From contig CALWMK010000002.1 in assembly GCA_944381825.1 (NCBI GenBank), positions 34,660 to 98,659 on the forward strand: a DNA stretch of 64,000 bases, given 5' to 3'. The translations under genes were made by a program, and so were the position numbers. The notes under the pieces were generated by a model. It saw only the letters and a list, made by a program, of their open reading frames with translations, was not told the origin of the DNA and ran no database searches. Below are positions 1 to 64,000 of this stretch, piece by piece (positions within the stretch are counted from its first letter, which is position 1; every line of letters begins with the position of its first letter). The stretch comes from an uncultured Clostridia bacterium. Lineage in GTDB: Bacteria > Bacillota > Clostridia > Christensenellales > UBA1242.

Positions 1-2275
1 TAGGGGCATAAAGCATATCACCCTTTCCAAGAAGCTTTTCAGCGCCACCTTGATCCAATATTGTTCTTGAATCTTGAAAACTCGTAACTGAAAAAGTTAT
101 TCTGGATGGAAAATTTGCTTTAATTGTTCCTGTTATAACATTGACAGATGGTCTTTGCGTTGCCAAAATCAAATGAATTCCACATGCCCTAGCCTTTTGT
201 GCCAGTCTCATAATTTTATCTTCTAGCCCCATTTCTTTTTTAGTCGTCATCATAAGGTCTGCAAGTTCGTCTACAATTATAACTATAAATGGCAATTTTT
301 CTGCTTCACACTTTCTAACAGCTTCAAGTTCGTTATATTCATCAAGATTTCTAACTCTATGTTCCATAAAAATTTCAAATCTTCTTTCCATTTCATTTAC
401 AGCCCAAGTAAATGCATTTATCGCTTTTTCAGCTTCCGTTATAACATTTGGCAATAGTAGATGTGGCAAAGAATTATAAAGCGAAAATTCAACTCTTTTT
501 GGGTCAACTAAAATCAACTTAACATCGTCAGGAGAAGATTTATAAATTAAACTTATAATTATGGCATTTAAACAAACCGACTTACCAGAGTTTGTAGCAC
601 CAGCAACTAACAAATGAGGCATTTTTTGCAAATTACAAACCTTAACTGCACCAGTAATATCTTTTCCCAAAGCAAAAGTGAGTGGAGATTTTGAGTTTAT
701 AAATTCAGGCGAATTTAAAATTTCTTTCATTGAAACCGTTGCAATTTTTTCATTAGGAACCTCGATTCCCACAGCACTTTTACCCGGAATAGGAGCCTCA
801 ATTCTAATATCGCCTTTCGCAGCTAAGGCAAGAGCAATATCATCACTATGTGCAATAATTTTTTTAACAGAAATGCCGGGTGGCATTTCAAGTTCGTAGC
901 GTGTTACACTTGGACCAACAACAACACCAATAACTTTGGCAGGAATTCCAAACATGTCTAATGCGTTTTCAAGTTGCATTCTTTTCCCAACAACATCTTC
1001 GTTTAATGTGCTCAAATCAACCGAAGATGTGGTTAAAAGTTCTAATGGAGGTTTTATATAAGTTGGTGGCTTAGAATAAATTTTTGCAGGCTTCTCTTCT
1101 GATGTTTTTGGTTTTATTCCTTCCATTTCAAGTTGAGAAAATCTTCTTCTTGAAAGTTGAGGAGCTATTGGTTCTGGATTGATTACTATTGGTTTTTTAT
1201 CATCTAAAATATTTTTTAATACCTCATCTGTAAAATCATCATTTTCAACTTCATGAATTGATTCTTCTTGTATCTCTTCTTTTAGTTCTTCTAATGGTTC
1301 AATATATGCTGGAGAAGGACGATTATTCCTAACAAAATCAGGTGTTTCATCATGAACTATAACAGCTGGTTTGCTTTGATTTGCGTTGCTCATATCAACA
1401 AAATTTTCTTCTTGCTTAAGCTTTGAAAAATTATTGTTTATTTCTTGATTTTTATTTTCCCTATTCCTTGTATAGCTATATGCCGACATATCAACTTTTG
1501 GAGGAGTTAAAATATATTCATAAACATTTTCTGGTTTTTTCTCAGGCTTTCTAGGCTTTAAGTTTCCTTCTATTAAACCAAGTTTAATTTTTGCTTGATT
1601 TTCCTCGTCTTTTATCTCTTGATTGTTTTCTTCTTCTATTTTTGCGTCTAAAGTAATTTTAACTTTTTCTTTTTGCAAATTATTTGATTGTGGTGGCAAA
1701 ATCTCTACTTTAACTGGTTTTTCCTCAACAACTTTTTTGGTTTTAATTGTAACTCCACTATAATTTTTAGCATTATTCTGCACAAAATATAAATAATCTA
1801 TTACAAGTGCTACAAAAACAATTAAACCTAAAGCCAAAATTATATAAGCACCAAGAAGATCTAAAACATAAATTAATGGAGCAGTTACTAATCCAATTAG
1901 AATTCCTCCTGCTGTTAATTTGTAGTTATAACACAAACCTAAATACTTAAAAAAATCTATCTCTGGCTTACCCAAAACAATTAATTGTATAATGCCTAAA
2001 AGACAAACTGTGGCTAAAGATAAGAACACTATATATCTTTTAGATAAAACATATTTTTTATTGTTGATAACAGCTATAGAAATAATAAAGGTGGTAATAA
2101 ATAGAGGATAGGCAAAAAGCCCTAAAATTCCTAACAAAAAACTTTTCATAAAAGGAATTAGATTTGTAAACAAGAAAAGAAATGCAAAAGAGGAAATTGC
2201 AAGGAGTGTAATACCCACAATCTTTCCTGTATTTGTATTATTTTTATTTTCATTTTGAAATTGATAAATAGCCAA
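1..2275 (-). CDS. ftsK: DNA translocase FtsK/SpoIIIE; 3' end runs off the left window edge
   Basis: Absent from the ORF track because it is open to nt 1. My minus-strand translation gives KMPHLLVAGATNSGKSVCLNAIIISLIYKSSPDDVKLILVDPKRVEF (Walker A, nt ~480-630) and LDQGGAEKLLGKGDMLY (nt ~1-55). The N-terminal third is hydrophobic (nt ~1800-2270). TTG start at 2275 with GAGGGG just upstream. Confidence 0.85.
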   Translation of the reverse strand, partial: MAIYQFQNENKNNTNTGKIVGITLLAISSFAFLFLFTNLIPFMKSFLLGILGLFAYPLFITTFIISIAVINNKKYVLSKRYIVFLSLATVCLLGIIQLIVLGKPEIDFFKYLGLCYNYKLTAGGILIGLVTAPLIYVLDLLGAYIILALGLIVFVALVIDYLYFVQNNAKNYSGVTIKTKKVVEEKPVKVEILPPQSNNLQKEKVKITLDAKIEEENNQEIKDEENQAKIKLGLIEGNLKPRKPEKKPENVYEYILTPPKVDMSAYSYTRNRENKNQEINNNFSKLKQEENFVDMSNANQSKPAVIVHDETPDFVRNNRPSPAYIEPLEELKEEIQEESIHEVENDDFTDEVLKNILDDKKPIVINPEPIAPQLSRRRFSQLEMEGIKPKTSEEKPAKIYSKPPTYIKPPLELLTTSSVDLSTLNEDVVGKRMQLENALDMFGIPAKVIGVVVGPSVTRYELEMPPGISVKKIIAHSDDIALALAAKGDIRIEAPIPGKSAVGIEVPNEKIATVSMKEILNSPEFINSKSPLTFALGKDITGAVKVCNLQKMPHLLVAGATNSGKSVCLNAIIISLIYKSSPDDVKLILVDPKRVEFSLYNSLPHLLLPNVITEAEKAINAFTWAVNEMERRFEIFMEHRVRNLDEYNELEAVRKCEAEKLPFIVIIVDELADLMMTTKKEMGLEDKIMRLAQKARACGIHLILATQRPSVNVITGTIKANFPSRITFSVTSFQDSRTILDQGGAEKLLGKGDMLYAP

Positions 2276-2466
2276 TTTGCCCCTCGATTTTTATGTTACT
2301 CAAAGTTTAAATGAAGTCTTGAAAAGCTTGTAAAATTGCCAAAATGCACCAGCAATTTTTCACAAACCTCATTTAATTATTAACATGTTATTCCTTTTCA
2401 AAACCAAAAGAAATAATAGTTTTTTAGCCAAAAATATACTAACACAAAAACCAAAAAAACACAACA

Positions 2467-3183
2467 TTAAACCGCTATATTTTCTGAAACATTTGTAATT
2501 TTAAAACCATTTTCTACATAAAATTTAATAATACTACTCAAAGCATCAACCGTCTTTTGAGTGGGATGCATTAAAATCAAATCTCCGCCCTTAGGATTTT
2601 TTATTGCACGAGCACAAATTAAATCACTATCTTTATCTCTCCAGTCTATTGTGTCTTTAGTCCACATAATAGTTTTGTAGCCTAAATTTTCACAAACTGC
2701 CAAGGTGTCATTGGAAAACGAACCACTAGGTGGAGCAAACAAATTCATTTCAACACCACAAATTTCTTTGACAAGTTCATGGGTTACAACAATTTCCTCT
2801 CTATTTCGTTCGTAAGAAATTTGTTTGTGGTCCTTATGGTAATATCCATGATTTCCAATTTCATGACCTTGTTCTACTATTTTTTTTAACATATCACCAT
2901 TTTTGCTTACCCAAAGTCCACCAACAAAAAAAGTAGTTTTAACATTATACTCCTTCATAATATCAAGCATAGGCTCAATAAACTCAGTTCCCCAATAAAC
3001 ATTAATCATAAGTGTGACATTTTTATTATTTAAATTTCCATTATAAAGAGGAGCCGTGTCTGTTTTGGAAAAAACATTCAACACGCCTCCCGCATATGAA
3101 ATTGCAAAAACTGCAACTAAAATTGTGCAAATTACAACATTTGCAATTATGTTTCTAAATTTTTTAACATCTATTTTTTTCAC
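2467..3183 (-). CDS. Polysaccharide deacetylase (NodB/CE4 family, PdaB-like)
   Basis: 238-aa ORF with an N-terminal TM helix followed by NodB-type motifs (TFFVGG, GHEIGNHGYYH, LMHP). Confidence 0.8.
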   Translation of the reverse strand: MKKIDVKKFRNIIANVVICTILVAVFAISYAGGVLNVFSKTDTAPLYNGNLNNKNVTLMINVYWGTEFIEPMLDIMKEYNVKTTFFVGGLWVSKNGDMLKKIVEQGHEIGNHGYYHKDHKQISYERNREEIVVTHELVKEICGVEMNLFAPPSGSFSNDTLAVCENLGYKTIMWTKDTIDWRDKDSDLICARAIKNPKGGDLILMHPTQKTVDALSSIIKFYVENGFKITNVSENIAV

Positions 3184-3217
3184 ATTATACTATATGTTTA
3201 AAAAATAGGTTTAATGA

Positions 3218-3748
3218 TTAATATTTACATTCAATAAGTCCAAATTTTTCATCTTGTCTTTTATAAAGCACATTGACCTTGCCTGTTTCTGCATTTAAAA
3301 AAACATAAAAATTATGATCTACATTTTCAATTTCATCTATAGCATCTAAAACTGTTATAGGGTCAAGTTCAAAACTTTTCTTTTTATAAATTTCCTTTGT
3401 GGTGATTTCTGGTTTTTCATCCAAAAAAAGATACGTAGAATCATCAAAAGCACTCTTTTTAAATTTATCTCTTTTTTTGCTACTTTGCTTTATAATTTGT
3501 TTTTCAATTTTTGGTAAAGCCATATCAATGTTTTCATACATATTTTCGCCAACCACTTCTGCGCGATATAAAAGACCTTCATTTGTTATTGTCAATTCAA
3601 GCTTATATGTTTTATTTTCAAGCTTGCAAACCACTCTAGCTTTTGCGTTCTCCCCAAAATATTTGTCTAATTTATTAATCTTTTTAGTGATAATGGTTGC
3701 AAGTCTTGCACCTATATCATAATTTTTTTCAATAAATTCTATTTTCAT
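3218..3748 (-). CDS. hpf: Ribosome hibernation promoting factor, long form (HPF/YvyD)
   Basis: The ORF track starts at 3775, but the ATG at 3748 (MKIEFIEKNYDIG...) is preceded by GGAGGAAAG. The length and the C-terminal dimerisation-type extension are typical of long HPF. Confidence 0.8.
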   Translation of the reverse strand: MKIEFIEKNYDIGARLATIITKKINKLDKYFGENAKARVVCKLENKTYKLELTITNEGLLYRAEVVGENMYENIDMALPKIEKQIIKQSSKKRDKFKKSAFDDSTYLFLDEKPEITTKEIYKKKSFELDPITVLDAIDEIENVDHNFYVFLNAETGKVNVLYKRQDEKFGLIECKY

Positions 3749-3799
3749 TTCTTTCCTCCAAATTAATTTTAGCAATTTAGATTTTTAAAAGCAAATAAA

Positions 3800-6214
3800 T
3801 TAAAGGGATTTAAATTCAAGTTGGTTATTTTTTAAATCAACAAAAATTTTTCCGCTTTTTTCCAGTTCATTCAAAAGTAGTTTTTCAGCTATAACATCCT
3901 CTATATTTTGCTGAATAAATCGTTTTAATGGTCTTGCTCCATAAACAATGTTAGATCCCTTTTCTATTATATAATCAATTGCCGATTCAGAAAGTTGAAT
4001 CTCAAGATTTTGTTTATTGAGTCTATTATTAACCGTTGAAAGCATAATCTCGCATATTTTTTTAAGATCATTTTTTGTAAGAGGATGAAATATGCAAATT
4101 ACATCAAGACGATTAATAAATTCTGGTCTAAATTTTCTTTTTAAGGCATCCATATAAATATCTTCAACATCTCTATTGTCTTGATTTTCATTAACAAAAC
4201 CTAAGCGTTTCTTTTCAACTTCACCTGCTCCGAGATTACTTGTTAAAATTATGATTGTATTGGTAAAATTAACAACTCTGCCCTGTCCATCAGTCAGTCT
4301 TCCATCATCTAAAATTTGAAGTAATGTATTAAAAATATCTGGATGAGCTTTTTCAATTTCGTCAAATAATATAACAGAATATGGTTTTCTTCGAACTTGT
4401 TCTGTGAGTTGTCCCCCTTCATCATAACCAACATAACCTGGAGGAGCTCCGATTAGCTTTGATACAGAATGGGATTCCATATATTCACTCATATCAATTC
4501 TTATAATATTATTTTCATTATCAAAAAGTGCTTCTGCAAGAGCTTTGCAAAGTTCGGTTTTTCCCACACCAGTTTGACCCATAAACAAAAATGAGCCAAT
4601 TGGTCTTTTACTATCTTGAAGGCCAACTCTAGAACGTCTTATTGCTTTAGAAACAGCTGAAATTGCCTCATCTTGACCAATTACACGTTTGTGCAAAATT
4701 TCTTCCAAATGAATTAATTTTTCCTTTTCTGTTTCAGTTATTTTGCTTACTGGTATGCCGGTCCACTTAGAAACAACCGCCGCAATTTCATTGGCCGTGA
4801 TTGTTTTGCTATTTGGAGTCTTTTTTATTAACTTTTCAGAAAGTTCGTTAATTTCGTTTTCTAAATTAATTATTTTAGTCTGATATTCTGCTGCCTTTTC
4901 ATAATTCCTTTGGTTCGAAGCTTCATCTCTATTTGCTTGAAGCTGTTTTAAAGTTTCTTCTTTTTCTCTAATTGCACTTGGTTTTAAATTAAAATTTACT
5001 TTTGCCTTGCTGCTTGCTTCATCAATTAAATCAATAGCCTTATCTGGCAAGCTTCTATCAGTAATATATCTATCAGAAAGTTGAGCCGCCGCCTCTATTG
5101 CACTATCAGAAATAACTACTTTATGAAAAGCCTCATATGAATCTCTAACACCTTTTAAAATTTCAATGGTTTGTTCAACAGATGGTGGATTGATTAAGAT
5201 TGGTTGAAATCTTCTTTCTAAAGCCTTATCTTTTTCAATATATTTTCTATATTCATCAGTTGTAGTTGCTCCAATAGTTTGCATTTCACCTCTAGCCAAG
5301 TATGGCTTAAGCATATCTGCTGGTGAGGTTTCTCCCTTTTCGCTTCCAGCTTGAGCCAAAGTGTGAATTTCATCAATAAAAACAATGATATCTTTTCTCT
5401 CTATAATTGTTTCTATTGCATCTTTAAGCTTTTCCTCCATAGCGCCTCTATATTTTGTGCCCGCCATAAGTCCGCCAATTTCTAAAGAATAAATGATTTT
5501 ATCTTTTAACAATTCAGGAACATCCCCATTTGCTATTGCAAGAGCCAATCCTTCAACAACAGCAGTTTTTCCCACTCCCGCTTCACCAATCAAAACTGGA
5601 TTATTTTTTGTTTTACGGCATAATATTTCTATAATTCTTTGAATTTCTTCCTCTCTCCCAATAACGGGATCAATTTTATGTTCTCTTGCCTTTTTAGTTA
5701 TGTCACATCCCATTTGAGCAAGTTTTTCTGGAAGTTCTTTTGAATTTTCAGCATTTGAATTTGCTTGAGTTTCACTAGAGTTTTGAAGTAGATTTAAAAG
5801 CCTACTTTTAAGATCATTTAAATTTATTCTAAAATAAGATACTAATAATCTTACAGCAAAACTACCTGTCGACGAAATTAATGCCAAAAGAATATGCTCG
5901 GTTCCAACATAGTTGTGCTTAAGTTCTAAAGCAACTTTTTGTGCCAACTTAAAAATCTCTTTCACCCTTGGTGAAAGTTCAACTCCGCCAATCAAATTCA
6001 ATTCATCAGCATTTTCTTCAAAGATTTCAAGCAAGTTCTTTTTGGTGACACCAAATTCCGATAGAACTTTAGATGCCACAGCATCTTTATTGGCAACAAG
6101 ACCATATAAAATATGTTCAGTTCCAACTTGATTGCACCCATACCTTAGTGCAATTTCGGTTGCAGAGTTTAAAACCTCTTCAACACTATCCGCAAATTGT
6201 CCATTATAATTCAT
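3800..6214 (-). CDS. clpC: ATP-dependent Clp protease ATP-binding subunit ClpC
   Basis: 804 aa with N-terminal Clp-R repeats and two AAA+ modules (GEAGVGKT and GQTGVGKT Walker A). Last gene of the ctsR-mcsA-mcsB-clpC order. Confidence 0.95.
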
Positions 6215-7211
6215 AACTTACCTCCTTTAATTTTTCTCTAATTAATTTTGCTCTAAAAAGGTCCCTTTGTTTTGCATTTAAATTATTTCCATAATTTTCT
6301 AATAGATGAGCTGGCTGAGAATAAACTATGAGTCTGTCTATCAATCTACTATCATCATTTTTTATTATTCCTAAAGCCATACCAAGTTTTATGTCTGATA
6401 GATGTTTAACCGCTTCGTCGGAAGAAATAATGTAGCAATTTTGTAAAATTCCCAATGCCCTTATGGATAAGTCTCTCATTTCGTCGCCCATATTTTCTAA
6501 AAGTTCTTTTCTAAATTCTTCTTCCATTTCACAAACTTTCGTCGTCACATTTTCTACATTATGCACAATGTGTTGCTCCGATATTCCTAAACAAGACTCA
6601 TTTGAAATTTGATAGAGATATCCAATCGCCTTACTTCCTTCACCATATGCGCCCCTAACTGTAAGTCCAATCTTTTCAATTGAAGAAATTAGCGAATCTA
6701 TTCTTCCAGTCATGGTAAGCGCTGGCAAAAATAACATGATAGATGCTCGCATTCCAGTTCCCAGATTAGATGGCGATGCAGTTAAAAAGCCTAAATTATT
6801 GTCATATGCAATTTTAAAATTTTCCAAAATTAAATCATCTAAAACACTAATTTTTTCAAAAGCCTTTTGTAAATTAAATCCATTAATTACACATTGTTGC
6901 CTTATATGATCTTCTTCGTTTATCATAACAGATAAATCGTCTTTATAGTTTATTGCCAAAGCAGCTATGTCTTTATTGTCCAAAAGTTCTTTACTAATCA
7001 AATGCTCTTCCAAAAAAACCAAACTCTTAATATTGTCAAGATTTTTCATTTTATAAAATTCAAAATCACCATATTCTTCTAATAATGCATAAATACCCTT
7101 TGTCACAGAAAGCGCATCGTCATAATCAACTAGCTTAGAAGGAAAATTTATGTTTGCAATATTTCTTGCGAGGCGAACTCTTGAAGATAAAACTATGTTA
7201 TCAAACATCAT
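6204..7211 (-). CDS. mcsB: Protein arginine kinase McsB
   Basis: 335 aa with a guanidino-kinase type motif (NLGTGMRAS). Overlaps mcsA and clpC by a few codons in the canonical operon position. Confidence 0.9.
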   Translation of the reverse strand: MMFDNIVLSSRVRLARNIANINFPSKLVDYDDALSVTKGIYALLEEYGDFEFYKMKNLDNIKSLVFLEEHLISKELLDNKDIAALAINYKDDLSVMINEEDHIRQQCVINGFNLQKAFEKISVLDDLILENFKIAYDNNLGFLTASPSNLGTGMRASIMLFLPALTMTGRIDSLISSIEKIGLTVRGAYGEGSKAIGYLYQISNESCLGISEQHIVHNVENVTTKVCEMEEEFRKELLENMGDEMRDLSIRALGILQNCYIISSDEAVKHLSDIKLGMALGIIKNDDSRLIDRLIVYSQPAHLLENYGNNLNAKQRDLFRAKLIREKLKEVSYEL

Positions 7212-7617
7212 TTAGTTCTCCTTTTAAAGACTTCAATTCATCATTAAGTTTAATCGCCAAGTCATAAAATTTATTTTTCATTGCATCGTCAATTTGTTTT
7301 TCCAATCTTTCTATTTTTGAAAGTGGTCTTTTCCCAGCATGTCTTGAACCAGTGTGAATTTTAGATATAATCGGCTCAAGTTCGCTTTGAAAAGTTTTAT
7401 AACATTTCTCACACCCCAATATCCCACTTTCACTAATTTCTAAAAAAGTTGTACCACAAATACATTTTTTTTCGCCATCAGCTGATGAAAGATAAACTTT
7501 TAATTCTTGTAAAGAATCTATGTTAGAATTACATTCATCACAAATATAAATTTCATTAGCAGTATCAAGCTTCTTAAAGATAGTGGCTGTTTTTTTACCA
7601 CATTTCTCACATAACAT
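7201..7617 (-). CDS. mcsA: McsA (activator of McsB; zinc-finger/UVR-domain protein)
   Basis: 138 aa with repeated CxxC pairs (CEKCGKK, CDEC, CEKC) and a C-terminal UVR-like helix. Lies between ctsR and mcsB. Confidence 0.85.
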   Translation of the reverse strand: MLCEKCGKKTATIFKKLDTANEIYICDECNSNIDSLQELKVYLSSADGEKKCICGTTFLEISESGILGCEKCYKTFQSELEPIISKIHTGSRHAGKRPLSKIERLEKQIDDAMKNKFYDLAIKLNDELKSLKGELNDV

Positions 7618-8080
7618 CGTCTTCTCCTTTAACTGAAAGAGTCAAAATCAAATTCTTAAGAATCTGCGCCCTTAATTTATTTTGCAATTTAAAGGGATTT
7701 GAAAGAGCCTTAGATGATATACAACTTTCAATTATAACGGCTTCATTTTTGCTAAGCACCTTTAAATTGATAAGATTTTCAAGCAGTAATTTTGAACTAT
7801 TAAAATCAATTTCATCACCGATGGCATTATCAATTAAAAGCAACAACTCATCTGAAACAGACATGTCAATTCGACTTAACTTTACAAACCCCCCACCACC
7901 CCTTTGACTTTCTATATAAAAACCTCTCAGGGGTGAAAAACGAGTTGAAAGAACATAATTGATTTGACTTGGAGCACAATTAAAAAAGTGTGCAAGTTCG
8001 TTTCTAGACAAAAGAAGAAGATTGTCATCCCCCATTGATTCAAGTATAAAATTTTCTATTTCATCGCTTATTTTTGACAT
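7607..8080 (-). CDS. ctsR: Class III stress-gene repressor CtsR
   Basis: 157 aa with the N-terminus MSKISDEIENFILE. First gene of the operon and directly preceded by a CtsR operator. Confidence 0.9.
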   Translation of the reverse strand: MSKISDEIENFILESMGDDNLLLLSRNELAHFFNCAPSQINYVLSTRFSPLRGFYIESQRGGGGFVKLSRIDMSVSDELLLLIDNAIGDEIDFNSSKLLLENLINLKVLSKNEAVIIESCISSKALSNPFKLQNKLRAQILKNLILTLSVKGEDDVM

Positions 8081-8082
8081 TT

Positions 8083-8099
8083 TTTGACTTTCTTTGACC
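8083..8099 (-). promoter_or_regulatory. CtsR operator (tandem heptad GGTCAAAgaaAGTCAAA)
   Basis: The minus strand reads GGTCAAAGAAAGTCAAA, an exact fit to the (A/G)GTCAAANAN(A/G)GTCAAA consensus. It lies between the -10 element and the ctsR ATG. Confidence 0.9.
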
Positions 8100-8110
8100 T
8101 TTATAAGTAT

Positions 8111-8139
8111 ATGATATCACTTGAAATATATTTTGTCAA
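8111..8139 (-). promoter_or_regulatory. SigA-type promoter of the ctsR operon
   Basis: Minus strand: TTGACA (8139-8134), 17-nt spacer, TATCAT (8116-8111). Confidence 0.7.
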
Positions 8140-8248
8140 TCATAATTAAAAAAAATAAAAAAAATCAAACAAAGTTCACATATGTGAATTTATATTTATA
8201 TTTTCAAAATTTTAACAAACAATTGTATATTGATTTTAAAAATTAATA

Positions 8249-8277
8249 TTGACATTTAAATAAAATTAAAATATACT
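8249..8277 (+). promoter_or_regulatory. SigA-type promoter for the 69-aa ORF
   Basis: TTGACA (8249-8254), 17-nt spacer, TATACT (8272-8277). Confidence 0.7.
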
Positions 8278-8320
8278 TAACATAACTATAATTTATTTTA
8301 CAAATGAAATAGGAGACTTT

Positions 8321-8530
8321 ATGGTTTTAAAAACAATTGCTTTTAAAAGCCCAAAATTTGACAAGAATACTGCTATTTTGCAAGAAATATATGATATTGA
8401 CGAATTTAATTATTGCAAGATATATAGAGATGATTATGGCAACAAACTTGAAATTCATTGCGAACTAATTTTGGAAAAAATTGAAGCACAATTAAAATCT
8501 GAAAAAAAAGAGCAAGAGTTTTTAAAATAA
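8321..8530 (+). CDS. Small hypothetical protein (69 aa)
   Basis: Near-consensus promoter, an AGGAGA RBS 4-5 nt before the ATG, and a terminator hairpin downstream. I recognise no family. Confidence 0.55.
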   Translation: MVLKTIAFKSPKFDKNTAILQEIYDIDEFNYCKIYRDDYGNKLEIHCELILEKIEAQLKSEKKEQEFLK

Positions 8531-8568
8531 AATTTTAATTAAAAGTACTTTTCGATTTATAATTAAAA

Positions 8569-8595
8569 AGCACAAAAATAATTGTGCTATTTTAT
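8569..8595. terminator. Bidirectional intrinsic terminator
   Basis: AGCACAA-aaataa-TTGTGCT hairpin flanked by an A-run and a T-run. It sits between convergent genes (the 69-aa ORF and the DivIVA-domain gene). Confidence 0.65.
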
Positions 8596-8639
8596 AATTT
8601 TATAAAATATTTTAATTCAAAGGATTTTTATTTAGATTA

Positions 8640-9458
8640 CTAATTCACATCATTATAAAAATCAAAAGAACGCATAATTTCTGAAAGATCATCTTTAGGG
8701 TTAACTGCTTCTTTTAAATCAAATCCACTTTCATTTGGATAAGGGAACTCATCTTCTGCTTCTTTTTTAGATAAAAAATTGGTATATTGCAAGTCATCTT
8801 CAATATCTGAAGTTAAAAATTTGTCTGCAAGAGTTTCATAATCGTCATCTTTTTGCAATTTCAAATTTGTTATTGGTTTAATCATAGAGGCCTTTTCTTC
8901 AATTCTTCCAAGTTCTGTTTGTCCTGTGTGTAAATCTTTTGAAACCAAATTGCGTTCCAACTTTTTTGTTTTAGTGGGCATTTTAGTCTGACTTTGATTA
9001 GACATTTTTGCTAAAAGCGCACGCATTGGATCATTCTTATAATTTGAATTAGAAGAAAGTTCAACATCTTGTTTTATAACATTTTCAATCGATTTTTTAA
9101 AATCTTCAAGCATATGTTTTATGTTATGAGAATCTTCCAAATTTGGATATTTGTTGACCATCTCATTCAAAAGAAGTTCCCACCTATCATATAAAAGTGA
9201 AATTTGTTGTATTTTAAGCTTGTACACATTTTTTGAACTGTTTTCTATTTGTTTCGCCTTTTCAATCGCCGCCGTTAAAGCAATTGTAATATTTTCACCA
9301 TTTCTATTTATTTCGTCCTGTTGACTTTTAAGTTTAAAATACTCATTTTCTGCTTTTAAACATCTAGTTTTCCATTGTGATAATTCCTTATTCAAGTTGT
9401 TTACATACTCATCAACTTCAATTTTTTTATAACCATTTTTTTCATTTTGAAACTGCAC
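8640..9458 (-). CDS. DivIVA-domain protein
   Basis: 272 aa. The N-terminus FQNEKNGYKKIEVDEYVNNL fits the DivIVA F..x..GY..xEVDxFL motif and is followed by coiled-coil sequence. Confidence 0.6.
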   Translation of the reverse strand: MQFQNEKNGYKKIEVDEYVNNLNKELSQWKTRCLKAENEYFKLKSQQDEINRNGENITIALTAAIEKAKQIENSSKNVYKLKIQQISLLYDRWELLLNEMVNKYPNLEDSHNIKHMLEDFKKSIENVIKQDVELSSNSNYKNDPMRALLAKMSNQSQTKMPTKTKKLERNLVSKDLHTGQTELGRIEEKASMIKPITNLKLQKDDDYETLADKFLTSDIEDDLQYTNFLSKKEAEDEFPYPNESGFDLKEAVNPKDDLSEIMRSFDFYNDVN

Positions 9459-9951
9459 TTTTACGCTCCTTTGCTTTTATGATTGAAACCATTATAAGGC
9501 TCAAAATAAATGCAATAAATCCTCCTTGCACAATCCAAAAAATTGCCAGAGAAAAATTATTTTTTATCAATATTAATATTATCACCTCTAAAAGCGACAA
9601 TGCAAATAAATTAAAGTGAATATTTTGACGAAAAATAAAAAAAACTACCAAACATGCACAAGAGAAAGCTAAAAAATAGTAGGAAATGAGATTTTCAAAT
9701 AAAACAAAAGAGTGTACTATACCAATAAATGACATAAAATAAAGCGAAACTCCTAAAAACATTGAAGAATCCAAATTAAAAAAAACACTTTTTGTAATAA
9801 GAATTGCACCTAAAAAATTTAATGCAATAGAAAACCAAGCCTTATGCAAATTAAAAGGTTTAATTAATCCCCAAATTATAAATATAATATAAGCTATTAT
9901 TAAAATTGTACAAATTATTCTAAGGGCAATTGTTCTTTTGATTTTTTCCAT
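9442..9951 (-). CDS. Hypothetical polytopic membrane protein
   Basis: 169 aa, almost entirely hydrophobic helices. Overlaps lgt upstream and the DivIVA-domain gene downstream, suggesting translational coupling. Confidence 0.65.
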   Translation of the reverse strand: MEKIKRTIALRIICTILIIAYIIFIIWGLIKPFNLHKAWFSIALNFLGAILITKSVFFNLDSSMFLGVSLYFMSFIGIVHSFVLFENLISYYFLAFSCACLVVFFIFRQNIHFNLFALSLLEVIILILIKNNFSLAIFWIVQGGFIAFILSLIMVSIIKAKERKSAVSK

Positions 9952-10706
9952 TTCGGTTTTAGTGTGAAAAATAAAAGTAAAAATATTCCAATTATAATCA
10001 ATATACCCGATAAAAGTTGAGAAACTCTTATTCCACTATTGCCCAAAAATAGGCTATCGCCTCTAAATCCTTCGATGATACATCTAACAATTCCGTAAAA
10101 TATAAAATATAGTGACATAATAACCCCATCAGTTTTAATTTTCTTGATTGCAAATAAAAGACCAATGAATATAACCATGTCAAAAAAACTTTCATAAAAA
10201 AAGGTAGAAAGATGCCAGGTTCCATTAATCATCGTAGAAAACGGAAACCACATTAAATTTGGATTTGTCACCTCAATGCCATAGCAACAGCCTGAAAAAT
10301 AACAGCCTATTCTTCCAATGCTTTGACCCAAAACAAGAGAAATACAAGCAACATCGGCAAGTTTTAAAAAATTTTTTTTATGAATTAAACAAAATAGTAA
10401 AACCCCAAGAGCACCACCAATTACTCCACCATAAATTGCCATTCCACCTTTCCAAATTGCAAACACTTCCCAAAACGAAAAAGTTTCGCCGCTAAAAAGC
10501 ACATAATAAAGCCTTGCACCAACGATGGCAAGCGGTAAAGCATATAAAGCCACAGTGTAAATATCTTCTGGTTTTAAATCTCTAAATTTTGTATTATAAA
10601 CAGCCACAATGATGCCAATCAGCATTCCCAAAGCTATTAAAATTCCATAAAATTTTATTTCCAAACCAAATAAATTAAAACCACTGACAACATTTAACAT
10701 TTTCAT
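9915..10706 (-). CDS. lgt: Prolipoprotein diacylglyceryl transferase
   Basis: 263 aa with the motifs GGMAIYGGVIGG and GRIGCYFSGCCYG. Confidence 0.9.
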   Translation of the reverse strand: MKMLNVVSGFNLFGLEIKFYGILIALGMLIGIIVAVYNTKFRDLKPEDIYTVALYALPLAIVGARLYYVLFSGETFSFWEVFAIWKGGMAIYGGVIGGALGVLLFCLIHKKNFLKLADVACISLVLGQSIGRIGCYFSGCCYGIEVTNPNLMWFPFSTMINGTWHLSTFFYESFFDMVIFIGLLFAIKKIKTDGVIMSLYFIFYGIVRCIIEGFRGDSLFLGNSGIRVSQLLSGILIIIGIFLLLFFTLKPKWKKSKEQLPLE

Positions 10707-10783
10707 ATTTTAATTATATGATTATAAATAAAATTAGTCAACAATATTTAAAGTCAGCAAAATAATAATATTTTTTAACTCAT

Positions 10784-11698
10784 TTATTTTAAAAAGCCTT
10801 TTATAATCAGCTCTTCAGCCTGATTTTCAGAAAAACCTAAAGTCATTAGTTTTACAATTTGCTCACCAGCGATTTTACCTATTGCCGCCTCATGCACCAA
10901 AGAAGCTTCAACATTATTGCAAGTAATTTGGGGAACTGAAATTATTTTTGCATTTCCAACCAAAATTCCATCGCATTCAACATGTCCAAAACATTCATTT
11001 TCACCTATTATATTTGAATAGAAATACTGCATGGAATCACCTTTTGCAACACCTCTAGAAATAACTTCTACACTACTTTTTTCTCCAAGCAATTTAACTT
11101 CAAATTCAGTTGTGGCTGTTTGTTCATTTGTTGTTAAAATTTTTTCTTTAATCACCAATTTTGAACCATCAAATAGTTTCGCAAAAGTTTTTCGTTTTGA
11201 ACTTGCAACTCCGCCTAACTGCAAGGTTTCAATTGTAAAACTACTATTTTTTTTCATTTCAATTTGTGTGGTTGGATTTATAATCTTTTCGCCCCTTCCT
11301 TTACCAAGTCCAATATGTTTTTCAATATAATTAACTTTACAATTTTCACCCAAATGAAAGCTATGGACACCATCATGTTGACTATTTTCACTAGTATCAT
11401 TATGAATTCCACAACCAGCAATAATTGTAACTTCTGCATTTTCACCAATGTAAAAATCATTGTAAACCAAATCGTTAAAACCACCTTGTGTGATAATAAC
11501 TGGGATATGCACACTCTTGTTCTTTACATTAGGCTTTATTATTATATCTATTCCAGCAACTTCTTTTTTAGGAATGATTTCAATTTCTTCGGTATTATTT
11601 CTAATCGATTTACCATTTTTTCTTATGTTGTAAGCTCCAGTCGGAATTTGATGTAAATCTGCAACAGCCTGTAATAATTCTTTATCTATGTTATTCAT
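10784..11698 (-). CDS. SufB/SufD-family Fe-S cluster assembly protein
   Basis: 304 aa with a beta-helix type SufB/D sequence (LVHEAAIGKI...). Overlaps the upstream SufC-like ATPase by 4 nt. Confidence 0.8.
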   Translation of the reverse strand: MNNIDKELLQAVADLHQIPTGAYNIRKNGKSIRNNTEEIEIIPKKEVAGIDIIIKPNVKNKSVHIPVIITQGGFNDLVYNDFYIGENAEVTIIAGCGIHNDTSENSQHDGVHSFHLGENCKVNYIEKHIGLGKGRGEKIINPTTQIEMKKNSSFTIETLQLGGVASSKRKTFAKLFDGSKLVIKEKILTTNEQTATTEFEVKLLGEKSSVEVISRGVAKGDSMQYFYSNIIGENECFGHVECDGILVGNAKIISVPQITCNNVEASLVHEAAIGKIAGEQIVKLMTLGFSENQAEELIIKGFLK

Positions 11699-12411
11699 TT
11701 TTCACCTATTAGTTTTTTACATTGTAAATTGGATAAGGCACACAACAAATCTTTTGCAGTCCCTTGTTTTTCTACATTACCATTTTTTAAAACTATTATT
11801 TCATCAGCAATTTCCAAAATTTTTTGTTGATGTGTAACAATAATTGTTAAATTATCTTTTTGTCTTAAACTTTTAAAAATGTCCGTCAAACCTTGAAAGC
11901 TCCAAATGTCAATTCCTGCTTCAGGCTCATCAAATATGTTTATTTTTTTTCTTTCAGCTAAATTAATGGCAAGTTCAATTCTTTTCAATTCGCCACCAGA
12001 CAAAGTGGAATCAAGTTCCCGATTCAAATAATCTTTTGCGCAAAGTCCAACCTTGCTTAAATAATCGCAACCACATCTTATTGCTTTGTTTTCTTTAATC
12101 ACTGCTTTTAACATATCTAAAACTGTAAGACCCTTAAATTTAACTGGTTGTTGAAAAGTATAGCCAAAACCTAGGTTTGCTCTTTCATTAATAGAAAGCT
12201 TGTCAATGTTTTTACCATCTAATTCAATGGAACCATAAGTTTGTTTTATGATTCCCATTATTGTTTTAACTAATGTGCTTTTACCACTTCCATTGTGTCC
12301 AGTAATTGCAAAAATTTTTCCATAATTAAAAGCTAAATTTATATTATTTAATATTTTTTTATCGTTTACTTGATATGTTAAATTTGAAATTTTTAGCATT
12401 ATTTTCTCCAT
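11695..12411 (-). CDS. sufC: Fe-S cluster assembly ATPase SufC
   Basis: 238-aa ABC ATPase with GHNGSGKST Walker A and the LSGGELKR signature. Paired with the SufB/D gene. Confidence 0.85.
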   Translation of the reverse strand: MEKIMLKISNLTYQVNDKKILNNINLAFNYGKIFAITGHNGSGKSTLVKTIMGIIKQTYGSIELDGKNIDKLSINERANLGFGYTFQQPVKFKGLTVLDMLKAVIKENKAIRCGCDYLSKVGLCAKDYLNRELDSTLSGGELKRIELAINLAERKKINIFDEPEAGIDIWSFQGLTDIFKSLRQKDNLTIIVTHQQKILEIADEIIVLKNGNVEKQGTAKDLLCALSNLQCKKLIGEK

Positions 12412-12804
12412 TTAATTTCCATAAATTTCGTTATAAATGTGAATTATAGTGTTAATTGCTTTATTAATCTTCATTTCTACAAGACTTTCTAAATTTTTAT
12501 TAGAACAATCAAGCAACAAAAAGTTTCCTATTTCGTATTGTAAACAAGCAATTTGCTTTGAAAGTTCAATGGCGGTTGGTAAATCATATTCATTACAATC
12601 TTCAACCTTATTTTTAATTATTGATAAATACTCTTCAAAATTGTCATTAATACATGTTTTTAACATTGATTGTGCTTCTTTGGTGTATTTTTGACAAGTT
12701 TCAATATCTCCATCATTCATAGCTATTTCACTAGATAAAATCAATTTAGAAATGTAACCAGTATTTTGAATTAATTCAAACAAAATTTTGTTTTTTCCTT
12801 CCAT
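12412..12804 (-). CDS. Hypothetical helical protein (130 aa), first gene of the suf operon
   Basis: The ORF abuts the sufC start with no gap, and GGAGAAAAT precedes the ATG. I recognise no family. Confidence 0.6.
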   Translation of the reverse strand: MEGKNKILFELIQNTGYISKLILSSEIAMNDGDIETCQKYTKEAQSMLKTCINDNFEEYLSIIKNKVEDCNEYDLPTAIELSKQIACLQYEIGNFLLLDCSNKNLESLVEMKINKAINTIIHIYNEIYGN

Positions 12805-13573
12805 AATTTTCTCCTTAATTTAAAATATTTTTTATTTCTTTTACGAACTAGATATTATTTGATTTTCATAATTGGTCCATCGCTCAAGCTATTAGAGTAA
12901 AATTCATATATTTTATTTGAGGAATTTGACTTAAATCTAGCACATTTTCCCAGCCCAATAATTATTTCCTGAAAGTTTGCCATTTTAAAATTAATCTTTG
13001 TTGCAATCACAAATTTATATTTAAATGCTGACAAGTCAATAAAGCTTAAAATTCAGGCACTTATAACGATAGCATTTTGTTATTTTATCCTAAGTACATA
13101 TTTCAATTTACTCATATTTTTTCACAAAATAAATTATTTGTTTAAATTTTATTGGGAATAAATTGCCAAACTTTATTTTTATATTTCCTACTTTAAAAAC
13201 TAATATAAACATCATTTTTGAAAAGGAAGTTTTAAAACATATAAAGGCGTTTAAAAACAAAAAATAAAAATTAATAAACAATCTCTTTTGTGCATAATTT
13301 TATCAAATTCATATTATTTCATATCGCCACCTAAAACAAGATTGCATTTTAGTTTAATTAAAAAAACAATATTTGCTAAGAAAAGTAATTTAAATTACAA
13401 GTTTTTAGCGATAGTAGTTTATCACATTTTTTTATTTTTTCAAAGCTAATTCATTCCATTATTTTAGCATAACATTGTAATTTTTTTATTTTAAAAATTT
13501 AAAAAATAAAACAATTAAACAAACAATAAAACGTTATAGAAACAATTGAATTGAAATTTAATCTTAACATACT

Positions 13574-13604
13574 AAAATAAAAACAACCGCTTTCGCGATT
13601 GTTT
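13574..13604 (-). terminator. Intrinsic terminator of the 312-aa gene
   Basis: The minus strand reads AAACAATCGCGAAAGCGGTTGTTTTTATTTT, a hairpin followed by a T-run. Confidence 0.7.
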
Positions 13605-13622
13605 AAAAATATATTTATTAAA

Positions 13623-14561
13623 TTAAATAAAATTAAGTGTTTCAGAATCATTTTCAAAAGCATTTTTTTGTTCAAATTCTCTTTGAATATTTTTAACAGC
13701 ATCGTCAAAATCTTTTTCTTCAATGGCATAATGAGATGTGGCACAAGTCTTAATTTCTTTTGCTGAACTATATTCGTCTGTATGCATTTTTCTTTTAGAT
13801 GCCTTAACAGCTTTTTTGCCATCTTCTGTTCCAAAATTAAAATCTGCCAAAGTAAAATTTACTTCTGTATTATTTTTTTCAGCTTCTTGAGCAGACACAT
13901 AAGCTTCAGCCAAAATATTGGTTAAGCTGTTTCTAAAACAAACATCATTAGTACTTCTTAAAAGAGCCATTCTATTATTGCCAGAGAACATTTCAACAAC
14001 TCTTGGATAATTTGAATCGTCTGCTTTTTGTTTTAAAGATTCTTTAAAAGCATTTTGTGCATATTCACTATTACAATAAATAGAATTGCTATTAAATTCA
14101 ACATTATGCCCGCTAACTTTTTTTGTTTCAACAAATTTATATTTGGTTGATTGAACAGGTGTTATATCCTCAAGTTTTGCTTGATATTTAACAGCCTTTT
14201 CTTGTTTTCCATTAAGTTCAGCAAGTTTCATTTTTGCTGTAAATTTTTGACGAGATTTTTCTGTTTTATTAAGTCGTTTATTAGAAAAAGTTTTGCTGTT
14301 AATATCTGTAGATTCTGGTGTCATAAAACCAATTCTTGCGCAATGCAATCTATTTTTATATAATTTTTTTAGTATTTTCTTTTCTGCATTAGGGTTGTGC
14401 TCTGTTTCTTTTGAAATTCTTCTAACAGTTCTTTCCCTTCTTGCATTTCTAGTTTTTGTCAAAGGATTTACAACCCCATATTTTGTTGCAACTCCAACAA
14501 TAGTTCCAGCAATTGCAACTGTTCCCAAACAAATTAAAACTGTTATAATTGGTGTAATCAT
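13623..14561 (-). CDS. Hypothetical membrane-anchored protein (312 aa)
   Basis: N-terminal TM helix (ITPIITVLICLGTVAIAGTIVGVA), then a basic Lys/Arg-rich region. GGGAGG RBS upstream. I recognise no family. Confidence 0.65.
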   Translation of the reverse strand: MITPIITVLICLGTVAIAGTIVGVATKYGVVNPLTKTRNARRERTVRRISKETEHNPNAEKKILKKLYKNRLHCARIGFMTPESTDINSKTFSNKRLNKTEKSRQKFTAKMKLAELNGKQEKAVKYQAKLEDITPVQSTKYKFVETKKVSGHNVEFNSNSIYCNSEYAQNAFKESLKQKADDSNYPRVVEMFSGNNRMALLRSTNDVCFRNSLTNILAEAYVSAQEAEKNNTEVNFTLADFNFGTEDGKKAVKASKRKMHTDEYSSAKEIKTCATSHYAIEEKDFDDAVKNIQREFEQKNAFENDSETLNFI

Positions 14562-14731
14562 CTAAACCTCCCAAATTTATTAATTAGAGTATATCACTTT
14601 TACAGTTTTTGTCAATACCTAGCTATAAAATATTATAACATTTTAAGTCAATCAAACAATTTTATCCCACTAACAAACCTTTTTAAATTTTTTAATATTC
14701 AAGGTTAAATTTCAAATCAAATCTTTAATTT

Positions 14732-15061
14732 TTACAAAATTTTTTTATAATTTTTATACAATTTTTCTAAATTATACTTTTCTCTTTCTTTTACTGATAA
14801 AATATGTAAGATAATATCTTTTAAATCTATGACAATCCAACTTCCTTTATTCAGTCCTTCTAAATTATAGGGTTGGATATGCATTTCGCTTAATAAGTTC
14901 AATATCTCATTGCAAACAATTTTACATTCTTCTTCATTTTCAAAAGAAGTTAAAATAATATATTTAGTTAAATTATTCTTGGTTTGAGTGTCATAAGCAC
15001 TAATATTTTTTGCACCAACATTTTTTAGTTTTTCAACAATTAAATTAAAAATATCCTGCAT
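14732..15061 (-). CDS. rsfS: Ribosome silencing factor RsfS (iojap family)
   Basis: 109 aa. The pattern ...YIILTSFENEE...GSWIVIDLKDIILHILSVKEREKYNLEKLY is typical of RsfS. Confidence 0.85.
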   Translation of the reverse strand: MQDIFNLIVEKLKNVGAKNISAYDTQTKNNLTKYIILTSFENEEECKIVCNEILNLLSEMHIQPYNLEGLNKGSWIVIDLKDIILHILSVKEREKYNLEKLYKNYKKIL

Positions 15062-15148
15062 AATTACTCCTAAGTACCTAATATATTACCTTACCTTATA
15101 GTAAAATGTCAAATTAAATAATTTGAAGCAACTATTTATTGTAATTAT

Positions 15149-15177
15149 TTGACAGTTTTGTTTTAAATTTCTACACT
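15149..15177 (+). promoter_or_regulatory. SigA-type promoter of the PFOR gene
   Basis: TTGACA (15149-15154), 17-nt spacer, TACACT (15172-15177). An AAAGGAG RBS precedes the ATG at 15197. Confidence 0.65.
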
Positions 15178-15196
15178 AAATTTAAAAGGAGCAAAA

Positions 15197-18100
15197 ATGG
15201 AAAAATTTATCAATGTTGATGGAAATACTGCTGCCGCAAATATAGCCTATTATTTTAGTGAAGTTGCCGCTATCTATCCAATTACTCCCTCATCAAACAT
15301 GGCAGAACTTTGTGATGAATGGGCAAGCACTGGAAAAACAAATTATTTTAATATGCCTGTTAAAGTTGAGCAAATGCAATCGGAAGCTGGCGCGGCTGGA
15401 GCGGTTCATGGGAGTTTGACTGCGGGAGCATTAACAACCACATTTACTGCAAGTCAAGGTCTATTATTAATGATACCAAACATGTATAAAATAGCTGGTG
15501 AACTTTTGCCATGTGTTTTTCATGTTTCTGCAAGAGCGGTCGCCACACATGCTTTGTCAATATTTGGGGATCACTCCGATGTTATGGCATGCAGAATGAC
15601 TGGATTTAATATGCTAGCATCTTCAAATGTTCAAGAAGCTCAAGATTTAGCAGTGATAGCACATGTTTCATCTATCAAATCCTCTTTGCCATTTTTACAT
15701 TTTTTTGATGGATTTAGAACTTCACATGAAATTCAAAAAATTCAAGCAATAGATAAAAACACATTAAATGAACTAATGCCTGTTGACGAACTCACTGCCT
15801 TTAAAAGGCGTGCTTTAAGCCCAGTCAATCCTTGTCAACGGGGTACAGCTCAAAATCCCGATATTTTTTTTCAAAATCGCGAAGCTTGTAATAAATATTA
15901 TGATGATGTTTATAAGATAGTAGAAGCTTCTATGGAAGAGTTTGCACAAAAAACTGGCAGAGTTTATCATCCATTTGATTATTATGGTCCAAAAAATCCT
16001 AGTAACTTAATAGTAATTATGGGAAGTGGTGCTCAAACCGTGATAGATGTGGCAAGTCATGAAAGCAATTTAGGTGTGATTGTAGTAAGATTATATAGAC
16101 CATTTAATTCAAAAGCTTTTGTAAAGCTTATTCCAAGTTCTGTTAAATGCATCACTGTTTTGGATAGAACAAAAGAAAGTGGTGCAACATTTGAGCCATT
16201 GTGTCAAGATGTTATTTCTGCACTTAGTGAATATGATATGCAAATTAAAGTTCTTGGAGGAAGATATGGTTTAGGAAGCAAAGAATTCACTCCACAATGT
16301 GTTCAAGCAGTATTAAGCAATATGCAATCAAAATCATCTAAAAATCATTTTACTGTAGGAATTTTTGATGATGTAACCAATACATCTCTTGAATTGAATG
16401 AAGATTATAAAATCCCTCATTCATACAAACAATTAAAATTTTTTGGTCTTGGTGGCGATGGAACAGTCAGTGCAAACAAAAATGCCATTAAAATTATTGG
16501 TGAAAATTCAGAATATTTCACGCAAGGATATTTTGAATATGATTCAAAAAAATCAGGAAGTTTAACAATTTCTCACTTAAGAATGAGTCCAAATGAAATA
16601 CGCGCGCCCTATCTTGTTACAGAAGCAGACTTTATTGCAATACACAATTTTAATTTTGTAGCAAGATATAGAATATTAGAGGATTTAAAACAAAATGGAA
16701 CAGTTCTATTAAACACCGCTTTGAGACCAGAACAACTTTCCACTCATCTTCCAACAAATTTTAAAAAAGCATTGTTAGACAAAAAGGCAAAACTATTCAT
16801 TATTGATGCACAAGAAAAGGCTCAAAAAATTGGATTAAAAAATAAAATTAACACAATAATGCAATCAGCTTTTTTTAAAATATCAAATGTCATCGATTAT
16901 AACAAAGCAAAAAAGGCACTAAAAATGGCGGCGGAAAAAACTTATGGCAAAAAGGGCGAAAAAGTTGTCAATATGAATTTTGAAGCCATTGAACTTGGTG
17001 AACAAGTACAGAAAGTTCCTTTAAATTTAATTAATTTATATGAAAATTCTAGCTATGACAAAGAAACTAAAAACAAATATTACAGAAATTTTATAGAACC
17101 AATAAATCGCTTAGAAGGAAATGCATTGAAGGTGTCGGAATTTTCCCCTGATGGAACGGTTCCAACTGGCACCACAAAATATGAAAAACGAGGAATCGCT
17201 GACAAATGCCCAAATTGGATAAGTGAAAATTGCATACAATGTGGTTTTTGTACCCTTGTTTGCCCTCATGCAGCTCTTAGAAGCAAATTAATTAACGAAC
17301 AACAACTAAAAGATGCACCTGAAAAATTCAAAACTGTTAAAGCAATTGGTGAAGACAATAAAAACTTTTGTTTGCAACTAAGCCCTCTTGATTGTACAGG
17401 ATGTGGAGTTTGCGCTCAAGTTTGTCCTGCAAAAAACAAAGCTTTGGCAATGGAGCCAGCCTCAATTATTTATGAAAAGGAAAAAGACAATTTTAATTAC
17501 TTTAAAAATTTAGTTTCTCAAAATTCCAAATTTAGGTCAGATACAATAAAAGGGCTTCAATATAAGCAACCTTATTTTGAATATAACTATGCTTGTGCAG
17601 GATGCGGTGAAACACCATATATTAAAATTGCCACTCAACTTTTTGGTGACACTATGATTATTGCAAATGCAACTGGTTGTTCTAGTATTTATGGAGGCTC
17701 TGCGCCCGCCTGCCCTTACACTAAAAATGAAAAAGGCTTTGGTCCAAGCTGGGCAAATAGTCTTTTTGAAGATAATGCAGAATTTGGAATGGGAATCAAA
17801 TTTGCATTGGAAACTCATAAAGCTAAACTAATTAGCTTAGTTCAAATGTTGATACAGGAAAATGAAATTAATAAAACTCTTAATTTACTATTGCAAAAAT
17901 TTATTGCTTCGCCAAACAATTTGTTGGCAAATGAATGTGATGAAATTATAAATTTATTACAAAAAGAAAAACAAAATGAACTAATAGACGAAATTTTAAA
18001 AAGAAAAGATGATTTTTACAAAAAAAGTGTTTGGATAATTGGTGGAGATGGTTGGGCATATGACATAGGTTATGGCGGGCTTGACCATTTACTTAGTTCA

Positions 18101-18658
18101 AATATAAATGTCAACATACTAGTGCTTGACAGCGAAGTTTATTCAAATACGGGTGGACAAAGTTCAAAAAGCACACCAAGAGGAAGTTTTGCAAAATTTG
18201 CATTTGGAGGAAAAAAGACAAAGAAAAAAGATTTGGGTCTTATTGCTATCTCAAATAAAAATTGCTATGTCGCAAGTATCGGTCTTGGAGCAAATATGCA
18301 ACAAACAATTACTGCCATGAAAGAAGCCGAAGCATTTGACGGACCAAGTTTAATTATTGCCTATTCACCTTGTGTGAATCACGGATTTGATATGTCCAAT
18401 TCACAACATGAAATTAAAATGGCGGTTGCAAGTGGCTATTGGAATTTATATAGATTTAACCCTATTACAAACATTTTAACACTGGATAGTCCAAAGCCTA
18501 CCATGACTTATGAAGAGTTTTTGATGGGAGAAACAAGATATTCAGCACTAGCAAAAAAATTTCCAGAAAAGGCAAAACAACTCTTTGAAGAGGCAAAAAA
18601 TGATGCCGAATTAAGATATCAAACTCTTTTAGACCTATCAAATAAAAAAGCTGATTAA
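15197..18658 (+). CDS. nifJ: Pyruvate:ferredoxin (flavodoxin) oxidoreductase
   Basis: 1153 aa. Two ferredoxin-type motifs (CIQCGFCTLVCP, CTGCGVCAQVCP) and a TPP-binding region (GGDGWAYDIGYGGLDH). Confidence 0.95.
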   Translation: MEKFINVDGNTAAANIAYYFSEVAAIYPITPSSNMAELCDEWASTGKTNYFNMPVKVEQMQSEAGAAGAVHGSLTAGALTTTFTASQGLLLMIPNMYKIAGELLPCVFHVSARAVATHALSIFGDHSDVMACRMTGFNMLASSNVQEAQDLAVIAHVSSIKSSLPFLHFFDGFRTSHEIQKIQAIDKNTLNELMPVDELTAFKRRALSPVNPCQRGTAQNPDIFFQNREACNKYYDDVYKIVEASMEEFAQKTGRVYHPFDYYGPKNPSNLIVIMGSGAQTVIDVASHESNLGVIVVRLYRPFNSKAFVKLIPSSVKCITVLDRTKESGATFEPLCQDVISALSEYDMQIKVLGGRYGLGSKEFTPQCVQAVLSNMQSKSSKNHFTVGIFDDVTNTSLELNEDYKIPHSYKQLKFFGLGGDGTVSANKNAIKIIGENSEYFTQGYFEYDSKKSGSLTISHLRMSPNEIRAPYLVTEADFIAIHNFNFVARYRILEDLKQNGTVLLNTALRPEQLSTHLPTNFKKALLDKKAKLFIIDAQEKAQKIGLKNKINTIMQSAFFKISNVIDYNKAKKALKMAAEKTYGKKGEKVVNMNFEAIELGEQVQKVPLNLINLYENSSYDKETKNKYYRNFIEPINRLEGNALKVSEFSPDGTVPTGTTKYEKRGIADKCPNWISENCIQCGFCTLVCPHAALRSKLINEQQLKDAPEKFKTVKAIGEDNKNFCLQLSPLDCTGCGVCAQVCPAKNKALAMEPASIIYEKEKDNFNYFKNLVSQNSKFRSDTIKGLQYKQPYFEYNYACAGCGETPYIKIATQLFGDTMIIANATGCSSIYGGSAPACPYTKNEKGFGPSWANSLFEDNAEFGMGIKFALETHKAKLISLVQMLIQENEINKTLNLLLQKFIASPNNLLANECDEIINLLQKEKQNELIDEILKRKDDFYKKSVWIIGGDGWAYDIGYGGLDHLLSSNINVNILVLDSEVYSNTGGQSSKSTPRGSFAKFAFGGKKTKKKDLGLIAISNKNCYVASIGLGANMQQTITAMKEAEAFDGPSLIIAYSPCVNHGFDMSNSQHEIKMAVASGYWNLYRFNPITNILTLDSPKPTMTYEEFLMGETRYSALAKKFPEKAKQLFEEAKNDAELRYQTLLDLSNKKAD

Positions 18659-18674
18659 AGTAATAATTTTAATC

Positions 18675-19499
18675 TCATAATATATTTTCAGATATTTTTT
18701 TATTAAATTTCGGATTTATAAAAGAAATTAAAGACAAAATCAAAAGAAGTGTTGAAAAAATTATATAATATAAATTATATTTAACCAAAAAACTTGAAAA
18801 CAGCATAATACAAGAGGCTAAAAAATAGCCTTTTGTTCTTTTTTTATTAAGAGAATATGCAAGTAAATCTTTTATGGTGTTTTTTTGTGATTGTTTTAGT
18901 TCTATTACCTTTTCAGGATAAAAATCATAAACTTTTAATAACTTAAAATAGGTTTGTTCACAATTTAAAATTAAAATTTTAAGACTCATTTTATCAGCAA
19001 ATTTGCTTACTGCTGTTTCATATTCATTAGTACAAATAACAAGCTTTGTCACACCTATATTTTTTATTTTATTTATACAAACAATCAAGTCATCTATAGT
19101 AAATTTTCTATAAGTATAAAATGGAAATAGAACAATTTTTTCACCGTTAACGTGTTCAACCAAAACATATTCTTTCTTTTTTACTGCCTCGTGCTTTTTC
19201 TTGGCAAGTTTATAATAAAAATCTAAAGTTTGTTTTTCTTCACCAAACAAAAAAGAATTTTTACATTCTTCAATTTTTTCAAGTTCCTTCTTTTTTATTG
19301 ATAAAGTTGTTTGATGCTTAGTTGAAACAATTTTGATAAAAACATCAATCATAATGGTTGCAAGAGCTGATACAATAATAGCTAAATAAAGTTTTTCAAT
19401 ATAATATCTAGCCCAAATAAAACAGATTAAAAAAATCAAAGATATTCTAAACAGCATAGAAAATATGCTTGAAATAGAAAATTTCATAATATCATTCAC
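18675..19499 (-). CDS. Hypothetical membrane protein with a central soluble domain
   Basis: 274 aa. TM helices at both ends flank a ~150-aa soluble segment. I am not confident of any family. Confidence 0.6.
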   Translation of the reverse strand: MNDIMKFSISSIFSMLFRISLIFLICFIWARYYIEKLYLAIIVSALATIMIDVFIKIVSTKHQTTLSIKKKELEKIEECKNSFLFGEEKQTLDFYYKLAKKKHEAVKKKEYVLVEHVNGEKIVLFPFYTYRKFTIDDLIVCINKIKNIGVTKLVICTNEYETAVSKFADKMSLKILILNCEQTYFKLLKVYDFYPEKVIELKQSQKNTIKDLLAYSLNKKRTKGYFLASCIMLFSSFLVKYNLYYIIFSTLLLILSLISFINPKFNKKISENIL

Positions 19500-19555
19500 C
19501 TCATATATTGAGAATTATTGACACTATGAACAAATTTAATCAAATAAAAGAGAAA

Positions 19556-21600
<2,045 letters not shown>

Positions 21601-21631
21601 TTTTTCTCCTAATTATTGTTTTAAATTTGCT

Positions 21632-22942
21632 TTAATTTTGTCTTTTTCTTTTCATCTTGTTTTTTGATAAATTTTTTGCCTTGACAATTAAAACATTTTT
21701 TCTAGTTTTATCATATTTTTCAATTTGTTTTTTTGCTTCGCGTATTCCTCTCAAAATTTCTTTATTACTAATTTTTTCCAATATTGTCAAAATAGAATAA
21801 TCAGCAGTTGAATCTTTAAGCATAAATTCACAAATATCATTTAAAGCATTAGGTTTTCTAATTTTATCAATATTTTTTTTCTTATCTTCTAAAAGTTTTG
21901 GATTGGCAATTATTTCATCAATAATTTTATTTAATTTATGTTTCACATCAATTACAAAACAAGCATTCTTTTCAATTAAGAATTTTAAATTAGCAAGTTC
22001 TTGTTCTGCCAATCTGCTTATACTTATTAATGGCAATCTAGAGCACAAACTCTCTGTAGTTGAAATTCCACCGCATTTTCCAACCAAACAATCACTGGCA
22101 CACATATATTCTTCAATATTATTTATAAAACCCAAGTTGATTATCTTGTGTTTTGGCTTAGAAAATTTAATAATGTTAGAAATACTTTTTTTGCTATTTT
22201 TATCTTTCCCATTAATTACAATAATTTGAATTGGAGTTTTAACTTTTAAAAGCGATTTAAACAAGTTTTTTATACCTCCAAATCCTCCCCCTCCAGTCAT
22301 TAACATAACGGTAAACAAATCTTTATTAAGTTTTAATGTTTCTCTGCATTCATTCTTGTTTCTGTTTATAGAAAATTTTTCTTTTACAGGCAAACCCAAA
22401 CAAACAATTTGCTCTTTTTTAAACCCCTTACTTATCAAAGTTGATTCAACTTCTTCACAAGGAGTAAAAATGTAATCAATACCAGTAGTAGCTTCCCAAA
22501 AAGGATGAACACAATAATCTGTTAAGACTGCGCCAATTTTAACATTTAATGGATATAGCTTTCTAATGTTAGTTAAAATAATTGCTCCGTAAAAATGTGT
22601 GCATAAAATCAAATCTGGTTTAAAATCAAGAATGGCTTTCAAAATATAAGGAGTTTCTTTTTCAATAGTTTTTTGAGCAGGCGAAGTTTCTTTTTTTAAA
22701 GGGTCTCTTTTTAAAAGAGCTTTGTATATCATATTATAAATTCCAAGAGCATATTTGCAAGCTGCACGATAACCATCATCAATAAAAAATGCTTTTGTTT
22801 TACTGCTATACTCTTTAAAGATATCCAAAGTTTTAACTTTTACATCGTCGTAAGATTCAAATTTTGTTTTAAGCGAATTGGCAACAGAATTGTGTCCCTC
22901 TCCAGCAGTAACAGTTAATATCAAAACCTTTTTCATTTTCAT
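21632..22942 (-). CDS. Glycosyltransferase, MGDG-synthase/UgtP-like (GT28)
   Basis: 436 aa. The N-terminus VLILTVTAGEGHNSVANSL is typical of diacylglycerol glycosyltransferases. Basic C-terminal tail. Confidence 0.75.
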   Translation of the reverse strand: MKMKKVLILTVTAGEGHNSVANSLKTKFESYDDVKVKTLDIFKEYSSKTKAFFIDDGYRAACKYALGIYNMIYKALLKRDPLKKETSPAQKTIEKETPYILKAILDFKPDLILCTHFYGAIILTNIRKLYPLNVKIGAVLTDYCVHPFWEATTGIDYIFTPCEEVESTLISKGFKKEQIVCLGLPVKEKFSINRNKNECRETLKLNKDLFTVMLMTGGGGFGGIKNLFKSLLKVKTPIQIIVINGKDKNSKKSISNIIKFSKPKHKIINLGFINNIEEYMCASDCLVGKCGGISTTESLCSRLPLISISRLAEQELANLKFLIEKNACFVIDVKHKLNKIIDEIIANPKLLEDKKKNIDKIRKPNALNDICEFMLKDSTADYSILTILEKISNKEILRGIREAKKQIEKYDKTRKNVLIVKAKNLSKNKMKRKRQN

Positions 22943-24075
22943 TCTCCAGATTTTATGTTATTTTCAATAACATATTCACAAATAATTTTACAAGAATTAA
23001 GTTTTTTTTGTTTTTCACAATTTTGCTTCATTTGTTCATAAACTTGAGGGTTGTCATATAAAAATTTTAAAACATTTCTAAGTTGTTTCAAACTTTTTAA
23101 TCTTATTGCAATGTTTTCTTTTACCAAAATGTCTGCATTTTCAATTTCATTCATTTTTACATTTTCACGGACTATTATAGGCAAACTTTTACAAATAGCC
23201 TCGGTTAATGTAACACATCCTGACCTCCCAACAATTAAATCACTTGCACTCATTAGTTCGTCTACATTATTTACAAAGCCAAAGTTATAAACATTATCTA
23301 ATCCTTTCTTTTTGATAAGTTTATCTATCTTCTTTTTACTCTTTTCATTCTTTCCGTTTAAATTTATGATGCCAACATTTAAATTAGTTTTTAATATATT
23401 TTTAACAACTCTATCATTATTTCCAATTCCATATCCACCGCTTGCAACCATTATAACAAAATCTTGTTTAATGGATAATTTTTCTTTAATTAAATTCTTG
23501 TCTAATTTTTGATAGAACTTAGCATTAATTGGCAATCCAGTTTCTATAAGTTGTTCTTTTTTAAAGCCTTTTTCAATCATTTGTGGAATTGCAAAGCTAT
23601 TAGGAATAAAAACTTTATCGACATCAACACTAGATTCCCAATACGGATGAGGAAAAAAGTCTGTTAAAATGGAATATAAAAAAATATTTCTATCAATTTT
23701 TCCTAAGTGTCTTAATTTTGAAACTATTCCACTGGCATAGTTATGAGTACAAATTATAGCATTTGGTTTATAAAATTTTATCTCACTTTCAATATCATCA
23801 ATTACATGGTCTATATCATTGTTGTAAATACCTTTTTCATATCTCAAATTTGGGTCACGAGCTTTTTGTTTGCGCCAAATCATTTGGTAGATATTTGGTA
23901 TATGTTTAAGCGCCCAAAGAAAAGCATCATTATTAAATTTTTGACGCTTTTTATCACTTCTGTAAATGTCAACAATTTTGCATTCAACGCCTCTATTTTC
24001 CAGATAATTGTTAACAGCTTTTGCAATGCTGTTGTGCCCCTCACCACAAGTCATGGAAAGTAAAAGAATTTTCAT
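22939..24075 (-). CDS. Glycosyltransferase, MGDG-synthase/UgtP-like (GT28), paralog
   Basis: 378 aa with the N-terminus MKILLLSMTCGEGHNSIAKAV. Overlaps the downstream paralog by 4 nt. Confidence 0.75.
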   Translation of the reverse strand: MKILLLSMTCGEGHNSIAKAVNNYLENRGVECKIVDIYRSDKKRQKFNNDAFLWALKHIPNIYQMIWRKQKARDPNLRYEKGIYNNDIDHVIDDIESEIKFYKPNAIICTHNYASGIVSKLRHLGKIDRNIFLYSILTDFFPHPYWESSVDVDKVFIPNSFAIPQMIEKGFKKEQLIETGLPINAKFYQKLDKNLIKEKLSIKQDFVIMVASGGYGIGNNDRVVKNILKTNLNVGIINLNGKNEKSKKKIDKLIKKKGLDNVYNFGFVNNVDELMSASDLIVGRSGCVTLTEAICKSLPIIVRENVKMNEIENADILVKENIAIRLKSLKQLRNVLKFLYDNPQVYEQMKQNCEKQKKLNSCKIICEYVIENNIKSGE

Positions 24076-24419
24076 ATGCCTCCATGTAATTAATTTAATA
24101 ATATCAATCTCTATTACTAAAATTTCTAATTTTAAGCTTTTTAGATAAATTTAAAAAGAAACATTTACATTTTTATAATAGCACAAAAACCTAAAAACAA
24201 CAAACAAACATAGGCTTTAATATATAAAATACTTTAGCTTGTTATTAAAAGATGAAATAACACAAATTATTAATCTATTTACTTGACAAAATAAACAAGT
24301 TAATGTAAACTATTAAAGTTATAAAAGTTTAATTTACTATAATCAAAGCAATTAACTTTTTGTAATATTTTTAACGAAACACTCCTAAATTTTGCTTAAA
24401 CTGATAAAATTATAAATAT

Positions 24420-24495
24420 GGGCTGTTAGCTCAGTTGGTAGAGCAACTGACTCTTAATCAGTGGGTCCGGGGTTCGAGTCCCCGACAGCCCACCA
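24420..24495 (+). tRNA. tRNA-Lys (anticodon CUU), CCA encoded
   Basis: Hand-folded cloverleaf: GGGCTGT/ta/GCTC-agttggta-GAGC/a/ACTGA-CTCTTAA-TCAGT/gggtc/CGGGG-ttcgagt-CCCCG/ACAGCCC/a/cca. All stems pair, 76 nt. Confidence 0.95.
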
Positions 24496-24591
24496 CGCGT
24501 TAGTCCCTTATAAAATAAGGGATTTTTTAATGTCAAGATATTAAAAAAACAACTCAAAACTGTCTAAAATTTTCGTAAAAAGTGTCTAAAA
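24451..24591 (+). repeat. Left 141-bp direct repeat (attL-like): tRNA-Lys anticodon loop to 3' end plus 96 nt
   Basis: Aligns to 28762-28902 with 4 mismatches and no indels (hand alignment). Confidence 0.9.
24504..24528 (+). terminator. Intrinsic terminator after tRNA-Lys
   Basis: TCCCTTAT-aaa-ATAAGGGA hairpin followed by TTTTTT. Confidence 0.8.
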
Positions 24592-24703
24592 AATGTCATT
24601 TTTGCATGTAAAATTTTAATATTTCACATTGCATAAAAACATCGAATTTTACTTAAAAATTGCCACTGTCTAAAAAACTGTCTAAAATTTTTAGAAAAAT
24701 AGC

Positions 24704-24740
24704 ACAAAAAAAGACTGAGAATTATCATAAATTCTCAGTC
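24704..24740 (-). terminator. Intrinsic terminator behind the integrase remnant
   Basis: Perfect 11-bp stem GACTGAGAATT/AATTCTCAGTC (24713-24740), followed on the minus strand by a T-run. A near-identical copy is at 29100-29127. Confidence 0.8.
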
Positions 24741-24747
24741 AATTTTA

Positions 24748-25197
24748 TTACATTTCAAAATCTTTTTGTTTTTTCTTTTTACGCATTTCTTTTTCTTTTA
24801 GCCACTCTTTATATTCTTCATCTTCTTGTTGAGATTTTAATTGTTCTTCTAACTTTGCAATTTTTTCTTCAAGTCCTTTTGTCTTATCAATTTCGTTTGT
24901 TTTTTCCTTTTCTTCTTTCTTTGAATTAAAATTAAAAACATTTGAAATTGTTATTGCCGAATTTTGCTTTGTTTTATAATCCAAGTGGCTGTAAATATTC
25001 GCTGTGGTGCCAAAATCGGTGTGTCCAAGCCATTATTGAATTTGTTTCATAGGAACTCCGTTAGATGGCATAATGCTCGTGCAAGAGTGCCTTAAATCGT
25101 GAAATCTTATCTTTCTTAAATTGTTTCTTCGTAAAATTTTGATAAAATTTTTTGTTAACCTGTTAGGGAGTATCAATCTTCCAAGATTATAAATTTT
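24748..25197 (-). pseudogene. Tyrosine recombinase/phage-type integrase, C-terminal fragment with an in-frame stop
   Basis: My translation: ..NRLTKNFIKILRRNNLRKIRFHDLRHSCTSIMPSNGVPMKQIQ*WLGHTDFGTTANIYSHLDYKTK.. It has the HxxR box and the catalytic Tyr region. A TAA sits at 25033-25035. The N-terminal ~2/3 is missing (frame closed above 25197). Confidence 0.85.
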
Positions 25198-25253
25198 TTA
25201 AACTCAATGCACTTTAAAATAGCCATTCAATTGTCAAAGTTAAATTTCGTTTT

Positions 25254-25283
25254 TCTTAAAAAACCACCTCAACTAGGTGGTTT
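25254..25283 (-). terminator. Intrinsic terminator of the island cargo operon
   Basis: The minus strand reads AAACCACCTagttgAGGTGGTTTTTTAAG. Confidence 0.8.
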
Positions 25284-25298
25284 CTAAACTTCCTGTTT

Positions 25299-26324
25299 TT
25301 AGTTGATTTTAAATTCAACTGAATAACTCATTGTATCGCTTGAAAAAGCTACTCTATGCCCAACAAAATTTCCAACGCTGTCAAATATATAATATGCCTC
25401 ACCATATTCGAAAGTTATCTTGATTTTCATATAGTCGCTGTCAATACTTTCAAAAAGACCAATATCAGAAGAAGTCAACATGTTGTTTATAATATCTATT
25501 CGCAAAGCTTGTAAAATTAGTGAAGTCATATCTTCGTTAAAAATATATTCAAGTTTATCTGTTCCTTGGCTTATTGTAATTTTAGTTTTATTAGTGGCAC
25601 CTGATGTTGTGTCAGTGTCAATCGTCCCGCTTATGGTGTAATTATAACCGCCATTAATCAAATCACTTAACTCTGTATTTGTTGTAAAGATTTGTAAAGA
25701 ATCGTCTCCATATTTATTTTCAACAGTTCCTTGTATCTTATAATCGCCAGTTGCGTCGCTGTAATCAATTTTAATCGCTCCATTATATCCTGCAATAGCC
25801 GTTTCTGCCATATCTGCTCCCATCCATGCTGTCATAGCCTGAGTGGCCTGAGTAGGATTTGCTGGTTGCCCGTCTTTTGTTGTTTCAATTTTAACAAAAT
25901 CTCCAGATGTGTCTAACAAAGATGACGTCTGTGAAATATTGTAATTTATTTGTAATATTTCTGAAACCCCTGTCGATTGTGTTTCACCCTGACGAACAAG
26001 CAAAACTAAACACTTGCTGTTTACTAATGAATAGCCACCAAAACCATCGTCTACGTAGCTGTTTAAATCCCAAATTTTGCAATCCGCTACATTTGTGTTT
26101 ACAGCATACCCAATCTGTTTAAGTGAAGTCCACACCCTAGGAGAAACGGTAGGAAAATAATTTTCAGCAGAGTCAACATTGCCAATTTCTTTTGAAACAT
26201 AATTTGTTCCTTCAATAGGTGTTTCGTTTACTAATGTTGGATTAAAATCAACAAGCTTAAACTCCAAATTCAAAGCATCTAGTTCAGTCTTGTCTTGTTC
26301 GGTTAAATCTTCAAATTTAATCAA
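25299..26324 (-). CDS. C-terminal part of a split surface lipoprotein (frame is open up to 26624)
   Basis: 341-aa ORF in the track. The same frame stays open 100 codons further upstream, with no start codon, into the overlap with ORF 26576-26992. Confidence 0.7.
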   Translation of the reverse strand: MIKFEDLTEQDKTELDALNLEFKLVDFNPTLVNETPIEGTNYVSKEIGNVDSAENYFPTVSPRVWTSLKQIGYAVNTNVADCKIWDLNSYVDDGFGGYSLVNSKCLVLLVRQGETQSTGVSEILQINYNISQTSSLLDTSGDFVKIETTKDGQPANPTQATQAMTAWMGADMAETAIAGYNGAIKIDYSDATGDYKIQGTVENKYGDDSLQIFTTNTELSDLINGGYNYTISGTIDTDTTSGATNKTKITISQGTDKLEYIFNEDMTSLILQALRIDIINNMLTSSDIGLFESIDSDYMKIKITFEYGEAYYIFDSVGNFVGHRVAFSSDTMSYSVEFKIN

Positions 26325-26575
26325 GGTTTTGTCAAACCAACCATCATCTCTGGCACTTGTTTGATACCTTCCAATCTTTAATCTCGCACCGTCGACATAA
26401 AAAGTAAACTCACTGCTCTCACCAGACGAAGTAGCTATACTATCCGGAGTTGTGTCTACAAATGAATCAAAGCTATCTATTATGTTTGATGAGACATTTT
26501 TTAATGTAAATGGACCAACATTTTTCCCTTCACTAGCCTTGTAAGTGTCCGATTCTGGAATTCTAACAGAAATAT

Positions 26576-26992
26576 TTACGGTCTGCCCAACTGCAAAACT
26601 GTCGTCGCCCCCAAATATGACATTTTAAAACCATCACTAGAATAGTCATAATACATGATTTGATAAATCGCTTTATTATATTGATCGTAAAAATCAGTGA
26701 TGTATTCACCCCGAGCCCACTCACTACCATTTATTGAAAATTCTAGTGAAGAAGACGTGATGCCCTCGTCACTCGCCACTTCATAGCCTTCATGATAAAA
26801 ATTTTCAATTTCCATTAACACAGAACCTTGATAATCTTGTAAAATGTTTACAACCTCAACATTGTTCGTTCTGTCCAACTTTTCAGGTTCTGATTTTCCT
26901 CCACAAGCAGTAACCAAAAATGCAGTTGAAATAATTACCAATGATGCAAGCAAAAGTCCAGCCGTTTTACTTTTAAAAAAGTTTCTTTTCAT
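26576..26992 (-). CDS. N-terminal part of the split lipoprotein (signal peptide plus lipobox)
   Basis: The MKRNFFKSKTAGLLLASLVIISTAFLVTAC lipobox is followed by GGKSE. It joins the downstream frame by a 1-nt shift, most plausibly at C5 26608-26612. Confidence 0.7.
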   Translation of the reverse strand: MKRNFFKSKTAGLLLASLVIISTAFLVTACGGKSEPEKLDRTNNVEVVNILQDYQGSVLMEIENFYHEGYEVASDEGITSSSLEFSINGSEWARGEYITDFYDQYNKAIYQIMYYDYSSDGFKMSYLGATTVLQLGRP

Positions 26993-27057
26993 TTTTTTTC
27001 CTTATATTTATATTTCGCAAAGTTAAAGAAATTATGTCATTTTATTAAACTATTTTT

Positions 27058-27576
27058 TTAAATTCTAAAAATTTCCAATTTGGTTCGTTTGTCGCAAATG
27101 TTGTCTATAGCAATAACGAGAGCAATTAAGAAAGGCATGTCTTGTTCATTCGCTTCAAGTTCAAAGGCATCATTGATAAAGGTGATTTGTCTTCTTATTG
27201 TACCAATAACTTCACCATTTTTTAGAATTTGAGTTGTTAAACCAAAAAATTTTCCTTGAATTTTAATTTCATCTTTATAACCCATTACAAAATATTCTTG
27301 ATTTACATTAAACCATTTGTCTTTCACTGTGGCGATCTTATGTTTATTTGAATCATAGATATACGCTTTATGAATAAACCAATTAAACCATCTATTCCTA
27401 ATCTTAAAAAGTCTATTCCCTTCTAAGTCGCAAACGTATTTTACCCTTGTTATACTAAAAATGCGACCCTTAACCTCAAAGACAGGCTCTTTGTTTTCAT
27501 TTACAACCGATGAACCTCCACCAATAGACCAAAATTTATTCTTTATATATACTTTCATAAATCCATCCCTAACCAA
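27058..27576 (-). CDS. LURP-one-related / Tubby C-terminal-like protein (DUF567, YxjI-like)
   Basis: 172 aa. It has a repeated beta-strand pattern and a C-terminal ...FELEANEQDMPFLIALVIAIDNICDK helix, resembling B. subtilis YxjI-type proteins. This rests on my recollection, not a search. Confidence 0.55.
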   Translation of the reverse strand: MVRDGFMKVYIKNKFWSIGGGSSVVNENKEPVFEVKGRIFSITRVKYVCDLEGNRLFKIRNRWFNWFIHKAYIYDSNKHKIATVKDKWFNVNQEYFVMGYKDEIKIQGKFFGLTTQILKNGEVIGTIRRQITFINDAFELEANEQDMPFLIALVIAIDNICDKRTKLEIFRI

Positions 27577-28078
27577 TTTGATTTGTAATTAGCCGACCTA
27601 ATAAAATAGCAATTCCTACCCAAGCCAAAATTCTGGCTATGAACAGTATTATCCATCTTCTTTTAGCTATTTTATCAACTGTATATTCATTTTTTATTTC
27701 TTCAAAACTTGTTTCCGTTTCTACTTCAACAGCTCTGCCACTTGAAGATAAGGAATTAAATTTTATATTAATATTATTTACATCTTTTAATTTAACTATA
27801 AAAGAACAATCCATTGAAATACATTTTCTATCATAAGGTGGGTTAAAAATTCCAAAAACACTTACTATAAATGATAATATTGCATATAACCACCAGAGTT
27901 TAGATTTCAACTCTAACTCTCTTGAAAAAGCTATTTTAATTTCATCTTTTTCTGTTTGAAAATCTGTTTCGTAAGAGCCAAATTCGTTTTTCTTACATTT
28001 TACATATTGGTCATCAATAAAAATATTAGGAATAAATTTTGAATTGACTCCAACCAATTTTAATTTCACCGAATTCAT
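27569..28078 (-). CDS. Hypothetical membrane protein (2 TM, 169 aa)
   Basis: TM helices at about aa 62-80 and 141-163. Overlaps both neighbours (8 nt and 4 nt). Confidence 0.65.
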   Translation of the reverse strand: MNSVKLKLVGVNSKFIPNIFIDDQYVKCKKNEFGSYETDFQTEKDEIKIAFSRELELKSKLWWLYAILSFIVSVFGIFNPPYDRKCISMDCSFIVKLKDVNNINIKFNSLSSSGRAVEVETETSFEEIKNEYTVDKIAKRRWIILFIARILAWVGIAILLGRLITNQIG

Positions 28079-28527
28079 TTTATCACCTCCATTGCAACAA
28101 CTATTATAGCAATAATCACAATTGCAATTACAATAGAAGATATAACTATTCTACCTATATGTTTTGTTCTCTTATCTAAAAGCAGAAGCACAAGTGAAAG
28201 GATTGCTCCTATAATAGCAATAGAGGCAAATATATAAAAATTTTCTAAAAAGAAAGCAGAAATCTTTAAAGATACTTTAGATGTTGACATTAATATATCA
28301 AAATAATTGGGAACAAAGACAAATATGGTCCCAATAGATAAAATAATGACAACAAAACCTATAAGCAAAATAAAAGCAGTCGCAACAAAAGATAGAATTC
28401 CGCTAAAACACAATAATAGAGCTAATATTGAAATGTTAGAAAAAATCTTACCTAACCTAATTAAAAATTCTTTTAAGTCATTTCTAAGAAGTTGGGTGGT
28501 ATGTGAATTTTGCATATCATCCTCCAT
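28075..28527 (-). CDS. Hypothetical polytopic membrane protein (about 4 TM, 146-150 aa)
   Basis: First gene of the island operon. An alternative start at 28515 lies 4 nt after GGAGGA. Confidence 0.65.
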   Translation of the reverse strand: MEDDMQNSHTTQLLRNDLKEFLIRLGKIFSNISILALLLCFSGILSFVATAFILLIGFVVIILSIGTIFVFVPNYFDILMSTSKVSLKISAFFLENFYIFASIAIIGAILSLVLLLLDKRTKHIGRIVISSIVIAIVIIAIIVVAMEVIK

Positions 28528-28538
28528 ATGTTAACATT

Positions 28539-28567
28539 ACTTTATAATATTATATCAAAAAAGTCAA
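28539..28567 (-). promoter_or_regulatory. Candidate promoter of the island cargo operon
   Basis: Minus strand: TTGACT (28567-28562), then TATAAA at 15 nt or TAAAGT at 17 nt. Confidence 0.4.
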
Positions 28568-28761
28568 ACAAATAAGAGTATAAAACACTATTAATATATT
28601 GTTTTTATAAATGTCTAAAAGAAAACTGCAAAAACTGAAATAATTTTAGACAAATTTATAAGTTAAGGGATAAACTTGAATAACACGATTTTGGTAGAGA
28701 AAATAAGGGGTTAAAGGGGATTTACTGGAATAAAAAGACATAAAAGAAGTTCCAAAGGCAC

Positions 28762-28902
28762 CTCTTAATCAGTGGGTCCGGGGTTCGAGTCCCCGACAGC
28801 CCACCACGCGATAGTCCCTTATAAAATAAGGGATTTTTTAATGTCAAGATATTAAAAAATTAACTCAAAACCGTCTAAAATTTTCGTAAAAAGTGTCTAA
28901 AA
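28762..28902 (+). repeat. Right 141-bp direct repeat (attR-like) containing a displaced tRNA-Lys 3' fragment (28762-28806)
   Basis: Identical to tRNA positions 32-76, followed by the same terminator hairpin. There is no matching 5' acceptor or D arm upstream. Confidence 0.9.
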
Positions 28903-29090
28903 TTTCAATATTTTTAACAAAAATAATTATCGTTTTGCAAACTAATTTTTCACTCAAAAACAGCCTAAAATTGCCACTGTCTAAAAAATTGTCTAAAAAT
29001 AAGCGAGTAAGAAAATGAAAATTTTGTTTTTTACATTTGCTTACGAACGCCATTTTCATCAACAAAAATTATTTAATTTTAGAAAAACAG

Positions 29091-29127
29091 CAAAAAAAAG
29101 ACTGAGAATTATCATAAATTCACAGTC
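29091..29127 (-). terminator. Intrinsic terminator behind the ASCH pseudogene (copy of the 24713-24740 hairpin)
   Basis: GACTGAGAATT-atcata-AATTCACAGTC has one stem mismatch. A T-run follows on the minus strand. Confidence 0.7.
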
Positions 29128-29134
29128 GATTTTT

Positions 29135-29514
29135 TCATTTTACAATCAGCCAACCAGCACCATTGCTTCGTTTGACTTTAATTGGTGCAACATTTTTTAC
29201 ACCACTAAGCCATATAAGAGTGCAAATTTTTATGGTGTTGTTTCCCAATCTACAAATTTATCAGTTCCAATTTGCTTACCATAACATAGCCGTATTTCTT
29301 CAACAATTTCGGGTGTAAGTTCATAATATTTTACATCTTTAACAATAGCAATAGCAGTCACATCTTTGCCGGTTTCTTTCAGTAGAATTTTATCCCCGAT
29401 ACTTACTTTTCCATAAGGCGCAACTTTATTCATGCTCCATCTGCTTTCAATAGTCTTTTTACCAGAAAGCACCATGTCAAAAAATGGTTGCCTTAAAATT
29501 GCCATATGTTGCAT
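29135..29514 (-). pseudogene. ASCH-domain protein, disrupted by an in-frame stop plus a frameshift
   Basis: The 94-aa ORF ends ...DWETTP*. The frame continues KFALL, then a -1 shift gives IWLSGVKNVAPIKVKRSNGAGWLIVK*, which looks like the natural C-terminus. Confidence 0.65.
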
Positions 29515-29548
29515 TTTATATACCTATCCCATTTCAATTAGCAAGATT

Positions 29549-30850
29549 CTACCTCAAAATATTTAACATTTCCTCAAATGTAACTTGTTTTTGTTCAAAG
29601 GCATTTAAATCTTTTAATGTAAAGTAATTATTTTTCACCTCATCTTCGCCTATAATAACCGCATAGTTAGCATTTGCCTTTGTCGCATATAAAATTTTGT
29701 TTTTAAATTTAGTTTCTTCAAAATAAACAATGTTATTTATATTATTATTTCTAAGTTGATTACTAAGTGCAATGCATTCATCTATTGTGTTACCCATAGG
29801 CAAAATCACAACCTTTGCAATAGCACCTTTTTCTTGTTTTAAAAGGTTGTTTTCTTTTAGTTGGTAAAATAGTCTTGTAAGTCCAATGGACATCCCTACT
29901 CCAGGCAATTTTTCTTTGGTGTAATATTCTGCAAGATTATCGAATCTACCTCCGCTACAAACACTTCCTAAATTTTCATGACCTGTGATAAATGTTTCAT
30001 AAACTGTTCCAGTATAATAATCAAGTCCTCGAGCGATTGAAAGGTTTATATTAAAATAATCTTCTTCAACACCAAACGCGCGCATGTTTTTTATAACATG
30101 CTCCAACTCTTCAACACCTTCATTAAAATCACTATTGTCTATTTTAAATTTCTTAAGTTTTTCAAGTTGTTGATTTGTAGTACCGTCAATTTTAATAAAT
30201 TGAAGCAACTTATTAATAATATCATCCTCAATTTTGTAGTCCAATTTCAAAGTAAGAACAAAATTTTCCTCACCAATTTTAGCAAATTTATCAATTAATC
30301 TTAAAATATCAACTGAATCTTTTAGTCCCAAATTTTCAATTAGTCCCAATAAAATTTTTCTATTGCTAACAAAAATAGTAAATTTACCTATATTTAATTC
30401 TTTGAAAATTCTATACATGATGCTTGGAATTTCTGCATCATAATAAAGACTTAGAGAGTTTTTCCCAATAACATCAATATCGCATTGATAAAATTCTCTA
30501 AATCTTCCCTTTTGAGGTTTTTCACCACGATAAACCTTTCCTATTTGATACCTTGCAAAAGGGAAATTGAGTGAATCAAAGTTCGCAGCGACATATTTCG
30601 CTAAAGGCACAGTAAGGTCAAATCGCATACAAATTTTGTTATCACCTTTTGTAAAACTATAAATTTGTTTTTCAGTTTCTCCGCCAGCTTTAGCAAGTAA
30701 CACTTCACTGTTTTCTAAAACCGGTGTGTCTATAGGCAAAAAACCATAACTTTCAAAATTTTTTTTAATTATATTCACAACTTTATTAAACAAAATTTGA
30801 TCTTCTGGCAAAAGTTCCATAAAGCCAGGCAAAGTTTTTGGTTCTATCAT
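29549..30850 (-). CDS. hisS: Histidine--tRNA ligase
   Basis: 433 aa with class II motifs (RYQIGKVYRGEKPQKGRFREFYQCD, GGRFDNL). Confidence 0.95.
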   Translation of the reverse strand: MIEPKTLPGFMELLPEDQILFNKVVNIIKKNFESYGFLPIDTPVLENSEVLLAKAGGETEKQIYSFTKGDNKICMRFDLTVPLAKYVAANFDSLNFPFARYQIGKVYRGEKPQKGRFREFYQCDIDVIGKNSLSLYYDAEIPSIMYRIFKELNIGKFTIFVSNRKILLGLIENLGLKDSVDILRLIDKFAKIGEENFVLTLKLDYKIEDDIINKLLQFIKIDGTTNQQLEKLKKFKIDNSDFNEGVEELEHVIKNMRAFGVEEDYFNINLSIARGLDYYTGTVYETFITGHENLGSVCSGGRFDNLAEYYTKEKLPGVGMSIGLTRLFYQLKENNLLKQEKGAIAKVVILPMGNTIDECIALSNQLRNNNINNIVYFEETKFKNKILYATKANANYAVIIGEDEVKNNYFTLKDLNAFEQKQVTFEEMLNILR

Positions 30851-30872
30851 TTTATAAAATCTCCTAGTATTT

Positions 30873-30901
30873 ATTTTAAATATATTTTATAATTTTGTCA
30901 A
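30873..30901 (-). promoter_or_regulatory. SigA-type promoter of hisS
   Basis: Minus strand: TTGACA (30901-30896), 17-nt spacer, TAAAAT (30878-30873). The leader is short, with a TAGGAG RBS. Confidence 0.6.
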
Positions 30902-30974
30902 ACTACTTGCGGTATTGATTTATAGCATATATAAAGCAACATAATATCATTTCATTATAATTTTTTCACTCTTT

Positions 30975-31003
30975 TAATAAAAGTTCACACCTGTTAAGTG
31001 TGA
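30975..31003 (-). terminator. Candidate terminator downstream of argS and the repeat array
   Basis: The minus strand reads TCACACttaacagGTGTGA followed by ACTTTTATT. Confidence 0.45.
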
Positions 31004-31080
31004 TTAAAAAATTATATTTTTTTTCGTTAAACATTGTTTTTAAATTAACACATGCTTTTATTATTTTCGAATTTATTATA

Positions 31081-31551
31081 TAAACTATGTGATGTTAAAT
31101 TTTGCTTGCGCCAAAATTTAAGTTTTGTTTACACAAAACAAAGCAAAAACTATTGTTTTTTCTTCATCACAGTTTGAATTAACATCAGTTTTGCTTGCAA
31201 ATGACTTCGTCGCTTGCAGACAAAACTTCCGATAATATAAACTATGTGATGTTAAATTTTGCTTGCGCCAAAATTTAAGTTTTGTTTACACAAAACAAAG
31301 CAAAAACTATTGTTTTTTCTTCATCACAGTTTGAATTAACATCAGTTTTGCTTGCAAATGACTTCGTCGCTTGCAGACAAAACTTCCGATAATATAAACT
31401 ATGTGATGTTAAATTTTGCTTGCGCCAAAATTTAAGTTTTGTTTGCATAAAACAAAGCAAAAACTATTGTTTTTTCTTCATCACTATTTGTATTAACATC
31501 AGTCATTTGAAAATAATGCTTCGCATTGCTTTCCTCTGACTTCCGTTAATA
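31081..31551. repeat. Tandem array of 3 x 157-bp hairpin-rich modular repeats
   Basis: The landmark TAAAC recurs at 31081, 31238, 31395 and 31552, an exact 157-bp period. Units 1 and 2 look identical by eye. Unit 3 differs in a 41-nt module (31501-31541). Confidence 0.9.
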
Positions 31552-31773
31552 TAAACAATAAGTTTAAGCATTATACCAAATCTCGTCAATAGCATTAAAT
31601 CTAAATATATAATTAAAATGTTTATGAATTTTGTTTGTCATTATTCTTTTTCTAATGATTCTACAAACATAATCCACCTCATCAAAATTAAATTAAAAAT
31701 TTATGATTCAATTAAATAACTTAAAACCAAAGATAAATAAAAATATGTTTCCCCTAATTAGCACATGAAAATC

Positions 31774-33531
31774 TCACATTCTATCCAAGCTTTTAATTGC
31801 AAGAAGCTTTAAACATTTTTCTATAACTTCCAAAGTCAATTTAGTCAATTCAATCTTTGAACTTTTAATTTTAGTATCCTGCTCATATATTATGCTTGAT
31901 TTTGCATAAAAGGAATTAAATGCATTTGCCAGTTTATAAACATAGTCACAAATAAGGTTTGGAGACAAACTTTTATATGCTAAAACTATTTCTTTGTGAA
32001 ATTGAATCAAAATCAGGGCAAGTTTTCTATCTTCTCCAAAGATTTCAAAATCGACATTAGAAGAAAAGTCTTTTACCTTATTTAAAATGGATTTTGCTCT
32101 TGTCACTGTGTACAAAATATATGGTCCTGTCTTGCCTTCAAATGAGGTAAATTTATCAACATCAAAAATATAATCTTTTGTTCTATAAATTGACAAGTCT
32201 GCAAATTTTAATGCTGCAAGAGCTATGACATTTGCAATATTTTCCATCTCATCATTTAAAAGCAAATCTTCTTGTTTTGATAGTTTTAATTTTTCAAGAG
32301 CTTTAGTTTTAACATCTTGAATCAAAACACTAAGTTGCATAACTCCACCATCTCTTGTTTTATAGGGCTTTCCATCTTTGCCATTCATGGTGCCAAACCC
32401 AACAAAACAAAGTTCGATAGGCTTTTTTAAAATTTTGATTTTATTGACACATCTAAAAACCTGTGTGAAATGCATTTCTTGTCTGTTGTCAACAACATAA
32501 ATTATTTTGTCTACATTATTTTCTCTTTCTCTTTGAACAATTGTCGCTAAATCTGTTGTACTATACAAAACAGAACCATCAGATTTTAAAAGTATAAAAG
32601 GAGGCACCTCTTTTTTATCACCTTCTTCACTTACATCTACTATCCAAGCTCCTTGACTAAGCTTTGCATATCCGCTATTTTTTGTATATTCGACAACCTC
32701 TTCATAGTATTTTCTGGAGTCACTTTCTCCAAGCCAAAGATCAAAACTAACATTTAAATTATCATAGTTTTTTTTCAAATCTTTTTTGGAGAGTTCTAAA
32801 ATATTTTTCCATAGAGCAAGATATCCACGTCTTCCATGTTGAAGTTCAAAAGTTGCTTGTTTTGCCTCTTCCATGGCATTTTCATCACTTTTTGCCCGCG
32901 CACTAGCTTTTGGATATAAAATTGAAAGTTCATCTAATGTTACGGGTGAAAAATCAGGATATTTTCCCTTATAATGTTCATCAAAATATACTAAATTAGG
33001 TTGCATTCTTTTAATTTCAGTTATAACCATGCCCATTTGAAGCCCCCAATCCCCCAAATGCACATCACCCAATGTGTTATCTCCTAAATATGAACATAGC
33101 CTTTTTATACTCTCACCAATTATAGCCGTTCTCAAATGACCAACATGAAGAGGTTTTGCAACATTTGCACCACCATAATCAACTATAACATTTTTTTTCT
33201 CACCATGTTTTTTTACTATTTCATCTACATGTTTTAAATATTTAACCAAATACTTAGCAAGCTCAAAATTATCTAAAAATATGTTTATGTAGCCAGGCGC
33301 AGCAACACTTGCATTTGCTATTAGTTCCACTTTCCCTAAATTAGAAAGAACATCATTTGCTATTTGCATAGGAGATTTATGATATTTTTTTGCCAACATA
33401 AGGGGCTCACAACATTGATAATCTCCTAAATTTTCCAAACTACAAATTTGAACATTAACATCTTCATTATATCCGCTTTTTTTAAAAGCATTTGAAAGCT
33501 CTTTTGCTAATATTTCTTCAACTAATTCCAT
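31774..33531 (-). CDS. argS: Arginine--tRNA ligase
   Basis: 585 aa with the class I HIGH-type motif PLHVGHLRTAIIG and an anticodon-binding C-terminus. Confidence 0.95.
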   Translation of the reverse strand: MELVEEILAKELSNAFKKSGYNEDVNVQICSLENLGDYQCCEPLMLAKKYHKSPMQIANDVLSNLGKVELIANASVAAPGYINIFLDNFELAKYLVKYLKHVDEIVKKHGEKKNVIVDYGGANVAKPLHVGHLRTAIIGESIKRLCSYLGDNTLGDVHLGDWGLQMGMVITEIKRMQPNLVYFDEHYKGKYPDFSPVTLDELSILYPKASARAKSDENAMEEAKQATFELQHGRRGYLALWKNILELSKKDLKKNYDNLNVSFDLWLGESDSRKYYEEVVEYTKNSGYAKLSQGAWIVDVSEEGDKKEVPPFILLKSDGSVLYSTTDLATIVQRERENNVDKIIYVVDNRQEMHFTQVFRCVNKIKILKKPIELCFVGFGTMNGKDGKPYKTRDGGVMQLSVLIQDVKTKALEKLKLSKQEDLLLNDEMENIANVIALAALKFADLSIYRTKDYIFDVDKFTSFEGKTGPYILYTVTRAKSILNKVKDFSSNVDFEIFGEDRKLALILIQFHKEIVLAYKSLSPNLICDYVYKLANAFNSFYAKSSIIYEQDTKIKSSKIELTKLTLEVIEKCLKLLAIKSLDRM

Positions 33532-33550
33532 AATTTTTCCTTATGAGTAT

Positions 33551-33579
33551 ATGATATAATATACATAAAATTTTGTCAA
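33551..33579 (-). promoter_or_regulatory. SigA-type promoter of argS
   Basis: Minus strand: TTGACA (33579-33574), 17-nt spacer, TATCAT (33556-33551). The leader is very short. Confidence 0.6.
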
Positions 33580-33685
33580 TTAAAGAGTTTTTCTAATATA
33601 ATCTTAACTATATAAATTACCATTAAAAAAAGTCAAAGCAAATTTAATCCACTTTGAACTTTATTTTTTTTGACATTAATTACTT

Positions 33686-34648
33686 TTATCTTCCAACCGT
33701 GGTATTATCTTCTTTTCTATTTTGCAAATCTTTAACTGGATTTAATGAGGTTTCAAATCTGTAATCTTGTTTATTGTTTTTAATATACATTTCAATAACT
33801 TTATGACTAGGAACTTGTGCTAAATTTTTATTAATAATGTTTTGGATTTTAAAAAATTCATAATCTTGAGGCAAAGAAGAAACTTTAACATAATCCTCTT
33901 TTTTAGCCGTATTATATACCGTATTTTTCAATACTTTTCTAATATATTCAATATTAGATTTCCCAAATGATAACAATTCTGGAAATTTGCCTCCATTTTT
34001 ATAAACAGTTGTGTAATCTCGATTTTCATATTTGGTTAATAATTCATTAGCCTTGTGTAAATGTGCAATCTCTTGTTCTAGGCAAACCTCCCAAATTCTT
34101 TTAATTTGTTCATCTGTTTCATCATTAATCATTGAATAATATAAATAACACTCTGTATACTCATGTTCTAGCAAGCTTACTAGCCAAGTGCAAGTTGGGT
34201 CCATTAAACTTTCATATTGTGAAACATGCTGTTCTTCTATCATACCTATTTCAGCAAATAATTTTCTGCCAATCTCACTCTTATATAAATTAGCCACATT
34301 CATATAAAAATTCATGGTTTGTTGTTCTGCCGCAGTAATAATAGCAACATTAAGTCTTGTAATAGAATCTGCAACTTTGTTGTCGCCAGCATATCTTACA
34401 TCATCATAAGGATGCCTATGTTCGGATATAGTAGGTCTTCCAGGTGTTATTTCAGTAAATCCTCCCACCAAATTTTTAGCATCTATACCTTGTTCCATCA
34501 TCAAAAGATTTGAAAATCTATACAAATGATCAAAGTCCTCTAAAAGAGCAAAGTCCAACGCTTTTTTTACGCTCATATCACTTTCTCTTTGTGCCAAATT
34601 CGCTGTTAATTCTATTGCAAGTTGTTCATAAGAAATTGTTGTTTCCAA
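33686..34648 (-). CDS. Ferritin-like/diiron-fold protein, C-terminal part of a split gene
   Basis: 320-aa ORF with ExxH-type pairs (MIEEQHVSQYE, LEQEIAHLH). Its frame stays open upstream through the T7 run at 34682-34688. Confidence 0.6.
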   Translation of the reverse strand: METTISYEQLAIELTANLAQRESDMSVKKALDFALLEDFDHLYRFSNLLMMEQGIDAKNLVGGFTEITPGRPTISEHRHPYDDVRYAGDNKVADSITRLNVAIITAAEQQTMNFYMNVANLYKSEIGRKLFAEIGMIEEQHVSQYESLMDPTCTWLVSLLEHEYTECYLYYSMINDETDEQIKRIWEVCLEQEIAHLHKANELLTKYENRDYTTVYKNGGKFPELLSFGKSNIEYIRKVLKNTVYNTAKKEDYVKVSSLPQDYEFFKIQNIINKNLAQVPSHKVIEMYIKNNKQDYRFETSLNPVKDLQNRKEDNTTVGR

Positions 34649-34668
34649 AACATCTTCATCAATAGGTT

Positions 34669-34947
34669 TTAAAGATGAATCTTTTTTTGTTGCTGTTGTT
34701 CAACCCTTCTAATGAGAGCAATTTCCCTTCTAATATCATTATCAATACAATGTCTCGCAAACTGATGTGAATGCCAATTCATTTCAAATTCGGTTCCGTT
34801 CATCAAAATAATTCTAACCTTTGTAAATGGGTCAACTGTGTTTTTATCGTAAGGTTTAACAAACAACTTATTCCAGTTTTCAATTGTCTTTTCAACTTTT
34901 TTTGGTTTTTCCTCAAATGGATTAAAACTCATATTATTATCCTCCAA
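34669..34947 (-). CDS. N-terminal part of the same ferritin-like gene
   Basis: The 92-aa ORF ends just after the A7 run (minus strand). A 1-nt shift there gives ...RRVEQQQQKKDSSLKPIDEDVLETTISYEQL... Confidence 0.6.
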   Translation of the reverse strand: MEDNNMSFNPFEEKPKKVEKTIENWNKLFVKPYDKNTVDPFTKVRIILMNGTEFEMNWHSHQFARHCIDNDIRREIALIRRVEQQQQKKIHL

Positions 34948-35252
34948 AAATAGTTTGGCAAAGTTATTTTTATTTATTCTGAATTTAAAATAAATAATAA
35001 AGTTTAAAAATAAATAATTTTTTTAATATTTACTTTATTTAGTAATTAAGTGTTTGGCTAATTTTACAATAATTTACTCAATATTTGAATCAATAAATAA
35101 AAGATTAAAAAATCAATTAATAAAAGCCAAAAAAATTTTAAAATAAATTTAATATCAAGTCTACAAAATCAAAGTAATAATGATAATTGCCTAATTATTT
35201 TAAATTATGAACATTTAAGTAATTATTTTAAATAATTTTTTTAATAATTCAT

Positions 35253-35283
35253 ATATAAAAAAAATAATTGGCAAAAGCCAATT
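35253..35283 (-). terminator. Intrinsic terminator of obg
   Basis: AATTGGC-tttt-GCCAATT hairpin followed by T8 on the minus strand. Confidence 0.75.
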
Positions 35284-35294
35284 AAGTTTAAAAA

Positions 35295-36563
35295 TTAATC
35301 AAAATATTCAAATGTTATGTCTTTAATATGAACTAAATCACCATTTTTTAAGCCCTTTTCTTTTAATTTTTCTATAACACCATCCTCTTTTAATCGTTTT
35401 TGAAAATATGAAAATGAAACATAATCGGAAAGAACAACACCTCTAGATAAATTCTCAATATAGCCACCACTAACTTCAAATTCATTTGAAGATATTTTTT
35501 TAATGTCAAGACTTGTTTTATCCTTAATATCAAAATCATATAATTCAATATCTAAAGGTTTAGGTTTTTCAATTAATTTAAGTTGTTCCCAAATTTGTGT
35601 TTTTAAATAATCAATATTATAGTTTGCAACAGAAGAAATTTGAATCGTTTTTGTTTTCGTTTTGATTTCAAATTCCTTAACTTTTTTTATTAATTCTTCT
35701 TTTGTTAAAGAATCACATTTAGATAATACAACAATTTGTTTTACCTTTGCTAATTTGTCGCTATATTTTTCTAATTCTCTATTAATTGTAAAATAATCAT
35801 CTACAGCACTTCTTCCTTCACGCTCAGAAATGTCAACCAAATGCACAAGAAGTCGAACTCTTTCAACATGTTTTAAAAAATAATGCCCTAAGCCAGCGCC
35901 TTCGCTTGCACCCTCAATAAGTCCAGGAATGTCCGCAACAACAAAGGAATGCTCATAATAATTTACAACACCCAAGTTTGGATAAAGTGTGGTAAATTGA
36001 TAATTGGCTATTTTGGGTCTTGCATTTGAAATTACTGAAAGCAGGGTAGATTTTCCCGCATTTGGATATCCTATCAAACCAACATCTGCAATTGTTTTAA
36101 GTTCTAAAATTACCTGTCTTTCCTTTGTTATCTCACCTGTTTGACAAAATTTAGGAGCTTGTCTAGTAGAAGTTGCAAAATGTGTATTCCCCTTTCCTCC
36201 GACACCACCACTTAAAGCAACAAATGTCTGATTTTCCTCTGTTAAATCAGCGATGACTTTTTCACTTTCTGCATCATAAATTACAGTTCCAAGAGGAACA
36301 TCTATTATTAAATCTTGACCATCAGCACCGCATTTAAATTTTTTCATGCCGTTGCCACCATTGCCTGCAACAAATTTCTTTTTAAATTGAAAAGATTGCA
36401 ATGTGCTAAAGTGTGGTGATGCTTTAAAAATTATATCACCACCCTTTCCACCATCTCCACCATCTGGCCCGCCATTCATGGTCATTTTGCTACGATGAAA
36501 AGAGGCGCATCCACTTCCACCATCTCCAGCTTTAATAGTAATTTTAACTCTGTCTAAGTACAA
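35295..36563 (-). CDS. obg: GTPase Obg
   Basis: 422 aa. Glycine-rich Obg fold (GGPDGGDGGKGGDI), G1 GYPNAGKST, and a C-terminal OCT-type domain. Confidence 0.95.
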   Translation of the reverse strand: MYLDRVKITIKAGDGGSGCASFHRSKMTMNGGPDGGDGGKGGDIIFKASPHFSTLQSFQFKKKFVAGNGGNGMKKFKCGADGQDLIIDVPLGTVIYDAESEKVIADLTEENQTFVALSGGVGGKGNTHFATSTRQAPKFCQTGEITKERQVILELKTIADVGLIGYPNAGKSTLLSVISNARPKIANYQFTTLYPNLGVVNYYEHSFVVADIPGLIEGASEGAGLGHYFLKHVERVRLLVHLVDISEREGRSAVDDYFTINRELEKYSDKLAKVKQIVVLSKCDSLTKEELIKKVKEFEIKTKTKTIQISSVANYNIDYLKTQIWEQLKLIEKPKPLDIELYDFDIKDKTSLDIKKISSNEFEVSGGYIENLSRGVVLSDYVSFSYFQKRLKEDGVIEKLKEKGLKNGDLVHIKDITFEYFD

Positions 36564-36626
36564 TTTATTTCTCCTATAACAATTTAATTTTTATATCAAA
36601 TCTTGTTAAAAATTGCAAACTAGTTA

Positions 36627-37277
36627 TTAAATTATCTCTTTTTTATTTCTTTTATAATATTTGCAAACATTTTTTAAATTGCAAATATCGCATTTGGGCT
36701 TAATGGCTTTGCAATGATATCTTCCAAATAAAACAAGAAGATAATGCATTTTTGACCAATCGCTTTCATTAAAATATTCCATTAAATCTTTTTCACACTT
36801 GGAAACATTCGTGGATGATGATATGCCAAGTCTGTTAGAAACTCTAAACACATGGGTATCAACAGCAATAGCTGGAAAATCGGTTAGCTCTGAAAGAACA
36901 ACATTTGCCGTCTTTCGTCCAACACCTCTTAAGGTCATAAGCTTTTCCCTATCCATAGGAACCTGTCCGTCAAACTTTTGAATTATATCGACACTAGTTT
37001 GTTTTATTGCCTTTGCTTTATTTTTGTAAAATCCACAAGGTTTTATGAGTTGCTCTAAAAGTTCAATTTCAATTTTTGCAAAATCTTTGGGCTCGTTATA
37101 TTTTTTAAAAATTTCGCTCGTTACCATGTTCACCCTTTTGTCGGTACATTGAGCGGACAATATAACTGCTACTAAAAGCTCAAAAGGACTATTATATTTC
37201 AATTCACAACTAGCATTTGGAAACATAGCTTTTAAATAAGACTTTATTTCATTTCTCTTTTCGTTCTCTTTTCTCAT
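36627..37277 (-). CDS. nth: Endonuclease III
   Basis: 216 aa. HhH-GPD (LMTLRGVGRKTANVVL) and a C-terminal 4-Cys cluster (CKAIKPKCDICNLKNVC). Confidence 0.9.
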   Translation of the reverse strand: MRKENEKRNEIKSYLKAMFPNASCELKYNSPFELLVAVILSAQCTDKRVNMVTSEIFKKYNEPKDFAKIEIELLEQLIKPCGFYKNKAKAIKQTSVDIIQKFDGQVPMDREKLMTLRGVGRKTANVVLSELTDFPAIAVDTHVFRVSNRLGISSSTNVSKCEKDLMEYFNESDWSKMHYLLVLFGRYHCKAIKPKCDICNLKNVCKYYKRNKKEII

Positions 37278-37288
37278 AATCTACCCTT

Positions 37289-40000
37289 TCAAACTAGGTA
37301 AGTGTAAATCTTATTAAGCTTACCTTTAGAAATTTGTTTCCCTTTAGAAACACGGCTATCATATCCAATTGTTCTTGAACTTATTAAAGTGCATTTTTCA
37401 TCTTTAACCAAAACAATTGCTTCTGGATTTTCACTATATCGTGCATAAACTAATGTTTTTCCGTTTTCATTAAAACTTATAATTCTTAAGCCTTTTCTAT
37501 ATCTAGCCATTACAGAATATTCACTTATAGGAACTTTTTTAGCATAACCATTATCTGCAACAACAGTTATAGAACCACGAGTTGTAACAATTGATGCAAA
37601 AATAACCTCATCATTATCATCCAAATTTATTCCCATAACTCCACCAGCGCCTCTGGTTTGAGTTGGGACTTCACTTGTTTCAAAGTTTAAAGCCATTCCA
37701 TTTTTGGTAACCATTAAAACACCATCATGTCCAATTTCAACTTGCACAAATAACAGTTGGTCATCATCTTTTAAATTTATTATGTTATAGAAAGATTTGA
37801 CAAGTATGCAATCACTTGATAATGTTCTTTTAACATAGCCTTTTTTAGTATAGAAAAGAAGATTTTTACCTTCTAAATTTTCGTTTTCAATTATTGCAAC
37901 AACATTTTCATCGTCATCGCAATATTTACAAAAAGCTGAAAGTTTTTCACCTTTATCTCTCCACTTGGCTTCTGGAATCTTTTCTGCCAGAATTTTAAAA
38001 CAATTACCCTTATTTGTAAAAAGCAACAATTCTTTGCTTGAAAAAGTTTTTAAAATTAGTGTGTGAACATCACTTAATGAAGAAACCACATCTTTTTGTG
38101 CTAAAGAATAGTTTTTAATTGGTAATTGTTTTAAACATCCATTGGCATTTAATGCAACAGCAATCTCTCTTTCAAAAGCAATATGCTCTGGAATAATCTC
38201 TTCAACTGCAACATCTTCAACAGTGGTAATATTTGTTTTACGAGGATTTTTGTATTGTTTTTTAATTGCAAGCAATCTATCTTTAACCTCATTATATTGA
38301 AGTTTTTTTGAATTTAAAATATTTGTCAGTTTTTCTATAAGTTCTTTTAAAATTTTCAATTCTTCTTCCAACTTCATTATTTCAAGGTTAACCAACCTTG
38401 CCAAACGCATATCTAAAATAGCTTGAGCCTGTCTTTCTGACAAATAAAATTTTTCGCGTAAAGCTTGTTTCGCAACAATAACGGTAGGAGATTTTTTAAT
38501 AATTTTAATTACTTCATCAATATTTTTTATTGCTATTAAAAGGCCTTCTATTATGTGAGCCCTATCTTTTGCAACATCAAGGTCATATTTTGTTTTTCTA
38601 ACAACTATCTCTCTTTGATATTCAACCCAATAGTCTATTATCTCCAATAGTGAAAGTAATTTTGGTTTTCCTCCAGCAATTGCCACCATATTTATGCCAA
38701 TAGTAGTTTGAAGACCTGTCGCCTTGTAAAGATAGTCTATAATAGCTTTTGCATTTGCCTCTCTTTTGAGTTTAATAACCGCTCTTAAACCTTTCCTGTC
38801 TGATTCATCTCGAATTTCAGAAATAACTGACAACTTGTCTTTATTTTGTTCTTTAAGTTCAACAATTTTTTGAAGAAGGGCTGCTTTATTAGTTTGATAA
38901 GGCACTTCAGAAATTACCAACTGTTGTTTGTCGCCGTCATTTTCAATATCAATTTTTGCCCTCAAAACCACCTTGCCTTTTCCAGTCTTATAGGCATTTA
39001 AAAGTTCATCACCAACAAGCATAACTCCACCTGTTGGAAAATCTGGTCCCTTGATTATTTTCATCATTTCTTCAAGAGTTATCTTTCTATTAGCAATAAA
39101 GGCAAGTGTTCCATCAATAACCTCAGCTAAGTTGTGTGGAGGTATATTTGTAGCAACTCCAACTGCAATGCCTGATGTACCATTTATTAAGAGATTGGGA
39201 AAACCTCCAGGAAGCATGTCTGGTTCTTTTAATGTATCATCAAAGTTAAACGACCAATGTACCGTATTTTTTTCTAAATCTTTTAAAAGTTCCATTGCAA
39301 GTGGCGTGAGTTTTGCCTCGGTATATCTCATAGCCGCGGCACTGTCACCATCAATAGAACCAAAGTTTCCATGTCCTAAAACAAGAGGTTCTCTTAATGA
39401 AAAGTCTTGGGCCATTCTAACCATGGCATCATAGACAGAGGAATCACCATGAGGATGATATTTACCCATGCAGTCACCAACTATTCTTGCAGACTTACGA
39501 AACTGTTTGTCTGGAGTAACACCTAATTCCAACATAGAATACAAAATTCTTCTTTGCACAGGCTTTAGTCCATCTTCAACTCTTGGAAGAGCTCTATCCA
39601 TAACAACATGCTCAGTATAAGGAATCATAGATTCATGTAAAACCTCGTCCAAAGACTTATAAATCATTTGACCCTCTGTTAAATCCATTTTTTCATGTTT
39701 TATTTGTTTTTTCACTTTTTTCTCTCTTAAATTTTGATTTTGTTTTGGCAAATGCTTTTCTAAAGAAGCCTCCAATTGTTCAAATTCTTCTTTCGCAGTT
39801 ATTTTAGCCTCAATTCTTCTTTTTTCAACCACTTTTTCGATAGAGGAAAAATCCATTTGTCCACTTAAAACATAATTGTCAGGAACTTTCTCTTGTTTTT
39901 CTTTATTTGCATTCATTTCAGCTAGCATCTCATCATAAGCAATTTGTCCCGCAATCACCTCGTTGTCGATTGTCTGTTCTTCATTTTGATTTTCTTCCAT
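37289..40000 (-). CDS. parC: Type IIA topoisomerase subunit A (ParC-like; no GyrA box seen) with a ~104-aa N-terminal extension
   Basis: 903 aa with [12 protein letters not shown] and [10 protein letters not shown] (catalytic Tyr). I found no QRRGGKG motif in the C-terminal domain. An AGAGGT RBS precedes the ATG at 40000. Confidence 0.8.
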
Positions 40001-40015
40001 TATTTACCTCTAAAG

Positions 40016-41965
40016 TTATCCTTTAAGTTCATCAAATAATGATTCATCCTTATTAAAATTGGCATGTTCAGAAATATATACCTTTCTTGCTTCAATGTTA
40101 TCACCCATAAGTGTTGTAATCATTTTTTCAGCCTCAGCAGCATCATCTATTCCCACCTTAACTAAGGTTCTTTTATTTGGATTCATTGTAGTATCCCAAA
40201 GTTGTTCTGGGTTCATCTCACCAAGCCCTTTATATCTTTGAATTTGATAACCCTTTCCAACACGCTTAACTGCATCAGGAAGCTCTGCATCTGAATAAAC
40301 ATATTCTTCAATATCTCTTTTAAAAACCTTATAAAGAGGTGGCAAACCAATATAAACATGTCCATCTGTTATTAGTTTTTTCATATATCTAAAAAAGAAT
40401 GTTAGCAAAATTGCCCTTATATGAGCACCATCTTGGTCTGCATCTGATAAGATTATAACCTTGTGATATCTCAAATTTGAAATGTCAAAATCCTCACCAA
40501 GACCAGTTTCAAGAGCACTTATAATTGTCCTAATTTCTTCATTTGCAAGGACTTGATCAATACGCTTCTTTTCTGCATTTAGTGGTTTCCCTTTCAATGG
40601 CAAAATGGCTTGAATATTTCTATCTCTACCCATTTTTGCACTTCCGCCGGCACTGTCACCCTCAACTATAAAAAGTTCACATTGTTCTTTTTTTCTACTG
40701 GTGCAAGCGGACAGTTTGCCAACTAAATTATAATTATCAACAGAATTTTTTGCTCGGGCAAGCTCTTTTGCTTTTCTTGCGCTCTCTCTAACTTTAGCGG
40801 CCGCCTTTGCTTTGTTGATAATAATTTCAGCAATTTTTTCATTTTCTTGTGATTTTAAAAATTTTGTAAGTTCTTTAGTAATAATCGCTTCAACTTCAAC
40901 TCTTGCTTCTGGATTTCCAAGTTTTGTTTTAGTTTGTCCTTCGAATTGAACACTGCGCATTTTAATTGCCAAAACAACTGTAATTCCCTCACGAAAATCC
41001 TCACCCAAAAAATTTTGTTCTTTTTCTTTTAAAAATGAATTTGCACGAGCATATTCATTAAAAACTTTTGTCCAAGCAGTTCTAAATCCAGTTTCGTGTG
41101 TGCCACCTTCAGTTGTGGGAATATTATTAACATAAGAAAAACTATTTTCAGTATAGGAATCTGTGTATTGAATTGAAGCTTCTAGTTTAACCGAATTACT
41201 CTCACCTTCTAAATGTATAGGTGAATTAAAAAGTTTATTTTTTCCTTCATTTAAATAAAGAGTAAAATCTTTCAAACCTCCTTCAAAGCAAAAAGTATCA
41301 GTTTGCTTTGTGCGCTTATCACAAAGTTCGATTATAATTCCTTTATTTAAAAAAGCTAATTCTCTTGCTCGTTTAGCAATTATATCATAATTAAATGTTA
41401 ATTCTTTAAAAACGCGAATATCTGGCATAAAAGTAACAGTTGTACCAGTTTTATTGCTTTCTCCTATCAAAGTGAGCGGTTTTAATGCAACTCCTGAATG
41501 AATTTTTCCATTCTCGTCTGCAAATGAAGCAAAGTCCATAGTATATTTTTTGCCGTCTTTACAAACAGTAACTTTAAGCCATTCAGATAGCGCATTTGTA
41601 ACAGAAGCACCAACGCCATGAAGTCCACCAGAGTAACCATAATTATCATTATTAAACTTTCCCCCAGCATGAAGTTGAGTAAAAACAACTTCGACACCGC
41701 TTTTCTTAAGAGTTGGATGCAAATCAACTGGAATTCCTCTTCCATTATCTTCCACTGTGGCACTACCATCAGTGTTTAGGGTAATGCTTATTTTATTTCC
41801 AAAACCATTAGAAACTTCATCTATAGAATTATCAACAATTTCCCATAAAAGATGATGTAGTCCTTTAGAACCTGTTGTTCCAATATACATTCCTGGTCTA
41901 AGTCTTACCGCATCCAATCCTTCCAAAACAACTATATCTTTACTCTCGTAACTATTTCCTGACAT
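40016..41965 (-). CDS. parE: Type IIA topoisomerase subunit B (ParE/GyrB family)
   Basis: 649 aa. GHKL ATPase (LHHLLWEIVDNSIDE), Toprim (ELFIVEGDSAGGSAK) and PLKGK. Confidence 0.85.
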   Translation of the reverse strand: MSGNSYESKDIVVLEGLDAVRLRPGMYIGTTGSKGLHHLLWEIVDNSIDEVSNGFGNKISITLNTDGSATVEDNGRGIPVDLHPTLKKSGVEVVFTQLHAGGKFNNDNYGYSGGLHGVGASVTNALSEWLKVTVCKDGKKYTMDFASFADENGKIHSGVALKPLTLIGESNKTGTTVTFMPDIRVFKELTFNYDIIAKRARELAFLNKGIIIELCDKRTKQTDTFCFEGGLKDFTLYLNEGKNKLFNSPIHLEGESNSVKLEASIQYTDSYTENSFSYVNNIPTTEGGTHETGFRTAWTKVFNEYARANSFLKEKEQNFLGEDFREGITVVLAIKMRSVQFEGQTKTKLGNPEARVEVEAIITKELTKFLKSQENEKIAEIIINKAKAAAKVRESARKAKELARAKNSVDNYNLVGKLSACTSRKKEQCELFIVEGDSAGGSAKMGRDRNIQAILPLKGKPLNAEKKRIDQVLANEEIRTIISALETGLGEDFDISNLRYHKVIILSDADQDGAHIRAILLTFFFRYMKKLITDGHVYIGLPPLYKVFKRDIEEYVYSDAELPDAVKRVGKGYQIQRYKGLGEMNPEQLWDTTMNPNKRTLVKVGIDDAAEAEKMITTLMGDNIEARKVYISEHANFNKDESLFDELKG

Positions 41966-42010
41966 TTTTCTCTCCGTAAATTAATTATATCACAATAAAT
42001 TATATAAAAC

Positions 42011-42679
42011 TCAATTTTTTTCGCCTTTAATAGTTAAACATGCATTTTTTTTATCATCACTATTATAAACATAACTTCCGCTCACAACAATGTCCACACC
42101 CCTATCAAAAAGCTTCTCTGCGATTTCTGGAACAATTCCTCCGTCAACTTCTATAAAAAATTTTAAACCATTATTTTTTCTAAATGCATTTAATTTTTCT
42201 ACCTTCTCATAGGTTTCAGATAAAAAGTTTTGACCACTTTTCCCAGGTTTAACACTCATTATTAAAACCAAATCTACAAATTTCACCATTTGTAAAATTT
42301 TATCAAGTGGTGTTTCTGGTTTAAAACTAAGACCAGCCAATGCACCATTGTCATGAATTTGTTTAATAACTTTCAATAACCGTTTTTCACTGGAAAAACT
42401 TTCGTAATGAATTGTTAAAATATTTGCACCTGCTTCAACAAAACTAACATATTTATTTTTCAAATCATTTGTCATTAAATGCACATCAAGCATTATAAGT
42501 GTGTGAGCATTAATTTTTTTTATTGTTTCAAGTGAAAGCAAATCCCTTCCAACAAATGTTTCATCCATTACATCACAATGTAAAAAATCACAAGAATCAC
42601 GAAGAATATTGGCATATTCTAATAACTCACCGAAATTTTTTGTAGGCTCAGTTGAAATAGAAATCATTTTTTTAGCCAT
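42011..42679 (-). CDS. rpe: Ribulose-phosphate 3-epimerase
   Basis: 222 aa with the LHCDVMDETFVG and DGGI motifs of the Rpe TIM barrel. Follows rsgA as in other Bacillota. Confidence 0.85.
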   Translation of the reverse strand: MAKKMISISTEPTKNFGELLEYANILRDSCDFLHCDVMDETFVGRDLLSLETIKKINAHTLIMLDVHLMTNDLKNKYVSFVEAGANILTIHYESFSSEKRLLKVIKQIHDNGALAGLSFKPETPLDKILQMVKFVDLVLIMSVKPGKSGQNFLSETYEKVEKLNAFRKNNGLKFFIEVDGGIVPEIAEKLFDRGVDIVVSGSYVYNSDDKKNACLTIKGEKN

Positions 42680-43541
42680 GATTTTTTATAAACTCCTCTT
42701 TTAAAACTTCAAAAATTTCAAGATAGCGCTCATATCTATTTTGGTCTATTAAACCAAGTTTTACACCTTTTTTTACCCCACAATCATTTATGCTTTCTTT
42801 TGTATGTGTGCATGATTTATATTTACAGGTTTCATGAGAAGATAAAAAATCTGGATAATAATAACAAAGTTCAAAATAATTAATAGGTAAATATTTTTCA
42901 CTTAAGCTTGAAAAACCAGCCGTGTCAGCAATAAATGTGTTATGCTCTAATTTATAAAGTTTTGCACTTCTAGTTGTATTTTTTCCACGCTTGATTTTTT
43001 TAGAAAGATTTCCTTCAAGTGTAATATTGGCATTATATATTTTGTTTATTAATGCAGATTTTCCAACAGCAGATTGACCTGCAAATGCACAAATATGCCC
43101 TTTCATTTGGCTATGCAAATCTTCTAGATTTTCACTTGTTTTTGCAGATAAAAAAATAATAGGACAAGCATTTTTATAAACTTTTTCAACCTCAATTAAA
43201 AAAGATTTATCTGCAATGTCAATTTTATTAACACAAATAATTGGGATCACATCACATGTTAAGGAAAACAAAATCAATTTATCCACTATTTTAAAATCAG
43301 GTTTTGGAGTTTGCGCTATAACAATAAACAACTTTTCTAAGTTTGCGATATTTGGGCGTATAAATAAATTTTTTCTAGGATAAATTTTTTCTATTATGTT
43401 CAAATCTTCATTATATTCAACAAAATCTCCAACAAATATGCCCTGTTCTTTTAAATTTTTTCGAGCTAAAGAACAAGGCTTTCCGCCTTCACACTCAAGT
43501 TCAAATATATTAGACTTTTTTTCAACAACAAGTGCCTTCAT
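42672..43541 (-). CDS. rsgA: Ribosome small-subunit-dependent GTPase A
   Basis: 289 aa. Circularly permuted GTPase (NKID before GQSAVGKSALIN) with a C-terminal Cys/His zinc motif. Confidence 0.9.
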   Translation of the reverse strand: MKALVVEKKSNIFELECEGGKPCSLARKNLKEQGIFVGDFVEYNEDLNIIEKIYPRKNLFIRPNIANLEKLFIVIAQTPKPDFKIVDKLILFSLTCDVIPIICVNKIDIADKSFLIEVEKVYKNACPIIFLSAKTSENLEDLHSQMKGHICAFAGQSAVGKSALINKIYNANITLEGNLSKKIKRGKNTTRSAKLYKLEHNTFIADTAGFSSLSEKYLPINYFELCYYYPDFLSSHETCKYKSCTHTKESINDCGVKKGVKLGLIDQNRYERYLEIFEVLKEEFIKNHG

Positions 43542-44470
43542 TCTACAAATTTTCCTACTTCTAGTTTTCTGCCATTCAAAAAGTCTTTTGCAGACATGAT
43601 TTTTTTATTTGCGGGTTTAAGTTCTAAAATTTCTATGAACCCATCTAAACAAGAAATAATTAGACCTTGTTTTGGATTGGCAACAACGATCTGTCCACAA
43701 CCAAGAGGTTTAAAATCTACTTCTGTCTTTTTCGCCCTATAAACTAAAAATTTTTCTCCTTCTAAATTAAAATAACAAGCAGGACTAGGAGCATAAGCCC
43801 TTATTTTATTACAAATTTTATTAGCTGTTTTTTCAAAATTAATCTTTGAATTTTCCTTTTTAAACATTTTGGTTTTTGTTGCTAAAAACTCATCCTGCTT
43901 TTTATAAACTGCTTGTCCACTTTCAATTAAATCAAGAGCCTTTATTAAAAGTTTCCCACCAATATTTGCACATTTATTCATAAGTGTTTCACTATTATCT
44001 TCTTCAAAAATTTCAAATTCTTGTTGAAGCAAAATATCGCCAGTATCAACACCGGCATCAGTTCGCATAATAGTAACTCCAGTCATTTTTTCACCATGTA
44101 ATAGAGCAGTTTGAATTGGCGAAGCTCCTCTATATTTAGGAAGAAGAGAACCATGAACATTAATTATTTTATATTTGGGAATATCAATTATTTCTTGTGA
44201 CAAAATTTGTCCAAAACTTGCAGTGACAAATATGTCAGCATTTAAACTTTTTAAAATTTCTACACCTTCAAATCTTATTTTTTCAAATTGATATACGGGA
44301 ATATTTTTTTCAAGCGCAAAAGTTTTAACTTCAGGCATAGAAAGTTTATTACCTCTTCCGCTTGGTTTATCGGTTGCACAAACAACTGCAATTACATTAT
44401 GATGTGAATTTAAAAGATGTTCTAAACAAATTTTTGCAAAATGCGGAGTGCCCATAAAAACAATTTTCAT
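43538..44470 (-). CDS. fmt: Methionyl-tRNA formyltransferase
   Basis: 310 aa with MKIVFMGTPHFA and HGSLLPKYRGASPIQ. Confidence 0.95.
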   Translation of the reverse strand: MKIVFMGTPHFAKICLEHLLNSHHNVIAVVCATDKPSGRGNKLSMPEVKTFALEKNIPVYQFEKIRFEGVEILKSLNADIFVTASFGQILSQEIIDIPKYKIINVHGSLLPKYRGASPIQTALLHGEKMTGVTIMRTDAGVDTGDILLQQEFEIFEEDNSETLMNKCANIGGKLLIKALDLIESGQAVYKKQDEFLATKTKMFKKENSKINFEKTANKICNKIRAYAPSPACYFNLEGEKFLVYRAKKTEVDFKPLGCGQIVVANPKQGLIISCLDGFIEILELKPANKKIMSAKDFLNGRKLEVGKFVE

Positions 44471-44474
44471 AAGA

Positions 44475-44915
44475 CTATTCCTCCACTTTGTCTATAAATA
44501 AAATTCCATTTAGATGGTCAACTTCATGACAAATGCATCTTGCCAAATATTTTTCTCCTGTAATAGTAAACTCATAACCAAATCTATCTTGTGCTTTAAC
44601 TGTCACTTTATATGGTCTTTTAACTTTTTTATGATCGCTTCCAACAGACAAACAACCCTCATTTTCAATATCTTCACCTTCTTCATAAACTATTGTTGGG
44701 TTGACAAGTTCAAGTCGCATATTGTTAACATGAACAATAACCACCCTTCTTAAAACACCCACTTGTGGAGCTGCAAGCCCCATGCCATCATTTGAAAACA
44801 TTGTTTCCCACATATCATCCAATAAATCTTCCAAACCTTTATCGAACTTGACAACTGGTTTGGAAATTTTTCTCAATGTATCATCACCAACTTTAATAAT
44901 TCTTCTAAGTGCCAT
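44475..44915 (-). CDS. def: Peptide deformylase
   Basis: 146 aa with GLAAPQVG, EGCLS and HEVDH motifs. Confidence 0.95.
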   Translation of the reverse strand: MALRRIIKVGDDTLRKISKPVVKFDKGLEDLLDDMWETMFSNDGMGLAAPQVGVLRRVVIVHVNNMRLELVNPTIVYEEGEDIENEGCLSVGSDHKKVKRPYKVTVKAQDRFGYEFTITGEKYLARCICHEVDHLNGILFIDKVEE

Positions 44916-44926
44916 TATTTACTCCT

Positions 44927-47131
44927 TTAATTCAAATTCTGAGGGTTAACCTCAACAAAAATGCTAACATTAGCATATGCAACCTCGTCGCAAATTTGGT
45001 ATAATTTCTCCAAAATTTGTGTTTCATGATTTTTTGAAATACGCATTAGAATTTGATATCTATGCTTATTTTTTATTCTGGAAATTGGAGATTTCATAAC
45101 AGAAAGATAAATGAAATCTTCACTATTATAAAGTGCTGAAACTTTGGCATAAGCACTTTTAACAATATCTAGTAAAATTTTATCATTTTCAGAAGAAAAA
45201 AGCAAGCGTACTATTGTTGAAAAGGGTGGAAAATGTGTTGTTTGACGAAGGTTAATTTCCTTATTATAAAAGCCTTCATAATCGTAATTAGTTGCAAACC
45301 TATATACATAATGCTTTGGGCAATAGGTTTGAAGAACAACACTTCCTTCACTCTTTTCTCTTCCAGCTCTACCACTAACTTGAGTTACTAGTTGGAATGT
45401 TTTTTCTGCACTTTTATAATCGGAATGAAATAAACTTTGATCGGCGTCAATAATACCAACAAAAGTTACATCTTTAAAATCATGACCTTTGGCAATCATC
45501 TGAGTTCCAACTAAAATTGCAGGCTTAGTGTTAGCAAATTCACTCAAAATCTTCATATGCCCATTTTTGTTTTTTGTTGTATCATTATCCATTCTTAAAA
45601 TTTTAACATCAGGAAAAATTTGAGATAATCTATCAACCACTTGTTCGGTTCCAACAGCCCCTTGTTTGATCGATTCACTATGACATTGTGGGCAAACTGT
45701 AAGCGCTTTATATGTTTTGCCACAATAATGACATTTTAATTTTTCTTCATGTTTATGATAAACTAATGAAACATCGCAATCATTACATTTTGCAATATAA
45801 CCACACTCTCTACACATCATAAAAGATGAGAAACCCCTTCTATTAATAAAGAGCATAGCTTGTTTTTTTTCCTTTATAGTCTTTTGCAACTTTCCAAGCA
45901 ATACATTTGAAAAAATACTAGTGTTGCCTTGTTGCAATTCACCCAACATATCCACTATTGTAATTTCAGGTAATGGACGATTATTAACCCTTGTTGGTAG
46001 CGATACAAGCTCAAAAACACCATTTTGAGCACAATAAAAATGCTCAATGCTAGGAGTAGCACTTGCCAAAACAAGTGGACAATTGTTAAATTGACACCTA
46101 AATTTTGCAATATCGTGGGTTAAGTATCTTGGATTAGAATCGCTTTGATAGCTTGAATCGTGTTCTTCATCGATAATAATTATACCAATATTTTCTAAGG
46201 GTGCAAAAATTGCTGACCTGGCTCCAATAACAACTTTAGCTTCTTGGTTTAGTATTCTAGACCATTCATCAAACCTTTCACCAGCAGAAAGTCCGCTATG
46301 TAAAATTGCCACATTGTTGCCAAACCTACTTTTTAAAGCAGCAAGCACAATGGGTGTTAAAGAAATTTCTGGCACTAGTAAAATTGCGCTTTTCCCATTA
46401 GCCAATGCCTTTTCAATGCAAGAAAGATAAACTTCAGTTTTCCCACTTCCAGTTACACCATGAAGTAAAATAGTTTTATTTTCAAATTGGCAAATTTTTT
46501 GTATTGCATGTTTTTGATATTTTGTGTGCTCAACATTAATAAAATTATGATTTAAAACCTCTGGACTTCTTTCGATTTTAAATTTTTCCTCAATTAAAAC
46601 TTTATCTTTTTTTAATTTATCTAAAGCACTATGTGTGAAAAGTTTGGATAAAACACTGCTTTTTTCACTTTTATGTTCTTTTAAATAAATTAATAAAGAA
46701 AATATATTTTTTGAATTTTTGCGAAGCGAATTAGAATATTGTTCCAAATTTATATTTTTATTTAAGGAAAAATAAGTGGTAAAAAGTTCACCAACTTTGT
46801 TCGTTCTAAGTTCACTTGGCAAAAAAAGCCTTAATATATCGATATATTTCAAATGAAATTTAACCCTCATAAATTCAACAATAGCCAATCTTTCCTCATT
46901 TAATATTGCAAAGCCATCTACTTTTTTTATGATTTTTTTAATGTTTCCAGAAAATTTTGCACTGTTATCAACTTTTAAAACATATCCCTCAACAATACGA
47001 GTTCCAAAAGGCACTAAAACACGATGTCCCAAAACACTAGCATCTTCAGTTTCGTAAACAAAAATTTTATCAACTGCACTTGATAATACATCTACAATTA
47101 CATGCGCAAATAATTTTTCTTCCATTATCAC
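44927..47131 (-). CDS. priA: Primosomal protein N' (PriA helicase)
   Basis: 734 aa with GVTGSGKTEVY, IIIDEEHD and a CxxC zinc-binding cluster (CRECGYIAKCNDCD...CHYCG...CPQCHS). Confidence 0.95.
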   Translation of the reverse strand: MIMEEKLFAHVIVDVLSSAVDKIFVYETEDASVLGHRVLVPFGTRIVEGYVLKVDNSAKFSGNIKKIIKKVDGFAILNEERLAIVEFMRVKFHLKYIDILRLFLPSELRTNKVGELFTTYFSLNKNINLEQYSNSLRKNSKNIFSLLIYLKEHKSEKSSVLSKLFTHSALDKLKKDKVLIEEKFKIERSPEVLNHNFINVEHTKYQKHAIQKICQFENKTILLHGVTGSGKTEVYLSCIEKALANGKSAILLVPEISLTPIVLAALKSRFGNNVAILHSGLSAGERFDEWSRILNQEAKVVIGARSAIFAPLENIGIIIIDEEHDSSYQSDSNPRYLTHDIAKFRCQFNNCPLVLASATPSIEHFYCAQNGVFELVSLPTRVNNRPLPEITIVDMLGELQQGNTSIFSNVLLGKLQKTIKEKKQAMLFINRRGFSSFMMCRECGYIAKCNDCDVSLVYHKHEEKLKCHYCGKTYKALTVCPQCHSESIKQGAVGTEQVVDRLSQIFPDVKILRMDNDTTKNKNGHMKILSEFANTKPAILVGTQMIAKGHDFKDVTFVGIIDADQSLFHSDYKSAEKTFQLVTQVSGRAGREKSEGSVVLQTYCPKHYVYRFATNYDYEGFYNKEINLRQTTHFPPFSTIVRLLFSSENDKILLDIVKSAYAKVSALYNSEDFIYLSVMKSPISRIKNKHRYQILMRISKNHETQILEKLYQICDEVAYANVSIFVEVNPQNLN

Positions 47132-47265
47132 CTTTTCAAACTTTAAAATTAAAAACTTAAACTAACTTTTGAAGTTAAAATTCTCAAAAAATGTAATAAC
47201 CATTTCATCACAAAAAAAATCTGTCAAATATGACAGATTGTAACATATATTAAACAAAAAAACAA

Positions 47266-47466
47266 TTAAACTTGGTCGCTAGAAGTTATCTTTCCCTCAT
47301 AAATTTCTTCAGCAGCCCAACTAACTGACTTTATATCACTTTTTTCAAGTTCAGCTGGAATTCTTTTTTCTAATTCTTTTGCTCTTTTTGCCATAACACA
47401 AACAAGTTTATATTTGTTTCCATCCATTCTTTTTGCCAAATCATCAATTGGCGGTTCTATCATCAT
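47266..47466 (-). CDS. rpoZ: RNA polymerase omega subunit
   Basis: 66 aa. PPIDDLAKRMDGNKYKLVCVMAKRAKEL fits RpoZ. Confidence 0.85.
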   Translation of the reverse strand: MMIEPPIDDLAKRMDGNKYKLVCVMAKRAKELEKRIPAELEKSDIKSVSWAAEEIYEGKITSSDQV

Positions 47467-47629
47467 ACTATCACCTCTAAAAGTTAATTAAAGTTGCTTG
47501 TTGCACAACTGCACAACTTATGTTAAATAGGACAACTTTAAAAAGTACAAAAATAAACACATAGCAAATTCACATATGACCTATATAACTTTTGTATTAT
47601 AGCATAAAAAAACAATTTTGAAAAGAGTT

Positions 47630-47815
47630 TTATTTATTATTTTTATTTTTTTCGCTTAAAGATTCAAGTGCAACTCTTGTTGCTTCAATAACAAAAGCGC
47701 TAAAAGTGCAATTAGTACCCTTAATTTCTCTTTCAACACTTTCAATAATATCGTTTGGAAATCTAATTCCTTTATTGGTTGTTGGCGGAACAGATGGTAT
47801 TTTAAATTCTCTCAT
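47630..47815 (-). CDS. Small protein, possibly ribbon-helix-helix/Arc-like DNA-binding
   Basis: 61 aa. KGIRFPNDIIESVE...FSAFVIEATRVALESL has a beta-strand then two-helix pattern. A GGAGAAT RBS is present. Confidence 0.4.
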   Translation of the reverse strand: MREFKIPSVPPTTNKGIRFPNDIIESVEREIKGTNCTFSAFVIEATRVALESLSEKNKNNK

Positions 47816-47958
47816 AATATTCTCCTTAATATAGTTTCATTTGTTAGTATTTATTTTTCAATAGCAATTAACAACAAACTTATGTTTTAATTTTAATGCA
47901 TATTTAGTTTAATGTCAGTTCTACATTTGTTTTTAATTTGCGATACATTATGTTTTAC

Positions 47959-48759
47959 TTATAATTTCTCTACATTTTTAAATTTTACTCTGTTATCAAA
48001 TATTTTCATAAGAAGAGATAGCTTTTCATTATCACATCTTTCTCCATAAAAAACAATTTGCCTTGGACAAAGACCAATTAAAGAAGTAACCAAATTTTCT
48101 TCATCGCAAATTTCAATCGACTTATCAAGTTCGTCAAATATTTCAAACTTTTCTCCCTCTAAATACACATTTAAGGTATCATGAGAAATCTCTAAATTAT
48201 CTATTAAAAATTTTAACAAATCGATAAAATTATCATTACAAATCAAAAAGCATCCATTATCATTAGCTATAGAAGCCAACTCTTCCCACTTTTCCCTTAT
48301 AGATTTTAGTTTAAAATAATAAAATGATTCAAGAGAAATATCTTTATTGTCTTCAATGATTAATTGTTTTGAAATTAAAAATGCATCTGTTTCTTTATCA
48401 AAACTAATAAGAGCCTTTTTTAGCGCTTCGTAATACAATCCCTCTTTGATTGGCAAATTTAAAGTTCTTGTTAAAAACTCTTCTTTGAAATAAATACAAA
48501 TAGTTTCAATAATTGCATTGGATAAAAATACACCTGCTCTGTTTTTATCATATTCTTCACAAGCTAATAAAATTTTTATTTGATGGTTTTCTTCAAATTT
48601 TTTAACATAAACTCCAAATTCATTCACTTGTTTTTTTAAGTAATTAAATAAAAAATTAGCTGCTTTAAAATGTTTGGCTTCAAGACAAACGCATATTTCC
48701 CACATAAATTGCTCCTTGCTCATAGTATTGTATGCAAACAAAAAAGCTCTATACACCAT
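47959..48759 (-). CDS. Hypothetical protein, possibly YtxC-like
   Basis: 266 aa. The motif LESFYYFKLKSIREKWEEL resembles the YtxC family FRL..Y region. This is recollection only. Confidence 0.4.
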   Translation of the reverse strand: MVYRAFLFAYNTMSKEQFMWEICVCLEAKHFKAANFLFNYLKKQVNEFGVYVKKFEENHQIKILLACEEYDKNRAGVFLSNAIIETICIYFKEEFLTRTLNLPIKEGLYYEALKKALISFDKETDAFLISKQLIIEDNKDISLESFYYFKLKSIREKWEELASIANDNGCFLICNDNFIDLLKFLIDNLEISHDTLNVYLEGEKFEIFDELDKSIEICDEENLVTSLIGLCPRQIVFYGERCDNEKLSLLMKIFDNRVKFKNVEKL

Positions 48760-48893
48760 TTTTAGCGCATTTGAAAACTATTTTTAAATAAATTTATCAG
48801 TTGATGTTTCATATTATCTAAAGAATAATTATATCTTTTAATTGACAAAATAATTTATTAAATGCTAATCTAAATAAATAAAAGAGGTTAATT

Positions 48894-49586
48894 ATGAAGA
48901 GAAAATTTTTGTTATATATTATCTGCTTTCTTCTATTATGTGTGCCACTTTTTTATGGATGTAATGAAACAATTAATGAACATCAAATTTTTGTAACCTC
49001 TTCTGATATAAGACTAGGAACTGTGAAAGGTGATGGAATTTATAAAACAAACCAAACTGTAAAGTTAACTGCAATAGAGAAAAATCCAACAAATAAGTTT
49101 ATTTGTTGGGTAAAAGATAATGAAATTATATCTAAAGAACCGACTTATGAATTTAGCGCATCAAAACAAACCGAAGGCAAATATACCGCAGTGTTCTACT
49201 CGGAAAATTCTAATTATATGATTCTAGAAAAAATACATCTTACACTTTCCACAACCGAAACAGAAAGCGCTTATGAATTAAATGAACTTATACTTACACT
49301 TTCAAATAAAGAAATATATAATAATAAAGAAATAAGTCTATTATTCTCAAATGATTATTCTTTAGAAGAAATAGAAATTAATTCAAATTTGGTATATAAT
49401 AAAAATGTTGAAATTGAAACAACTATAACCACAAAAATTAACAATTCAGTTATTATAAATAATGCCATTTTTATGCTTTCAAATGATAACTCACTTCAAA
49501 TTGATTTAAACCTCAATACAAATATAAACAATACATCTTTAAATCTTTCGTTATTTTTTAGACCTTTAAGTTTCGTTGAAGAATAA
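48894..49586 (+). CDS. Putative lipoprotein (230 aa)
   Basis: Signal peptide ending LFYGC with an AGAGG RBS. Asn/Ser/Thr-rich mature part. Confidence 0.6.
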   Translation: MKRKFLLYIICFLLLCVPLFYGCNETINEHQIFVTSSDIRLGTVKGDGIYKTNQTVKLTAIEKNPTNKFICWVKDNEIISKEPTYEFSASKQTEGKYTAVFYSENSNYMILEKIHLTLSTTETESAYELNELILTLSNKEIYNNKEISLLFSNDYSLEEIEINSNLVYNKNVEIETTITTKINNSVIINNAIFMLSNDNSLQIDLNLNTNINNTSLNLSLFFRPLSFVEE

Positions 49587-49760
49587 AAAATTAAAATTTA
49601 AAAAACTGATATTTAAGAGCAAATGCTCTTATTTTTTATATTTATTTATTTTTATGTATATTTATTCATGCTTGACCATTTTGCATATTTATACAATATG
49701 CCTTATAAATATTCAAAAATTTAAAAACATATGATTTAAATTTTTACATATAATAAAATT

Positions 49761-50807
49761 ATGAAAACAATTATATTAACTGGCGGAGGAAGTGCTGGAC
49801 ATGTCACACCAAACTTGGCACTTATACCTCAATTAGAAAAACATTTTGATAATATTTGCTATGTGGGAACAAACGGGATTGAAAAATCGTTAGTCGAGTC
49901 CACCCATCTTCCATTTTATGAAATCCAAGCTTTTAAACTCGAGCGAAAACTAACCTTTAAAAATTTGCTTTTACCTTTTAAACTATTCAAGACCGTAAAA
50001 CAAGCAAAAAAGCTATTAAAAGAAATTTCTCCCAATATAGTTTTTTCAAAGGGTGGATATGTTTCTTTACCAGTAGTAATTGCCGCTAAAAAATTAAAAA
50101 TACCAGTGGTTTCGCATGAGAGTGACATTTCAATGGGACTTGCAAATAAGTTAATTTTAAGATATGCAGATTGTGTATGCACAAGTTTTTCTTCAACAGC
50201 TGAACAAAATAAAAAATGTGTTTACACTGGTTCTCCAGTAAGACCTCAAATAAAACAAGGCAAGTCTTATATAGCAAGAAAAATAACAGGAATAGATAAT
50301 CAAAGAAAAACAATAATGTTTTTTGGGGGAAGCTTAGGTGCCGAGGCAATCAATAATTTTGTGTTTAACTGTTTAGATGATTTATTGATAGATTATAATG
50401 TAATACATATAACAGGAAAAAATTGTCAAACTCAAATTCATAAACCAAATTATTATTCTTGTAAATTTACCAACCAAATCGAACATTTTTTTGCATTGGC
50501 GGATATAGTTGTTTGTCGTGCAGGTTCAAATTCTATTTTTGAATTATTATGCATAAAAAAACCTATGATTTTAATTCCACTACCTAAAAAAGCCTCTAGA
50601 GGCGACCAAATTGACAATGCAAAATACTTTGAGAAGCATGGATATGCAAAAGTAATTTGGCAAGAAGATTTAGATAAGAATAATTTTTTCAAAACTATAA
50701 ACTCAATGAATTTAGAAAATATAAGCCAAAAACTTTCATCTTCCAATTTGACCAACGGCAATGAAAATATTGTTAAACAAATATTAAAATATACTAATAA
50801 AAAATAA
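49761..50807 (+). CDS. murG: Undecaprenyldiphospho-muramoylpentapeptide beta-N-acetylglucosaminyltransferase
   Basis: 348 aa with the N-terminus LTGGGSAGHVTPNLALIPQL and the C-terminal GT28 domain (CRAGSNSIFELL). Confidence 0.9.
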   Translation: MKTIILTGGGSAGHVTPNLALIPQLEKHFDNICYVGTNGIEKSLVESTHLPFYEIQAFKLERKLTFKNLLLPFKLFKTVKQAKKLLKEISPNIVFSKGGYVSLPVVIAAKKLKIPVVSHESDISMGLANKLILRYADCVCTSFSSTAEQNKKCVYTGSPVRPQIKQGKSYIARKITGIDNQRKTIMFFGGSLGAEAINNFVFNCLDDLLIDYNVIHITGKNCQTQIHKPNYYSCKFTNQIEHFFALADIVVCRAGSNSIFELLCIKKPMILIPLPKKASRGDQIDNAKYFEKHGYAKVIWQEDLDKNNFFKTINSMNLENISQKLSSSNLTNGNENIVKQILKYTNKK

Positions 50808-50930
50808 AATAAATTATCTATTAAAAAAACAGTAGAGTTATATATTTTTAAGTTTTAACCTGATAACCTATTTTATAATTAAAAAACTTTCTTATAAGCT
50901 TACATAGGCAATGCGCATTTTTTATTAACA

Positions 50931-50961
50931 AAAAATCTCACTTAAATAAAGTGAGATTTTA
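50931..50961. terminator. Bidirectional intrinsic terminator
   Basis: ATCTCACTT-aaata-AAGTGAGAT flanked by A5 and T4. It sits between convergent murG and the acidic-protein gene. Confidence 0.7.
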
Positions 50962-50974
50962 GTCTTTTTATTTT

Positions 50975-52432
50975 TTAATTTTCTTCAGAAGCTGTTTCAT
51001 TTACATCTGCATCATTATTTTCAGTTTCTTTTAATTTTGCAATTGATGCTTCAACATCTTCAATATCTTGTTTTATTTGAGCAACAGTTGTTGTTAAAAT
51101 TCTGTAAGAAGTTTCCAAAATTGGATATCTTTCTTCACTATTTTTTATAACTTCTTCACAGTGAGCAACTGACATTCTAAGCCCATCAAGAAGGTCAAGG
51201 TCTTCTTCAAGTTTATGAGCTTTTTCCTCATCAATATCAACAATATTATTAACACCATACAAAAGCACTTTTTGTTTTGCAACAAGAGCTTCTCTTCTTC
51301 TAAGTTTTTTCTTGTCGCTTTCTAAATTCTTTCTCACCCTCATCAATGGAAGATATTCTTTTTTAATGCCTCTAAGTTCTTTCTCGTTATTTTTAAGTCT
51401 TTCTTTCAATGTTTCAAGACGTTCTTCATATTCTTCCAAAGACATAGCAGGTTTAACTTTTTCTATAGAGCTTCCCTCTCTAGCTTTATCAAGAAGTTGT
51501 TCAAGTTCAAGTTTTTCGCGTTCCAATCTCTCTTTTTCTTCCTGTGATTGTTTTTCAACAACAACAAGTTGTTCACGATTTTTTTCACTTTCTTCTTTTA
51601 ATTTTTCAAATTCAGCGATTTTTTCCTCAAGTTCTTTTCTAAGTCTTTCATTTTCTGCTGTTTTTTCTTCTATTTCTTTTTGAACATCATCTAAAGTTTC
51701 GGTTACTTCTTCCTCTTCTTCAGCGTCTTCTTCAACAACTTCATCTGCAGTTTCTTCAACTTGTTCTTCTTCAGTTTCAACTACTTCTTCTGATTTTTCT
51801 TCAACCTCATCTTCATCTAAATCAAGATCATCTAAATCAAAATCATCATTGAAGAAAATATCATCAAAGTCAAATTCATCTTCTTCTTTATTAGAAACTT
51901 CTGTGAAAACATTTTGCTTTTCAGTTGCAGCTTTAAGTTTTTCTTGCTTGAATCTTTCTTCTTCTTCTCTAAGTTTTGCAAAAGAATCTTCTTCTTCAAC
52001 TTTTTCGTTGTCAACTTGTTCCTTTTGCTCTTCTTCAACAGGTTCTCTTACAACAGGTTCTTCTTTTATGTCTTCAGTTTCACCTTTTAAAAGTTTTTCT
52101 TCCTCAAGGGCACGATCATAATCTACTTGAGAATATTCTTCATTTTTTTCATCAACTGGAGCATATGTAAGAACTTCTCTTTTTGTTATATCAAGTTTTT
52201 CTTTTTCATATTCTCTTATTGTTTGCTTAATTTTTTCTTTTTCGTCATCTTCTTCTTTAATTTCTTTGTTCTTTGATTTATTCTTTCTTAATGCGCTATT
52301 TTCTGGATCAAGAATTGAAATTAAAAGGTCTCCTAAAAAGAAGATAAGAAATCCACCTGCCACAATAATTCCAATAATGGCAAGCACATTCAAAAGAACT
52401 TCTCCAAAATTTACTGCAAGTAAGGTGTTCAT
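50975..52432 (-). CDS. Membrane-anchored, highly acidic coiled-coil protein (485 aa)
   Basis: N-terminal TM helix, then long Glu/Asp/Lys-rich low-complexity and heptad-like sequence. The overlapping track ORFs on both strands are composition artefacts. Confidence 0.7.
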   Translation of the reverse strand: MNTLLAVNFGEVLLNVLAIIGIIVAGGFLIFFLGDLLISILDPENSALRKNKSKNKEIKEEDDEKEKIKQTIREYEKEKLDITKREVLTYAPVDEKNEEYSQVDYDRALEEEKLLKGETEDIKEEPVVREPVEEEQKEQVDNEKVEEEDSFAKLREEEERFKQEKLKAATEKQNVFTEVSNKEEDEFDFDDIFFNDDFDLDDLDLDEDEVEEKSEEVVETEEEQVEETADEVVEEDAEEEEEVTETLDDVQKEIEEKTAENERLRKELEEKIAEFEKLKEESEKNREQLVVVEKQSQEEKERLEREKLELEQLLDKAREGSSIEKVKPAMSLEEYEERLETLKERLKNNEKELRGIKKEYLPLMRVRKNLESDKKKLRRREALVAKQKVLLYGVNNIVDIDEEKAHKLEEDLDLLDGLRMSVAHCEEVIKNSEERYPILETSYRILTTTVAQIKQDIEDVEASIAKLKETENNDADVNETASEEN

Positions 52433-52458
52433 AAATTTAATTCTCCTTTAATTTTATT

Positions 52459-52811
52459 TGGTGGAAACGGTGGGATTTGAACCCACGTCCGAATAGGCTG
52501 AATTTTGCCTTTCTCCGTGTGCAGTTTATGTTTTAGTTTCATTCAAGTTTCTTCCATAAACAAAATAAACTTGAACAAGCCACAATTTTAAATTTCAAAA
52601 ATTAGTGACAAATTTTTGAAATTTCCTATTATCATTTGATGCCAAATAAATTTTTAATAGGAAAAAAATTTATTGACAAGTTGCATTAGGCTGCAACAGC
52701 GCCGTAATTGTTATTTGCGTTTATTTTTTGACCAAGTTTTTAGGTAGGCTCAGCCATCTACCACACGCTTTATACAAAATCTAGTCCCAATCGTCGAAAC
52801 CTATCGTCCCC
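52459..52811 (-). ncRNA. ssrA: tmRNA (SsrA)
   Basis: The minus strand starts GGGGACGATAGGTTTCGACG and ends GGACGTGGGTTCAAATCCCACCGTTTCCACCA. The acceptor stem pairs with a G3-U. Internal tag frame: GCA AAT AAC AAT TAC GGC GCT GTT GCA GCC TAA (ANNNYGAVAA*). It lies immediately after smpB. Confidence 0.93.
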
Positions 52812-53255
52812 TCATCTCACTTTCAAGCTTCTTTCAATTTCTCTTTTGACAGTTTCATTTGCCTTTGCCTGTCTTTTATCATAAAGTTTTTTGCCTTTAG
52901 CAAGAGCAATTTCAATCTTAACAAAACCATTTTTAATATATACCTTTGTTGGGACAACTGTCATTCCTTTAATGGTTTTTTCTTTAATCAATTTGTCAAT
53001 TTCTCTTTTGTGAAGAAGCAGTTTGCGATTACGTTTTGTGTCAGGGCAAAAGTTTTTTGCTTTCTCATATGGTTTAATATATGCATTTTTCAAAAAAATT
53101 TCATTATTTTCAAAAGTAACAAAACTTTCTGCAATGCTAATTCCACCATCTCGAATTGATTTAACCTCGCTGCCAACTAAAACAATTCCGGCTTCAAAAG
53201 TTTGTGAAATAAAGTAATTAAAATATGCCTTTTTATTTGTTGCTATAACCTTCAT
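52812..53255 (-). CDS. smpB: SsrA-binding protein SmpB
   Basis: 147 aa. NKKAYFNYFI...GSEVKSIR...LLLHKREI is typical SmpB. Confidence 0.95.
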   Translation of the reverse strand: MKVIATNKKAYFNYFISQTFEAGIVLVGSEVKSIRDGGISIAESFVTFENNEIFLKNAYIKPYEKAKNFCPDTKRNRKLLLHKREIDKLIKEKTIKGMTVVPTKVYIKNGFVKIEIALAKGKKLYDKRQAKANETVKREIERSLKVR

Positions 53256-53325
53256 TTCTTCTCCAATTATATCACTAGTTTTTTATAATTTCAATACCAA
53301 TTTTAATTTTTTTTAAAAAAAAGAG

Positions 53326-55374
53326 CTAATTTTTTACTTTTTTTAGTAAAAATTCAACTTTTCTGTCAAAAACATTGCAATTTGCCACTATAACAGTAAC
53401 TTTGTCACCTATACTAAAACAATTTTTTTGACCTTTTAACTTTAACGATTTTTCAAAAAATAAATAATTATCATCATTCAAAGTTTCTAGTTTGACAAGT
53501 CCCTCTACCGTATTTTCCAGTTCAACAAAAAAACCAAAGCTTGTGACACTACTAATAATACCTTCAAATTCTTTTCCTAAAAATTTTTTCATATATTGAA
53601 CTTTTTTCAAATCATCTGCATCTCTTTCAGCCTCGTCTGCAGCTCTCTCTTTTTGACTGGATTGTTCACAAGCTTCAAAAACAAATTCTTTCAAATCCTT
53701 ACTAAATTTTTTATTTGATAATTCTTGTTTGATTATTCTATGAATTAAAAGATCAGGATATCTTCTTATTGGTGAAGTAAAGTGACAATAATATTTTAAT
53801 GCCAAACCAAAATGTCCTAAACATTCATTTGAATATCTAGCTTTTTGCAATGACCTTAAAATCATTTTATTAAGTGACTCTTTCAAAGGATTATCTTCAA
53901 TCAATTTCAAAATTTGCTTATAATAGCTTGGTGTTATAATGTTGGGCATCGGCGGACAATTAATTCCAATTCCTGCCAAAAAATCAATTAAATTTTTAAG
54001 CTTTTCAGTTGTAGGTGCTTCATGAATTCTATAAGCAAATGGAATTTTTAAATTTGCAAATTCTTTTGCCACCGTTTCATTACAAATAATCATAAAACTT
54101 TCTATTAGTTTATGAGCATCATTCCTTTCCCTTTTTGAAATAGATAAAACCTCACCATTTTCATCAACCTCAAAATATGGTTCCGCTATATCAAAATCCA
54201 ACTCTCCACATTCAACGCGTTTTTTCTTTAAAAGCTTAGCAAGTTGATTCATCTTGATAAATATATCTTTCAAATTCTTTGTCTTTTCATTCACCTTCCC
54301 ACAAATTGCATCATACACCTCATCATAGGTCAATCTTGCCAGGCTTTTGATATAACTTTCACAAATCTTATGATTGACAACTTCACCCTCGTTGTTTATT
54401 TCCATAAAAACAGATAATGTCAATCTAATTTGATTTTCAAAGAGTGAACATATTCCATTTGATATACTTTGTGGAAGCATAGGAAAAGTCATAGTGGGAA
54501 AATACACACTTGTTCCTCGCAAAAAAGCCTCTTTATCTAAAACACTATCTTTTTTAACATACTCGGCAACATCTGCAATATGAACACCTAATTCATAATT
54601 CCCATTAGATAAAACCTTTAAAGACACTGCGTCATCTAAATCTTTGGCATCAGCTCCGTCAATGGTAAATATTGTTTGATCTGTTAAATCAAGTCTATTT
54701 TTAAGCTCTTTTTTTGAAATTCCTGCCACAGAAATTTTTTCTGCGCAAGAAATGACCTCTTGCGGAAATTTTTCATAAATATGATGTGATCTTAATATAG
54801 CCAGTTCTAATGTTTCATCATTTGTGCTTTCCCCTAAAATTTCAACTATTTGTCCCAAAAATCTATCTTTTTCATTTTCTGGCTGATATGTTAATTTACA
54901 AACTACTTTATCATCTATTTTAGCTCCAAATAAATGACGCTTTTCAACTTTAATATAACGTGTTATTTTTGTATTATCTGGAACAACAAAAAAATCCTTT
55001 TTAATTTTAATAACATTGCCAACTATTTGACTATTACTTCTTTTTGTTATTTTTATTACAACAGCTTCTTTTTTGTTGTTTTCTGTTTGAATTACTTTAA
55101 CTAAAACCCTGTCTCCATCAATAGCACCCTTTGATTTTTTTGGTGGTATGAAAACATCTTCATTTAAATCACTACAAAAACAAAAATTATAATTTTTACC
55201 AGTACCTAAAAATATAGCTTCATACTGTTTTGATTTTGAAGAATTTTTTTGCTTTGATTGCTTGAAAAATGAAGCTGTTTCGATTTTTTCATCAACTTTT
55301 TTGCCATCATTTAAAAAAACCCCGTCTGGAGCGGAGAATAAAATTTTATTTTTGTTTTTATTATTTTTTTTCAT
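53326..55374 (-). CDS. rnr: Ribonuclease R
   Basis: 682 aa with an RNB catalytic region (TIDGADAKDLDDAVS) and a C-terminal S1 domain. Next to smpB as in many bacteria. Confidence 0.9.
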   Translation of the reverse strand: MKKNNKNKNKILFSAPDGVFLNDGKKVDEKIETASFFKQSKQKNSSKSKQYEAIFLGTGKNYNFCFCSDLNEDVFIPPKKSKGAIDGDRVLVKVIQTENNKKEAVVIKITKRSNSQIVGNVIKIKKDFFVVPDNTKITRYIKVEKRHLFGAKIDDKVVCKLTYQPENEKDRFLGQIVEILGESTNDETLELAILRSHHIYEKFPQEVISCAEKISVAGISKKELKNRLDLTDQTIFTIDGADAKDLDDAVSLKVLSNGNYELGVHIADVAEYVKKDSVLDKEAFLRGTSVYFPTMTFPMLPQSISNGICSLFENQIRLTLSVFMEINNEGEVVNHKICESYIKSLARLTYDEVYDAICGKVNEKTKNLKDIFIKMNQLAKLLKKKRVECGELDFDIAEPYFEVDENGEVLSISKRERNDAHKLIESFMIICNETVAKEFANLKIPFAYRIHEAPTTEKLKNLIDFLAGIGINCPPMPNIITPSYYKQILKLIEDNPLKESLNKMILRSLQKARYSNECLGHFGLALKYYCHFTSPIRRYPDLLIHRIIKQELSNKKFSKDLKEFVFEACEQSSQKERAADEAERDADDLKKVQYMKKFLGKEFEGIISSVTSFGFFVELENTVEGLVKLETLNDDNYLFFEKSLKLKGQKNCFSIGDKVTVIVANCNVFDRKVEFLLKKVKN

Positions 55375-55378
55375 AAAT

Positions 55379-55690
55379 TTAACTCTTATTTATAAACAAT
55401 GAAACAAAATAAAGAACAATGCAAACTGCAATTATACTTACCATAATAATAGTTGTTTTTTTAAGTTTTCCATCTCTTGTTTCACCTTTATTTTGCGAAT
55501 AATAACTTTCTTGTACACCTGAAATAACATTGGTGCCTCCTGAAGAATTTTCAGATTGCAAAAGCACTGTAATTGTCATTATGATGGCGCAAACAAAAAT
55601 AATTCCAATCAAAACATATCTTATAATTGGAAAGGATTTCGTAATCCAATCAGCTTGTGTTGCAGCTAAAACAAAATTTACTAAATTCAT
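55379..55690 (-). CDS. secG: Preprotein translocase subunit SecG
   Basis: 103 aa. Two TM helices flank the LLQSENSSGG motif region. Conserved secG-rnr-smpB neighbourhood. Confidence 0.75.
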   Translation of the reverse strand: MNLVNFVLAATQADWITKSFPIIRYVLIGIIFVCAIIMTITVLLQSENSSGGTNVISGVQESYYSQNKGETRDGKLKKTTIIMVSIIAVCIVLYFVSLFINKS

Positions 55691-55703
55691 TTTTTCACAT
55701 CCT

Positions 55704-55997
55704 TTAAATAGTACAAAGTAATATTAAAATTGCGGTTGCCAAAATGGCGATAATTATTGGAAGAACAAAATTTTTTTTAATAGCATTAACATTAAATACC
55801 CTTTTTACAACTGTTCTCATACTTAACAAAATAATGACACTAAGCAAAACTACAATTGTAATAAAAAGCACATTATTGTTTGTTCTTAAATCATGAACAG
55901 AAGTTTTTATCGCTAAAAACCAGTCTTGAATAAAAGAAGCAAGTAAATTCATGGTTTCTCCTTTTGTTAGGATATCATTTATAAACATGTTTGTCAA
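55704..55997 (-). CDS. Hypothetical small membrane protein (97 aa)
   Basis: Two predicted TM helices, no recognisable family. Confidence 0.5.
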   Translation of the reverse strand: MTNMFINDILTKGETMNLLASFIQDWFLAIKTSVHDLRTNNNVLFITIVVLLSVIILLSMRTVVKRVFNVNAIKKNFVLPIIIAILATAILILLCTI

Positions 55998-56022
55998 CGA
56001 TATAACATTTAATAATTAAAAA

Positions 56023-56595
56023 TCAAAATTTTCTTTTTAAAACATCGCTTAATAATAGAATCTTTACCTGTCTTGGCAAATTTTTTAAAACTCTTCCCAA
56101 TTCTTCGCCTGTTAAATTTTTATCATAGCCATAGCTATTTAATTCCCCATCAAACGAATTTACATCAATATCATTAAATGACTGTTCTAAAAAAGAGTCA
56201 AGTTCAGACATGCTCATATCTTCAAAATTGGGAATCTGCGAATTTTCAAAACTATTAAAATCAGTTTCTTTTCGCCTCAATTCTTCATACATTTTATCTA
56301 AGTCAATTTCATCTTGTTCTGAATCATCTTCCGCGAAAAGCTTTAGGCTTTCCTCCATATCAGCAATTTTCATGTTTGTTTCTGGTTCTTTCCCATATTC
56401 AATATTTTCTTCTTTAATAACAGTATCGTAATCTATTTTATCTTGTAAAAAATCATCTTCAATTTTATTTTTTTTAATCTCTTTTTTAATTTTGGGAGCC
56501 TTATTTTTTTTAAACCAGTCTTTTCCTTTGTCTAAAAATATAAAAACTAAAAGCAACACAAGTGCAATTCCAACAATAATGAGAAATTCTTTCAC
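56023..56595 (-). CDS. Hypothetical membrane-anchored acidic protein (190 aa)
   Basis: N-terminal TM helix, then a Glu/Asp-rich soluble region. Lies directly downstream of floA. Confidence 0.55.
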   Translation of the reverse strand: MKEFLIIVGIALVLLLVFIFLDKGKDWFKKNKAPKIKKEIKKNKIEDDFLQDKIDYDTVIKEENIEYGKEPETNMKIADMEESLKLFAEDDSEQDEIDLDKMYEELRRKETDFNSFENSQIPNFEDMSMSELDSFLEQSFNDIDVNSFDGELNSYGYDKNLTGEELGRVLKNLPRQVKILLLSDVLKRKF

Positions 56596-56597
56596 CT

Positions 56598-57611
56598 TTA
56601 TTTTCTTCCTTTCTTATCATCTCCATTACCAGCCAAAGAGTTTCTCATAGCTGTATCAGAGTTAAGGTTTTGAATCTTATAATAGTCCATAACACCCATT
56701 TGCCCCTTTTTAATTGCCTCAGCCATTGCTTTTGGCACTTCTGCTTCAGCCGACAAGACCATAGCCTTCATTTCTTGGGTTCTCGCTCGCATTTCTTGTT
56801 CTGCAGCTGTTGCCATTGCCCTTCTTTCTTCTGCTTTCGCTTGAGCAACAGTTTTATCTGCTTCCGCTTGATCCATCATAAGCCTAGCACCTATGTTTTT
56901 TCCAACATCGATATCTGCCATGTCAATTGAAATAATTTCATAAGATGTGCCAGAATCTAAACCTTTTGCAAGCACTGTTTTAGAAATTAAATCGGGATTT
57001 TCAAGAACAACTGTGTGAGTTTCAGCTGAACCAACTGTTGTGACAATTCCCTCGCCAACACGCGCTAAAATTGTTTCCTCTCCCGCACCACCGACAAGTC
57101 TGGCGATGTTAGCTCTAACAGTAATTCTTGCCTTAACCTTAAGTTCTATACCATTTTTTGCAATAGCAGAAATCCAATCTGTTTCAATTACCTTTGGTGT
57201 AACACTTTGTCTTACTGCAAGTGAAATATCACGACCAGCAAGGTCAATTGCTTTTGCCAAATCAAGAGATAAAGCAAACTTTGCACTATGGGCAGAAATA
57301 AGTGAATTAACAACTTTTTGCACATCACCACCAGCCATATAATGTGTTTCCAAATCAACTATTTCAATATTAAGCCCAGCTTTTTTTGCTTGAATATAAG
57401 CATCAATTATGTATGAAACTTTTATCCTGCGCATCTTCATTCCAAGCAGTCTAGTCATTGAAACATGGGCCCCTGAAACAAGTGCAACAAACCAAGTTTT
57501 AATAGGAACAACCGCGAGGAGCACTGCCAACATAACAACTAATAATCCTAAAACAACATATAGAACAATTTCCCATGCTGAAACTAATAACAAATTCATT
57601 TTAACCTCCAA
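56598..57611 (-). CDS. floA: Flotillin-like protein FloA (YqfA/UPF0365)
   Basis: 337 aa. N-terminal TM plus an SPFH-type body ([18 protein letters not shown]..., AIDLAGRD) and an Ala/Glu-rich coiled coil. The true start may be the internal MNLLL. Confidence 0.85.
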
Positions 57612-58125
57612 CTTTTGTAATATAAATCACATTATTCTCTATGCTAGTAACAACAACTTCACTTCCTGATTCAATTATTTCATTTGATAAAACATCAAAA
57701 ACCTTATCTTCAATCTTCATTTTTCCAATAGGTTTACACTCGGTAATAAGTGTTCCTTGCTTGCCAATTAAATCTGCATGTTCATTTTTGCCTATTTCTG
57801 AATAGTCTGTTGGTATTGCAGTTTTGTTTTCAACTAGTGCCGATTTTCCTAAAAGCCCATATTTTGCAGAGCGAATAAAAATCAAAAATAAGAGGGTAAA
57901 AACCAGCGCTAGAATTACTACAATTATAAAAACTTGAATTATTGAACCTGAAAAAATCGCATGAAGAACTATCCCGCCAATTTCGCATAAAATGCCAAAA
58001 ATTCCAAAAAAACCAAATCCGGGAACAATTGCTTCTACAAAACATGAAATTATTCCAACAATTAGCAAAATTATTACTATCCAAGAAGTTTGAGTTGTAA
58101 GTTTAACAAGCTCTTCCCAAAACAT
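57601..58125 (-). CDS. NfeD-family membrane protein
   Basis: 174 aa. Hydrophobic N-terminal half plus a C-terminal OB-like soluble domain. Overlaps floA, the classical nfeD-flotillin pair. Confidence 0.8.
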
Positions 58126-58291
58126 ATCTTCACTCCTTTTAAAATGATAATTTTTGTATCTAAATTTACCTCAAGTTTTGCGAAAGCCAGCATATTCAAC
58201 AAAAAATTTATTAATATAATAACATATTAATTTCACTTTGTGAAGATGTATTTTTAAAAAATAATTATGTGTTTTAAAATGTGCGACATCA

Positions 58292-59119
58292 TTAATTTGT
58301 AAATCTTTTAAAATAGAAAAATAATTGTTGAATATATGCCGATAAATTTTGAAAAGTATGAACAAGATTTTCACGCATCTTTTTCCTATCCTTTTCATTT
58401 TCATTAAAATATTGATGGTAAACCTTTTCTATCCAAGTATCTACAGGAAATACATCTTTTTTATCATATACTGACATAAGGATACAATCAGCCACTTTAC
58501 TTCCTATTCCACAATATTTTAAAAGCTCATTTTTTAATACTGAAGTTTCAAGATAATAATAATCTTTTAACTTTTGAAAATCTAATGCATCTATTAATCT
58601 TACAAGTTGACTTGCTCTATAACCACAGCCTGCAGCAATAAAAAATTTTTCATCTAATTGTTTGAGTTTATCTAATGTCGGAAAGGAGTAGAACTCTCCC
58701 ATATTTTCACCCGCATTTTCTCTTAAATATTTTATTGATTTTTTAATGCGTTTTATATTGTTATTTGCAGAAATGGCCCAACTAACAAACATTTCAACCA
58801 TATCTTGTTTCAACATTCTAATGCCATAACCATAGTTTAGAATTTGAACAAATTGGGGAAAATTTTCTAAAATTATTTTTTTATAAACATTATAATCGCT
58901 TTTCAAATCAAAAAAGTTTATAAAATAATCAATATCGCTAGTAAAAATCTTAACCACATTATTTTCTTTTTTAACTTTCGCGCATTTGTTTCCACTTAAA
59001 ACTAAATAGTAATCACGCATTTTTTCATATGAAAAAATTTGACCGCTTTCTAATATTTGGTCAATATTAAATTGAGATAAATCATTAATTTCTATGTAAT
59101 CTTTTTTAACTTTAAACAT
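58292..59119 (-). CDS. ogg: 8-oxoguanine DNA glycosylase/AP lyase (Ogg, HhH-GPD)
   Basis: 275 aa with N-terminal ESGQIF and HhH-GPD sequence with a catalytic Lys (CGIGSKVADCILM...FPVDTWI). Confidence 0.8.
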   Translation of the reverse strand: MFKVKKDYIEINDLSQFNIDQILESGQIFSYEKMRDYYLVLSGNKCAKVKKENNVVKIFTSDIDYFINFFDLKSDYNVYKKIILENFPQFVQILNYGYGIRMLKQDMVEMFVSWAISANNNIKRIKKSIKYLRENAGENMGEFYSFPTLDKLKQLDEKFFIAAGCGYRASQLVRLIDALDFQKLKDYYYLETSVLKNELLKYCGIGSKVADCILMSVYDKKDVFPVDTWIEKVYHQYFNENEKDRKKMRENLVHTFQNLSAYIQQLFFYFKRFTN

Positions 59120-59215
59120 GATTGTATTATAACATTATATTTTTTAAAATAAAAGATATAAAATAAAATCTTAAACAATAAGTCTAAGATTTTATTTAAA
59201 TTTTAAAAATATTTA

Positions 59216-59485
59216 TTAAATAATATTAACAAACTTTTTATCACCGCTTTGTGAAAAATTAACTTTTCCATCTACAAGTGCATAAATTGTATAATCTTTT
59301 CCAAGACCAACATTTTTTCCTGGATAGAACTTTGTTCCTCTTTGTCTTACAATTATGCTTCCAGCTGTGACAGTTTGTCCATCACCGCATTTAACGCCCA
59401 ATCTTTTAGCTTGTGAATCTCTTCCATTTTTTGTGCTACCGCCACCTTTCTTATGGGCAAAAAGCTGCAGATTAATAAATTTCAT
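59216..59485 (-). CDS. rpmA: 50S ribosomal protein L27 with N-terminal propeptide
   Basis: 89 aa. [10 protein letters not shown] then [14 protein letters not shown], the propeptide form processed by Prp in Bacillota. Confidence 0.95.
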
Positions 59486-59807
59486 TACAGACCTCCACTT
59501 TCATAAATTTTTCATTTCCAATTTCAATATCCTTTAAACTAATGTACAGAGTTTGCATTAAAACATTTGCAATTTTTGCCTGCTGTTTGGAAAGCTCAAA
59601 GGAAAATTCACCTTTCTTTTCTTCTTTTTTAAATTTAACATCCAACCCCAAAACTTTTGAAATTCCTAGATAGGTGGATTGAACAAGAGCTGAAATTGCA
59701 CTACAAAGCACATCTTCCCCACTAAAAGCTTTCCCCGTATGACCTTTGCAAGTAATAGAATATAAAAATTGATTTTTTTTAAAAATTATATTCGTCATTT
59801 TATACAA
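59472..59807 (-). CDS. prp: Ribosomal-processing cysteine protease Prp
   Basis: 111 aa between rplU and rpmA with conserved GHTG and CSAISAL motifs. Confidence 0.85.
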
Positions 59808-60105
59808 TCTCAGTAATTTTTACCTTTGTGTAAGGTTGACGATGCCCTTGTTTACTACGAACGTTTTTCTTTGCTTTGTATTTGTACACAACAATTTTAT
59901 CACCTTTGCCATGTTCAACTACTTCGGCTTTGACCTTTACATTTTTCACATATGGGTTTCCTGTAGTAACTTTCCCGTTTTTTTCAAGCATTAAAGCATT
60001 AAATTCTACAACTGAGTTAACTTCATTATCAAGCTTTTCTACACAAACTAAATCGCCAACTTGAACTTTATATTGCTTTCCGCCTGTTTCAATAATTGCA
60101 AACAT
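59800..60105 (-). CDS. rplU: 50S ribosomal protein L21
   Basis: 101 aa. MFAIIETGGKQYKVQVGD is canonical L21. Confidence 0.97.
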   Translation of the reverse strand: MFAIIETGGKQYKVQVGDLVCVEKLDNEVNSVVEFNALMLEKNGKVTTGNPYVKNVKVKAEVVEHGKGDKIVVYKYKAKKNVRSKQGHRQPYTKVKITEIV

Positions 60106-60178
60106 ACTTTCCTCCTTAAAAAATCTCGCTGATGTAAGGTGGCATCAAAGCGCTTAAACCTTAACCATGCGGTAAACT
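60106..60178 (-). promoter_or_regulatory. L21-operon leader with a terminator-like hairpin (candidate L21 leader attenuator)
   Basis: The minus strand reads ...ACCGCATGGTTAAGGTTTAAGCGCTTTGATGccaccttaCATCAGCGAGATTTTTTAAGGAGG. The hairpin plus U-run sits right before the RBS. The position matches the known Bacillota L21 leader, but I did not align it to Rfam. Confidence 0.5.
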
Positions 60179-60184
60179 TTAAAA

Positions 60185-60213
60185 AATATATCATAAACTA
60201 TGTTATGTGTCAA
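60185..60213 (-). promoter_or_regulatory. SigA-type promoter of the rplU operon
   Basis: Minus strand: TTGACA (60213-60208), 17-nt spacer, TATATT (60190-60185). Confidence 0.65.
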
Positions 60214-60267
60214 GAATTTTAAATAAAAATATATAAACATTCTTCTTTATTTAATAATATAAATCTT

Positions 60268-60726
60268 TTATTCTACTATAACACAATCATCACAAACCGA
60301 AATAATATCACCAGTTTCTATTTTTAATAATAGTTCATCACCCAGTTTGTCAACTACAACTATTTCAGTTTTATAAAAGTTTTTTGCAATTATTAGTCCA
60401 GCTAAAATTGAATTTGGCAATTGCTTTGATGATAAAATGCAAATAGGTGCAATACAAGCCCTTTCAAAAATTGATAATAAAAATAGCACATCAACATTTG
60501 AACTATCAAAGTTCTCGACACATAAAACCTTTCCGCTTATGTTTTTTTGATAAATATCACTCTTTTTATCCTCAACAGTAAGATTATTTGATTTTTTTAA
60601 AAGAACCCTATGAAAACTTTTATTTAAATTTAATAAACCATGACTTACAAGTGCCTGACCTCTTATAACGCCTGGAAGCACACTTCGGCCTTTAAAAGAA
60701 ACCTTCATTATCCCCTCCTGCCACAA
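60268..60726 (-). CDS. Aconitase X swivel-domain subunit (DUF126)
   Basis: 152 aa. The start region MKVSFKGRSVLPGVIRGQALVS is typical of the DUF126 small subunit. Overlaps the large subunit by 19 nt. Confidence 0.75.
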   Translation of the reverse strand: MWQEGIMKVSFKGRSVLPGVIRGQALVSHGLLNLNKSFHRVLLKKSNNLTVEDKKSDIYQKNISGKVLCVENFDSSNVDVLFLLSIFERACIAPICILSSKQLPNSILAGLIIAKNFYKTEIVVVDKLGDELLLKIETGDIISVCDDCVIVE

Positions 60727-61964
60727 ATTTGTTTAATAATTTGTTCTTCTTCGAAAAACCTAGCTGTTGAAAAGCATCTTAATTTATTTGAATTTGTGAT
60801 AATGTTTGTGTTTGAAATCTTTTTTGAATTCATTCCCATAAGTGGACAAAATGTCGAGATGATGCCACCATATTTTAAAAGTTCTTTAAACTCTGGCAAT
60901 TCTTTAAATTTTTTCAAAGTTAAAGAAGAAGTTAAAAAAAATGTTTTAATTTTAAGTTTTTTTCTTTTATTCTGTCTTAATTCCCAACCAATTTCATTTG
61001 TTAAATTAACAAGTTGATACAATGAAAGATGAGGGCAACCAATTATACATATCTTTGCTTTGGAATCTGGATTTTTCCACAAGACTTCATAATCTTGTTT
61101 AATTTTTTCAAGTTCTTGGCTATCAATGTCAACAGTTTTAATATTTGTTTTGATAATTTGTTTTTTCAGCCGTCTAACTTCAGGAGTTATTCCATTTATG
61201 TGAAAAAGCCTAATTTTCCCACAAGAAAATCCCGCAGAAAAATCTTTTAAAAAAGCTAAAGTTGGTTCATCTAAACTAGGTTTTAAAATTTTTTCAAGAC
61301 CATAAATAATGGGAATTTTCCCCTCACATTTTTTTGCTATGGTTTCGCCTAAAAGTTGTGGGTCCATTTCTTTTTTAACTTCTAATTTGATGGCAATTCC
61401 TGCCTTTCTATTTTCATCTAACAAAAGACCATAATTTAAAGTTTTTTTTAAGATACTGCAAAATAAATCAATTATTGGAGGATTCTCATTAGTTCTTGCA
61501 CCTATAACCGAATTTAAATATGTAACAGCAACCGATTCAGACCAAGCAGCAATTTCACCATAAACAATTTTATCTTTTTGTTCAAAACATCCACAAGAAA
61601 AGGAATTAACATTTAGTTTGTTTAGTTCTTCTTCCAAAGTTTCTTGTCTATTAAAAAATTTTTTATAGTTTAAATTTGCTTTTAAAATTTTTTTACCATA
61701 GGAAATGGTAAATGGTTTAGGATTTGCAATAAGTTCAATGTTAGGTTTAATACCATGTAAAGTTAATTTTTTTAAAATTGAAATTGCCCCATCAAAAGCC
61801 TTTGTGCCATAACTAAAATGCATTTGACCAATTGAAGTGGTAATTGGCACAAAATTTTTTGCACCTAATAAGGTTCCATAATCAATCAAAGTTTTTAAAA
61901 TAGTTCGCTTTGATTCACCTTGTTCACCTTTGAGAATTTGCTTTTCTTCTAAACTTAATTTCAT
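60708..61964 (-). CDS. Aconitase X catalytic subunit (DUF521)
   Basis: The track ORF starts at 62039. The likely start is the ATG at 61964 (MKLSLEEKQILKGEQGESKR...), a typical DUF521 N-terminus. Confidence 0.75.
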   Translation of the reverse strand: MKLSLEEKQILKGEQGESKRTILKTLIDYGTLLGAKNFVPITTSIGQMHFSYGTKAFDGAISILKKLTLHGIKPNIELIANPKPFTISYGKKILKANLNYKKFFNRQETLEEELNKLNVNSFSCGCFEQKDKIVYGEIAAWSESVAVTYLNSVIGARTNENPPIIDLFCSILKKTLNYGLLLDENRKAGIAIKLEVKKEMDPQLLGETIAKKCEGKIPIIYGLEKILKPSLDEPTLAFLKDFSAGFSCGKIRLFHINGITPEVRRLKKQIIKTNIKTVDIDSQELEKIKQDYEVLWKNPDSKAKICIIGCPHLSLYQLVNLTNEIGWELRQNKRKKLKIKTFFLTSSLTLKKFKELPEFKELLKYGGIISTFCPLMGMNSKKISNTNIITNSNKLRCFSTARFFEEEQIIKQICGRRG

Positions 61965-62151
61965 TTTGTTACAACCTTTTTGTTTTAAACAAATAATAAA
62001 TTTTATTTTTTCAAATTTGCAAGAATGAATTAATAACAAAAAGATTTTGAAATATATTCAAAACGTGCATTAATATAATATCATACATTAAAATTTTTGC
62101 AAAATATTTTACCCCTCTCACAAGCAGTGCACTATTATCTATATAAATTTA

Positions 62152-62444
62152 TATTATCGGAAGTTTTGTCTGCAAGCGACGGAGTCATTTGCAAGCAAAA
62201 CTGATGTTAATTCAAACAGTGATGAAGAAAAAACTTTAGTTTTTGCTTTGTTTTGTGTAAACAAAACTTAAATTTTGATGCAAGCAAAATTTAACATCAC
62301 ATAGTTTATATAATCGGAAGTTTTGTCTGAATGCGCCTTTAGACATTTCCAAACAAAACTGATGTTTATTAAAACTGTTATGAAGAAAAAACATCAGTTT
62401 TTGCTTTGTTTTGTGTAAACAGAACTTAACATCACATAGTTTTT
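62152..62444. repeat. Second array (2 units) of the 157-bp repeat family, inverted relative to 31081-31551
   Basis: Unit 62152-62308 is the reverse complement of the 31238-31394 unit with 6 mismatches in 157 (hand alignment). Unit 62309-62444 has a different 42-nt module and a clean 23-nt hairpin deletion. Confidence 0.9.
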
Positions 62445-62468
62445 AATATAATTTTAATAATTTTTATC

Positions 62469-62497
62469 TTGAAACTATAAAAAAATTGTGCTATAAT
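62469..62497 (+). promoter_or_regulatory. Near-consensus extended -10 promoter of the 382-aa gene
   Basis: TTGAAA (62469-62474), 17-nt spacer ending TGC, TATAAT (62492-62497). An AAAGAGG RBS precedes the ATG at 62526. Confidence 0.7.
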
Positions 62498-62525
62498 CAA
62501 AAAAAATAATTAAAGAGGTAATAAT

Positions 62526-63674
62526 ATGGCAAAAAGAGAGATTGTTTGGACTAGATATTTGACAATGAGAACATTGCTTAGAGCTTGGTATGTTTTTGAA
62601 AATAAGAACTTTAAAAGAGAAATTTTTTTAACTAAAGAATCTACAAAAGCCAGTTTTGCTGCATGTCATAATGCTTTATATAATGGCTTATATTATCCTG
62701 ACGAAGAGCTTGAAAACAACACTGCTCTAAGAAGGTTGAAAGAAAAAAGAGAACTTAAAAAAAATGCTACTATTGCAAATTTTATGTCGCCTCAAGAAAT
62801 TTTAATGAACATTCATGCAATGTATGACTGTGCAAATTCCATTCATGAAGTCGGCTCAAAAGCAACTAATGATGAAATATATTCTCTTTGCAAACAAAAT
62901 GGAATTAAACAAAATTACATGCAAAAACAACTTAATCCAAAATTCATTTGTAGTGAGCCAGAATCACTTGTCGAAGTTCAACCTAATTGTCAAAGATTTG
63001 TTAAAAAACTAAAGACAAATTTAAAACTTGCCAACTTTGTACCAGCAACTGTGTATAGCGAAATTAATAGTAAAACAAAACAAGAAAAATTCACTCTCGC
63101 ATTAGAAAAATACTTAAAGGCATATAACAATTTTTGTTTAACACTTGCGAAACATTCTGTTTTAAGTCAAAATGCTAGAGAAAAAACATTACAAATTATA
63201 GACAGTGGTTTTTATGCAACCAAACTTCCATTTTTTGGCGTAAGTTTTCACGCATTAACGCAAAAAGAAAATGTTGAAGAATTAATTACAAGAAAAGAAC
63301 TAGAAGCAAACACAAAAAAACTTGTTGAAATTAGCAAATTTTTGAAAAACAATTCTTTTAAAACAGTGGAACATTTTGAAAAATCTATTTTGTTAGTTGC
63401 CGAAAAATTAAGACAAAATTTTATTGACAAAAATTTGACTTATCCCGAATGCAACAAAGGTTTTTATAATGCTTTTGCTTGCGCGCTCGCCCAAACTTTT
63501 GAATATCAAGATATTAAAATAGAAGAGTTAGGGCAAAATTTTGAAGGCGAAGTTGCAAATATGATTATTAAAATAAAACAACTCAAAAAAATTCTTTTGT
63601 CATCAAAAGACATAACTGAAGTGGATAAAGCAAAAACAAAATTAAATGAAATAAATAATATTTTAAATAAATAA
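62526..63674 (+). CDS. Hypothetical protein (382 aa), predicted mostly helical
   Basis: Long ORF with a strong promoter, RBS and terminator. No family or motif I can recognise. Confidence 0.7.
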   Translation: MAKREIVWTRYLTMRTLLRAWYVFENKNFKREIFLTKESTKASFAACHNALYNGLYYPDEELENNTALRRLKEKRELKKNATIANFMSPQEILMNIHAMYDCANSIHEVGSKATNDEIYSLCKQNGIKQNYMQKQLNPKFICSEPESLVEVQPNCQRFVKKLKTNLKLANFVPATVYSEINSKTKQEKFTLALEKYLKAYNNFCLTLAKHSVLSQNAREKTLQIIDSGFYATKLPFFGVSFHALTQKENVEELITRKELEANTKKLVEISKFLKNNSFKTVEHFEKSILLVAEKLRQNFIDKNLTYPECNKGFYNAFACALAQTFEYQDIKIEELGQNFEGEVANMIIKIKQLKKILLSSKDITEVDKAKTKLNEINNILNK

Positions 63675-63703
63675 TTACATATCAAATTTAAAATATTAAT
63701 CTT

Positions 63704-63739
63704 AAAAAAACTCCATTGCATTTACAATGGAGTTTTTTT
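63704..63739. terminator. Bidirectional intrinsic terminator
   Basis: AACTCCATTG-catttа-like loop-CAATGGAGTT hairpin (63710-63733) flanked by A7 and T7, between convergent genes. Confidence 0.75.
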
Positions 63740-63744
63740 AATAA

Positions 63745-63975
63745 TTATTTTTCAACATTTCTTGGAAATAGAACGGCTTTTTCATATATAGAAGAAAAAA
63801 TCAAATAAAGCGCACTAATTCCCACCAAGCTATAAATAATTCTTGTTGCAATCATATTTGAAAAGCAGATGGCATTTACCAAGTTGTAATTAAAGATTCC
63901 AATTAGCAACCAGTTCAAGCCTCCAATCAACAAAATAATAAAAGCAATAATATTTAAAATTCTGATAGCTTTCAT
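63745..63975 (-). CDS. DUF378-family small membrane protein
   Basis: 76 aa with two TM helices and the GGLNWLLIGIFNYNLV motif typical of DUF378. Confidence 0.75.
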   Translation of the reverse strand: MKAIRILNIIAFIILLIGGLNWLLIGIFNYNLVNAICFSNMIATRIIYSLVGISALYLIFSSIYEKAVLFPRNVEK

Positions 63976-64000
63976 TTTAACCTCCTATTATTATTCTTTT

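Follow-up and report, generated by a model that had tools for sequence, protein, structure and literature searches.

A probable decayed member of a small integrative mobilizable element family at tRNA-Lys(CUU) of an uncultured low-GC gut bacterium

Introduction

CIMEs are decayed derivatives of ICEs or IMEs that have kept attL and attR, and were first described among ICESt1-related elements of Streptococcus thermophilus and elements of S. agalactiae at tRNA-Lys (PMC5704250). The literature contains both a pathway of decay and accretion and IMEs at tRNA-Lys CTT (PMC5704250; PMC5357655). Anticodon-centred attP sites and tandems are common, and crossover at the anticodon loop is the commonest class in Islander (2083/3919; PMC4383910).

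Here we describe a locus in a 64-kb window (the whole stretch of DNA that was analysed) which, with a probability of roughly 85%, is a decayed member of a small IME family that recombines with the anticodon loop of tRNA-Lys(CUU) via a tyrosine integrase of ~450 aa. As in CIMEs, att sites flank the island, its integrase gene (int) has been truncated and interrupted by a nonsense codon, and xis and transfer genes are absent. Moreover, in keeping with the decay-then-accretion model, it adjoins what appears to be the trace of a second element at this site. It differs from described CIMEs in its host, an uncultured low-GC Clostridia-like gut bacterium, in an integrase of another lineage with a charged C-terminal tail of roughly 75 aa, and in a partner element that is down to about 330 nt. 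The island is an ordinary CIME-like relic in a low-GC gut bacterium, a common and well-understood kind of genomic island, and offers a clean example, in a different clade, of the streptococcal IME/CIME decay-and-accretion pathway.

The tRNA-Lys(CTT) IMEs of S. agalactiae (for example IME_Sag2603_tRNAlys; PMC5704250, PMC5357655) share with it the type of target gene (the 3' part), a tyrosine integrase, a small size, a variable adaptive cargo and frequent tandems with decayed elements. However, in the window the crossover lies in the anticodon loop and the identity segment measures 45 nt. In common with Islander tDNA islands (PMC4383910), the regenerated tRNA is integrase-proximal, the displaced 3' fragment has the same orientation, a PF00589 match lies inside and crossover is at the anticodon loop, but here the integrase is a fragment. 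An Islander tandem array needs an integrase and a tRNA fragment for each member, whereas the second relic in the window has neither.

Results and Discussion

The tRNA-Lys(CUU) gene and its displaced 3' half

The original prediction held that an intact tRNA-Lys(CUU) is followed by a 141-nt gapless repeat starting at the first base of the anticodon loop, the right copy being a displaced tRNA 3' fragment without a 5' half. All of this was borne out (Table 1). The tRNA is the sole ARAGORN call in the vicinity, with anticodon CTT at position 34, and scores 74.3 bits against the Rfam tRNA model over 24420-24492. A repeat search returned 24451-24591 and 28762-28902 at a spacing of 4311, with 137/141 identical bases (97%) and no gaps; the 7-nt anticodon loop, CTCTTAA, opens at nucleotide 24451, which corresponds to position 32 of the tRNA. 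The bases that tell the right copy apart are A at 28811, TT at 28859-28860 and C at 28872. The window has two occurrences, and no more, of the final 25 nt of the tRNA, where shuffles gave an expectation of 0. A complete second tRNA at the right copy, which would have refuted the original prediction, was rejected, as ARAGORN makes no call there and Rfam gives only a sub-threshold 18-nt T-arm-like match.

The attL and attR cores are identical at 45/45 positions and lie on the same strand, and it is this tRNA 3' half of roughly 45 nt that makes up the true att identity. The tRNA 5' part (24420-24450) is chromosomal, while its 3' part from the anticodon loop on (24451-24495) is element-supplied and forms the attL core. 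The pairing that Islander looks for, an intact tRNA and a same-orientation displaced fragment on one replicon, is present at 24420-24495 and 28762-28806.

Table 1. Coordinates of the features described at the tRNA-Lys(CUU) locus.
Feature	Start	End	Strand	Evidence
Intact tRNA-Lys(CUU)	24420	24495	+	ARAGORN; Rfam tRNA, 74.3 bits
Left copy of 141-nt repeat: tRNA 3' half, tRNA terminator hairpin (24502-24524) and first two TGTCTAAAA	24451	24591	+	Repeat search; terminator scan
Integrase-proximal (P') arm	24496	24747	+	Colinear with tRNA-Lys-to-int arm of L061 and L062; motif enrichment; terminator scan
Tyrosine-integrase relic, last 145 of ~449 residues	24748	25197	-	PF00589; alignment to L061 Int; in-frame upstream stops
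341-aa ORF, no detectable family	25299	26324	-	Pfam, PHROGs, NCBIfam, PADLOC, PDB
138-aa ORF, lipoprotein-like (signal peptide and Cys)	26576	26992	-	Translation; blastp
Three-gene cargo module, overlapping stop/start codons	27058	28527	-	PF04525; comparison with L021/L022
172-aa LOR/Tubby-C-like protein	27058	27576	-	PF04525, E=2.6e-11
169-aa protein	27569	28078	-	Module member
150-aa membrane protein	28075	28527	-	Module member
Distal (P) arm	28540	28761	+	Alignment with L021, L022 and intact L062; motif search
Displaced tRNA-Lys 3' half, attR core, without 5' half	28762	28806	+	ARAGORN; repeat search; Rfam
Solo second P' arm copy, read as the relic of a second element	28807	29135	+	Repeat and arm alignments; terminator scan

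The integrase relic

The recombinase fragment next to the left repeat was found as predicted, in-frame TAA (25033-25035) included. The suggested profile search with the 24748-25197 translation gave a match to PF00589 (E=5.5e-13, 49.5 bits against a cut-off of 27.1) at profile positions 109-170/172 only, and because the match is confined to this part we regard the relic as a pseudogene fragment. It aligns to residues 305-449 of the intact 449-aa integrase of L061, a locus from another metagenome, at 89.7% identity, which agrees with the claimed loss of the N-terminal two thirds. The TAA is read on the minus strand, in the codon order Q (25036-38), stop, W (25030-32), where relatives encode GAA (Glu). 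The H-x-x-R (HDLRH), His (GH) and Tyr motifs are kept, with the stop between them. However, the relic begins downstream of the Arg-I (..RRSEV..) and beta-hairpin Lys region seen in L061, L062 and P0015, so that Arg-I, the beta-hairpin Lys and both N-terminal domains are lost, and the R-K-H-R-H/W-Y set with core-binding domain expected of an active tyrosine recombinase is incomplete.

Full-length relatives of 449 and 453 aa have the same charged C-terminal tail and lie next to tRNA-Lys(CUU) in the same geometry; the intact protein has about 76 residues ahead of a SAM-like domain. A first protein search had given only matches of at most 253 aa, an artefact of pseudogenes and short contigs, and a family of 'naturally short integrases' was rejected, since full-length versions of 449-453 aa exist. 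The relics of L021/L022, of L024 and of the window do not share a breakpoint. Measured against the intact L061 gene, the window copy has a dN of 0.114 and the L021 copy one of 0.005. The NG86 dN/dS of relic comparisons is 0.07-0.15, a ratio which says little because synonymous sites are few and near saturation and most of the divergence is older than the truncation; a reading of selection on the relic was dropped, and only the window's excess dN was used.

Relatives and the nature of the ancestral element

L021/L022 contain a homologous island in tRNA-Lys(CUU) of another organism, with different flanking genes and chromosomal context. On the left, homology with the window reaches no further than 24416-24418, at the 5' end of the tRNA, and on the right it stops at 28806, where the displaced 3' half finishes. 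These boundaries bear out the predicted site-specific integration into the tRNA.

Intact relatives came from metagenomes of other Firmicutes. Both L061 and L062 carry an HTH_17 Xis together with Int, L061 in addition has a MobL relaxase (E=1.2e-28), and the L062 element, whose displaced tRNA 3' half is degenerate, measures ~8.2 kb; the claim that the window element was once larger is thereby upheld. Because the L061 integrase sits beside tRNA-Lys(CUU) with Xis and MobL, the ancestor is predicted to be an integrative mobilizable element rather than a prophage, a label that comes from one locus, since no relaxase is recognisable in L062, the only complete intact relative, and the L061 relaxase lies on a contig that ends inside the element. 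These loci document a family of small IMEs at tRNA-Lys that combine a tailed integrase with candidate arm sites and are encountered mostly as relics.

The original prediction spoke of island or prophage integration. The site-specific island stood, but the prophage did not, given that the closest intact relative carries Xis and MobL. It is most improbable that the island is a prophage remnant: although its integrase falls in the Pfam 'Phage integrase' family and temperate phages, too, typically integrate at tRNA anticodon loops (PMC4383910), the cargo ORFs gave 0 PHROG matches, and a scan of viral contigs with the integrase alignment gave only matches that were both distant and partial (29-56% identity, exceeding 40% only over 43-66 residues). 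A phage DNA search matched the tRNA and short stretches only, and L062 carries Zur and ZnuABC and no phage genes. Neither phage structural, replication or lysis genes nor phage-genome homology beyond these matches were found in the island.

Among the island ORFs, Pfam detected no HTH_17/Xis and no relaxase, whereas relatives carry both, and no mobility-related cargo gene ties the island to an IME. IMEs have their own functional integrase, usually with an excisionase, and a relaxase and/or oriT. As int is truncated with a nonsense codon and xis is absent, the window element is an IME derivative, not an IME; with functional integration/excision and transfer genes lost, it is CIME-like.

The following history may be proposed for the relic of an IME. 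Integration would have brought in a replacement for the 3' half of the tRNA, together with the terminator and the integrase-proximal arm (24451-24747), pushing the old tRNA 3' half to the far end of the element (28762-28806). Deletion may then have removed the relaxase, the excisionase and the first two thirds of int, and the leftover fragment would later have acquired its nonsense codon. What is left today is ~4.3 kb of att-flanked cargo, the CIME state of the IME literature.

Arms of the attachment sites

In lambda-type attP, core sites are flanked by arm-type Int sites. The window island shows a similar layout, with TGTCTAAAA four times in the integrase-proximal arm (24561, 24583, 24667 and 24679) and twice in the distal arm, at 28612 (+) and 28644 (-). 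Nine of the ten occurrences in the window lie in element arms, against 2.2 expected for the whole window, and the four P' positions are conserved in all P' arms aligned, those of intact relatives included. Clustered on both sides of the core, TGTCTAAAA is a candidate arm-type Int site. The P' arm further contains a 64-nt variable middle block (24592-24655), of which more than one version occurs in the species, and, in minus-strand orientation, the hairpin of the int terminator (24713-24740). Compared with the intact L062 element, the P arm shows conservation; it has a conserved ATAACACGA..AAAATAAGGG block and terminates at CAC/CTCTTAATCA. With identical cores and P' and P arms colinear with those of L061/L062, both attL and attR are retained, as in CIMEs.

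A second arm beyond attR

The 141-nt block of the original prediction is correct, but homology that resumes beyond it had been missed (24656-24745 against 28967-29132). Nucleotides 24656-24687 match 28967-28998; the right copy then carries an insertion of 77 nt (28999-29075), beyond which 24688-24745 corresponds to 29076-29132, terminator hairpin included. The right-hand arm contains copies of the tRNA terminator (28813-28835) and the int terminator (29100-29127), with no int after the arm, and has the motif at 28872 (variant), 28894, 28978 and 28990. In the P' arm alignment its middle block (28903-28966) is of the L021 allelic type, whereas that of the left copy is of the L061 type. The repeat runs to 141 nt rather than ~45 nt because 28807-29135 is a second P' arm of a different allelic type. 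Moreover, this arm belongs to the element and not to attB, because the chromosomal flank of attR in L021/L022 lacks such an arm and the direct repeat there is only about 45-53 nt. Two related elements would thus have stood in tandem at tRNA-Lys, and 28807-29135 is best explained as the last trace of the second, later deleted to its arm and int terminator. None of the fetched loci is a genome with two full elements in tandem.

We consider it distinctly unlikely that this stretch instead goes back to the island's own P' arm, duplicated locally or copied by gene conversion, or that attP and attB simply shared an identity of unusual length. The two copies do agree at 97% over their first 141 nt, and the middle block of the left arm has demonstrably been exchanged within the species; recombination between arm copies therefore does occur, and can swap arm blocks without a new integration. 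However, the right middle block is of the L021 type as against L061 on the left, and differs also from the L021-like left block of another strain group. The short repeat and arm-free attR flank of L021/L022 also argue against these readings, as does the end of the right copy at the int terminator copy, exactly where the int stop codon would be expected next. The stretch 24451-28806, and with it the relic up to 29135, can be marked as DNA that an uncultured gut Firmicute acquired horizontally.

Cargo genes

Sequence searches of Pfam, PHROGs, NCBIfam, PADLOC and PDB yielded the LOR/Tubby-C-like match as the only indication of cargo function; two weak PADLOC matches (E=3e-4 and 4.5e-3) were not trusted. 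The 341-aa ORF sits in the higher-G+C part of the island (34-35%). By blastp, the 138-aa ORF is 41% identical to the N-terminus of a 316-aa ORF at the same position in L021. The three-gene module shares 88-96% aa identity with L021/L022, and 27097-28806 shares 93-94% nt identity, across hosts that differ in tRNA-Lys and flanks; the module is fixed in the window species. In the same comparison int is only 71-81% identical. Further study might be rewarding only for this LOR-containing module, the value of the locus otherwise being mainly annotation.

Occurrence in the species and mobility

Looking up the exact proteins of the two flanking genes yielded 30 conspecific contigs. The empty site hoped for in the original prediction did not appear, as 0/30 contigs skip the island, and no excision junction or variant location was found in conspecific assemblies. 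The island, always with this TAA, is present in every conspecific contig that extends to the site, and assemblies reaching the 5' end of the relic share the same truncation point; the island is fixed in the sampled population. In six Logan contigs the sequence stops within the tRNA, at 24451-24455. A reading of these as breaks at the repeat was dropped as uninformative; the ends could equally be breaks at tRNA-Lys sequence common to genomes in a mixed sample.

A CIME may still be mobilisable, and a same-family IME could in principle move the island either in trans, by providing Int and Xis, or in cis, once the two have accreted in tandem, as documented for such tandems of streptococcal elements (PMC5704250). 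The identical cores and the arm motifs preserved on both sides would allow this, 28540-29135 is arranged as an attP-like or attI site would be, complete with P arm, core and P' arm, and the higher identity of the module than of int across differing hosts suggests recent exchange. Nevertheless, we judge it unlikely: blastp found no intact integrase of the family within the window, conspecific assemblies show neither empty site nor variant location, and relics broken differently in each host fit independent decay after separate integrations, not transfer of a dead element. It is also unlikely, and slightly more so, that the relic is still trafficked between species by same-family helpers, with the three-gene module as a selected, horizontally spreading function. 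We favour a relic that is probably immobile at present. Mobility in the window species can be read only as history, because empty site and excision junction are lacking and island, TAA and truncation are uniform.

Synteny around hisS was not found in species with about 80% HisRS identity. A single scan of genome contigs gave one sister species, L027, which has a different element at the same anticodon-loop site. Therefore, the intervening genes are not conserved core, an alternative raised with the original prediction, even though all conspecifics carry the island. The tRNA-Lys(CUU) gene is a hotspot of integration in this lineage, where at least two unrelated integrases have targeted it.

A duplicated tRNA-Lys 3′ half bounds the island

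The original prediction placed an intact tRNA-Lys gene at one end of the island, followed by an indel-free repeat (137 of 141 bases identical) from the first anticodon-loop base, and read the right copy as a displaced tRNA 3′ fragment. ARAGORN and Rfam agree on the tRNA, and a repeat search returned the same coordinates (Table). The repeat starts at tRNA position 32, where the anticodon loop (CTCTTAA) begins. The last 25 nt of the tRNA are found as two exact copies in the window; shuffled sequences give an expectation of zero. Neither program detects a tRNA, let alone a complete second one, at the right copy, which lacks the 5′ half.

Table. Features of the island and neighbouring genes (window positions).
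Feature	Position	Strand	Details
tRNA-Lys, anticodon CTT	24420-24495		sole tRNA of the region (ARAGORN); 74.3 bits (Rfam)
Direct repeat, 141 nt	24451-24591 and 28762-28902		gap-free; 97% (137/141) identical; spacing 4311
Divergent block, 64 nt	24592-24655 and 28903-28966		directly after the 141-nt repeat
Resumed homology	24656-24687 and 28967-28998
Insertion, 77 nt	28999-29075		right copy only
G+C-rich hairpin and T run	24713-24740 and 29100-29127	minus	homology runs through it after the insertion
Integrase relic	24748-25197	minus	PF00589, E=5.5e-13, profile positions 109-170/172 only
Three-gene cargo module	27058-28527		overlapping stop/start codons
ASCH-domain ORF, 94 aa	29136-29514	minus	downstream of hisS; PF04266 positions 3-66/103
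tmRNA gene	52459-52811	minus	tag peptide ANNNYGAVAA

The integrase relic and its intact relatives

The island had been said to carry a recombinase C-terminal fragment with an in-frame TAA at 25033-25035 (minus-strand translation) and without its N-terminal two thirds. Our translation is identical, the PF00589 search recovered the domain, and many stops occur in the frame upstream of 25197. The relic aligns to residues 305-449 of the 449-aa Int of an intact relative, L061 (89.7% identity), and therefore exactly the N-terminal two thirds are gone, comprising the SAM-like core-binding domain, Arg-I and the beta-hairpin Lys.

Full-length int genes were reached by aligning the longest relics and scanning metagenomes with that alignment. 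The C-terminal tail of the L061 Int is near-identical to the window's (…EDEEYIEWLKEKEMRKKKKQKDFEM), the Ints of L062 and L063 are 453 aa each, and all three genes adjoin tRNA-Lys(CUU) with the same layout; tailed integrases that are less closely related (L064-L066) adjoin tRNA-Arg(UCG). At both intact loci, L061 and L062, an HTH_17 excisionase-like ORF overlaps the int start. A MobL-family relaxase (PF18555, E=1.2e-28) lies directly upstream in L061, the sole locus with a relaxase, whilst L062 carries Zur and ZnuABC as cargo and has a degenerate tRNA 3′ half as its boundary ~8.2 kb away. The view that the window holds the remains of a once larger element is borne out by these loci.

The relic is fixed among the sampled conspecifics, and relics elsewhere decayed independently

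Conspecific loci were collected by exact-protein look-up of both flanking genes (MGDG-synthase-like glycosyltransferase and HisRS), giving 30 contigs from other metagenomes and one MAG, GCA_964323845.1. Three (L001, L012, L147) cover the whole island at ~98.7% identity, and a further set (L002, L006, L013-L016, L148) extends into it from one side. The hoped-for empty site was not found among these contigs, none of which skips the island, and no evidence of excision was seen in the assemblies examined. The int truncation point is identical in all copies that reach the relic's start, all copies share the TAA, and L147 and L148 have an additional frameshift in the int tail. Within this sampling the species is fixed for the relic, and decay is continuing.

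Searching with the relic also reached a homologous island in another host (L021 and L022, mutually 96.4% identical), again in tRNA-Lys(CUU), flanked at the tRNA end by MetRS plus a Zn-ribbon protein and at the opposite end by DegV. Identity to the window is 93-94% over 27097-28806 and 71-81% over 24416-25188. On one side the similarity runs out at the 5′ end of the tRNA, on the other at 28806, the final base of the displaced 3′ half. Their direct repeat is only the tRNA 3′ half (45-53 nt). Together these limits fix the island boundaries, and the short repeat assigns the tRNA-int arm to the element rather than to the chromosomal target. Integrase break points differ: int is broken at Arg-I in L021/L022 and by an internal deletion in L024, where the SAM-like domain is kept. 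dN to the intact L061 gene is 0.005 for L021 versus 0.114 for the window. Differing break points and ages thus indicate that decay was independent in each host.

The L024 relic, related to the window's and beside GAPDH, has no tRNA nearby; L024 and L025 are 100% identical rightward of position 9922, inside it, and unrelated leftward. The relic marks a breakpoint specific to the strain or the edge of a variable region.

Arms of the repeat

The original prediction overlooked that end-to-end similarity continues past 141 nt and through the hairpin, whose left copy a terminator scan assigns to the int relic. The 77-nt insertion is present in the window and L147 and contains a partial inverted repeat (GCGAGTAAG..CTTACGAACGC). 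Of the 10 copies of TGTCTAAAA in the 64 kb (2.2 expected for the whole window), nine lie here: four between tRNA and int, two (one inverted) just within the distal end of the island, and the other three in the right copy. Aligned int-proximal arms share four conserved motif positions. In most arms these hold TGTCTAA(A/T)AA, whereas L022 has TGCCTAATAAA there. The distal arm is kept relative to intact L062, including a TGTCTAAAA site and the junction of CAC with CTCTTAATCA. The TGTCTAAAA motif is a candidate arm-type Int site.

The 64-nt block exists in types, the window's left copy being of L061 type and its right copy of L021 type. The left block is polymorphic within the species: it is of L061 type in the window, L002 and L006, and of an L021-like type, not identical to the right copy, in L001, L012 and L147. 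Recombination therefore exchanges arm blocks. Moreover, the int-proximal arm at L022:10646-10761 has a different repeated motif, CATTTTATTAGGCA, besides TGCCTAATAAA at the conserved positions; the int C-terminal tail also differs, yet the remaining locus is 96% identical to L021, which suggests that arm and tail were swapped in together as a module.

Origin and classification

The order is tRNA 5′ half; core, P′ arm, terminator, int relic, cargo and P arm; core, second P′ arm and terminator; then ASCH and hisS. Positions 28540-29135 have the P arm-core-P′ arm layout expected where two tandem elements meet. Since the second P′ arm is of another allelic type and stops at an int terminator that no int gene follows, we read the arm, up to 29135, as the probable last trace of a second, tandem element. 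Either element may have come first, and the newcomer could have used attL or attR.

An integrative mobilizable element (IME) would have entered through a crossover that Int catalysed in the anticodon loop, the tRNA being rebuilt with the element's own 3′ half; later deletion would have taken relaxase, xis and two thirds of int, followed by a GAA-to-TAA change in what remained. Xis-like ORFs in the intact relatives and the relaxase, from the single locus L061, point to a small IME as ancestor and not a prophage. Prophage ancestry was rejected: no cargo ORF matches PHROGs, int relatives in viral contigs are distant only, and the matches in phage genomes are confined to the tRNA and to short stretches.

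The reading as a decayed site-specific island is supported, and the element belongs to an already known kind. It has the structure of a cis-mobilizable element (CIME) and is not an IME, nor is its int relic an active recombinase. The history matches the decay-and-accretion pathway of streptococcal ICEs, IMEs and CIMEs, including tRNA-Lys CTT elements (PMC5704250; PMC5357655). Anticodon-centred attP sites form the commonest class of tDNA islands (2083/3919), and tandem islands are frequent (PMC4383910).

tRNA-Lys as a hotspot

In L027, an uncultured Clostridia MAG of a sister species (glycosyltransferase 84% identical, flank DNA ~80%), synteny with the window holds up to the tRNA. The ancestral tRNA 5′ half matches the window's at 39/39 positions and breaks off after CTCTTAAT. 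Next come a complete tRNA-Lys(CUU) of different sequence, an unrelated 336-aa integrase of full length and >9 kb with other genes. A second kind of element has thus used the same anticodon-loop position, which makes it a hotspot, and the genes of the window's island do not belong to a conserved core.

The L027 element (L027:1-9450, extending past the fetched locus) encodes this integrase (PHROG 1, E=2.6e-48), two HTH regulators and large ORFs of 713 aa, 527 aa (leucine-rich-repeat) and 281 aa (P-loop). No PHROG matched the three large ORFs scanned, those of 713, 281 and 98 aa.

Truncated tRNA-Lys 5′ parts lie 60-73 nt upstream of a complete tRNA-Lys(CUU) at L027:9609-9768, L061:3232-3305 and L062:11165-11240, and are absent from the window. 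In L027 the complete tRNA differs in sequence from the adjoining fragment; L061 and L062 share a homologous fragment and spacer (..TCATACGCTCCG.AATGAGTATAAACTA..) despite the different tRNAs of their hosts, and a third copy, more degenerate, is present in L061. Islander lists 159 islands that carry 5′ tDNA fragments (PMC4383910).

Cargo and neighbouring genes

The cargo module (also L021:7325-8767 and L022:7437-8879) encodes a 150-aa multi-TM protein, a 169-aa protein with weak PADLOC matches only (PDC-M37A, E=3e-4; BrxA, E=4.5e-3) and a LOR/Tubby-C-like protein. Its DNA is 93-94% identical between hosts, against 71-81% for the adjacent int relic.

The ASCH-domain ORF may be a pseudogene, since its frame continues past the stop for ~27 further codons, interrupted by another stop, as far as the relic terminator; it is called as 94 or 81 aa in conspecific contigs and is therefore polymorphic. 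tmRNA genes are also frequent island targets, and the window contains one (Table).

Follow-up and report, generated by a model that had tools for sequence, protein, structure and literature searches.

Between argS and hisS, the window (the whole 64-kb stretch of DNA analysed here) carries three head-to-tail units of 157 bp at 31085-31555. We conclude that these units are copies of a non-coding mobile element of approximately 150 bp found in uncultured gut Clostridia. Our best explanation, in which we have about even confidence, is that the element is moved by a Xer-like tyrosine recombinase acting on a dif-like site that is formed wherever two units abut.

A tandem array between argS and hisS

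Tandem Repeats Finder returned a period of 157 with 2.7 copies and 98% matches (31078-31503, score 817), and a repeat search placed 157-nt copies in register at 31075-31231, 31232-31388 (99%), and 31389-31545 (79%). Both results confirm a first-pass annotation that had described tandem 157-bp units between these two genes, and each of the minus-strand sequence landmarks that it listed is present on reading the sequence. The third unit, A3, differs almost solely in a hairpin of approximately 40 nt, where it has another sequence that still forms a hairpin. The hairpin at 31003-30985 is the sole terminator-like site that a terminator scan returned in the region. Coordinates are collected in Table 1, in which the plus strand of array A is called forward.

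Table 1. Features of the two arrays and their surroundings (window coordinates).
Feature	Position	Strand	Description
Array A	31079..31555	+	Left core TATAAA 31079-31084, then three units
Units A1, A2, A3	31085-31241, 31242-31398, 31399-31555	+	Plus strand of array A = forward
Unit extent, array A		+	Starts CTATGTGATG, finishes ACTTCCG(A/T)TAA-TATAAA
Hairpin P1 of A1	31095..31121	+	TTAAATTTTG-cttgcgc-CAAAATTTAA; repeated at 31252-31278 and 31409-31435
Hairpins P2 and P3 of A1	31122..31164	+	P2 31122-31139, P3 31141-31164
Conserved block 2	31165..31188	+	CATCAC AGTTTGAATTAAC ATCAG; imperfect inverted copy of junction sequence
Variable hairpin P4 of A1	31187..31227	+	A3 counterpart 31501-31541: different sequence, same fold
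dif-like junction 1	31225..31252	+	C arm ACTTCCGATAA 31225-31235, centre TATAAA 31236-31241, D arm CTATGTGATGT 31242-31252
dif-like junction 2	31382..31409	+	28-mer identical to junction 1
Right boundary half-site	31539..31555	+	ACTTCCGTTAA + TATAAA, then unrelated flank CAATAAG...
Orphan promoter	31561..31589	-	TTGACG ... TGGTATAAT; now reads into array A
Terminator-like hairpin	30985..31003	-	Downstream of array A on minus strand
argS	31774-33531	-	
hisS	29549-30850	-	
Empty site	33606..33621	+	AACTATATAAATTACC, contains TATAAA; L022 carries variant unit there
Array B	62143..62447	-	Two units, forward on minus strand: B1 62439-62306 (without P1), B2 62304-62149
Array B dif-like junction	62294-62321		18.1 bits

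Several known classes of sequence were considered for the array and rejected. CRISPR, type III toxin-antitoxin RNA repeats, and tRNA-like genes have the wrong period or architecture, and ARAGORN made no call; the earlier statement that the array is not a CRISPR holds on the same grounds. It was likewise correct that the array is not a T-box, since the units match no Rfam family, T-boxes included: nothing was found at the gathering score, and below it (searched to E 10) only chance-level matches with E of approximately 2 or more. The Rfam scan also found no T-box in the hisS leader and no self-cleaving ribozyme in the region. The promoter-like TTGCAG-16-TATAAA that had been noted on the plus strand at each unit junction does exist at the two internal junctions, but its sequence and spacing are not conserved in other units, its -35-like part sits in the variable hairpin, and the promoter scan does not contain it, so that a unit-internal promoter was discarded. 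The same applies to a mini-ORF on the minus strand (MKKKQ*), which has no ribosome-binding site and whose stop codon differs between units.

Related units at other loci

A search with parts of the unit for copy number and context, as the first-pass annotation had suggested, yielded a second array of two units in the window, which that annotation had missed. Array B lies on the opposite strand to array A, between the divergent AcnX and 382-aa genes. A1 and A2 match B2, at a distance of 31 kb, with 96% identity, but their own neighbour A3 with just 85%. Among GTDB species genomes, an exact-core scan returned one chance match, in a coding region of a Rickettsiales MAG, and a two-anchor pattern found four loci with diverged units, single or paired, in metagenome contigs. 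The related units reside in Candidatus Caccovivens and in other gut metagenome contigs; one locus comes from Candidatus Caccovivens faecavium (Clostridia; PPDK 99% identical). The window itself belongs to an uncultured low-GC gut bacterium of Clostridia-like type, with Clostridia MAGs at 55% identity as the nearest named relatives of its ArgS. L014 comes from the sole such unit-bearing host that shares a gene with the window, ribosomal protein L21, and this protein is just 57% identical. Scans of viral contigs and blastn against phage and plasmid collections returned chance AT-rich matches only, and a full-text literature search found no paper containing the conserved blocks.

The distribution of the units is patchy. 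A profile search found no units in a sister species (ArgS 92%, 21.7 kb) and none in three relatives at approximately 60% ArgS identity (approximately 75 kb). At least 9 different intergenic loci are occupied, with neighbours that include argS/hisS, AcnX, PPDK, EngB, MreB, L27/OGG, MntP, DnaX, and SpoVG. These are unrelated housekeeping genes, and a tie to any particular neighbouring gene was therefore rejected.

Two of the other loci have features of their own. L014 (574-2669) and the window (58292-60105) share the gene order L21-Prp-L27-OGG; L014 has a two-unit array between L27 and OGG, with no room for a separate OGG promoter, and the window has a terminator and a promoter at this position instead of an array. 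In L015, approximately 600 bp of non-coding DNA (4940-5540) lie between two separate units, contain several copies of GCAAG...ATATAA(AC), and finish in a strong bidirectional terminator. The sequence ACTTCGCTTAATATAAAC, just upstream of the first L015 unit, resembles the 3′ end of a lost unit.

Unit junctions resemble dif sites

The junction between two units reads ACTTCCGATAA-TATAAA-CTATGTGATGT, i.e., two 11-bp arms that are inverted repeats at 7/11 positions and that enclose a 6-bp centre. Its resemblance to dif, the site through which bacteria separate entangled chromosomes, had not been noted in the first-pass annotation. We scored the window with a position weight matrix (PWM) made from 20 distinct predicted Firmicutes dif sites (Kono et al. 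2011, PMC3025954, Additional file 2). The junctions starting at 31225, 31382, and 62294 are the three best PWM sites in the 64 kb, with 23.4, 23.4, and 18.1 bits; in 30 shuffles, the mean maximum was 11.5 bits and the largest 18.3, and the sites from which the matrix was trained score 24.9-39.8 bits. For a 23.4-bit junction, the exact tail P is 8e-9 per site, or approximately 2.5e-6 per unit. Another dif-like match, at 16000-16027, was discarded because it lies inside a 1153-aa ORF and its score is within the shuffle range.

The same source gives predicted dif sites for Macrococcus (ACTTCCGATAATATATATTATGTAAACT), S. aureus (ACTTCCTATAATATATATTATGTAAACT), and Desulforudis (ACTTCCGATAATAGATATTATGTTGCCT) (Kono et al. 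2011, PMC3025954). The junction is identical to the predicted Macrococcus site at 23/28 positions, including the first 15 bases, and its C arm is identical (11/11) to arms of the predicted Macrococcus and Desulforudis sites. The XerC-type arm carries most of the score (16.3 bits), the XerD-type arm being divergent (5.2 bits), and the junction thus has the pattern of the TLC-phi and gonococcal genetic island (GGI) attachment sites, in which the XerC arm and centre are kept and the XerD arm is divergent (PMC5357621).

The boundaries of single and terminal copies were determined at 9 places, and the element ends inside the 6-bp centre. The left boundary consists of flank, TATAAA, and CTATGTGATG, and the right boundary of ACTTCCGATAA, TATAAA, and flank; the base after the core is always the element's on the left and always the flank's on the right. 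Tyrosine recombinases exchange strands in the centre of the core site (PMC5357621). The flank-side half-sites at array ends have low PWM scores and are mostly not dif-like. The arms are 7 nt apart in one junction (L013), and the left cores of array B, L002, and L030 have two extra A. In place of CTATGTGATGT, a variant unit in L022 (1687-1840) has the 5′ arm CTAACGGAAGT, which is nearly the exact inverse of the 3′ arm ACTTCCGATAA; the two ends of this unit are thus inverted repeats with hardly a mismatch, which is also seen in sites to which a single recombinase binds.

The element is mobile

Among strains and contigs with identical ArgS, the number of units between argS and hisS is 3, 2, or 1. 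Seven contigs break off within a unit, which a multi-copy repeat would be expected to cause; strain L002 differs in the left flank of array A and has an internally deleted unit. In Caccovivens, two units are inserted between an LRR gene and spoVG in L030 (21164-21467), and L028 and L031 have no insert at this site; PPDK is identical among all three strains. The target (A/T)ATAAAAA is found on both sides of the insert: the empty site in L028 reads CAAACT-AATAAAAA-GTATGC and the filled site in L030 reads CAAACT-TATAAAAA-[CTATGTGATG ... CCGATAA]-TATAAAAAA-GTATGC. At the corresponding position, L031 (21170-21200) has AATAAAAA-ATTAAAAAA and no element, and L028 (21150-21175) has a single AATAAAAA; the doubled target in L031 may be an excision footprint of the element or the result of simple slippage. 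The two-unit composite of L030 aligns over its full length with that of L013, the flanks of which are unrelated. Arrays mix unit subtypes, and L013 and L014 contain the same two subtypes in reverse order.

The position next to argS is a lineage-specific accident: other genes, and no array, come after argS in the sister species and in L022 (ArgS 94%). Array A sits at the junction of a missing 6.7-kb segment that is present in relatives, and its right boundary cuts a 191-aa gene, now deleted, between promoter and ribosome-binding site. In L022, the promoter equivalent to that at 31561-31589 drives this 191-aa gene; because the gene has been deleted behind the boundary in the window species, the promoter-like site at 31589-31561 is an orphan that reads into the array. 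L022 carries its variant unit between a 415-aa gene and argS, where the window has the empty site alone. Two further differences were seen around array A. What is left of a 173-aa gene lies downstream of argS in the window (31561-31691); compared with L022 (3768-4212), it has lost 444 bp internally, and the orphaned 191-aa gene promoter comes next. In addition, the approximately 170 nt between array A and the hisS promoter (30904-31077), which include the terminator-like hairpin, have no counterpart in the sister species.

At all five loci between co-directional genes (array A, L012, L014, L022, and L030), the reverse strand of the units is sense to the genes, and in L013 the units lie the other way round, in a 3′ UTR. 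In L030, L014, and L013, insertion took place in or just after the T-tract of an intrinsic terminator. The core is asymmetric, with TTTATA on the gene-sense strand at the end of the terminator T-tract, and this sufficiently explains the orientation bias. Relative to replication, arrays A and B point in opposite directions, the GC skew of the window being uniformly negative, a comparison of two arrays only.

The alternative that survives best against this evidence, although we consider it unlikely, is a MITE moved by a DDE-type transposase, with a coincidental resemblance to dif. The ends CTATGTGATGT and TTATCGGAAGT (the reverse complement of the right end) would then be imperfect 11-bp terminal inverted repeats, and the transposase would strongly prefer an AT-rich target and duplicate TATAAA (6-8 bp) there. 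Arrays would grow as further copies inserted into the target already duplicated by a resident copy. TATAAA does occur at both ends in most loci, the L030 insert is flanked on either side by the same 8-bp TATAAAAA, which matches the empty site AATAAAAA of L028, the two tandem target copies of L031 look like an excision footprint, and the family is multi-copy, intergenic, and patchy. The ends are inverted repeats at 7/11 positions, and at 9/11 in the L022 variant, but the arms of a recombination core site would look just the same, and as terminal repeats they are short and poor. Moreover, the duplication would have to vary in length from 6 to 8 bp (it is 8 bp in L030), its left and right copies differ in array B, L014, and L015_1, and neither a parent IS nor stray ends were found in the 551 kb searched. 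A MITE would also leave to chance the 11/11 match of the XerC-type arm to predicted dif arms and a junction with the above per-site P of 8e-9, and the four covarying internal hairpins described below are unexpected in a simple MITE.

Four hairpins covary

In the forward direction, the unit runs from CTATGTGATGT through hairpins P1, P2, and P3 to the block CATCAC-AGTTTGAATTAAC-ATCAG, and then through hairpin P4 to ACTTCCGATAA-TATAAA. The most conserved part of the element is the unit junction; the blocks CTATGTGATGTTAAA, CATCACAGTTTGAATTAACATCAG, and CTTCCGATAATATAAA are almost invariant across units, including those of the host in which L21 is only 57% identical. P1 is precisely missing from B1, and the versions of P4 (A1/A2/B2, A3, and B1) share no sequence, yet all fold as hairpins. 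Minimum-energy folds of 14 distinct units have one architecture throughout, in which GUGAUG/CAUCAC closes a four-way junction with P1-P3 and is followed by a long hairpin topped by P4.

In an alignment of the 14 units, 89.4% of the cells are paired, compared to 78.0% in shuffles (0/500), and both partners have changed in 19 pairs. Covariation scored 0.324; shuffles scored 0.126, sliding the partners gave no more than 0.083, and 9/10 inner pairs of P4 covary. Covariation, which the first-pass annotation had recommended testing, is thus strong in four hairpins. The conserved block 2 could pair in two further ways, CATCAC with GTGATG (helix P0) and AGTTTGAATTAAC with GATAATATAAACT (helix P5). Both helices are invariant, with conserved mismatches, and show no covariation; because the closing helix and the helix below P4 never vary, the alignment neither supports nor refutes these pairings. 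A folded "dif duplex" made of P0 and P5 is possible on paper and was rejected, being invariant and having many mismatches and no covariation.

Folding energies of single units are 2.8 to 6.2 SD below those of dinucleotide shuffles on either strand, with z-scores of -2.8 to -4.7 for the forward and -3.0 to -6.2 for the reverse strand. The reverse strand is lower in raw energy, but this is an effect of base composition, since its shuffles are lower too. G.U pairs number 48 versus 51 between the strands, and neither strand is favoured by G.U counts or by z-scores.

The covariation in four helices and the z-scores bear on the proposal in the first-pass annotation of a structured ncRNA array or argS 3′ UTR, and more generally on functional structured RNAs (sRNAs, 3′-UTR elements, or processing elements) that would be present as tandem genes sense to their neighbours. 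The structural part of this proposal was right, in that the structure is real and covaries. An RNA would also account for the uniform strand sense at the five co-directional loci, and at array A, the orphan promoter reads into the units and a terminator follows them. However, the orientation bias is already explained by the asymmetric TTTATA target at the ends of terminator T-tracts, and the units occur in either orientation at unrelated loci, those of L013 being reversed inside a 3′ UTR. They have no conserved promoter or terminator of their own, no strand preference in G.U pairs or z-scores, and no Rfam match. Near-identical strains differ in whether they carry the units, close relatives lack them, and it is the junction, not a helix or loop, that is conserved most. 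A functional RNA is therefore an improbable explanation.

Covariation fits a single-stranded DNA intermediate as well, and the first-pass annotation had offered, as its second proposal, a non-autonomous hairpin element of the IS200/IS605-PATE or RAYT-REP kind. A mobile element is borne out by the insertion polymorphism, copy-number variation, and patchiness; the assignment to either of these kinds, i.e., movement as ssDNA by a Y1 HUH transposase, is not supported and we think it improbable. An IS200/IS605-type element would insert 3′ of TATAAA without duplication and would carry the motif at its right end too, so that copies stack; in agreement with this, TA(T/A)AAA invariably closes the left flank and TATAAA the right end, which makes head-to-tail stacking natural, and conserved hairpins lie near both ends. 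However, these hairpins are unrelated (P1 versus P4), P1 is absent from B1, and P4 is wholly different between units of one genome, whereas end hairpins to which a transposase binds would be alike at both ends and conserved in a genome; arrays A and B, in one replichore with uniform GC skew, point in opposite directions where a bias relative to the replication fork would be expected (two arrays only), the right junction of L030 has three A more than predicted, and no tnpA or RAYT gene was found in the 551 kb searched. As for REP/RAYT elements (REPIN, BIME), these consist of 20-40-nt palindromes that share a 5′ GTAG and form inverted doublets; the units, at approximately 150 bp, are direct repeats that have four different hairpins, and none of their palindromes starts with GTAG.

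A model for movement, and comparison with known systems

Movement by a Xer-like tyrosine recombinase would proceed as follows. The element spans CTATGTGATGT to ACTTCCGATAA, bounded on both sides by the 6-bp core TATAAA. The ends of two abutting units form, and those of one circularised unit would form, a dif-type core site, ACTTCCGATAA-TATAAA-CTATGTGATGT, which we read as a canonical Firmicutes XerC-type arm and a divergent XerD-type arm. We infer that a tyrosine recombinase, either host XerC/XerD or a Xer-like enzyme acting in trans, would exchange strands in the TATAAA centre, possibly via a circular intermediate. One or more units would thereby integrate into a TATAAA-like sequence, often the T-tract after a terminator, or into the site of a resident copy. 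Successive integrations would build head-to-tail arrays of mixed subtypes, and recombination between copies would change the number of units and cause deletions and rearrangements. The covarying hairpins imply a role for a single-stranded form, which might be folded ssDNA during recombination or replication, or a tolerated transcript.

Several points count against this model. The integration targets are not dif-like; a Xer enzyme normally requires each partner to have the two arms, and the Xer-exploiting elements known so far insert at chromosomal dif. The 8-bp identical flanks of L030 and the possible footprint in L031 resemble a transposase-type target duplication. A double-stranded circle of 157 bp would be very small, and recombination between double strands would leave the hairpins unexplained. 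A search for recombinase motifs in all ORFs of 551 kb gave one false match only and no xer gene. In a more specific form of the model, gene-less ssDNA modules of approximately 150 nt, folded as a four-way junction followed by a long hairpin, would recombine through a host XerC/XerD-like enzyme at TATAAA sequences other than dif and stack into arrays, which would make them the smallest Xer-type integrative elements; this is possible, but we hold it to be doubtful.

Among known systems, CTX-phi has an attachment site that is formed by a folded single strand (hairpin). IMEX in general (TLC-phi, VGJ-phi, CTX-phi, and the gonococcal genetic island) resemble the units in having a dif-like site that keeps the XerC-type arm and centre while its XerD-type arm diverges, in encoding no recombinase, and in accumulating head to tail (PMC5357621). 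The unit junction is likewise dif-like and is the top PWM site in the window. However, IMEX are kilobases long, carry genes, and sit at chromosomal dif, whereas the units are approximately 150 bp, non-coding, and located at many intergenic sites that are not dif, the two arrays of the window being 31 kb apart in DNA of uniformly negative GC skew. The pdif (dif) modules of Acinetobacter are similar in that XerC/XerD-type sites bound modules away from the terminus and modules lie side by side; they carry genes, their sites alternate in orientation, and they are found mainly on plasmids, whereas the units are gene-less, with direct-repeat sites every 150 bp or so.

Integron attC arrays share with the units a Xer-related tyrosine recombinase (here putative), folded single-stranded sites, conserved boxes, extrahelical bases, and a variable terminal structure, and the long hairpin P0-P5-P4 has the general layout of attC. 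In contrast to integrons, the units have AAC/GTT core triplets only terminally (TTAAC...GTTAA), internal units having GATAA; R''/R' boxes (RYYYAAC/GTTRRRY) are accordingly confined to terminal units. There are no variable cassettes, intI, or attI, the arrays are dispersed, and the ORFs of the 551 kb contain no tyrosine recombinase motif. By this comparison, the element would work most like Xer-exploiting integrative elements and, more loosely, like integron cassettes, but it belongs to neither.

As a genomic object, the units resemble BOX, RUP, ERIC, bcr1, and NIME repeats. BOX, RUP, ERIC, Correia, bcr1, and Neisseria NIME/dRS3 are short multi-copy intergenic repeats with stable predicted structure and variable copy number, and some are modular or tandem, such as boxB and the NIME units, which are separated by dRS3, a target of phage integration. 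The units differ from BOX-type repeats in forming complete head-to-tail copies and in having a four-way junction plus a long hairpin. We know of no sequence similarity of the units to any of these repeats, and of no report that any of them rebuilds a dif-like site at its junctions.

Other features of the window

Three observations concern other parts of the window. A direct repeat of approximately 300 bp (24451-24762 and 28762-29147, 82-88% identical), the first copy of which starts inside tRNA-Lys (24420-24495), brackets approximately 4.3 kb of small minus-strand ORFs that include LURP-one-related and Tubby-like proteins. This arrangement resembles the att duplication left by an island that has entered at a tRNA 3′ end, but no integrase was seen there. 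The 415-aa gene upstream of argS is split into 320-aa and 92-aa ORFs (33686-34947), as it is in contig L005, and is intact in most other strains, so that a frameshift polymorphism or a pseudogene is probable. The tmRNA gene (52459-52811, minus strand) has an unusual short tag, ANNNYGAVAA, and adjoins smpB and RNase R-like ORFs.

Implications

The unit family breaks metagenome assemblies of its host species and can be mistaken for an sRNA or a 3′-UTR element. If the dif-like junction is functional, elements that carry no genes are able to hijack the ubiquitous machinery of chromosome-dimer resolution, or one closely related to it, and can do so at sites other than dif. This would be a new route by which small repeats spread, driving deletions and rearrangements in gut Clostridia, and the units would provide a compact natural substrate for studies of Xer-type recombination. 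Should the units indeed move as folded ssDNA modules, they would be a miniature, cassette-like analogue of CTX-phi and integron attC recombination that reshapes the genomes of gut Clostridia.

Follow-up and report, generated by a model that had tools for sequence, protein, structure and literature searches.

An interspersed repeat with a covarying multi-helix fold and an exchangeable hairpin in uncultured Clostridia

The DNA analysed here, a stretch of 64,000 nucleotides from an uncultured Clostridia bacterium (hereafter the window), is AT-rich (GC 29.4%), has most of its long open reading frames (ORFs) on the minus strand, and carries two arrays of one repeat in opposite orientations. Array A (31079..31549, minus strand) consists of three head-to-tail 157-nt units between argS (31774-33531) and hisS (29549-30850), both minus-strand genes identified by Pfam. 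With boundaries set by regular expression, the units of array A are A1 (31393-31549), A2 (31236-31392) and A3 (31079-31235), all on the minus strand, and they score 82-101 bits against the covariance model described below. TRF reported this array with a period of 157, 2.7 copies and 98% matches, and it also emerged as one family in a general repeat search. Array B (62154-62445, plus strand) contains two units and is located between an aconitase-X gene and an unknown ORF. Both arrays are directly preceded by TATA on their 5' side (31550-31553, minus strand, and 62150..62153, plus strand), a junction or target motif according to the flank logos, and TATA is also found after the last unit of array A. 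The conserved motifs of the units are not expected to occur by chance in the window.

Sequence inspection revealed a candidate extended -10-like motif, TGGTATAAT (31570..31578, minus strand), about 20 nt upstream of array A, where a consensus promoter scan reported a weaker overlapping site. A terminator-like hairpin, TCACACTTAACAGGTGTGA, with a T-rich tail (30985..31003, minus strand) was located about 75 nt downstream of the array and upstream of a promoter-like site for hisS, TTGACA-17-TAAAAT (30873-30901, minus strand). Placed between the -10-like motif and this hairpin, array A could, on sequence grounds, be an independent transcription unit; array B is not bracketed by such signals. A T-box or a hisS/argS leader was considered for array A and rejected, since there was no Rfam match, the neighbours are not conserved between copies, and the separate promoter-like site of hisS and the terminator-like hairpin intervene. 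A tRNA-like cloverleaf was likewise discarded, as ARAGORN found nothing at the arrays.

Units of the family are 135-175 nt long, typically 145-170 nt, with a mode of 157 nt. On the forward strand each unit begins with TTATCGGA, followed by a hairpin (H1), a linker GATGKTWATWCAAAC, one nucleotide, the 5' strand of helix P1, and the hairpins H2a, H2 and H3; the 3' part comprises the 3' strand of P1, AUA, GUUU and AUA, with the end motif CATAGTTTATA and the end sequence GTTTATA. The unit is thus divided into two domains. The first is the long imperfect hairpin H1, flanked by the invariant TTATCGGA and GATG, and the second is a four-way junction in which P0 and P1 close the three hairpins H2a, H2 and H3. 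P0 pairs the GUUU near the 3' end with the AAAC of the linker, and the 5' strand of P1 is GTGATG or a covarying alternative. Minimum-free-energy (MFE) folds of very divergent family members agree on this combination of hairpin and four-way junction. Successive units are joined by a nearly invariant sequence, CATAGTTTATATTATCGGAAGT. A further outer stem, TATTATCGG/GATGTTWAT, was rejected as a helix, because its sequence is conserved with no covariation and the pairing would mostly be T·T mismatch.

Unit B1 (62154..62310, plus strand), defined by sequence, MFE folds and a covariance-model match of 94.9 bits, served as the reference for this anatomy. Every helix is supported by covariation. The unit contains the 5' invariant TTATCGGA (62154-62161), H1 (62162-62202), the linker GATGTTAATTCAAAC (62203-62217), the P1 5' strand GTGATG (62219-62224), H2a (62225-62248), H2 (62250-62267), H3 (62270-62292), the P1 3' strand CATCAC (62295-62300) and the P0 3' strand GTTT (62304-62307), the unit ending at 62310. 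H2 and H3 form a 23-nt internal tandem duplication in this subfamily (62251..62294, plus strand; TRF period 23, 2.0 copies, 81% matches). The second unit, B2 (62311..62445, plus strand), is 135 nt long and lacks H3. The original prediction had noted this missing third hairpin, and the 23-nt duplication explains why the deletion is so clean: B2 lost one copy of the duplicate, by a deletion between TTAA microhomologies.

The original prediction centred on H1, which it described as a swappable 41-nt hairpin present in three unrelated sequences with one fold. The positions hold as given. Variant V1 is found in A3 (31187..31227, minus strand) and A2 (31344..31384, minus strand), both with a GAA loop, and in B1 (plus strand) with a GGA loop; variant V2, AGTCAGAGGAAAGCAATGCGAAGCATTATTTTCAAATGACT, occupies A1 (31501..31541, minus strand); and the 42-nt variant V3 is at 62319-62360 (plus strand) in B2, with the expected sequence. 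The predicted folds around a central GAA or GGA triloop were also reproduced, V1 folding into 8+6+3 bp around GAA or GGA and V2 into 5+5+5 bp around GAA. As RNA, V1 and V2 have folding z-scores of -4.4 and -3.8, respectively, and none of 200 dinucleotide shuffles folded as well, so that the shuffled controls proposed with the prediction do not give equivalent hairpins. As DNA, the z-scores of V1 and V2 are -2.1 to -2.5. V3 folds weakly (z -1.9).

The three variants are not unrelated, however. V3 shares both arms with V1. V1 and V2 have in common the base AGT…ACT, the core AAGC/ATTT (A-T, A-T, G·T, C·A) and the tip C-GAA-G, in general C-GNA-G, and intermediates link them: when the H1 sequences of 106 family units were grouped by single linkage at 80% identity, V1-like and V2-like hairpins fell into one cluster of 64. 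V1 and V2 are therefore homologous versions of H1, and V3 is a decayed V1. The internal mismatches of V1 and V2 lie at similar positions only loosely, as the conserved core is shifted by 2 nt between them. A survey of 81 distinct H1 sequences, about 76 of them from family members, showed which features are constant: the invariant AGT/ACT base, a covarying basal stem of 5-8 bp, and the mismatch steps, T·G then C·A, with a middle stem that ends in G·T then C·A. The tip varies in length and is usually closed by C-GNA-G or a 4-nt loop; it is absent in the 28-34-nt forms, has 3-5 bp in the 40-43-nt forms, and carries an extra 12 nt in the 51-52-nt forms. The lengths of H1 are mainly 28, 34, 40-43 and 51-52 nt, so that 41 nt is the commonest length but not a fixed one across the family.

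To collect the family, a pattern scan keyed on the flanks of H1 (TATATWAWCGGAAGT-N20-50-ACTGATGKT) was used, which yielded at least 113 loci, 4 of them chance matches. At least about 150 copies were found in at least about 51 species-representative metagenome-assembled genomes (MAGs) of uncultured Clostridia. Among the matches listed, the host labels are uncultured Clostridia, Christensenella, Catabacter and Christensenellales, and the sources are human, roe deer, yak, buffalo and reindeer, with one isolate name containing 'binchicken'. A pattern defined by GAAGAAAAAAC…AACATCACATAG had no match in viral contigs or genome contigs, and only two eukaryote-like chance matches in JGI metagenomes. 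Another member, locus L009, was found through a spurious 61-aa ORF called inside the repeat. Its V1 hairpin, together with the 5' flank, is identical over 60 nt, and the junction domain attached to it differs in sequence while keeping the architecture.

Strain relatives of the window were obtained through exact-protein matches in ENA and Logan human-gut assemblies and in the NCBI assembly GCA_964323845.1, and point to a gut bacterium that has rarely been sampled. The argS-hisS locus varies by strain, with one unit carrying V2 (L015), two units V2-V2 (L001), three units V2-V1-V1 in the window, and …V1(GGA)-V2' in L002. Strains of the window's species thus have V1 or V2 at the same array positions, and the unit adjoining argS was V2 in all strain contigs reaching it. 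In array B, all four strains seen have V1(GGA) followed by V3, and the state of B2 is also present in L010-L012. Very often a short-read contig begins or breaks off within a unit (L002-L006, L016-L022 and many of L023-L135), which makes the repeat a systematic breakpoint of assembly in these MAGs; among the strain relatives, this holds for most short-read contigs. At one locus (L013, 4477-4800, GCA_964323845.1 contig CAYDMD010000004.1), argS is followed by a V2 unit without H2a to H2 and then by an unrelated region with an Asp23 gene in place of hisS; from its sequence, this may be a rearranged third repeat locus or else a chimera that arose in assembly through the repeat. About 150 nt further on, this contig has a solitary inverted mini-hairpin, the reverse complement of GAAGTTTTGTCTAAAGAGACAAAGC, which resembles a stump of H1. 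Downstream of hisS, gene content varies among strains (L002-L004).

To assess whether the fold is conserved, a covariance model was built from a seed of 16 units with a hand-written structure, because MAFFT alone aligned the hairpins poorly and RNAalifold on the MAFFT alignment performed poorly. A total of 106 forward-strand matches with E<1e-12 were then aligned to the model. Standard pairs occupy 88.7% of the paired cells, compared with 68.2% after partner shuffling and 35-50% after sliding by 1-3 columns. Double-sided changes were observed in 47 of the 57 pairs, in 1085 cells across the 106 copies, and none of 500 shuffles reached any of the observed covariation measures. All pairs of P1, H2a, H2 and H3 show such changes, and so do 3 of 4 in P0 and 17 of 19 in H1. 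RNAalifold, one of the checks proposed with the original prediction, recovered 28 pairs from the same alignment, 27 of them with compensatory change. The alignment behind these counts was fitted to the model, and its copies are mutually related; nonetheless, an artefact is unlikely in view of the sliding control and of the variety of pair types in each column. All these results showed that the fold of the whole unit, with six covarying helices, is under purifying selection across about 51 species. The idea that the fold is kept while the sequence changes, proposed for the 41-nt hairpin, is thus borne out and extends to the whole 157-nt unit.

In the junction domain, G·U wobbles outnumber A·C on the forward strand (68 versus 27), and an invariant G·U adjoins tandem G·A/A·G, which together indicate that the forward strand is the structured strand. 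The wobble and C·A steps of H1 are strand-symmetric and therefore uninformative on this point. The loops of the forward strand are of GNRA-, GNNA- and CUUG-like types, and the tip of V2 contains GCGAAGC. GCGAAGC is an unusually stable DNA mini-hairpin, and GNA triloops are stable DNA motifs. The loops thus fit stable motifs of both RNA and single-stranded DNA (ssDNA), and the data favour neither decisively.

We then compared how the two domains vary among copies. The identity of H1 and that of the junction domain are nearly uncoupled (r = 0.25). Among unit pairs with H1 at least 95% identical, 81 of 212 have junction domains less than 65% identical, and conversely, where the junction domain is at least 90% identical, 22 of 143 pairs have H1 less than 60% identical. 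Within the window, A1 and A2 have junction domains that are 96% identical and H1 hairpins that are only 60% identical. The family-wide pairwise comparison therefore bears out the modular build proposed in the original prediction, and the sequences show H1 and the junction domain to be reshuffled between copies, probably by recombination or template switching at the 15-20-nt invariant segments that bracket H1. Two adjacent units at locus L117 (1011-1320) share a hairpin-rich insertion of about 95 nt in the linker between H1 and the junction domain, which suggests that the linker tolerates cargo.

Most arrays consist of a single unit (105 of 137); two units are present in 27 arrays, three in 3 and four in 2, the total taking in contigs from strains of the window's species as well as a few spurious relaxed-pattern matches. 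Units were counted by regular expression, because Infernal drops overlapping neighbours in arrays. Adjacent units are mostly unlike each other: in 20 of 30 pairs the junction domains are less than 70% identical, and just 6 of the 30 pairs are near-identical. The arrays are therefore not mainly local duplications. That the repeats are ordinary slippage-generated tandem repeats, with palindromes under no selection, is hardly credible: three pairs of identical neighbouring units and the slippage-type loss of H3 between 23-nt repeats would fit, but every helix shows compensatory changes in the comparison of about 51 species, shuffled sequences fold worse, and most copies are solitary and dispersed.

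The genomic context of the copies was examined with neighbour genes called by a simple long-ORF method. Copies are intergenic, dispersed and in both orientations: both neighbours run in the direction of the array in 23 cases and against it in 22, while 17 arrays lie between divergent genes and 10 between convergent genes. About 10 copies have their end no more than 30 nt from a co-oriented start codon, which gives them a 5'-UTR position; some copies abut a ribosome-binding site and, by this position, must be transcribed as 5'-UTR. Among 197 neighbouring genes, no family had more than 3 members, which indicates that the sites are not orthologous between species. Several neighbours encode aminoacyl-tRNA synthetases, namely hisS, argS, glyS twice and serS twice, glyS and serS being named from N-terminal sequence alone, a count not clearly above expectation. 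At two loci (L009, 508-552, and L030, 6272-6360) the element is located about 100-250 nt from a tRNA gene. At two others, L034 and L063, which are unrelated loci, the nearest gene encodes a phage-type integrase-like protein with a similar N-terminus; two of about 115 loci are too few to tie this protein to the repeat.

No coding capacity was detected in the repeat. Unit lengths are not multiples of three, and no ORF was found between H1 and the junction domain in any copy. A small peptide or type I toxin was rejected, as the frames are not conserved and length changes are not multiples of three. No tnpA, tnpB or RAYT gene was carried by the copies or found among their neighbours, and no candidate transposase or recombinase was found, within about 8 kb around each copy. 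Neither a promoter nor an intrinsic terminator was found inside the unit, and a self-promoter was rejected on the grounds that the TATATT/TATTAT box has no usable -35 at proper spacing.

The ends of the units show a distinct pattern. TATA is present at 96-100% of left flanks (n=113) and 89-95% of right flanks (n=79), against a flank background of about 38-39% each for A and T. Positions -6 to -1 of the left flank read TTTATA at 72-100%, and T A n T T is found at positions -9 to -5 (71, 63, -, 72 and 82%), like the 3' end of the unit; in the right flank, T T A T at positions +5 to +8 (65, 85, 63 and 54%) resembles the 5' start of the unit. Where one side departs from TATA, the other does not follow, so no simple target-site duplication is demonstrated and TATA may belong to the unit itself. 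Among the best-matching left flanks, roughly a quarter (about 11 of 45, by eye) carry further remnants of the unit. The junction-like flanks fit the insertion of a junction-bearing intermediate into junction-like sites, and also decayed neighbouring units. A search with joined flanks found no empty sites, and insertion was hence not observed directly.

To relate the repeat to known elements, we searched Rfam 15, which gave nothing at gathering score in the window except tmRNA and tRNA, nothing meaningful at E<=10 for the arrays and L009, and nothing at E<=0.1 for five other loci. Searches by blastn with 11-nt words against 72,556 plasmids returned no match, phage collections gave no meaningful match, viral contigs gave none, and the invariant 13-mer of the repeat was not found in the literature searched. 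A MITE was rejected, as there are no terminal inverted repeats (the left end TTATCGGAAGT is unlike the right-end reverse complement TATAAACTATG) and no site-varying target-site duplication, the TATA deviations being unmirrored.

Among described repeats, bcr1 of the Bacillus cereus group comes closest, an element of about 155 bp with TTTAT direct repeats, transcribed, in which compensatory changes keep a multi-stem fold; it has no identified mobility mechanism, and its movement is possibly site-specific-recombination-like (PMC3184786, PMC6542083, PMC6199540). Both are non-coding, multicopy intergenic repeats of about 155 bp (here with a mode of 157 nt) with a non-conserved distribution, compensatory changes (here in 47 of 57 pairs) and TTTAT-type flanks (here TTTATA on the left at 72-100%, and the unit end GTTTATA). 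They differ in that bcr1 is confined to the B. cereus group and is described as two independent stem-loops, whereas the repeat described here occurs in uncultured Clostridia, combines a hairpin with a four-way junction, and shows heterologous arrays and module exchange. In sequence the comparison is indirect: a plasmid collection expected to include bcr1-bearing Bacillus plasmids gave no match, and the two are set apart by description. By analogy, the repeat appears to work like bcr1 and is not a member of it.

The original prediction had likened the repeat to BOX elements of Streptococcus pneumoniae, which are modular non-coding intergenic repeats with a stable predicted fold that are transcribed and vary in module number (PMC3184786). 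The likeness holds for the kind of element, both being modular, non-coding, multicopy and foldable, but does not extend to family membership. By architecture, BOX is boxA-boxB(n)-boxC with the internal module multiplied, whereas here the whole unit repeats and modules are exchanged, and the only internal copy-number change is that of the 23-nt H2/H3 duplicate. Integron attC sites are similar in being hairpins recognised by shape, with a conserved base, mismatches and a variable terminal structure. In this repeat, however, R''/R' (RYYYAAC/GTTRRRY) is absent, the outer segments are TATTATC and GATGTTWAT, and there are neither cassette ORFs nor an integron context.

We favour, with moderate confidence, the explanation that this is a previously undescribed, selfish, non-autonomous, structure-dependent interspersed repeat whose closest analogue is bcr1, consistent with its intergenic, dispersed copies in both orientations and with a copy number of 1, 2 or 3 at argS-hisS among strains. 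Such an element would spread through a single-stranded intermediate, ssDNA being favoured over RNA, with an enzyme encoded elsewhere recognising the fold. It would insert at sites that resemble its own unit junction, TAnTT-TATA-TTAT, and each copy would recreate the target at its own end, so that repeated insertion would give head-to-tail arrays. An IS200/IS605-like ssDNA route predicts a replication-orientation bias, whereas the gene-strand proxy shows none and the window itself has both orientations. Given the 5'-UTR placement, some copies may also have a role at the RNA level.

The fold might instead serve the host, in that the units would be genes or cis-elements of a structured non-coding RNA that has a function in the cell, for example as a small RNA, a protein sponge or a UTR stabiliser, with the arrays as multi-copy RNA genes and H1 as a variable arm. 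We consider this unlikely. In its favour are the strong covariation, the GNRA, GNNA and CUUG-like loops on the forward strand, the excess of G·U over A·C in the junction domain, RNA folding z-scores better than those for DNA, the extended -10-like motif and the terminator-like hairpin on either side of array A, and the roughly 10 copies in 5'-UTRs. It fits poorly with the random orientation to neighbours (23 versus 22), the absence of conserved synteny, the lack of an internal promoter or terminator, the lack of flanking signals at array B, L009 and most other copies, the strain-variable copy number and the absence of an Rfam family match.

Somewhat less probable still is a miniature transposon of the IS200/IS605 type (HUH, single-strand) or a REP/RAYT-like element. 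H1 and H3 would then be the subterminal hairpins, the left TTTATA the target and the right TTTATA the cleavage site, with the right end recreating the target and so giving rise to arrays. The end anatomy of IS200/IS605 elements, with subterminal hairpins, no inverted repeats and a fixed 5' motif, is compatible with the repeat, and like REP/BIME elements and IS200/IS605 miniatures it has imperfect hairpins with conserved mismatches, no terminal inverted repeats, a clustered arrangement and a short flanking motif. TTTATA stands both 5' of the unit and at its 3' end, with unmirrored deviations as if nothing had been duplicated; arrays are head-to-tail and heterologous; C-GNA-G tips include GCGAAGC; and P0, which covaries, pairs the linker with the 3' end. 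Against these likenesses, tnpA, tnpB and RAYT are missing from the copies and their neighbours, the GTAG/CGTC head of REP is absent (AGT, preceded by CGGA, opens H1), the unit has four to five times the length of these elements, the gene-strand proxy reveals no orientation bias (23 versus 22), and a conserved four-way junction is no known feature of such elements.

Of comparably low probability is a structure-guided mobile element in which about 150 nt of single-stranded RNA or DNA would fold, the linker would pair with the element's own ends and possibly with the target, and the fold would direct a host-encoded or unlinked recombinase. Such a guide-like scheme would be comparable in principle to the guide pairing of IS200/IS605 or to the bridge RNAs of IS110, with no protein gene; in a variant of it, the unit may be a new self-processing RNA. 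A new self-cleaving ribozyme, or unit-length RNAs of the rolling-circle (retrozyme- or viroid-like) kind with the invariant junction as processing site, is improbable. The head-to-tail units, the nearly invariant CATAGTTTATATTATCGGAAGT and a compact multi-helix fold with invariant unpaired nucleotides and tandem G·A point that way, but known ribozyme models gave no match up to E<=10, most arrays (105 of 137) have just one unit, and there are no viral, plasmid or phage matches. For the hammerhead, sequence inspection found CUGAUG and showed the essential A9 and GAAA to be absent.

The family adds a well-supported structured element with six covarying helices in about 51 species to the poorly known uncultured gut Clostridia, and it offers a second independent system, beside bcr1, for studying how small repeats without inverted ends or a transposase move, with a wealth of natural variants. 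Short-read assemblies break at the repeats, through which unrelated loci can also become joined. Their strain-variable copy number makes them possible strain markers, and the covariance model can be used for annotation.

Two other features of the window were observed. A 141-nt direct repeat, 97% identical, is present at 24451-24591 and 28762-28902, its first copy overlapping the 3' part of tRNA-Lys(CTT) (24420-24495). The pair has an att-site-like look around a 4.3-kb insert, in which five ORFs include no integrase and have a LOR/Tubby-like domain as their sole Pfam match. The window also contains an ordinary tmRNA gene (52459-52811, minus strand) with the tag peptide ANNNYGAVAA, which possibly helps to place the organism.
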